Source of the DNA: Thelocarpon superellum
Taxonomy: Eukaryota
Direction of reading: 5' to 3'
Length of the DNA: 35,163 bases
Assembly: GCA_026025795.1 (NCBI GenBank)
Contig: JAPEUG010000013.1
Span: 62,001-97,163, forward strand
Shown: positions 1 through 35,163 of the stretch, piece by piece
Numbering within the stretch: position 1 is the first letter of the stretch
How the letters are laid out: each line of letters starts with the position of its first letter
The notes under the pieces: model-generated
What the model was told of the DNA's origin: nothing
Seen by the model: the letters and a program-made list of their open reading frames with translations, nothing else
The model's database searches: none
Position numbers and translations under genes: made by a program

Positions 1-2224
1 ACACGAAAGAAAGATACTATTGCGCGTGGTGAGCTTATGGAGTCCGCGGCGGTGTGAGGTAAAGAAAACTTACCTTCGCGCGAAGCATCGCCGCCGCGGA
101 CCATCATATACGACGTACTGATACCCCCCTGAGCTCCTCATCAGCGACGGATCCTCAAGGGGCTATAGGAGGCGTGTCTACGTACCTCCGAGAGCATCTT
201 GAGATCCAGAGCATCTTCGGCACCTCCAGGGCCGAGCGGGACCGGTGTGCCGAACAAGACATTACGCTTCTGTGCTTCAGCGATCTGCCGGAACGCGACT
301 CCGCAGAGGCGATCGAGCGCTCGGCTCAGCAGCGCAAGATCCAGGCTGTTCGACTTCGCCGGCAGATCGGCGCTGAAATGTTTCAAGTTCTCCTTGAAGT
401 CGGCCGAGGGAAAGCGACCCCGCTCGTCAAAGGTCTGATCGAGATGGTGCTCGTCGAGCTCGTCGAGGGCGGTAGGGGGGAATATCGCACACAGCTTGCT
501 CTTTGCCATGCCTCCTTGAATGTAATCAAGTATCACGGCGTGCTCGAGAACGGGGTCCTTTTCCGCTGGGTCATCGGCCGATGACGAAGACTCGGCGGCT
601 TGCGTGTCAATCTCGTGCCGCAGCCAGGCGGAGAATGCAGTAAACTGCCCGAGTTCAACGCTCGTGTGCTTTAGGATGGTATGTGCGAGCAGCGCAAGGC
701 AATCCAGTAAATCAAACACCCTGTCAAGATCCTGCGTCGAGAGTCCCAGAGCCTCCTGGGAGGCCTGAAATCGGGAGAGGCCCCGTAGACGGCTAAGGAT
801 TACGCCGCATCGCTCCAAGGCCGGGATGAGATTTTCATGTGTGAGACGACGTAGGTTCTCATAGCATGCCGTGACGGCCTTGTCCCAGCGCTTGTGACCC
901 TACCATGCTCGCGCACCCGTTAGATTCCGAGTCTTCCGCATCCACTTGACACTGTACCCTACCCGTTCCGAGAGTTCGTCCACCAGCCACCGCTTCAGGG
1001 GCGCAAAACAGTAACCTGTGACCACCAAGTGATAGGCGGCAACGTTGAAGTCGCACTGGCATTCCTCTTGCAGGGCTTCAGTGATGTTTCGGAGAAATTT
1101 CGTCGGCAGATCTTGCCCGCTCTTCCACTCCGCCTGCATCGTCTTGACCACTTGGCCGACATAGCGCAAGATGTTCTGGAGCTGCGTCGACTTGGCTGCC
1201 AAGACGGGGAGATAGGGCCCAGACGTGGCAATGAAGCGCAAGTCGAGGGGTAGAAACAGGAGTCGCGATTCCGCCGTGGTCGGCAGCGGGGCAGCGACCA
1301 GCAGAGCATGTGTGGATGAGTCCGCGTATGAGTCATGCAAGACGGGGATCGCCACTCGCAGCCCTGACGATTTGCCCAGGTCCAAGGTGCCAACGTCGAA
1401 CGTGCCAAAGATGCTCAGGTGGATGGAGCTGTCGTCGAAGCAGGCGACGAGGACGTCCACGGCATTGCTCTCGTCCTTGGAGAGGGGATGGAACATGGAG
1501 TCCAGGGATGCTCTCGAGCTAAAGACGTCTTCACTAAGCACCGCATGATCAGCGATCCACCACGGATGTTTGACTGGACCGATCACTTGTCGCTCCGCAC
1601 TCACTCTCGTCCGCCTGCCGGCAGCAAGCTGAGCTTCGGGAGGCAGCTTTCTACATCGACGAGGGCCAGCTCGCGGGGAAGATCGGGCACAAAGCGAGCC
1701 TCGTCATCTGGACTCTCGCGACCCAGAATCTGATCCAAGGCACGCCGGGACCCATCCACCCTGCCGGCCGTATTCTTGCCTCGCGTGAAATTGACCCCCC
1801 AACCCAGACAGGTCAGCGTGCGGCTGGCGCCAACCGAAGTCTCTACCTGCTGGACGACCTTGCCACTGTCGGCATTGATGAGCCGGACGATATTGTCGCT
1901 CCATCCCGCCGCGAGCAATTGGCCTGGATAATGGGTCAGTCTACTGGGCATCGGGCACGACGCCGGGGCAGAGCATGGTGGTCCAGCTAGCATACCATTT
2001 GGCTTCCATCGCAATCGGCGGATGGCGACGGTTTGGCCTTTGTTGCCCAGTCCCAATACCCGCTGTCCATTCAATCGATAGACGTACACCCGTTCTTCGT
2101 CCGTGGCAACGGCCAGGAGGTCCATGGTGGGGCAGTAGGTCATTAGGCCCGGACGGACCGGCTGCTGCACCACCTTCTCAGACAGCTGAGTGAGCATGGC
2201 CAAGCCATCTCCGTCTTCGTCCAT
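1..2224 (-). CDS. APC4: Anaphase-promoting complex subunit 4 (Cut20/Apc4); 3' end lies outside the window
   Basis: N-terminal WD-like segment (YCPTMDLLAVA...VYRLNGQRV...WKPNG.LLAAGWSD) and the long APC4 domain (LKRWLVDELSERGHKRWDKAV...HENLIPALERC...LSRLRGL). Inferred GT-AG introns at 1924-1995, 1534-1604, 900-962, 129-185 and 17-73 join the ORF pieces in frame. Start ATG at 2224 (alternative 2197). Confidence 0.9.
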
Positions 2225-2362
2225 GATGTGACTCGCCACCGAGGGCAGCAATGGCCGAATCGGCCGTCACGATGGTAATATGGTCATGTTGCTATTCCCG
2301 CTGTGCTTCGCCGGACCTCACATGGCTTTTGGCTCCGCTGCGCTCACTGCCTTTCGTGGCGA

Positions 2363-2399
2363 ACGCGTGGCGCGTCGACTAAGCGGCGTCAGTCGACGC
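2363..2399. promoter_or_regulatory. MCB-like (ACGCGT/CGCGT) sites and a 9-bp inverted repeat upstream of APC4
   Basis: ACGCGT at 2363-2368, then CGCGT. GCGTCGACT (2372-2380) and AGTCGACGC (2391-2399) form a perfect inverted repeat about 140-175 bp upstream of the APC4 ATG. Confidence 0.35.
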
Positions 2400-2612
2400 T
2401 CGTATCCGGGCTAGTAGTCACGTGGACGCTGTTGGTTCGTGGTATATCGCGACGCCGCTTTTGAGGCCTCTACTTCTTTGGTATGGACGGCCACAACGTC
2501 ACCCCAGGGTGATGACACTGTTGCATCAAATTGCTAGATGTACGGACGCTACGATGCCTACGCCTTCATACTTGAGCAACAGCAAGACAATTTTTAAGCA
2601 GCGCAAACAGGT

Positions 2613-4419
2613 CTACTCAATGACATACGACTCGGCAACGGATTTAATCTCCTTGGAAAAGGTCACTTCCTCGCTCATCTCAACCAGCGTGACCGACGAT
2701 ACCTACGCCAGTACGATTCTTGTCAGCGCCCTTTCTTCATTCGAGAAGGGGATATTGCGAAACGAGTCCGCACGGGGTTGAATGTTGCACTCACATCTAC
2801 TTCGGCAAAGGGCCTCGTCTTCGAGAACGTGACGTGCATGGGGAAGAAGTCGCTCTCATCTTCGGCCTGTGCCTCGAATTCAAAGGTGCCGCTGGCGTTG
2901 TCAGCGTCGACGACAGGAACACTCCAGTCAAGGCTATCGCCCGAAACCTCGTAAATGGCATCGAAGCTCGACACGGCTGGCTCGCTGGTGGAGAAGGGGA
3001 TGGTGACGACGACGTCCCTAAGCGTGTCGCCGGCACTGCCCAATTCGTACTCGACGGTGATGGTGTAGGAGTCTTCGGCGCCTTTGTTGACCCAGACCGT
3101 GAAGAGAATGGGCAGCACGCTGCTGTCGTCGGCCTTGGCGTTGGTCTTCCATCGCAAGACGCCGACGGAATTGTTGGTGGGGAAGCCCCGCGACGGGTCT
3201 TTGAGCTGAATCACCTTGGACCGCGTGAAGAGCGCCTTGTCCACGTTGGGGTGCGTCTTGAACTGAGCGCTCTCAGCGTCGGCCACAAGATCTAGCTTAA
3301 CCTTGGTGAGGCTGGCGTCGACGATCCGGAGCTGCAAGTCGCCCGTGACCTCAAACGACTTGAGCGATCCATCCCGCGACAGCTTCGCCGAGATCTTCTC
3401 GCCGACGGTGACGTGAATGGCGTCGCGGTCCATGGACGAAGAGACGCGAGCCGAGGGCGCCTTCTCCACCGCCGGCGCCGGTGTGTTGGTCACCAAGCGA
3501 GTTGACTCTTCCGCCTCAGGCCCCAACTCGCCACGTACCCGCTCGAAGAGGTCGGTCGTCTTGGATTTCTTGCCTAGCTGCATGCCTTTGGCTTTGGGCG
3601 CAGAAGATCTAGACATCATATCAGCCTCCAGGCTAGGGTTGGCGGAAGGGGCATGGAGCACGCACCCAAAGGATTTCTTCTTCTCAGCTTCGTAGGCGTC
3701 ATACGTCGAGGGCACCGCGGGTCGAGCGGGAGGTGTGTAAGTGGGGTAGGAGGGGGCACGTGGGGCCGCGCCGCGATTGTTTCGAGACATCTCTTTCCGT
3801 TGTAGCTCCAGTTGCTTGGCTTTCCGCTTCCGCTCCTCGCTGGCTTCTAATTCTTTATTCTGTGGCCACAATGTCAGCACCGGCAATCTCCCATTGCACG
3901 TCCGCAGGGCACCGACCCTCGCGATGATCTCCTGAATGCGCTCCTCATGACTCTCCATCTCCAGGAACACCTTGATCTGGGGGAGGAAGAGGTTTTCTCG
4001 GTATCCCTGTGTGACGAGCTCGTCAAAGGCGCTGAGTAGTTCAAAGGCGTTCTTCAGGATCTCCCGCTCGTCCAAACTCTTGCAGACGCTGGTCACCACC
4101 TGAGCAAAGAGATGGAGCGAGTCGATATCCTGCAGGATGTTGGATTGGCGGTTGGTGATGAGCACCATGTAGAGCTCGTCCAACGGTTGGTAGACATAGC
4201 GTACATTGTCCTGCTCCACCGTCGTATGTTGCGTCCCGGCGTCGGCGAGCTTTGGGAAGGAGGCCAGGAGCGCCTCGATGCGAGTCCGGGCAATTTCACG
4301 AAATTGTCGGGAGAGGACCGCCTTACCACCGCGGGTGCAGATTGACGCAGCGAGCACGACCTGGAGCGCAGGCGTCGGTCAGCAGCGGATCTTACGACGC
4401 AGGTCATGCCACATACCAT
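2613..4419 (-). CDS. RET2: Coatomer subunit delta (delta-COP)
   Basis: MVVLAASICTRGGKAVLSRQF...QHTTVEQDNVRYVYQPLDELY...SNILQDIDSLHLF longin domain plus a C-terminal mu-homology domain (FKTHPNVDK...GVLRW). The first coding exon is ATG only (4417-4419). Introns at 4361-4416, 3860-3916, 3609-3665 and 2703-2794. Ends ...AESYVIE*. Confidence 0.96.
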
Positions 4420-5152
4420 GATGGCAACAGGCCAGCCCAGTTATGGTGCGGGGCCTCTGTGCATCGGCCGCACCCAGCGACAGTCCAAATCAAGAGCTTG
4501 GTCGTAGAATCTGATGGATCCTCTACGGTTGTGTCTCCCCTGTGACAATGTTTCCGGCCTTCGGTGTCGTCCTAATGTTTGATCTGGCGGGTTACTCCGC
4601 TTCCATCGGAGGAATGTGGAATATGTGACAGCAAGAGCATCGCGCACGTGATCTGACATTGGCCAGCGCGATGAGTCTTTGTCCCTGAACCCGAATCCCC
4701 TCTATCCACCCCAGGTTGACCTCTTACTTTCACCATCACGTCTTCACTCCTGCTCAGGCCCATCTCTCTGCCTCATCTTCACAACGCTCTTTGTCACAGA
4801 TCTTCTATCTGTGCCAGCGACCCTTTCCGTCCACGTTATTACAGTTACACGACTTGTCGCCCTCGTCACCTCTGTTACCAATCAATCTCCCGCCTCCTCA
4901 ACAACCCTCACCCCTACACTCGCCCTGACGGACTTTCTAACACAGCTTGCTCTTTTGGCCCCATACTAACCTTAGCTTTTACTCCATGTTCGGTCGACCC
5001 ACAAACACGACGCCTTCTCAACCGGCTCGAAAGTCAGCGGGAGAGCTCTTTGACTGTCACCTTTCCCCCACGAGTGTGCCCGGCCCGTGTCCGCTCGCAC
5101 TTTGCGCCCTAAATCCCACTGTACGCACGTGTCAGAAGTAGATGGAGCATCA
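4420..5152. promoter_or_regulatory. Divergent promoter and 5'UTR region shared by delta-COP and the Rmr1-like gene
   Basis: Head-to-head start codons at 4419 (-) and 5153 (+). C/T-rich tract at ~4690-4985, typical of fungal core promoters and leaders. CACGTG and ATTGG motifs near 4645-4662. Confidence 0.55.
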
Positions 5153-7860
5153 ATGACGTCCCTTCGGCCCTTTGCCACTCCCCTCCTGGAGGTCCAGGCG
5201 GCCGAAGACAGCATGGAGCTCTCGTCAGACATTGATCGCGTCCCAGTGCACGACGATCTGGACCTAGACGTCGACGTCGATGTGGATGCCCTCAGTGAGC
5301 AACTTCTGGATCCAGACGATGACTACATGATCGAGGATGCCCACTCTGCTACCGGCGATGGCGCCCACCTTATGATTGAGGCCGTCAACGACGATGTGAT
5401 GCACGACCAAGACCGCGCATCGCCGGCCATGGACGATGACATCGTGGTCCCTGACGGCGACATTGGTGACGCGGACGATACCACCCAGCATGCCGCATAT
5501 GACACCGACTTTCACGCCTTTGATCTGAACACGGTCCTGGTGGACGAAACCAACGATGTGCCAGCTGATGGGGCCTCCTATCCTGACGGCGGAGAAAACC
5601 ATCTCGGTCTTGCCAATAAACCCGATCCCGACCATTTCCATGCTCTGTCTTCAGTTGCTCCGAAACAAGATCTTACCGAAGGATCTTCCCTCACAGACGT
5701 TCCTGTTCCTCTGCCCGAGCCGCCAGCAAGAGAGGTCGCCGACGTGGAAGCGACGACAGAGAACCACAATGACGGCGCTGCCGGAGATACGGACCCTCTC
5801 TTAGCAGATACAGACGAGCCTCTCCCAACTAATCTGGGAGGCGAGGCGGCCGAAATTGTGGACGTCGACGTTCAGACCGGAGAGCTTCTCGAAACCCATG
5901 GGGAAAACGAAGCGTCTCATCTTCACCCGGTAGTTGTGGCTTATGAAGGTAGCGAGGTTTCGTTGTTTCCGCCCTCCAAGGACGATGCCTCGGATACCTT
6001 CTTCCTCCATGATGAGACCCTAGCCAGCCAGCCTATGGGGGAGTTATTTCATTCGTTACGATCGATCCTTGCCGAGAGCATCAACGAGGATGATGAGCTG
6101 GAAGTCAGCGTAGAGGACCTGGGTGTATTCCTGAGCGAGGTAGAAATCCCTAATCTATTTGCGACTCGACGGATATCTGCTGACGTCTGCACAGGATTCA
6201 CATCACGCACATGTCGTCACGCTTGCGCAGATTCTCGACCTTCATGTCCACCTTGCACGTCTCGATGGAGCGGAACAGCCGGGACCACTGTATATGAGCC
6301 TCACGACACGGATCAGGCTTCCTCGTCGCCTCGAGGACCTCGCGACGGCCGTTAGCGAAGGTAAAGGCCTGTCCCAGTTGGCACTCTGGGGTCGCGAGGT
6401 CACTGCGCACCCGCCCGTGGAAGAGTCTGGCTCTGCTGGCGGCCTGGAACGAACATCTGATGACTCCGCAGCCCACCAAGACGAGCCTATCCCCCCCACC
6501 CAAAGGCATGAGGATCATCCGGAGCCGACGCTGGAAACGGTCTCTCCCGAGCCAAGTCCGCCAGAAGCCTCTGACCTACGGGATCCAGAGGATGCTGAGC
6601 ACCCTTCCGGATTACCTACTATCGACCGCAATACCAGCCTACCACCTACCCTGGCCCCGGAGACACTGGGGTCTATAGCTCCGGATGGGACCTCCCCGCA
6701 TCGGGTCCAAAGCCCGGAGGAGGCGCCGCACGCAGCCAAGGTCCAGACCGAGAGTGCCGAGAATGCCGAGAATGGTGATCTCATTGATTACGAACAGGAC
6801 GAGATCGAGCGTGGAGACGGCGACGGCACCGAGGTCTCGCGTTCGGCCACGACCGACTCCGCCACGTTGCAAGGCGATGAGCTCGGCGACCGCAATGGTA
6901 CAGCACCCGATTTTGTTATACCATGTTTCAAACCCCAAATGTGTTTTTGTGCACGTTGTAACGAGATCATCCTAGCAGAATACGCCGCTCAGAATGAGGC
7001 CGAGTCCCGACGAAGCTCTCTCCGGAGCGCCGCCGGATCGCTGGACAAAGCCTCACCGGCCACGGACGTGACCGGATCGGGCCGTGATCCCGTCGGAGAG
7101 AACCATGACGCCTCGGACGAAGCGAGTGATCCGGCAGACGGTTGGGCGGAGCAGCCGCCCGAGTCAGGCAACGGAGGTTATCCATCCGAGGACGTGTACG
7201 ATCCCTCGTACCCCGTAAATGACGGCGACGGACACGGAGAGCTCGGCGGGGAGGATGAGCCCGGGCTGGAGGATGACTACGATCCGGCCCCCACCGAACT
7301 CGGCAACGACCCTGATGGTCCGGAGATCGCACTTGACGCGCCAGACGAGCTTGACGACGAGGACCCGGCACACGCGATTGATCTGGTCGATGAGGTCTTG
7401 AGGGAAAACGGGACGCTCGATGAGCAGGCACGCGACGATGATCTCGTCGAGGACGAGGAAGCCGTGCTTGACGACGCTGCGGCGGGCGGTCAGGATGATG
7501 TGGATGATGTGGATGATGTGGATGATGAGGGTGATGATCATCCGGATGACGAGCCTCCCCTTGCAGACCCGGACATTTCACATGCGGAGCTAAGTCAGAC
7601 CTTGGTCGACGACTCTGTCGCCGAGTTTGACGACGAGGCTGCATATGATCCGATCGAGCTCTTGGACGCCGAGCTCGATGCTCCATTCTTAGTCGAAGAA
7701 GAAACACATCCGATGAAGCGATCGCGCGACGACGCGGACGGTGTGGTGTCCGAGGCTGATAGTCAAGGTCCGTCCTGTTCCTCTCATGATCCTCTTTATT
7801 AACACAAGTGAGGATGCTAACACGATCATTGCAGACAACAAACGTGCTCGCGCATCGTAA
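5153..7860 (+). CDS. Very acidic, largely disordered protein with a central DUF2420-like domain (Rmr1-like), probably nuclear
   Basis: D/E-rich ORFs joined by introns at 6140-6194 and 7768-7834, with an optional in-frame intron at 6898-6975/6978. The folded core HPVVVAYEGSEVSLFPP...FFLHDETLASQPMGELFHSLRSIL...ELEVSVEDLGVFLSE...TLAQILDLHVHL resembles DUF2420 from memory. The spliced C-terminus KRSR-x15-KRARAS* looks like a bipartite NLS. Confidence 0.72.
7493..7537 (+). repeat. Coding 9-bp tandem repeat (GGATGATGT)n encoding DDV repeats
   Basis: ggatgatgt x3 plus degenerate copies, read directly. Confidence 0.85.
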
Positions 7861-7877
7861 CGACACCAATCATCGTC

Positions 7878-8119
7878 GCGAGCGTGGTCGAGATGACGGC
7901 TCGCCCTATCGCCCTTTGTCGGTCTGGCTCCCGTGAATCCCTCTGGGACGGCCTGACCAGGCCGACTAGCACGACAAGATCACTCCAGCGGTAGCTTCTT
8001 ACCACCGTGGGGATTGATTATGAGCTCAATCAGCCCTCAAGAGAATTGGCATCATCGTGGAGGAAGTGTAAAGTCGGTCTCGCGCGGAGCCGACGGGTAA
8101 GCATTCAGGTCTAAGTGAT
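7878..8119 (+). ncRNA. Candidate structured cis-regulatory RNA in the 3'UTR of the Rmr1-like gene
   Basis: Several adjacent or nested complementary segments (see findings) enclosing a GTAAGC donor at 8097. No recognisable ORF. Confidence 0.45.
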
Positions 8120-9725
8120 GGACGACATTTCCTTCCGCCCTCTCATCACCTGCCTGTGCCCTCCCTCTCCCCATACCCTCTCGCCCCTTCTTTCTTCTTT
8201 TCTTTGCTCCTCATCCCTTTCGTGTGCATTGCTAAGCGTGCCGCTCGTTCGGTGACTCTCCCTGCTTCGCGTCGGAGGCGTCGGCGTCGGCGTGGGTTGC
8301 GCTCCATTGATTGGGTAGCATGGCCGTGGACTGCCGCGGCGTGCGGTCGGAGCTCTTCGCCTTGTATGTTACATGGTTCGGTGCTTGTTAACCGCCACTA
8401 GTAATGGCTCGTAGGAGGTGACATGGGGGGTGATTCACAGTCGGCGGACGCTCTAATGGAGGAAGACTCGGACGCACCATAACTCCATAATTCCATGCAG
8501 ACGTTGATCGTAGCCTTCCAGAATTGTTGAACGGTCCTTCTCCAGGAAGGTGGAGGCGATCTTCGAGATACGAGGCAGGTACTCATGCTCCGTAGACTCG
8601 CATCAGCACGGCTCTTCGGTACTCTTCCTCCCTTCTGTCCGACGCATACGAGCAGTTCAGTAGCCGAAGTCACGGGCTAAAAATACGGCCCCACCGCGGG
8701 CTGCGAGCTGCGAGCTGTCAGGGCATGAAGATTTCTGTGCCCCAGCTCTTAGTTAGCGAAGGTAGCGAACGAGCCAACGTTCCAGAGTGCCAGATTGTGC
8801 TGGTTGCAGAGGGACGCGGCTATGCTGGCAGGTACGAGGCCCTACGTCGGGCCACTTGACCACATCACCCCCCCGTCGCCGCCAAAGCTGCCGCTCAAAA
8901 GTGCGGGCTCGTCCGAAACCACCAGCCTGTAGGCATTGAGAGGTACCAGAAAGAGTATGTGACTCGTCAGCGTTCCGACGCAGAGCTGCAGTCTCAGTCC
9001 CTGCGCCCGTCCGCTCCAAGCCCGGAGCCCTTCTCGTCAGGTAGGGGACGAATAAGACGATCCGACGCAGCACACCAGACGAGGACGAGTACCAGGACGC
9101 AAAACTCCGTATCTGGCTCTCTCCATCTGTGCCCTCCCACTCGCCCTGGTAATCCCATACGAGTACTTCGTACCATACGTCGTCGACCGGCCTACGCCGC
9201 GCTTGCGCCGACAGGGGCGCCATCGTGAATATCGGTACCTCCCGCTCCGGTCCATCAGCCTCAACGCCCGCCACACCCCTTGCCACGGGCGAAATTCCCT
9301 CGGCCCGGTCCGCTCTCTATCTCTCTCGCGCGGGTGCGCTACCTCGTGCGCTCCATCCTCTCCCTTTCGAGCGGTGATCGCGCGCAACTCTGGCTTCGCT
9401 GCGTCGGTTCCCGATGATTCGACGATAACGTGTCATGTTCGAATCCCCCACGCCACATCCTCACCGTCGCCATCGAAATCTTCTCGTGCCGTCTCATAAC
9501 TGCCCACGTTGGTGGTCTTGACTCCTCCACGACCTACCCTCCGATCGTAACCCCCAATCGCAACGCGCTTTGGTGGTTCCCCCGCGGTCGACGGCGTACT
9601 GCGAGCCCCTCGTCGCATCTGGGGCCCGATCGTGGCGCACGCCTCGATCCTCTGTCAGCCGCGGCTCGCCGCGCTGACTTCCTCTCCCCTTTCTCCTCCA
9701 AGACGCTTGGTCCTACGAGATCAAG

Positions 9726-11421
9726 ATGGTGGAAGATAAGTACGTGATGGGAATGCCCGGCGCCGAGCTCCGGGCCTGCGTCGTGGGTGCGGTAGGCTGA
9801 CCGCCTGCTTTGCAGATACATTGGGCTGGCCCTGGCCATCATGTCCACCATGGCCATTGGTGAGTGTCAGTTCCTCGTCATGTGAGGCATCACTAACCGG
9901 CCCCGCTAGGCACGAGTTTCGTCATCACCAAAAAGGTCCGTCTTCACGGCGCTTTGGCCGTTGATTGTGCTCTCGCCTCGTCCTGGACCGGAGGAACGCC
10001 GCTAACGAGGTGGGGTGCAGGGGTTGATGGAAGCAAGTGAACGACTTGGCTTTGAGGGGGAGGGTCACGCCTATCTACGAAGTCCCATCTGGTGGGGTGG
10101 GATCATCACCTGTACGTAGCCGCGGCAGGCCCGATGGGCAGGCCCGATGGGCATGGGGCCGGGACCTTGACTGACGTGCGTGGTAGTGATCGTGGGCGAG
10201 GTGGCCAACTTTGCCGCCTATGCCTTTGCGCCAGCCATTCTCGTCACCCCTCTAGGGGCGCTGAGTGTGTTGATTGGGTTCGTAGCCTCGTCGGTCTCCT
10301 CTTGTCCTTGCGCGCCCCACTAACGTCGAGCAGAGCCGTCTTGGGGGCATACTTCCTCAAAGAAGAACTTGGGACGCTGGGGAAACTGGGGTGCGCCATG
10401 TGCTTGATCGGCTCGGTCATCATCGTGCTGCACGCCCCACCGGATAAAGAGATCCAGACCGTGGACGAGATTCTCCACTACGCCATCCGATTCCGTGAGT
10501 GCGAAAAGGTCTCCCTGACGAGTGCTATGGCGAGCTGACGGGAGAATTTGTAGCCTTCCTGCTCTACTGTCTGGTGGTCACCGTCTTCGCAGTCGTCATG
10601 ATTTACCACATTGCGCCCCGATACGGCCGGACCAACCCGCTCATCTACATCTCCATCTGCTCCACCGTGGGCTCCGTCTCGGTGATGTCAGTCAAGGCCT
10701 TTGGCATCGCGCTGAAGTTGACCCTGGCGGGCAACAACCAATTCAGCCATCCGTCGACCTATGTCTTTGTCATCGTTGTCGTCGTCTGCATTCTGACCCA
10801 GATGAATTACTTCAACAAGGCGCTGAGCCAATTCTCCACGTCCCTGTAAGCTCCTTCCCTCGTCTTGCCTGTGGTGTTGAGCCGCGGCCCGGACTGACGA
10901 CTGACCACGCGCGGTGCAGGGTCAATCCTTTGTATTATGTCACCTTTACCACGGCCACCCTCTGCGCATCTTTCATCCTCTTCAGTGGCTTTAACACCAC
11001 CGACGCCGTCAGCATCATCTCCCTGCTCAGCGGCTTTCTCGTCATCTTCACTGGGGTCTACCTGTTGAATTTGTCGCGGGGTGACCCCGATGGCCACACG
11101 TTGTTGAATGGGGATGGTCCGGACGGAGTGCCGACGGACGGCATCGCGGGCATTCAAACGCGGCGCAGCATGCAGGCGCGGCGAAGCTCCATCGAGAATC
11201 ACCGGCGCGGCTCGGGGAGCGTGTCATATGGGCGGGGCGACCGGGAGGGACTGATCCACGCCTACGACGAGGAGAATGGTGCCTTTGGCTTGACCGATCT
11301 TGCAGAAGAGAGCGATGACGCCGCCGACGTTAAGCCCCATGGAAACGGCGACAGTAGCAAAGGCTACCCCCAGGAGAATGGTACCCACCTGACGCCACCC
11401 CTCAGATCGCCAAACCGATAG
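9726..11421 (+). CDS. NIPA/DUF803 family magnesium transporter
   Basis: Spliced protein [30 protein letters not shown]...[10 protein letters not shown]...[28 protein letters not shown]...[10 protein letters not shown]...[11 protein letters not shown]. Introns at 9740-9815, 9860-9909, 9936-10020, 10112-10186, 10278-10333, 10495-10553 and 10846-10919. Confidence 0.94.
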
Positions 11422-11935
11422 TGCCCGGCGTTGTGACCCGCTTTTGTACAATTCTTCTGTCCAGTGTCTAGACCGGCTGTATGATGGCCGTACGCCGGCC
11501 TCTTGGTGTTGGTGTTCAGCGTTGATTCCAGCTTTGTACCCGGATCGGAGGAATCGGATCGGGTCAGGTCACGATCAAGAAGATCCCGGCATCGCATCAT
11601 ATCACGGCGTTTCCGTTTCAGTGTCGTCTTCAGGGTAGGCCGATGCCGGGCAGGAAATCCGCGTTCCGTCTTGTTCACGCCTCGACGAAGAATGCTCGCA
11701 ATCCCATGATACTTTCTCATCCAAGCCAGACCGCGTAGGAGTAGTGATGGCTTGCATGTCATATGAAAGTGGGTGGGTAAAGGAAGACAGCCGTGACCGT
11801 GAACGAATCCATCACGTGTCGGAATGACGGTATCCCGTGGGCAGCTTCATTGCAAAGGGCCAAAGGGACCATAGACACCTCGCCGCCCGTCCAATTACTC
11901 CTCTCCCCCATGTCATCTCGGCCGACGCACCGACC

Positions 11936-14900
11936 ATGCCCGCGCTTGTCCGCAAGCTCCGGGTCGTGGCCACGCCCGAGGGGCTGGTGCTGCAGCCGGT
12001 GTCGCTGCGCCAAAAGCGAGCGGCCCTCCCAGTGAGGATCAGGTACCGCAATCGCGAGATCCTTACCGTTGCCCCACCGTCCGATGGCTATATCCATGAT
12101 ACCTCTGCGCTGGAGTCGTACGGCGTGCTTGGTGGGCACCAAACGAGGCCCGACTCTCGCGTCAGACCTGTCCGCTGACTGCCGCCGTCCCCAGGTCTGC
12201 TCTCGGTCAACTCCGCCTCCTTCCTCATCCTCATCATCCGGCGGGAGCAAGTTGCACAGATTCGTGGAAGGCCCATCTACGTCATCTCCGATGTCACCCT
12301 GATCCCCTTGTCCTCTCAGCCCGAGGCCAAAACCGCCATCAGCCGCGCCCGAGATCGGCTTAGGAAGCAGGACAAGTCGGGTCTCGATCACGATCTATCA
12401 GACGAAGGTGAAGCCGATCTACCGGGAGACGAAGAGCTGTTTGAGGATGAAGATGACGTCGAGCTTCCCCCTCCTGCCGGGCCCGACGTTGACCCGTCTC
12501 CCGGCCAAGCATTCGCCCAGCACCGGCGACGCACCAGCGTGGCCGAAGATGTCATCGGCAAGAAAGGCATGTACGGTCGCTTCGCCGAGCGATGGTTCTC
12601 CAACCAGGGCTGGAGCGTGGAGAAGAGAAGGTTGCAGGGCATGAGCACCGACGTAGCACCCGTCGCGGTCCTACGAACGACGGAAGGGTCGAGGGGAAAG
12701 GACTCGGCCCTCTCACCCAGCTCCGCCGCCTTAACCCGACTCCTACAGCCTCCGGGGGTAACGTCGAGCCTCCTGCCAAAGTTGCTGCGTACGACCAAGA
12801 TGTTGTTCAGTTCGCGCAATTTCTTCTTCTCCTACGATGTCGATATCACCCGGAGTCCGACATCACGAGTAGCGAGCTCCGACCTCTTTCTCCATCAAAA
12901 TGTGGATCCCATGGTATGCTCCTTGGCTGACAGCGGCGCTCTCTGATCTTTCGACACTTACCGTTCGTAGTTCTTCTGGAATCGCCATCTGATGGAGCCT
13001 TTTATTGCCAGCGGCCACGACTCCATCGTCCTTCCCGTCATGCAGGGATTTGTCGGGCAGTGCTCGTTCATGGTCGATCACGCCTCAGGCCACGGTCCTG
13101 ATGCAATCTCTCAGGTTCACCGAGACGTGGGAGACGTGGTGGAAGATCAGAATAATACCGAGGATTCGGAGGCGGAGTCAATGAATGAGGACGAGGAGAA
13201 CGCTGACTTTCTACTGACCTTGATCTCGAGACGCTCGGTGGAACGAGCGGGCCTGCGCTACCTCCGTCGAGGGGTGGACGAGGACGGTCACGCGGCCAAC
13301 AGCGTGGAGACGGAGCAGATCCTGTCGCGATCGTCGTGGAAGTCGTCGGAGAGGATTCATTCGCTGATGCAAGTGCGAGGATCGATCCCTCTGTTCTTCT
13401 CTCAGTCGCCGTATGCCTTCAAACCGGTGCCGATGCTACAGCATTCGCCGGAGAGCAACCTGGCGACGCTGAAGACGCACTTTGCCCGTCTGGCGAGCCA
13501 ATATGGGGCTGTGCATGTGGCCTCCTTGGTGGCGAAGCACGGGTCCGAGGCAATTCTGGGTGAGGCTTATGAGGAGATGATGGCCCGATTGAACGACGAA
13601 GGGGGGATCGATGGTGCGAGGATAGGCTTTGAATGGTTTGACTTTCATGACGTCTGTCGGGGGATGAAATTTGAAAACGTCAGTCTCCTGATTGATACCC
13701 TGGGTCGCACGCTGGACGGCTTTGGTTGCACGGTGGAGGTGAATGGCGAGTTGCGGCATACGCAGAAAGGCATCCTCCGGACCAATTGCATGGACTGTTT
13801 GGACCGAACCAACGTCGTCCAGAGCTTTTGTGGCCGACGGGCGCTGGAGGACCAACTCCGGCACGAGGGCATCGAGCTTAATCTACAATCGGACAGGTCG
13901 ACGCCGTGGTTCAATGCGCTGTGGGCGGACAACGGCGATGCCATTTCCAAACAATACACCTCCACCGCGGCGCTGAAGGGAGACTACACGCGGACGCGGA
14001 AGCGTGACTACCGCGGAGCGTTGAATGACCTTGGACTCAGCATGTCCCGGTACTTCAACAATATCGTGAATGACTACTTCTCCCAGGCAGCCATCGACTA
14101 TTTGCTAGGGAATGTCAACGCGCAGATCTTTGAAGAGTTTGAGGCGGATATGATGAGCGGGGATCCGGCCATCTCGATGAGCAAGTTGCGTCAGAACGCC
14201 GGTGGGTTCGTTGTTGCCGCCGTGGTTCCCCGCTAATGATTCTAGTTGATACGAGCGCGCGACTGGTGATTGAGGATACGTCGGAGGAATTGCTAGGGGG
14301 CTGGACCTTGCTTTCCCCCCGAGTCCCGGGCACCCTGTAAGTCAGACAGTGACCAGATTTGCCCTGACCAGCACTGACCCGCTGCAGCCGGACGTGGCCC
14401 TTTTCGGAAACGGTGTTGATCTTGACGTCGTTGGCACTGTACACATGTTTCTTCATCCCATCCGCGCCGCTCGAGAAGATTTCCTCATTTACACGGATAC
14501 CACTGGAACAGATCCAACGGCTGCATCATGGAGCGTATATCGTGTCGACGCTAGCGAGCACGCACACGTCTGAGAGCCGCAATGTAGGGCTCGTGGTGAC
14601 GTACGCCGACGACGCGACAGTGAAGTTCATCCGACGCGCGCCGACAAGTCAAGACCTGGCATCCCATCCGCCTTCGGTCGATGCCGACGCCGACGCCGAC
14701 GCCGACGCCGATGCAGACGCTTTAGGCGGCGGTGACACGAAGAAAACGACCCGATTCCTAGCGTTCAAGGCGCTCTCATCTCGTTCGTCATCGTCCGGCT
14801 CGTTCAGATTGCATTCGTTGCGCACCTCTCTCGACCCTTCATCCTCCTCCACCTCTTCTCCCACACGTCTTTCTCCACCTCCTGTCGTGTCGGCCGAGGG

Positions 14901-15255
14901 CACGATTCCTTCTCCCATCAGCGAGGACGATTTCGTGCGGGATATCTGTTTGCAGATTGAAAGCGCTACGAATGCTCTACTCGCCTCCATGGCGGAGGAA
15001 GAAGACGGAGGGGGAGAAGGTACGGCCAAGGGGGAAGAAGAGCGGGAGCGGGAGCGGGAGGGGGAAGAGGATAACGCGAGCAAAGCAAAGGGGAAAGAAA
15101 CTAAAGGGGAGAGGAGGAAAGAAGGCGGCACAAAGAAGAGAAAGAGTGTTGTCCAGGTCGAGAAGCAGCCCGTCATTTCCCTAGCGGAAGCAAGGAGAAG
15201 TACGGGATTGTTGGAGATGTTGGGATATCAATTAAAGAAGATGGTGTGGGCCTAG
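11936..15255 (+). CDS. SacI-homology phosphoinositide phosphatase with a C-terminal hSac2-like domain (Sac2/INPP5F-like)
   Basis: FFFSYDVDIT, FFWNRHL, LISRRSVERAGLRYLRRGVD, NSVETEQI, QVRGSIPLF, catalytic CX5RT (RTNCMDCLDRTNVVQ) and WADNGDAISKQY. Introns at 12132-12194, 12914-12970, 14202-14245 and 14337-14387. Confidence 0.92.
14680..14720 (+). repeat. Coding hexamer repeat (GAYGCC)n encoding DADADA
   Basis: gatgccgacgccgacgccgacgccgacgccgatgcagacgc, read directly. Confidence 0.85.
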
Positions 15256-15367
15256 GGAAGGGGTGATGGAATGGATGTCTCAGATCATCGCTCTGGGTCC
15301 TGTTACTGTCCATTGATTCCTTCGTTCCTTCGTTCTCGTTGATTCGCGCATGTAGATTCATCCCCGT

Positions 15368-15412
15368 CATCCATCATCCATCATCCACGAATCATCATCA
15401 TCATCATCTCAT
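15368..15412. repeat. CATC/CAT microsatellite between convergent stop codons
   Basis: catccatcatccatcatcca...atcatcatcatcatcatc in the 195-bp gap between the Sac gene and PDE stop codons. Confidence 0.8.
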
Positions 15413-15450
15413 CCAGCGACAAGTAGGCGAGCAGACAAGCAAGGCGCCAC

Positions 15451-17647
15451 TTATAACCAGACAGACCCACCAGCCTGCGAAATGACAAACTCGCACCCCA
15501 GCTTCGCCTGTTTCTCGTACGCCTGCAACTGCGCGAGGATCGACACGCCAATGTGTGGGCCGTCGCGTAGGGTTTCTTTCATGTGGATTATGATCACTTT
15601 CACCCCTCGCAGAGGGTACGATGACGACGGGTAGGTGTGGATTGAGTGGGGAGAGTGCGGCGGGTGCGCCTTGGGTGGGGGAGTATGGGCGTGCCCGTGC
15701 CCGTGGCCGTGTCCGTGACTGTGACCGTGGCCGTGGGAGTGGCCGTGGGAGTGGAAGTATGAGTGACCTTGGCCGTGTGCGTGGGAATGAGAGTGTCGAG
15801 GCGAGGTAGGCCGCGAGGAAGAATGCGAATGCAGATGCATATGCTGAGAATGCGAGAGAGATCTCGACGGCGGAAGCGCCATGGGTAGGGACGGAGGCGG
15901 CGGAGGAGAGGCCGGAGGCGACGCATCCGCCAATGAAAAGTCGTTCAGCGTCCCGCTGTCCGTCGAGTCCCGTCGGTCTCGATGTCGATCGCGATCTGCT
16001 CGTCCGCCTGAGGACCGCAGGGCTTTCCGGGAACTTCGCCGCTCCGCTCGTTCGTCCCCTTCGCCTCCTTCGGATCTGGTCCCACGGCTGTCGAGTTTTC
16101 GTTTCCGGGTTGAGCTGGACGTCGACGGCGGGACGTCCTCCTTCTCCTGCTCCTTCTCCTTCTCCTCCTTGACTGCCGCCACCGCCCCGGCGAGAAACTT
16201 GAGTTCTTCAATCAGATGGCGCGGTGCGAGATGCCCAAACAGCGTCTCGTCTGATTGCGAGTCGTCGTAGGAACATTCAATGAAGATGCCCGTCAGCAGA
16301 CCCGCCGCAATCTTGCCCGCCGCGTCGGTCCAGACCTGCGCCGTGCGTGGCGACAGCGAGATGGTGTCCGGCTCCACGTCGCCAAAGACCAACACCTCTT
16401 TGCCCGAGTGGGCGTCACGGATGAAAAATGCCGTGCTGTCATACACGCACGCCCGTTCTGACATGTAACCCGAGAAGCTCCGTCGTTCCGGCTCGCCCGA
16501 CATCGACACTCGGCGCGACGCCGGCGTGCCCTGATTCGAGAGATCCAACGACCCGGCGCTGCCTCGCGAGTAATTGTGGCTGTACCCCTTCATGCAGTGC
16601 CCGTGGCTCACGCTCCAGCTCTTCACCCCTAGCCCCTCACACACCTCGATGTAGCCTCGTCCGTCGCCCTCGCCGATGGCAATGTTGCCGCCCTCGGCCA
16701 GACGCATATAGCTCAGCAGCCCCACCCCGCCGTCCTCGTCCGACAGGTTCGGCCAGATCAAGTCATTGAAGATGTGCGTCTTGATGGCATCGATGGTCGA
16801 CGGGAGCGCCGCCAACCGCTTGGGTCGTGACGTGTGCTGGAAGGAGGCCGTGTTGATGACGAAGCCCGAGATGTGGTCGAGGTGGGGATGTGTGATGAGG
16901 TAGGTCGACACCAGCTCGCGCGTGATGTACGCCGCATTGGCCGCCGCGCTCTCGTGCGGCACGTCGAGTCCAGCAAACGGGCCTTGGGACATACATGAAG
17001 CGTGCCGCTTGCTGACCGCCGACATCGAGTTGGCGCGCGAGGGCCGCGCGGCTGCCACGGACGACGTCGTGCCGTTGTTGAATCGCGCTTTCGCCTTGGC
17101 CGGTGCATCATCGTCGACGAGTGCGGCCGATTGTGGCTCCTCCGCTCGACTCGGCAGATGGGTGTCCACGATCCGAGTGATGGCCGCGAGATGCGTGCCG
17201 GCATCGACGGCCAACAGCGACCCTTTAGCCCACTTGGTCGCCGTCGATCTTACCAGGAGCCCCGTAACTTTCTCTTCATTGGGACCTCCACCAGAACCCT
17301 GCACACGTCGGACGTTAGCATGTGGCTCGTTTCTGCGGCTAAGACATGTGCGCCAGGCAGCCGTCAACGTGGTCAATGATGCAGACGGTAGACAGCATCG
17401 CCATGACGCGCCCCAGCCGAGACACGCATAATCTCCCATACCGGGCCGACCACCCCGACCACCTCTGTCTACCCTCCCTACTCTGCCTGGGTTCGACGGG
17501 GGAGGGGTGGATGATCCACGGGGAGGCGTAGACGGAGACGCGGAGACGCGAAGACACCAAAACGCTTACCAAAACAATCACTTGAAACGCCGCCAAGGTG
17601 GCATGCTCGTCCGGAGCCAGCCCGGCGGTTTCCACATCCCCTTTCAT
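15451..17647 (-). CDS. PDE1: Class II (low-affinity) cAMP phosphodiesterase, PdeL/Pde1-type
   Basis: FQVIVL|GSGGGPNE, AVDAG, metallo-beta-lactamase motif THPHLDHISG, HIFNDLIWPNL, VSHG, FGDVEPD, FIECSY, FGHLAP and IIHMK. One 271-bp intron at 17299-17569 (GTAAGC...GCTAAC...CAG). Confidence 0.93.
15690..15845 (-). repeat. Coding His/Gly/Ser low-complexity repeat within the PDE
   Basis: Translates to HMHLHSH...HSHSHAHGQGHSYFHSHGHSHGHGHSHGHGHGHGHAH. Confidence 0.85.
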
Positions 17648-18349
17648 GAACCTGCCTGGACGCTGGTTTGCTGCAAGAGAGCGGATGGCGTTTGCCCAAG
17701 CTGCAGGACGACCTTTCTCGATTTGAGCGCCCAATGTGCTTCACCTCCCCTCCACGCACGTCCACTCGCACCCACACACGCGCTCGCACCGACGAGGGTA
17801 GTCTCCAACGTGCCGTGGAAGCCGAGCCCACGCTCCCCTGTCGCACAGCGGTCCAATCCCCCTCCGCTGCTCGGGGCCAAGTCCCCACCGGCGGACACGG
17901 GAGGGCGGGGTGCTCGTGTCGGTGCTTGCAGCGATAGCCGGTCGGTGTAACGCGCGCGGTGCGCGCCGGAGCCGGGAGGTTTCGCACTTGCGCGCTACGG
18001 CCTGCCCTCGTCAGGCGTGGTGAGCGAGGACGGCTGCAGCCTGCCGAGGAGAGGGGAAGATGCGAATGCACCGGGCCGTTTGTCCTTTTCCGCGGTGAGT
18101 CTGACTGGTCCAGAACAATCCTGCACAATCAGGGAATTCGGGGACAAACCGCAGCGGGGCGTGTGCGGTGGCCCGTTGGCGGCCAGATCCGAATGCTACA
18201 AAGAGGGCGTCGCGCGCACCGTTGATGATCGATGGCGGGGGCGGTGACACGCGCACCGGTTCACGGAGGAGTGAAGTGAACTTGGTCAAGTGTCTCTGTT
18301 CCAACGATCAAAGAGTGGTCGACGGCGCGGTCAAGGCGAGTAACGGAGG

Positions 18350-18428
18350 ACGGGGAACGGGGGGAACGGGGGACGGGGACGGGGACGGGGACGGGGGTCG
18401 GGGACGGGGGACGGAGAACGGGAGACGG
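18350..18428. repeat. (GGGGAC)n G-rich tandem repeat, potential G-quadruplex
   Basis: More than 8 runs of GGGG or longer, spaced by AC/AAC/TC, ~700 bp upstream of the PDE start codon. Confidence 0.85.
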
Positions 18429-19937
18429 GTGCAACACCAGCACGGCAATTGACCCCGGGAGTTGCGCGCTGTTGATTTTACACGTGGAGAAAACGACGGC
18501 GGCCTGGAGAAGGTGCTGAACTTTCCGGACATCCAGGGGACGGGGGACCGGTGCCGCCGGTGCCGGCACCTGGGCCGTCATTGCGCTGTGTGGTGCTGCC
18601 TCAGTCCGTGGCCATGGCCGTGACCCGTCGGTCGGCCGTGGCCCTTCACGCGGCTCTACCACAGGCTACACGCGATGCTAGCTGAATCCGTGCCTGGAAA
18701 GAGATGATCTCGAGCGCTAAATCCGTCACCGTCAAGTACCTGGCAATAAGCTTTCGCTTTCGCCTTCGCATCGCCTTCCGCCGTCACGCCAGCCTGCATC
18801 TCACCTCGAGTCGTTCGTGGGCCACCTGGAAACAGCACACGAATGGCCACTCATTTCCTGATCATCGGCGTCGTCGCGGTCAGTCCGCTGCTCACGCTTA
18901 GCCGGTACTCATTCGACTTGTACGGGTGCCCGAGTGGCATTTCTATTCTTCCCCGTGCTGGCCGAGTCGTCGGCCCCGGCACCGGCCGCTAGCTGGCTGG
19001 GTGGACTGATCCGGCGACCTGGTAGGCATTCCATCACGCGACGGGACCTTTCTCATGTGAAGCCGTCCAGGTGCAAACCTTGGGACGAAAGACTGCCATG
19101 ACGGGAGTCTCGACTCGATCCAGAGGGATCCTTCCGAGCTCCAGGAACGGTAATTTCCCCTGCATTTGCGCGAGCGTGCGTGATACCATAGCCCCGGCCC
19201 GAGTGGACGGGGGGACGAGAGGACGAGTTCGTGAGGATCGTCGATGAAGGGATTCCCCGGACCGGTAAACCGTGGGAATACGAGGTACTTCGATACGAGG
19301 AAGCACTTTCGCCGTCGGAAATATCGAGTTTAGCGACGGGAGACGCGCGCGAAATCCATCTCCATCCTCCGGGCGAGCGAGTCAGACCACTCGGACCAGG
19401 CGACCGTGGACGATGACGGTGGTACACGGGCCGAGACCAGCTCCACATGAAAGAACAATCCCCTTATCAAAGGATGCCATCGATGCACGGATGCACTCTA
19501 GCCCTGCCGTATCTAGATCGCCGTCACCTCTGTAACGACCGCTGCGTCCTTGGAGCAGGATTGGCATCTACGAGCACACCTTGGTGGCACCAGAAGTGCT
19601 GTGTTCTTTGGGTACCGAGTCAGAAAGCGAGTCTCGCCGGGACCACGGCTTCGCGGACCAATTGCCTTTGTAGTACGAGCGTGGTATCTCTACCTTATGA
19701 CCCCGACCCCGAATTCCATCAAAAATATGCAGCGGGTCTCGTACAGCAGTCTCATCATATTGTAACATGAGCGGCATCCCGATGAAACGCCACGCCCCAA
19801 AGAAGGTTCATTGTCGTCCCGTTCCTCGCCTCCCAGACGCCAGTCGCATCGAAAGTGCTCAAAGGGATAAAACCATTCGACATGCCTGCGCTGGCTGATG
19901 CACCATTCCCTCCATTCCCTTGCGTTCCTTGCATCTC

Positions 19938-21608
19938 TTACACCTGCTCGTCGCGTCCCTGGTGCTCACGGTCGTTCGCCACGGCCGCGTCGTAGCTCGG
20001 GATGGGCGGACGTGGCGACGTCTGTCGCAGCAGGGGCGCCGCGGCATGGCTCGGACTCTCCGGCGGACTCCCCGCATCCGACGGCTCCGGGCTCGTGTAC
20101 TCGGGCGGAGGCGCGTTGTGATGTGATTGGGGGCCGGGCAGGCCGTAGGTCCGCGAGGACGGGTCCAGGCCGAGGCCGCTGGTGCCCTCGCCCGCGTCAT
20201 CGTGCGACGGGATGTGGGCGAGCTGGGCCAGGGAGATGTCGGTCGGTGATCGCACCGGGCCCGGGCTGGTCGGCGGCCGTGAGCGCGTCGGTCCATGGCG
20301 CACCCGCGACTGATCGAGGCTCGTGTACCGTGCTTGGCTGTTCTGAAAGCCCTCGCGCCCGGCCTCCAGCAAGATGCTGCCTTGCTCGCTCCCGTAGGGC
20401 GGTGGCGGCGCCAGGCTGCCCGTCATCGGCGCCAAGCCCCACTTCTTGACATTGGCCTCGATGTAGACGAAGCCCATCTGTCCAAAGTTGGCGTGCACCG
20501 TGCATGGTCCGTTGGCACCCACGGTAGGGAAGAAGTTCTGTGACTTGAGGCCGTGCGCCACGTCATCTAGTTTTCTCCCATTGCGCGTGAAGAACACGGT
20601 GCCCGTCCGCGGCCGGTATCCCACCCCGACCACATCACCCTGCACAAAGGCCGGGCCGTAATTGGTTGGAGTGAAGGGTTGGTTGTATCGCCGATGGCCC
20701 GTCGAGGTGTATGCCACCGAGAACTTGTGCCACCCTGCGTGCCATGTCAGTCATCATCCTCCAAATCCCCGGGTGCGTCAGGCTGACCTGGCAAGCGGAA
20801 CAGTGGGTAGGGCTTGGTCGTCATCCCGATGCTGATCAGCGTTGACTCGGGCTTGTCGTAAATCTTGGCCTCCCAGTAGTACACCTCGTTCTGCTTCGGC
20901 ACGGGGAGATTGCTCTGCACGCTGCACTCCGAGTCAAAGAACTCAATCTCTGTGCGGCCTTCGACGAAGCAGTTGGCGATCTCCAGCTCAGGCTCAAACT
21001 CCCAGGCCGACACGCCCTTCTCTTGGATCGCCAGGAATTGTGAGAGCGAGATATCGGTCTGCATCGAATCGGGTGGGTTGGCTTGGACGAAGGCTATCAT
21101 GGTGCACCATCCGTTAGCCACGCTAGATCCACCTGCCGGCACCCATCACACCCAACCACTCACCCTTGGCCCGCTGGTACTCGGCCCGCTGTAGATCGTC
21201 CATCTCGGCCAAGGCTTCAGCCTCCTCGCGAGCGAACGTCTGTTCATCATCGTATTCGCCCGGTCGTCCAAATCGATCGAGCATGATTCGGCCTCGGTTG
21301 GTATAACGGAAGAAGTAGATGATGGCGAACACGACGGCCACGAAGGCCGCCGAGCCAAAGGCGGAGAGCATGCCAATGAGGATGCCTTTGCCCGTCGAGC
21401 CCGCGTCGGCGACAGACGCGGGGCGGAAGGAGTGGGAGTACGCCAGTCGCTGGCGGAGATAGTCCATGCCGGCCATCTCCCCCGGGGAGAGGGTGGTAGC
21501 TGGCGTCGGCGGCGTCAGAAGGGCAAAGGGAGACCTGAAGCTTGAGTCCGGCCCGGACGCGGCCGCTTGTTCCTCGGCCCGATTTGAGCGGGACGCAGGC
21601 TGCATCAT
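19938..21608 (-). CDS. SSH4: Ssh4-like SPRY-domain membrane protein, Rsp5 ubiquitin-ligase adaptor
   Basis: Single TM (GILIGMLSAFGSAAFVAVVFAIIYFF), QEKGVSAWEFEP, VYYWEAKIYDKP, KPYPLFRLPGWHKFSVAY, GDVVGVGYRPRTGTVFFTRNG and PY motifs PPPY and PPEY. Introns at 21094-21163 and 20735-20787. Start codon uncertain. Confidence 0.9.
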
Positions 21609-21860
21609 GATGGTGATGTCGGACAGCGCTCGTGACCGGCTTGGGTCGCCGGAGTGGACGAGCTGGTGTGTAGGAATCGGACCCGCAGCCAGACCGGGTC
21701 AATGCGGCATCATGACAGGACCCGCGGACGATGGAACGCGAACGGTCGGACGAATTCCCAGGCAAGGCGAGATGTGTGGCGATGACGATGAGGATAGAGC
21801 GAGGATGGAGGGACGCCTGTCAGACCTGGTTGCGGCCTAAGTGGTGTTCGGTTGGGGGCA

Positions 21861-21886
21861 GTGGTGGGTGTGGTGGGTGTGGTGGG
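21861..21886. repeat. (GTGGTGGGT)x3 tandem repeat upstream of SSH4
   Basis: gtggtgggtgtggtgggtgtggtggg, read directly. Confidence 0.75.
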
Positions 21887-22936
21887 CCGGAGGTGGCGGT
21901 CGGTGCTGCAGTCGGGGCCCTCGCTGCTCGTTGCTCGTTACCACCAGAGGCTCCGTCTGTCATGCGACCGCGCGATTGGGTCCACGGGCTCGATGGCTTC
22001 GCCCCAAGATCCAGATCTGACTAATCTTCGTCCCACTTCCAGCACCAAATGCCGGGATTTCGTCACAGGCCGCCACTCCGCATGATGTCCTTTGGGGTCG
22101 TGGGGTGAGAAGGAACGAAAGGTCCCACGATCATGCCACTCATGACACGCTTTTTGGTGCCCTCGCGCACGTAGCATGCGCCCTCGACCTTATTCTTATA
22201 TTGGCGATGTGGCCCATTGCGATGGTCAGGGGCCCTTACGCGCCTCCGACAGAGGCGTTTGAAAATAGCATGCTCGCTCCTGTGGCTTCCATCACAGCCC
22301 GCCAGCCCTGCGGAAGCCAGCGTTTCGGATGCCCCACAACTGCAGCCGGTCCAGTCTTCCACCTTCGACCGCCTACGTGCCAAGTGGCCAAGAACTTTGT
22401 CCGGTGCATTCACAAATACGAGGCGCCACCGCCACTCATTGCTATACCATCTGCACAATCCCGCATCGGTCCTTGCACCTCGCACCATACTCCGTACTCG
22501 TAGCGCGCACGCAAGGCATAGATGAGACACTGGCCCATCTGTATCGCTTGCCGACCATGGCCCTCTCTCCTCCCAGGGTCGCCATCCCCCCTCGCTTACA
22601 AGTCGTGCTACGGGAGCTGTGAGGGCGTCTGAAGGCCACTCAAATGAAGAGGGCGCCGCTACCTAGATATTACGACCCGGCTCGTGCCTCCACACACACA
22701 AACGCGGAGCACTTTTGGGAATCACTCGAAACGAGCTACCTACAATAAGATTTAGGCAAGTCAAACTGCCATTTTGGAAGGGCGCCGTTCGTAATTCGAC
22801 GGAGAGCACGTTCTACTCATCCCTGGTCCTGTGGATGACCCCCCCTAGGGACTCTGTCATCGGCTTAAGATGGCTGGCGTCATCTAGATACAGCCAAACC
22901 GCGCATGGGTGATGAGAACCGCCCCCGACAGAAGCG

Positions 22937-24024
22937 TCATGGCTCTCCGTCGACTGCCTCGCCCTTTCGGCGTTTGTCACCGCGTCGAGCCTTCGTCGTC
23001 ATTTGAGCCTCCTCGATCCATTTTTCGTAGGCTCCGTTGCCCTCGCCAACTTTGGCCCGGACCACGCCCTTCAACACTTCGCCCACAAAGCCGACAAGGT
23101 TGTGCCGTCGGAGCGCGTTCTCCCATTGCCATGCCTTCCGCTTCTGCGCCTCTCGGTACAAGAGCTCCGAGTCGCCAGTCTCCTGCGCGCGGATGCGCAG
23201 ATCACGCACCATGGCCAGCAGATTGAATCGAATCTCGTGCGCGGGATACCGTTCGATGCGCCGCTGCAGCACCGGGATGACCTTGTCAGGAAAGTCGGCG
23301 AAGGTGCACGGCCCGTGGGAGATGGGCGCAGGCTGGAGTCCATCCAGCTCGTAGAGCCGTCCGCCGATGGGCGTGTAGGCGATAAAATGGTAGACGTCGT
23401 CCTCCTCCGTAGCCATGCGTTGCGTCTCGTCGACGAAGGGCGACGAGCGTGCGAAGGAGTTGTGCACATCCCGGATCAGGTCGGAGTTGGAGAGAGCCTC
23501 ACCGCGAAGCTACCCATCTCATCAGCTCTCGGTCCGAGACCCGCGCGGTCGACCATCGGGAGGGAGGGGGCCTCACGTCGGCCGGGAAGGAGCCCGTAAA
23601 GTCTTTGAACTCCGTGAGCTGCGTTCCAATGTCCACGCGCTCATCCATGTTCAAGAGCACTGAGAGTAAGGCCTGGGTGCCACAGGCATTCTGAATCGTC
23701 TGCGCCGCAAAGAATAGATGCTCCACTGCCGCGGAGTCAAAGACGCCATCGCGCGGCGTCTCGGCCGGCCTCTCGCCTGTAGGGTATTTGAAGAGAAAGA
23801 TCACCCCATAGATCGGGCTGAAGTGGCACCATGTCAGCGTGGGGATGCGGAGGTGACGTGAGGCAATGCAACGCCGATCCCTGGCTCGCTGACCTCTGCT
23901 GGTGGAGGAACTCTGGGTCCAGCGCAATGAGCTCCTCAAATTGTACATTCTTGACGCCGAGCTGATCGACCAGATAGGTGAAGACGCCGGCGTCGGATTC
24001 GATCGTATTCCACCCCGCCGACAT
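22937..24024 (-). CDS. UCH37: Ubiquitin C-terminal hydrolase UCH37/UCHL5 (peptidase C12)
   Basis: MSAGWNTIESDAGVFT, catalytic QTIQNACGTQA, YHFIAY and LYELDG, plus the C-terminal ULD motif WENALRRHN. Introns at 23818-23893 and 23510-23576. Confidence 0.94.
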
Positions 24025-24636
24025 GACGTGTGCGCGTTTTAGGCCCGATGCCGGGCGCGACAGCGATGCGACTGGATGAGCCAGGACGAGCTCCAAGAGG
24101 TTCCGCTCATCGCCACAGCGGCGTCAGCCGAAGCTATCAACCACTCTAGCTGACCACAACCTGCCTCACCTCGACAAATCGGCTAGACTATAAAATGGGA
24201 GCATCGGACAATGATCTTCATATATGTTCATTGACCAAGTCAGACAACACTTTTCGTCCCAGCGAGCGTCCGAGGGTACAGGTGGACCAAGGCCGACGCG
24301 CTTGGTACGAAGTACAATGTTATACGGGGAGAAACCTACAGCGTCTAAACTCAGGGTCCACGACAAATGCTCCAGCACCAAGGGACAGCCAGACTACACT
24401 TGGTATGCTAAGTACAACGCTCCATCATTTCTATAGAGAAGGGGCTGAGAGCTTCCCGTTTCATCGTCAGTTGGCGCAAAGGACTAGGTCGACCGTGCAG
24501 GATGTAAGGTCTGGGGAAAAGAGAGGTGGGGGAGCGAAAGGTCATGGCCCCCTGGCTTCCTCGAGGACGTTTGCGCGTGAGAGAAGTCCTAAGACTCGCC
24601 AGCCTCGAGACCTGGCAATCAGGTGGCGTGAACGTG

Positions 24637-26699
24637 TCAAGTGTTCCAGAGCGATGACGGGGCAAGATGGCCACCGTACTCGAGGGCACTCGTGGTGTGG
24701 TGAGGGTCGAGGCCGTCTTTGGAATGGTAGACGGGTGACGGGTCCATCGATCGCGCGGTATGGAAAGCATCGAGGCTGTAACCGTCCAGATGATTGCGGA
24801 GTGCATCGTTGGAGAAGTGTGGCGCCGGCCGTACGCCCAGGGAGCCAAGCTCCCCAATGACGGGAGAGGGGGTCGGGTGGAGGGTGCCACTGCTCTGGCT
24901 GAACATGGGCTGGAACGAACCCGGATCGTTGTGCTGGCTCCCGTCTGACTTGAGGTGGAAATCCACCGTTCCTAATCCATCGAAGCCTCCTGGCATGGGG
25001 ACTGGGTTGTAGAAGTCGGGTGTCGGCCGGACCAATCCGGTGCGGGAGCGAAATTGAGTCACCACGTCCAGCGGGGCGTCAAGCAGGCTCAAGGCATCGT
25101 GTATCGCGTGATCGGGTCGCGACATCTGCATGTCCTGGAGGCTCTGCGCAATCTCCTCGATGGGAGCGAGCGAGAGGCTGCCAAAACACGCGGCGCCCAG
25201 CGCTGGGAAGAGGGGCTCTACGGCCAGCGCGACGGCGTAGATGTGTGCCATGAGGGCCATCTCGAATGGATCACTGGGTCCCTGCTCCAGCAAGGTCACG
25301 GGCTGCCACAAAAGCGACGACCGCAGCGGCTGCAACAGCTCAAATTGCTGGTTCGGGGTTGACGGGAGAGCTGCCACTTGGACGTTCCGAACGAACGAGA
25401 TAAGGTCATCAAACCCAACTCTCGCGCCTTCTTTCTCGGAAATGGACGGCTCGAGTCGTTCGAGAGAGACGCAAAGGGACTGCATGGTAGCAAGGTGCGC
25501 TTGATCGTGCGCTGTACTTTGTCGACGTCCGACCGGGAGTGGAGATCCGGCCAGGGTCGAGAACATGGAATGCTCATCCGTGAACTCGGCAAATGGCGAC
25601 GAAATCTGCCACGGCCGCGTCGCGCGAATGACCTGGTCTCCCTGTCAGCCGGTTTTGGTTCGTGGCTTCGATCCAGACAGTAGCTGGCAGAGCTGTCGAA
25701 GCGGCAGACCTTGCGATCCTGCCCTGCGTTGATGGAAAGAAGACTCACGGTAGAGGTACTCTGCATCAGTGACGCCCACGCGCGCCTGCGTCCGCCAGGG
25801 TCAGCCGCAATTGTCCTGGTGCGAAGTATTTCTTGTGATGATCACATACCAATCTGGCGCTTGTAACGACAGGATGATAGACGCTGCGAGCGCAGCGTCT
25901 GCATTTTCCGCCGAAAATTGCCCAATTGATTCTTGCAAGCCCTTCAGAGCGACGCCGCGGTGCTGACAGGCAATGTCGTTGGTCAACGAATTGTCCGTCA
26001 GCCATGCCAGATGGGTGGCCGAAAAGGCCAGGATGGCGTGCAAGACGAAGGAGTAAGAGCTGGCTATTTTGAAAAAGCTAAGACCGCGCCGCGCCTGGGT
26101 CAGTATCCTTATGCACTCCTTGCGCGAGAGGTCACAGGGGTCGGACGGCCAGCAGAAGGAAGAAGTCATGGTGGACGTACGTGGGCATCTGCTGCGTCCA
26201 GAGCGTCCACTTGCTCGTGTCGGAGAATAGTGTCTGGTGCGAGAGTGAGACAACATGATGGATCAATCGCAGGTCGGTGGTCGACAAGTCCTTCGTGGGA
26301 ATCTGGGAACAGAAGGCGACCTCCGGGATGGGGAAAATGCCCGTGTTCCGCCAACTCTCGACCTCTTGCTCGGCTTGCGCGGACCAGAGTAGATCCGCCT
26401 GGGGTGGCGTTTTGGAACCTGCTTCCCCGGATGGAGGAGTGTCCATATAACTACAGCGGCAGTTGTGCTTGGTGCAGTTCCGACTGTTGCTAACTTAGCC
26501 CACGCTCACGATATTGATGCCTTAACAGCAAGGAAGCCACGGCGCGTTTCCGGTAACTCCACATCACACGCCGAGGAAGGAGCAATTACCATTGTGGAAA
26601 GTTCTCGTCGCAGCGGATATGCCGTTTTTTGCATGTCTTGCAGCCTTTCCTCGACTTGGTGTGACTTCGGCGTGGCGCGCCGCCACCAGGAGCAGGCAT
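24637..26699 (-). CDS. Zn(II)2Cys6 transcription factor, Upc2/Ecm22-like family (not in the ORF track as a single ORF)
   Basis: Spliced N-terminus MPAPGGGAPRRSHTKSRKGCKTCKKRHIRCDENFPQCRNCTKHNCRCSY contains six Cys. DLRLIHH and FVLHAILAFSATHLAW...HRGVALKGL...NADAALAASIILS follow. Introns at 26484-26589, 26078-26180, 25786-25849 and 25633-25748. Confidence 0.9.
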
Positions 26700-29600
26700 G
26701 GTGATCACAAAGAGGAGATGTGATGGACATGAGAGAAGGGGGGTAGGTGGGAGACATCAGACGCTCATGCTGCGCGGCGTAGGTGATTTGGCGAGAGCGC
26801 CGCGGGGGCTACAATGCCCAACGGTCTGCCCAGTCACAGGCATCAACAGCACGAGAGAGCTACCTCAGGCACGGGACTTGGTGACGCGCACGCGCGTAGG
26901 GCTACGGTCCGCAGCACCCCACCCAAAGTGCTGACGGAAATTGGCTCTCCAGTGAAGGTAGAGTGGTGTACGTTGCGACGGAAGATGAGATAGAGAGGCT
27001 CATCAGTCACGAATGTGCTCAGCTCATGACCATGCCGTCGAAGGCTTTGTCATCGACCGATGCGGAGGGGCCGGAAACATCAGCCACCTAGATGGCACAA
27101 TGCGGGGGGAAAGGAGATGGGGAGGGAGGGTGGGCAAATTGTGGTGGGGGCCGGGGGGAAGACGGACGGAGTGAGACCAATGACAGAGAAACCAAGAAAC
27201 GGTCCATGAGCGCAACGAGGAGGGCGAGCAGGTCCGGCGCGGGGGATTAGCAATGCCGATGGGAGGCTGTGAAGCAACAGCAGAGCGGCTGCATGTCTAG
27301 GCCGAGCGATCACCCAGTATTGCTCGCTCGTGCCGCAGCTACGTCGCTCATCCAGAGAGCTTCATCTGTCCACTCCATCCCCGCCATCCCCGTCCGACAG
27401 TGGTCGGTCGGACCTGTTCTCGATATCGAGATGGGGGGCGAATCGATCGGGACCGGATACCGCCCTGCGCCTTCGCGCGCACCCCCCCGTCACCGTAGGA
27501 CGTTAGAGGAGCGACTACGTTTGAAGACGAGTGTAGTGCTAGGCTGACCCAAAGTCTTCGACGTGAGAGACGGCGAGCACGGACGAATCATCAGGCCACG
27601 GCCGCCGGGTGGGATGACGGCCGGAATTGACCCGACGGTCGTCCGAGAGAGTTTGAGAGGGTCTCGCCGTAGCCGGGAAATGGGCGAGAGGGCTGCCGGT
27701 CCGCCGTCAGACTTCGGGCGTCGGCGCAACGCGAACCCACGTAAGATGAACGCCAGTCACAGGGAGCCTGGCGCAGGGCGCAGGAAGAAAGCTTACTCCA
27801 GACGCCGTCGCATGGCTCGTCCCAGACACCCGCGCTCGTCGGCACGATGGAAAAGGCCAGACGCCTGACAGATCACCGACGGACCATGAGGGCTTGAGTC
27901 TGCTCGCCGGGGCGTGAGCACTAGCCTCAACGCCTGACGCGTAGCTACTGGTCCGGAACTCGGTCTCCGCGCTGCTGGTTAGGAGCCGCAGAAGACAGGC
28001 CCACGACCCGTTTCGTCGCGCTGGTATCCAAACAGCTACCAAGCAGGCGTGCCGTGCGTGTGGAGGCGGAGGGGAGCGCTTGAATCGCCCGCGGTGTCCT
28101 AATGAATCCTGCACGGTCCACGTGTGCAGCGGCGTCGTGGTTCTTGATCTTGTCCCTGGCGCAGTCCCTCGTGGGCAATGGCTCAGGCTGCTCGCCAACG
28201 TGCTGGTGGCGGAGCCGGGTAATCCCCGCCGAGCGCCCGGGGCGGCCGACCCTTTTGCTGGCCTAACTCCGTCGTTGGGGGACGTTTCTCACTCGGAGGC
28301 TTTCGACAGGGCGAAATATACTTTACTCGGACCTGATACGTGCGTGACTTGGATGATGAAACCCAAGCACGGGCCACAAAACGTTCCACCAGCATCTTTT
28401 GCCATTAGCCCTCCACGGCCTCGTCCTGCCGGCGGACGAGTAAGCACCGCTAAGTTTCCATGCTTTGTTAAGCCAAGGCACCCACGCCTTCCGAGAACCA
28501 GTCATGATGGGCCATCAGTCGTCCGCGCGTATTAACACTACGACGAGGGCGGCGTCCTGTCGGATTTGTCACCCTAAGTCCGTCAGACTCCTGGAGACCG
28601 GAATCATGGTAAATGACGCAGGGAGGGCTTGCGAAGACAGCAAGCACGGCCCGGCGGAGTGAACGAAGCAAGCATGGCACGGATTTCACTGTTGCCCACC
28701 ATCAGGATGTGCGGCGTGCGAGGAGCTCGCGTCGAACCGCTGCGTGGGTGACGTCCAGCTAGTGGGCGAATTTGACCAGGGGATGATGACCTGTTGAGTA
28801 CGCACGCATGGCAGGACGCAGAGGAGGCGTCCTTGTACAGGAACTCGTAGCTTCCATGTGGCCGGGATGGGCCGGCAAAGCGTCCAGCAGTGCCAACGAG
28901 CGGCCGCAGTGCGGATCGACATCGACGCATGTGCAGGTTGATGACTCAATCAGACTAAAGTCGCGAGGCGTCTATTTCCGACCATGTGAGGACGCCGCGA
29001 CTGAGTGTATCGTACCTGTACTTGGTACTCGTACAGTATGGATACCTTGGTCCGGGCTGATGGACGCCCAACACTGGGCCTGCGTGGCTAGCGGGGTTGC
29101 TCGCTACGGCACGATGGGTCGGAGGTTTGACCCATGCTCTCGCTCGCTCGCTCGCTTCCGAATGCTCAGCACAAGCGGCGGCGCTCTGTGGGCTCCCTGC
29201 AACGCTAAGCCCAGCGGGCGATCCAACTCATGTTTGACCTCGAGCGCCCTGCACCGTCCATCGGCCTCTATTCACCTAGACTGGCGCGAGATCGACAGTG
29301 GTCTACGGAAGAACTACTTGGCTGCGCCACGATCTATGGTCATGGGAAATGTCGTCTACCCTACCGATACGTTGCGGTCCAAGCACACCTCGTTCTGGAT
29401 CGGCGCGACGAAGGGACGCGGAGATGGAGCTCGTCGGGCATGAAATCTGTCCAGCCGCCAATATTGGATGAGCCGACTGTCCACATTCTTTGTGCGGCGG
29501 ATATTTGGGTTTTTGGACTCTGACAGGAGAGGAAGGGGATTTCTTCTGGTAGGACCCTTGATGGACGTTGGCAGGCGCGCGTGATGCAAACGGGAGGGCG

Positions 29601-31216
29601 AGGCGCCAGAGGCATGTCCGGCAGAGATGGACATGTAGAACTCCCAGCCTGATGAAAGCTAGCCCACCACGGTGAAATGTCTGTCCAACTGGGCACCTTT
29701 TGCGAGACATGAGCCAATTCGGACTTGCAGTACAGAACAGGACCAAGGGTCTGCTCGGTCCAACCTGCATGTTCACCAAGCCATTTCCACCCGTGACAAG
29801 GCGATGATGCAGCCAGGCGGTGGTGCATCTCGAGGAGGTGCAGGGCTAGACCACGTCGTCCCAGCAATTGGTCAGTCATTGTTGCTAGCCAGGGTGCCCT
29901 GGAGTGGGGAGTAGTGTCTGTCAACCCCCTCATATCATCTCCGAAGGCCCGACTGCTGGACGAACACGTATCTGTAAGGCTCGTAGGAGTACTCGTCATC
30001 ATCTTCCGGCTACTCGAGGTTCTACGAGGCAGCCCGGAACGCTCGAGCCTAGGTCAACCGAGCCGGGCGGGGCCGGACACCTCTGACCGGACGGTTCGGT
30101 TGTCCCATGCCACGGGGCTCGAGGCCGCGTACCGTAGCCGCCACGCCACGCCGGTCGCTGCAGCCCAAGACGGATGCTGATAGCAAGCCATGCTACCTGC
30201 AGGCCAGGCCAGGCCCATGGTGTGCGCCGTTAGGAAGGGCCACAGACGCAGATTATGCGGCACGTGGAGAGACATTGTAAGTGGTGCAATTCGGCCAAGG
30301 CCAAGACGCACCGCGTGGTGCCTATTCGTTCGGTATCTGCAGGGTGCGGGACAGGAGTGGAGTATGAGAGGAGCAAGCAGCGCGGTGCTTCCGTCGTGGG
30401 GGAAATTGGGTTGGGGATTCGCAATCGGACTTCATGTGACAGGTCAGGCCAGCCCGGTGTACTTGGAGGCTCATAGAGCGTCGGGGCTCTTTGGTCCCGA
30501 CGGGCCGTAAGGCTGAGCCGGCTGAGCAACCCTCCCTAAGAAACAAACGAAACGTCGAAACGCACGTCCCGGGGTCGAGCCAGTGCTGGTTCGTGCGAGA
30601 TGCCGTGCCTCCGCCAAGATTACTGAGCAGGCCTCCCCATCAGAATTGGCCCCACTTCCTCCGTCCAGGAGAGCCGGAAATTGTGCAGGGCGTGAGGGCA
30701 TCGCTTCGCCACATTGTGGGCGGGAACAAGACACCAATCAGACGCTTTCGCCAGGTCGATCCCGATAGCGACAGGCATCCTCATCCCACGCGGAGGCCTC
30801 CCCCAATGATATCAGTATCAAGGCATACGAATGAGAGAGGATGTACGTGAGCCAGGAGCGAGGCGCCGGCCGTGAACAGTGACAAGATCTGGAACAGAGT
30901 GAGCCCTGCACCTTTCCCTCACCCCGCTACTCGTCAAAGGGCTTGCGGCTTGCAGCTCGCGGCCTTCTGGGCCTAGGTCTAGATCACGCCATGCTCGCGC
31001 CATGTTCGTGTCAGGCCATAAATCGTCCTCTCTCCGATATCGTAAGCTATCGCTTCCATCTCTATACATATGCCGCTGAATCCCGACACGATAAAAAGAG
31101 GCCCGGCCATGGTCATCGTCCCATCGTACCGAGCTCAATCCGCCCGATAACGCCCCGTCAGATGCGTCTTGGATCCTCCACCCATGAGATCGTGCGTCGA
31201 CCACACCCACGGACCT
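26700..31216 (-). promoter_or_regulatory. Long (~4.5 kb) upstream region of the Zn2Cys6 gene, also carrying the KAP104 3'UTR/terminator
   Basis: No recognisable protein or coherent spliced gene, in a window where the other intergenic gaps are about 0.2-2.3 kb. Confidence 0.5.
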
Positions 31217-34200
31217 TTAGAGGTGATAGGTCTGTCGTAGCATCTGCTGGTCGAGCGGCTTGAGCTGGCTCAAGAAGGCATCAAAATTGGGGATCATGGT
31301 CTTGTATTGGTGAAGATTCTGCACGGAGTGAGCATCAACCCTGACGTCTGTGCGAGCTCCGCGCACGGCGCGACTCACCTGATGAAAGAGGGGTCGGAGG
31401 GCGCGCGAAGTGTCGGTCTCCGCGTGCAGGAGCATCTTGTAGCGAGCGATAACTTGAAAGTACTTGGTCAAGCACGCCTCCATGGCCTGTGGATTCTTCT
31501 CCACCACCTTAGCGAAGCCAACAAAGGCGGTGTCCTTCTCCTCGGTCCAGTCGACTTTGTCGATGGCGTCGAGGAAGATCTCGGCGAAGTTGCCGAGATG
31601 CCCAGCGAGCTTATCGGGAGACCCGATCCCCAGCCTACCCAGCGCGATGGCCGCGTTCTCGTGCACCGATTCGGGCACCTCGGGGTTCAGGATGATGGCG
31701 CGCAAGCGTTGGTAGAGCTCCTCGACGTACGGTGCCATGGCCTCGCGCTGCTTATAGCAGATCTCGCCACACGACCAGCACGCGTTGTTGATAACGCTGA
31801 AGCCCGTCTCGATCTGCTCGTCGAGCGACTTGCCAAGCTCCAGCTGGCGGACGATGATGGGCATCAGAGCCGGCAAGAACGGCTGCAGCAGCCGGGGGAT
31901 GTAGATGGCACAGTCGCCGAGCAGAGCGTAGGCCGATTGTCGCACGTCGTTGTTCCAGTCCTCCATGCAGAAGGCCAACAAGTCAAAAAATCGTGGCTGC
32001 GCGCTCGACACCAACTCCTCGATGTTGTGATCGAGGGCCTGTACAATGGCACTGAGCAGATCCAAGCTGGTCACCAGGAAGTCGCTGTCGGGCTGGTCCA
32101 AGGCCTCGTTGTTGACGGCGGCGAGATAGGCTTCGAGGTTTTGGTGGATGATGCTGATGCACCGAGCGAAGAGGGGCCCGGCAAAGGGTGCAAAAGCCTT
32201 GCCAAGCGCCGTCGCGACATAGGAGAGGCACTCTAGCAAGGGAAAGAGTTCACGCGATTGATCCGACACCTTGTTCCATCGGTGAATCAGGGCGGGCATC
32301 AGGAGGTTCACCAGCTCTGGCTTAGCCAGCGCGTCCCCGACATGTTCAGCCAGCGTCTGCACGCAGTCGTACAAGATGAACATGTTCCGGTCCTTGTACT
32401 TGCCGAAGCACAGCACGAACTGACGCACGATGGGCTCGCAATAGGGCACCAAAATCACCGTCGCCTTCTCCTCCAGATTGGCAAAGGCCGACGCCCCGGC
32501 CTCCTGGACCTTCTTGTTGCGGTCGAGCATCTTGAGCAAGATTCCTTCCATCATCGGCTCGAAGAAGCGCGCCTTCTCCACCGGGCTCTCAAGATGCGCG
32601 GCCCAGCCGGAGTATCGACCCAAGGTCCAGCAGGTGATCTGCCGCACGACGGGTTCGGCGTCGTTAAGGAGCGAGAGAAGGTACGGGACGAGATCCGGCA
32701 GGTGTGGCGTCACCACGTCCATGCATCCGTCTGCCACGGCACCCAGAGCCAGCACGGCGGCCTCACGGTGCGGCCACTCGGCGTGTCGGAGATTTTCTTT
32801 TAGGTAGGGCAGGGTCGACTCGAAGACGGGACCATGAAATAAGGAGGCAAGGACATCGAGCGCCGCGGCCGAGGACTTCCGGAGATTCCATTGATCCTCC
32901 GGGTCTCCGCCACCCTCGCCACCCTCATCCTCGTCGATCTCGCCGTCGCTAAGCTCGTCGTCCTCGTCTTCGGCACCCCCCGTCGTCGCCGCTGACGCAC
33001 CATTACTCCCTTTGGATCCCTCGATTTCGTCGCCGCCTTTAGCCCCAGCGACGCGAACGTCCTTCGCTTTGGCAAACTGCGGCTTGATGTCTTCAACCTT
33101 GTCCTCCTCCTCGGCGTCGTCCTCCGCCCCGGCCAGCATCATAATGTCCTCCTCGTCATAGATCATGCTTTCGAGGAGGACGGGAATAATGCGCGGTAGA
33201 TATGGACCAAGGGTTGTGCGAAGCTGGTCATGCTCCCCAACGCAGAGCCAAAACTCCGCGGCATCCAGCGCAAGATCAGGATCGTGGACGTCGCGTTGCT
33301 GCGTGATCATATACTCAACCAGTCCTTGCATGTATGGCGCGATCTTGTCGGGGCGGATGTCGACAATGAGGACGAAAGCACGGCAGACGTTCCGGCGGAC
33401 CGCACTGCTGGGGTCGTTGGCGAGCTGGAAGAGGCGAGCCAAAAGCGCGTCGAGCATGGCTAGGAGGGCCTGAGACTTTTGCGGGATGAAGATGCCAATG
33501 CTACCCAAAGCCAAGGCCCGCACCTTGGGGATCTGGCTCGCAGTGAAGTCGAGGAGTTTGGGGATGATGACATTGAGAGGACGTTGGCCGTGATAATCGG
33601 AGTCCAGCACCTTCCGGTTGTCTTCGCATACCTTGGCTAACGCTGACATGGCTCCCTCTTGCGTTTCCGGCGGTACCGCGCCACTGCTGTTGCCGACCAA
33701 GTTGAGGAGCTCCGGGAGAAGCTGCTGCCAACAAAGGAGACCTCCCTGATTCACAATCTCGGTGATGACGTTGCCGGCCAAATTTCGGATCTGGGCGTTT
33801 GGGTCGTCGAGGGCGATGAGAATGGAAGAACGGATATAGGCGAGGCTTGGTTCGGAAATCGCTTTATATCCCGTCCGCAGGTGGTTTTTGAGCATGATTG
33901 CGGCCGCCGAGCGCGCCGTGTGCAGGTCTTCGCTGCTCAGGGCGAGCGAGATAGGCGCCTGCCGGGTGACGAAGAGATAGACCAGGTAGTTGTTTATATC
34001 CGGAGAAGATTTGGCATGAGATAGCATCTGTGAGGGATCAAAGACCCGCATCGTCAGCCCCTGTCCAAGGACGAATCCGCAGTCACGTCCGGGCAATCCA
34101 AACCGACCCTATCGCCCCGGCCGAGGAAAAGGAAGGAACGGGGGAAGGGAGGAAAGTGGGGTGATGGCTTACCTGGGTCGCATGCTTCTGGGCGACGGGA

Positions 34201-34274
34201 TTGTGGCCACTCAACGAATCTTTTAGGTAGCCGGCCATCTGCCGAAGCGGCTCTTCCTGCGGTTGCCACGCCAT
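31217..34274 (-). CDS. KAP104: Importin beta-2 / transportin-1
   Basis: MAWQPQEEPLRQ..., RSAAAIMLKN, HEAT repeats, the acidic H8 loop (DKVEDIKPQF...EDEDDELSDGEIDE), WNLRKSSAAALD, NKKVQEAGASAFA and YKDRNMFILYDCVQTLA. Introns at 34028-34172 and 31319-31378. Confidence 0.96.
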
Positions 34275-35163
34275 AGTTGGACGTCGGGGACGCCGGTCGG
34301 CTCAGCGGAACGTTGGGGGAGTCTCGCGCGGGGGGCGATGCGCCGTATGGATAGGTGGGACCATAGGCCCACGAGCGATTGATGGCAAGAAGTGAGTCTA
34401 GAGGGTGCTGAGAAAGATTGGTGGTTAGCGATGATGGGATCGGGTTGTTGCTGGGACGGTTGGACTGGACGGGGCGATACCGTTGACTGCGTTCGACAAG
34501 GAAGCTTGTGGCCGGACGCACGCAACGATGCAAGTGGCTCGGATGGCCCGGGCACGCCGCACAATCACGCCGAGGCTGCCCTCCCGATTGTGCAGTCTCC
34601 TCTCTGGTGTATTCGCAAAAGCGATGCTGACCAAGGTCTGACGACCAGCAGTGGATGAACGTCGAGCGGGGAGGTCAGGCTCTTGGCCGAGAGACAGCCG
34701 GACAGGTTGATGGGGAGCCGTTGGAGCGGGTGGGAAAAAGATTGGGCTGAACGATCGTCGCAGGGACGCCACACAACACCGGTACTCTCACGTCGGCGGG
34801 CCCACGCAACTACGGATCAGATCTGCATGGAAGAATTCACTCGACGATGGCCAGGGGAGCGCGGAGCGTTGTGGGGAACGGTGGGCACTAGTCCAGTGGA
34901 AGATCCAGTATCAGCTGCATGTGGCTGGTATTGATTCGTCCACCATTGGCCGGAGCCCGTGGACTACGGAAGACTGGGCGGAGGGACACTGCGCCAGCTT
35001 GCAGCGCTCAGGCGGAGACAGTGGCCACCTAGTCTCCGCGCGGCGGGCGTGGCGGTTGTACTCGCACGAATACGCACTACGGCGTCGAAGGTCTACGGTG
35101 CCTTGACAAGCGAAGCTCAATCCTGCACTACGCTCCATCGTCGTCATTGCCCGCCCTACTCAT

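What the first reader, a model, noticed from the sequence alone, without database searches (positions are those of the whole stretch)
7878..8119. Densely structured 3'UTR RNA element enclosing a 5' splice site, downstream of the Rmr1-like gene
Seen: starting 18 nt after the stop codon, much of ~240 nt can pair. The helices are GCGAGC 7878-83/GCTCGC 7899-904; GTCGGTCTGG 7918-27/CCAGGCCGAC 7957-66 with inner CCG..TCCC/GGGACGG; ATCACT 7979-84/AGTGAT 8114-19 as a long-range closing helix; (CT)CCA 7983-87/TGG(AG) 8058-62; GGTAG 7990-94/TTACC 7999-8003; GGG-GATTGA 8009-17/TCAATC-AG-CCC 8026-36; and GTCGG-T-CTC 8073-81/GAG-CCGAC 8087-94. A canonical donor GG|GTAAGC (8097) sits just after the last hairpin, inside the closing helix, and a pyrimidine tract follows the element. 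Established: fungal TPP riboswitches (Neurospora NMT1) and the plant THIC 3'UTR riboswitch act by exposing or hiding 5' splice sites. Inference: this is a multi-junction RNA that gates 3'UTR splicing and mRNA stability through a ligand or protein. I see no TPP, RNase P/MRP, telomerase or ribozyme consensus in it.
Basis: partly seen in the sequence, partly recalled or inferred. Interest (0 to 1): 0.8.

Follow-up and report, generated by a model that had tools for sequence, protein, structure and literature searches.

The report
Conserved splice donor, no structured RNA
The proposed riboswitch-like RNA fold downstream of this fungal gene is no better than chance, but the splice-donor motif inside it recurs at the same place in distant relatives and probably marks an intron in the gene's 3' untranslated region.

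Summary
All 7 listed helices, the stop 18 nt upstream, GG|GTAAGC at 8097 and the pyrimidine tract are present.

The structure is not more than chance:
- The + strand folds to -81.8 kcal/mol against -84.8 for shuffles (z +0.64; 148 of 200 shuffles fold as well).
- Helix counts equal those of shuffles.
- Rfam gives nothing.
- Nine orthologous loci show no sequence or structure match, and none of the eight with enough 3' flank folds unusually well.

One part survives. A consensus 5' splice site followed by an AG-poor pyrimidine tract lies 237-329 nt after the stop in 6 of 7 independent lineages of this DUF2420/Rmr1-like gene (scan P about 7.5e-5). None of 25 control ORF ends has both features.

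The likeliest reading is a conserved 3'UTR intron, which is the kind of signal that triggers EJC-dependent nonsense-mediated decay in Neurospora. No RNA data were available, so splicing itself is inferred. A ligand-sensing multi-junction RNA is not supported.

The parts
5154..7860 (+). DUF2420/Rmr1-like gene. Coding exons are 5154-6139, 6195-7767 and 7835-7860, with stop TAA at 7858-7860. The last intron, 7768-7834, precedes an 8-codon terminal exon (DNKRARAS).
   Evidence: The sequence was read. The spliced product equals P0003, named by its source as a MAG protein of Thelocarpon superellum, except for one extra predicted intron. Pfam PF10336 scores 52.8 bits against a cut-off of 23. The C-terminal S-KRS...SQ-x-KRxRS motif is conserved in 10 aligned relatives.
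7878..8119 (+). It is the proximal 3' flank, probably 3'UTR, and has no structure beyond chance.
   Evidence: thermodynamics and helix counts; Rfam, 0 hits; no counterpart in orthologous loci.
8068..8073 (+). A weaker second donor-like GT motif 29 nt upstream of the main one. Tandem donor-like motifs are also seen in L001, L002, L006/L008, L007 and L009.
   Evidence: Read from the sequence. It was not tested statistically. A near-identical strain carries A>G at 8071 inside it.
8097..8102 (+). GTAAGC, a consensus 5' splice site 237 nt after the stop. This is the positionally conserved feature.
   Evidence: GT[AG]AG[TC] occurs once per 1372 nt per strand in all held sequence. It lies at +237 to +329 in 6 of 7 independent lineages. 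Monte Carlo scan P=7.5e-5.
8116..8234 (+). An AG-free, pyrimidine-rich tract directly after the donor. It is 78-88% C+T depending on the bounds chosen.
   Evidence: The same jump in pyrimidine content is seen in 7 of 7 lineages, from 0.44-0.50 in the 100 nt before the donor to 0.63-0.81 at +20..+120 after it.
8307..8318 (+). Candidate branch-like TTGAT and the first YAG (TAG) after the AG-free tract. Together with the donor they give a candidate intron 8097-8318 of 222 nt. This is inferred, not shown.
   Evidence: The acceptor is weak evidence: no CTRAY motif lies between 8120 and 8452, and the candidate acceptors in other lineages are not alignable.
9727..11421 (+). Downstream neighbour, a NIPA-type magnesium transporter gene. 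Its ATG is at 9727 and its first intron is 9742-9815. It has its own CT-rich tract just upstream of the ATG.
   Evidence: The sequence was read. Pfam PF05653 scores 107 and 45.7 bits. The gene lies in the same order and orientation in L002, L003, L004 and L009.

Best explanation
The 242 nt are ordinary 3' flanking sequence, probably 3'UTR, of a DUF2420/Rmr1-like gene of a GC-rich lichen-associated ascomycete. The helices are the pairings that any sequence of this length and composition offers. They do not form a conserved or unusually stable fold.

The real feature is smaller and simpler. It is a consensus 5' splice site (GTAAGC, 8097) followed by about 120 nt of AG-free pyrimidine-rich sequence. 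This is the usual layout of the 5' part of a fungal intron. The pair of signals sits 237-329 nt after the stop codon in distant orthologues, whichever gene lies downstream.

Most likely it is the start of a spliceosomal intron inside the 3'UTR; the candidate in the window is 8097-8318. Splicing would leave an exon junction well downstream of the stop codon. In Neurospora such a junction recruits the UPF factors through the exon junction complex and sends the mRNA to nonsense-mediated decay. The element would therefore lower or tune the level of this mRNA, or allow control by intron retention, with no ligand-sensing RNA needed.

Shown: there is no excess structure, and the donor plus tract is conserved in position. 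Inferred: the transcript reaches the donor, the donor is spliced, the acceptor position, and the link to NMD.
For: No excess structure:
- z is +0.64, and 148 of 200 shuffles fold as well.
- Helix counts equal those of shuffles.
- The element is unremarkable among 92 window-strands.
- Rfam gives 0 hits in the whole window at gathering score, 0 hits at E<=10 in 7600-8700 and 0 in the 9 loci.
- The covariance model finds only itself.
- Donor-anchored folds in eight orthologous loci give z from -1.22 to +1.08.

Donor conserved in position:
- Nine orthologous loci were retrieved. They form 7 independent lineages with >=600 nt of flank, counting the window and merging the close pairs L003/L004 and L006/L008. 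L005 has only 253 nt of flank and was left out.
- Exact GT[AG]AG[TC] lies at +237 (window), +280 (L002), +298/+313 (L001), +325 (L003), +262 (L006) and +329 (L009). L007 has none exact, but has GTGAGA at +302.
- The background rate is 1 per 1372 nt.
- A scan statistic over 1300-nt flanks gives P=7.5e-5. A binomial test gives 1.1e-6 for +230..335 and 3.4e-4 for +150..450.
- Pyrimidine content jumps after the donor in 7 of 7 lineages.

Specific to this gene:
- 8 of 9 last long ORFs of the Rmr1-like gene have a donor plus a tract of >=63% pyrimidine.
- Of 25 other long-ORF ends (23 other ORFs and 2 first exons of the same gene), 3 have a donor motif and 0 have both features.

Tied to this gene and not to the neighbour:
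- The downstream gene is NIPA in the window, L002, L003/4 and L009.
- It is a different ORF in L001, and no ORF follows in L006/8 or L007.
- The NIPA ATG is 1.6 kb away and has its own CT-rich leader.

Constraint in the L006/L008 pair:
- The two 50-column blocks holding the donor are 45/50 and 46/50 identical, as high as the last coding block (45/50).
- A block with an acceptor-like TTTTTACAG about 170 nt further on is 45/50 identical.
- Their neighbouring blocks are 30-41/50 identical.

Literature (passages seen):
Against: - There is no RNA evidence at all. It is not shown that the transcript extends to 8097 or that the site is spliced.
- No canonical CTRAY branch site with a YAG lies at a typical short distance in most lineages. 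Candidate acceptors are weak and not alignable between lineages.
- L007 lacks the exact motif, and L005 could not be scored.
- The interval +237..+329 was noticed before it was tested. The scan statistic and the wide-interval binomial test allow for this, but only 7 lineages are available.
- I placed the stop codons of the loci myself, from the conserved C-terminal motif.
- The control set uses ends of long ORFs, not verified stop codons.
- A pyrimidine-rich stretch on the sense strand is also typical of fungal promoter and leader regions, as seen before both ATGs in this window. The tract could therefore belong to another transcript.
Confidence: 0.5

Rival explanations
1. A multi-junction structured RNA in the 3'UTR binds a ligand or protein and thereby exposes or hides the 5' splice site, as TPP riboswitches do in fungal NMT1 and plant THIC.
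For: The listed helices exist. A conserved donor does sit at the 3' edge of the stretch.
Against: - It folds no better than shuffles.
- The proposed structure is 8.6 kcal/mol above the best fold.
- Helix counts are at chance level.
- There is no Rfam hit, TPP included, at E<=10.
- There is no sequence or covariance-model match in 9 orthologous loci.
- The flanks of the eight orthologous loci that could be folded do not fold unusually well, and the donor is not consistently paired: its pairing probability ranges from 0.26 to 0.92.
- The two differences seen in a near-identical strain (8018, 8071) fall in unpaired positions of the proposed structure, so they test nothing.
Confidence: 0.04
2. The donor is the end of the first exon of a separate transcript that starts just after the Rmr1-like gene. 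This would be a non-coding RNA, a gene made of micro-exons, or a distal leader exon of the downstream gene.
For: - CT-rich sense-strand tracts also precede the ATGs of both flanking genes.
- L006 and L008 stay about 60-90% identical for about 1 kb beyond the stop.
- Tandem donor-like motifs and short ATG-plus-donor strings occur in several lineages.
Against: - No conserved coding segment lies between the stop and the NIPA start in any comparison (tblastn of all ORFs >=12 aa).
- 0 of 11 ORFs of >=83 aa between 8072 and 9866 have a Pfam match at E<=0.1.
- No Rfam family is found in the window or the loci.
- The feature keeps its distance from the Rmr1-like stop codon while the downstream neighbour changes.
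- NIPA has its own leader 1.6 kb away.
Confidence: 0.2
3. The motif pair is a 3'-end or termination signal that is bound but not spliced. For example, a U1-type or GUAA-binding factor site plus a pyrimidine-rich downstream element would set where this gene's transcript ends.
For: - The distance from the stop (237-329 nt) is in the range of a fungal 3'UTR length (recalled, not tested).
- No convincing acceptor is conserved.
- No AATAAA-type motif lies between the stop and 8800. The only TGTA-type motifs are at 8067 and 8363.
Against: - It is not a general property of gene ends here: 0 of 25 control ORF ends show both features.
- The motif matches the full six-base splice-donor consensus, not just a four-base core, in 6 of 7 lineages.
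- The L006/L008 pair also conserves an acceptor-like block about 170 nt downstream.
Confidence: 0.12
4. There is nothing functional here. The donor motif and the tract are coincidences in ordinary intergenic DNA.
For: Only 7 lineages were available. The motif is short. The interval was noticed before it was tested.
Against: - The scan statistic gives P=7.5e-5, and the wide-interval binomial test gives 3.4e-4.
- Both features occur together in 8 of 9 Rmr1-like ORF ends and in 0 of 25 controls.
- There is a local conservation peak in L006/L008.
Confidence: 0.08

Closest known systems
3'UTR introns that make fungal mRNAs targets of EJC-dependent nonsense-mediated decay. This was described for Neurospora crassa by Zhang and Sachs 2015, which I saw only as cited in a passage of PMC7746235. 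The paper itself is not held.
   Same: A splice donor lies well downstream of the stop codon, at 237-329 nt. A spliced junction there would fit the signal described for Neurospora.
   Different: Neither splicing nor NMD sensitivity is shown here. The host gene is a DUF2420/Rmr1-like gene. My searches for 'DUF2420' (0 papers) and for 'YGL250W'/'RMR1' (listing only) turned up nothing about its untranslated regions.
Ordinary spliceosomal introns of filamentous ascomycetes. The Fusarium consensus is from PMC5677156, passages seen.
   Same: The 5' splice site matches the GTAAGY consensus. A pyrimidine tract follows directly after the donor, where 83% of Fusarium tracts lie. The candidate length of 222 nt is within the reported 42-529 nt.
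   Different: No CTRAY branch motif lies in the expected place in the window; there is only a TTGAT 8 nt before the first YAG. The pyrimidine tract of about 90-120 nt is far longer than the 6-25 nt reported for Fusarium. The location is a UTR, not coding sequence.
TPP riboswitches that control splice-site use (fungal NMT1, plant THIC 3'UTR).
   Same: A 5' splice site lies in an untranslated region of an mRNA.
   Different: There is no match to the TPP model or to any other Rfam model at E<=10, no stable or conserved fold, and no aptamer-like conserved sequence in orthologues.

Membership tests
TPP riboswitch or any other curated RNA family (Rfam 15) | Match to the family covariance model | tested here: not met
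   0 matches at gathering score in the whole window. 0 matches at E<=10 in 7600-8700 on both strands. 0 matches in the 9 orthologous loci.
Structured cis-regulatory RNA (riboswitch-like), in general | A fold more stable than composition-matched shuffles | tested here: not met
z is +0.64, and 148 of 200 shuffles fold at least as well. Helix counts are at the shuffle level.
Structured cis-regulatory RNA (riboswitch-like), in general | Sequence and structure conserved, with covariation, in orthologous positions | tested here: not met
   No blastn or nhmmer similarity. The covariance model of 7979-8119 finds only itself. With filters off it gives only chance-level hits, the best at E 0.094 inside a coding region. 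Folds of eight orthologous loci give z from -1.22 to +1.08. Covariation proper could not be counted, because the flanks cannot be aligned.
Fungal spliceosomal intron | 5' splice site consensus GTRAGY | tested here: met
   GTAAGC at 8097. The same class of motif lies at +237..+329 in 6 of 7 lineages.
Fungal spliceosomal intron | [quoted passage not shown] | tested here: met
   Positions 8128-8215 are 88% pyrimidine, and the AG-free run covers 8116-8234. The same jump is seen in 7 of 7 lineages. The expected layout is from PMC5677156.
Fungal spliceosomal intron | Branch site (CTRAY) followed by a YAG acceptor | tested here: inconclusive
   The window has only TTGAT at 8307 with TAG ending at 8318. 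Candidates in other lineages lie 96-740 nt away and cannot be aligned. L006/L008 conserve a TTTTTACAG block about 170 nt after the donor.
Fungal spliceosomal intron | A spliced junction seen in RNA | not testable with these tools
   No run on record as RNA was listed for this sequence. The tool for fetching contigs that encode a given protein is closed.
NMD-targeting 3'UTR intron (Neurospora type) | mRNA level depends on UPF and EJC factors and on the intron | not testable with these tools
   This needs mutants or reporters. Only the position downstream of the stop is known.
DUF2420 / Rmr1-like protein (the upstream gene) | Pfam PF10336 above its gathering score | tested here: met
   The spliced protein P0003 scores 52.8 bits against a cut-off of 23. 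The two exon ORFs taken alone score 20.3 and 17.4 bits, because an intron splits the domain.

The most novel reading that the evidence does not exclude
The donor and pyrimidine tract may be an ancient, deliberately kept regulatory switch of a meiotic-recombination-related gene. It would be either a 3'UTR intron whose removal or retention is controlled by developmental stage, or a donor used for spliceosome-mediated cleavage without exon ligation. It would set when the Rmr1-like mRNA is stable. It would have been held at the same distance from the stop across classes of filamentous ascomycetes while all surrounding sequence turned over.
Probability: 0.12. Interest if true: 0.6.

Novelty: new member of a known kind. 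Interest (0 to 1): 0.3.

Why it matters
The riboswitch-like claim would have been a rare find, since only the TPP class is established in eukaryotes. It does not hold, and showing that saves follow-up effort.

What remains is more modest. UTR introns are usually poorly conserved. One that keeps its place after the stop codon between lineages as far apart as this Thelocarpon-like fungus and a Cenococcum-like dothideomycete would be a clear case of selection on a 3'UTR splice signal. It would also give a testable handle on how a little-studied gene family (DUF2420/Rmr1) is regulated after transcription.

Tried and rejected
- Own genome: none is held for this window.
- Sequencing runs: no RNA holder is listed, so expression, transcript ends and junctions could not be examined.
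- Laying contigs of four runs at 80% likeness:
  - One metagenome run holds a near-identical strain. Its contig over 7947-8130 has 2 differences, at 8018 and 8071.
  - One other run holds a single identical piece over coding sequence, 6978-7128.
  - The two runs from the source's own study gave only 34-43-nt low-complexity matches.
  - There were no joints, so no comparative value.
- Protein word search with exon 2 found only the gene's own record (1 hit among 7995 scored candidates).
- The first metagenome scan with the single protein found none of 483 candidates confirmed.
- A 37-sequence alignment was too diverse to give search patterns. A 10-sequence alignment worked and gave 9 loci.
- All-against-all short-word blastn of the 800-nt flanks gave only 10-15-nt matches at E>=0.07. 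The one that is collinear and next to the donor is a 12-mer shared by L007 and L009.
- The minus strand folds at z -1.94. I considered an antisense RNA and dropped it. The value is the 7th lowest of 92 window-strands, and nothing else points to that strand.
- I considered a telomerase-RNA-type 3' end made by spliceosomal cleavage. I dropped it because an RNA ending at 8097 would have to overlap the coding region. This rests on recalled lengths and was not tested.
- I considered a hidden small gene. 0 of 11 ORFs had Pfam hits, and no conserved peptide was found.
- Zhang and Sachs 2015 could not be read because it is not held. Its supplements, which may list genes with 3'UTR introns, were therefore not seen.

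Full report
**What is there.** The window comes from a GC-rich filamentous ascomycete.
- The gene upstream of the finding runs 5154-7860 on the + strand. Its introns are at 6140-6194 and 7768-7834, and its stop TAA is at 7858-7860.
- Its spliced product equals P0003 apart from one extra predicted intron. The source names P0003 as a MAG protein of Thelocarpon superellum.
- P0003 carries Pfam DUF2420 at 52.8 bits against a cut-off of 23. The family has 558 relatives at E<=0.001 in the representative library, the nearest at 38% identity.
- The next gene downstream is a NIPA-type magnesium transporter. Its ATG is at 9727 and it has its own CT-rich leader.

**The observation.**
- The element starts 18 nt after the stop, and GG|GTAAGC has its GT at 8097.
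- A pyrimidine tract follows: 8128-8215 is 88% C+T, and no AG occurs between 8114 and 8235.

So the description of the letters is correct.

**Is it more than chance? No.**
- The + strand folds to -81.8 kcal/mol, while 200 dinucleotide shuffles average -84.8 (z +0.64). 148 of the 200 shuffles fold at least as well.
That is 8.6 kcal/mol worse than the best fold.
- The 242 nt offer 125 possible helices of >=5 bp, against 130+-10 in 300 shuffles. For >=6 bp it is 53 vs 47.5; for >=8 bp, 6 vs 6.4; for >=10 bp, 2 vs 0.84, and 22% of shuffles have two or more. A reader choosing by eye among about 130 candidate helices will always find a plausible multi-junction drawing.
- Local 10-bp stems occur 72 times in the window.
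- I scanned 46 adjacent 242-nt windows on both strands, 92 folds with 30 shuffles each, covering positions 134-11265. The z-scores have mean 0.02 and sd 1.07. The element scores +0.33 on the + strand and -1.62 on the - strand, the 7th lowest of 92. The tool's 200-shuffle value for the minus strand is -1.94, which is not an outlier in that context.
- Rfam gives no match in the whole window at gathering score and none at E<=10 in 7600-8700.

**Relatives.** Fungal genomes are not among the searchable collections, and no genome is held for the window.
- A metagenome scan with a 10-protein alignment returned nine loci that encode orthologues. L003/L004 and L006/L008 are close pairs.
- L003/L004 match a protein cluster whose named members are Cenococcum geophilum proteins.
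- I placed the stop codons from the conserved C-terminal motif and the conserved last intron.
- The window's 3' flank has no blastn hit better than E=2 and no nhmmer hit at E<=10 in these loci.
- With filters off over all 84,878 bases it gives 12 hits, all at E>=0.094. Only one, at E 2.4 in L007, lies near the equivalent place.
- Donor-anchored 242-nt stretches of the eight orthologous loci that have enough 3' flank (L005 has too little) fold with z between -1.22 and +1.08. The donor's pairing probability ranges from 0.26 to 0.92.

The third, where transcripts end, could not be run.

**What survives.** Reading the orthologous flanks side by side showed a recurring pair of signals: a consensus splice donor GT[AG]AG[TC], followed by a pyrimidine-rich stretch.
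- There are seven independent lineages with at least 600 nt of flank. L005 has only 253 nt and was left out.
- The exact motif lies at +237 (window), +262 (L006), +280 (L002), +298 and +313 (L001), +325 (L003) and +329 (L009). L007 has only a relaxed form at +302.
- The motif occurs once per 1372 nt per strand in all held sequence.
- Placing each lineage's hits at random in 1300-nt flanks gives six lineages inside one 93-nt window in 15 of 200,000 trials, P=7.5e-5. A binomial test for the wide interval +150..450 gives 3.4e-4.
- In all seven lineages the pyrimidine fraction rises from 0.44-0.50 in the 100 nt before the donor to 0.63-0.81 at +20..+120 after it. AG-free runs there are 65-184 nt long.

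The feature is not a general property of gene ends. Of 34 long-ORF ends in the window and loci, 8 of the 9 that belong to the last long ORF of the Rmr1-like gene have a donor plus a tract of >=63% pyrimidine. Of the other 25 (23 other ORFs and 2 first exons of the same gene), 3 have a donor motif and none has both. This is a crude control, because ORF ends are not verified stops.

The feature follows this gene and not its neighbour. NIPA lies downstream in the window, L002, L003/4 and L009. A different ORF follows in L001, and none follows in L006/8 or L007.

In the L006/L008 pair, the two 50-column blocks holding the donor are 45/50 and 46/50 identical, equal to the last coding block. A block about 170 nt further on with an acceptor-like string is 45/50 identical. 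The neighbouring blocks are 30-41/50 identical.

**Mechanism.** A strong donor followed directly by a pyrimidine tract is the normal layout of the 5' part of an ascomycete intron. In Fusarium the consensus is AAG|GTAAGT, 83% of pyrimidine tracts lie between the donor and the branch site, and introns are 42-529 nt long (PMC5677156, passages seen).

The simplest reading is an intron in the 3'UTR of the Rmr1-like gene. In the window the first YAG after the AG-free tract ends at 8318 and has a TTGAT just before it, which gives a candidate intron 8097-8318. This acceptor is weak evidence, and no canonical CTRAY branch site is present.

A junction 237-329 nt past the stop is the kind of signal that sends transcripts to nonsense-mediated decay in Neurospora through the exon junction complex (passage of PMC7746235 citing Zhang and Sachs 2015; the cited paper is not held). 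I therefore propose that the element tunes the mRNA level by splicing-dependent decay or by intron retention.

Shown: the conserved position of the donor and the tract. Inferred: that the transcript reaches the donor, that it is spliced, where the acceptor lies, and the NMD consequence.

**Rivals.**
- A separate transcript starting just after the gene is possible, because CT-rich tracts also mark leaders in this window. But no conserved coding segment, Pfam match (0 of 11 ORFs) or Rfam match supports one.
- A non-spliced 3'-end signal is possible, given the weak acceptors.
- Chance is unlikely, given.

**Verdict.** The finding as titled, a densely structured RNA enclosing a splice site, is not a real structured element. 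The splice donor inside it is probably real and conserved. That makes this a likely new example of a known kind of element, a 3'UTR intron. It is of modest interest until RNA data are available.

Noticed in passing
window 6899-6976 (+): The public gene model (P0003) removes these 26 in-frame codons as an intron. They encode a cysteine motif (P-C-x-x-P-x-x-C-F-C-x-x-C-N) that is also present in the relatives P0004, P0007 and P0008. The stretch is therefore probably coding and the predicted intron is probably wrong.
   Followed up: partly
window 5154-11421; L002, L003, L004, L009: The order and orientation, Rmr1-like gene followed by NIPA-type transporter, is kept in four other loci whose Rmr1-like proteins are only 26-34% identical to the window's. 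The spacer between the two genes is 1.3-1.95 kb long and has no conserved coding sequence.
   Followed up: partly
window 7768-7834; L002, L003, L004, L006, L007, L008, L009: The last coding intron splits a codon just before a terminal micro-exon of about 8 codons that ends in KRxRS. It is present in the window and in seven loci, and absent from L001 and L005, whose reading frames run straight through.
   Followed up: partly
window 376-617 (-): This is the most negative fold z-score of the 92 window-strands scanned: -3.53 with 30 shuffles, MFE -82.7 against -68.7. It was not examined further.
   Followed up: no
window 8018 and 8071: A metagenome run holds a near-identical strain with T>C at 8018 and A>G at 8071 (one contig, depth 3.6). 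Position 8071 lies in the weaker upstream donor-like motif.
   Followed up: partly
L006 about 7303-7345 and L008, the equivalent place: Just upstream of the conserved donor, L006 has a compact intron-like unit of 43 nt (GTAGGG ... TACTGAC ... ACAG). About 170 nt downstream of the donor, an acceptor-like string abuts another donor-like GTTAAGT. Both blocks are highly conserved between L006 and L008, which suggests more than one splicing event in that lineage's 3' region.
   Followed up: no
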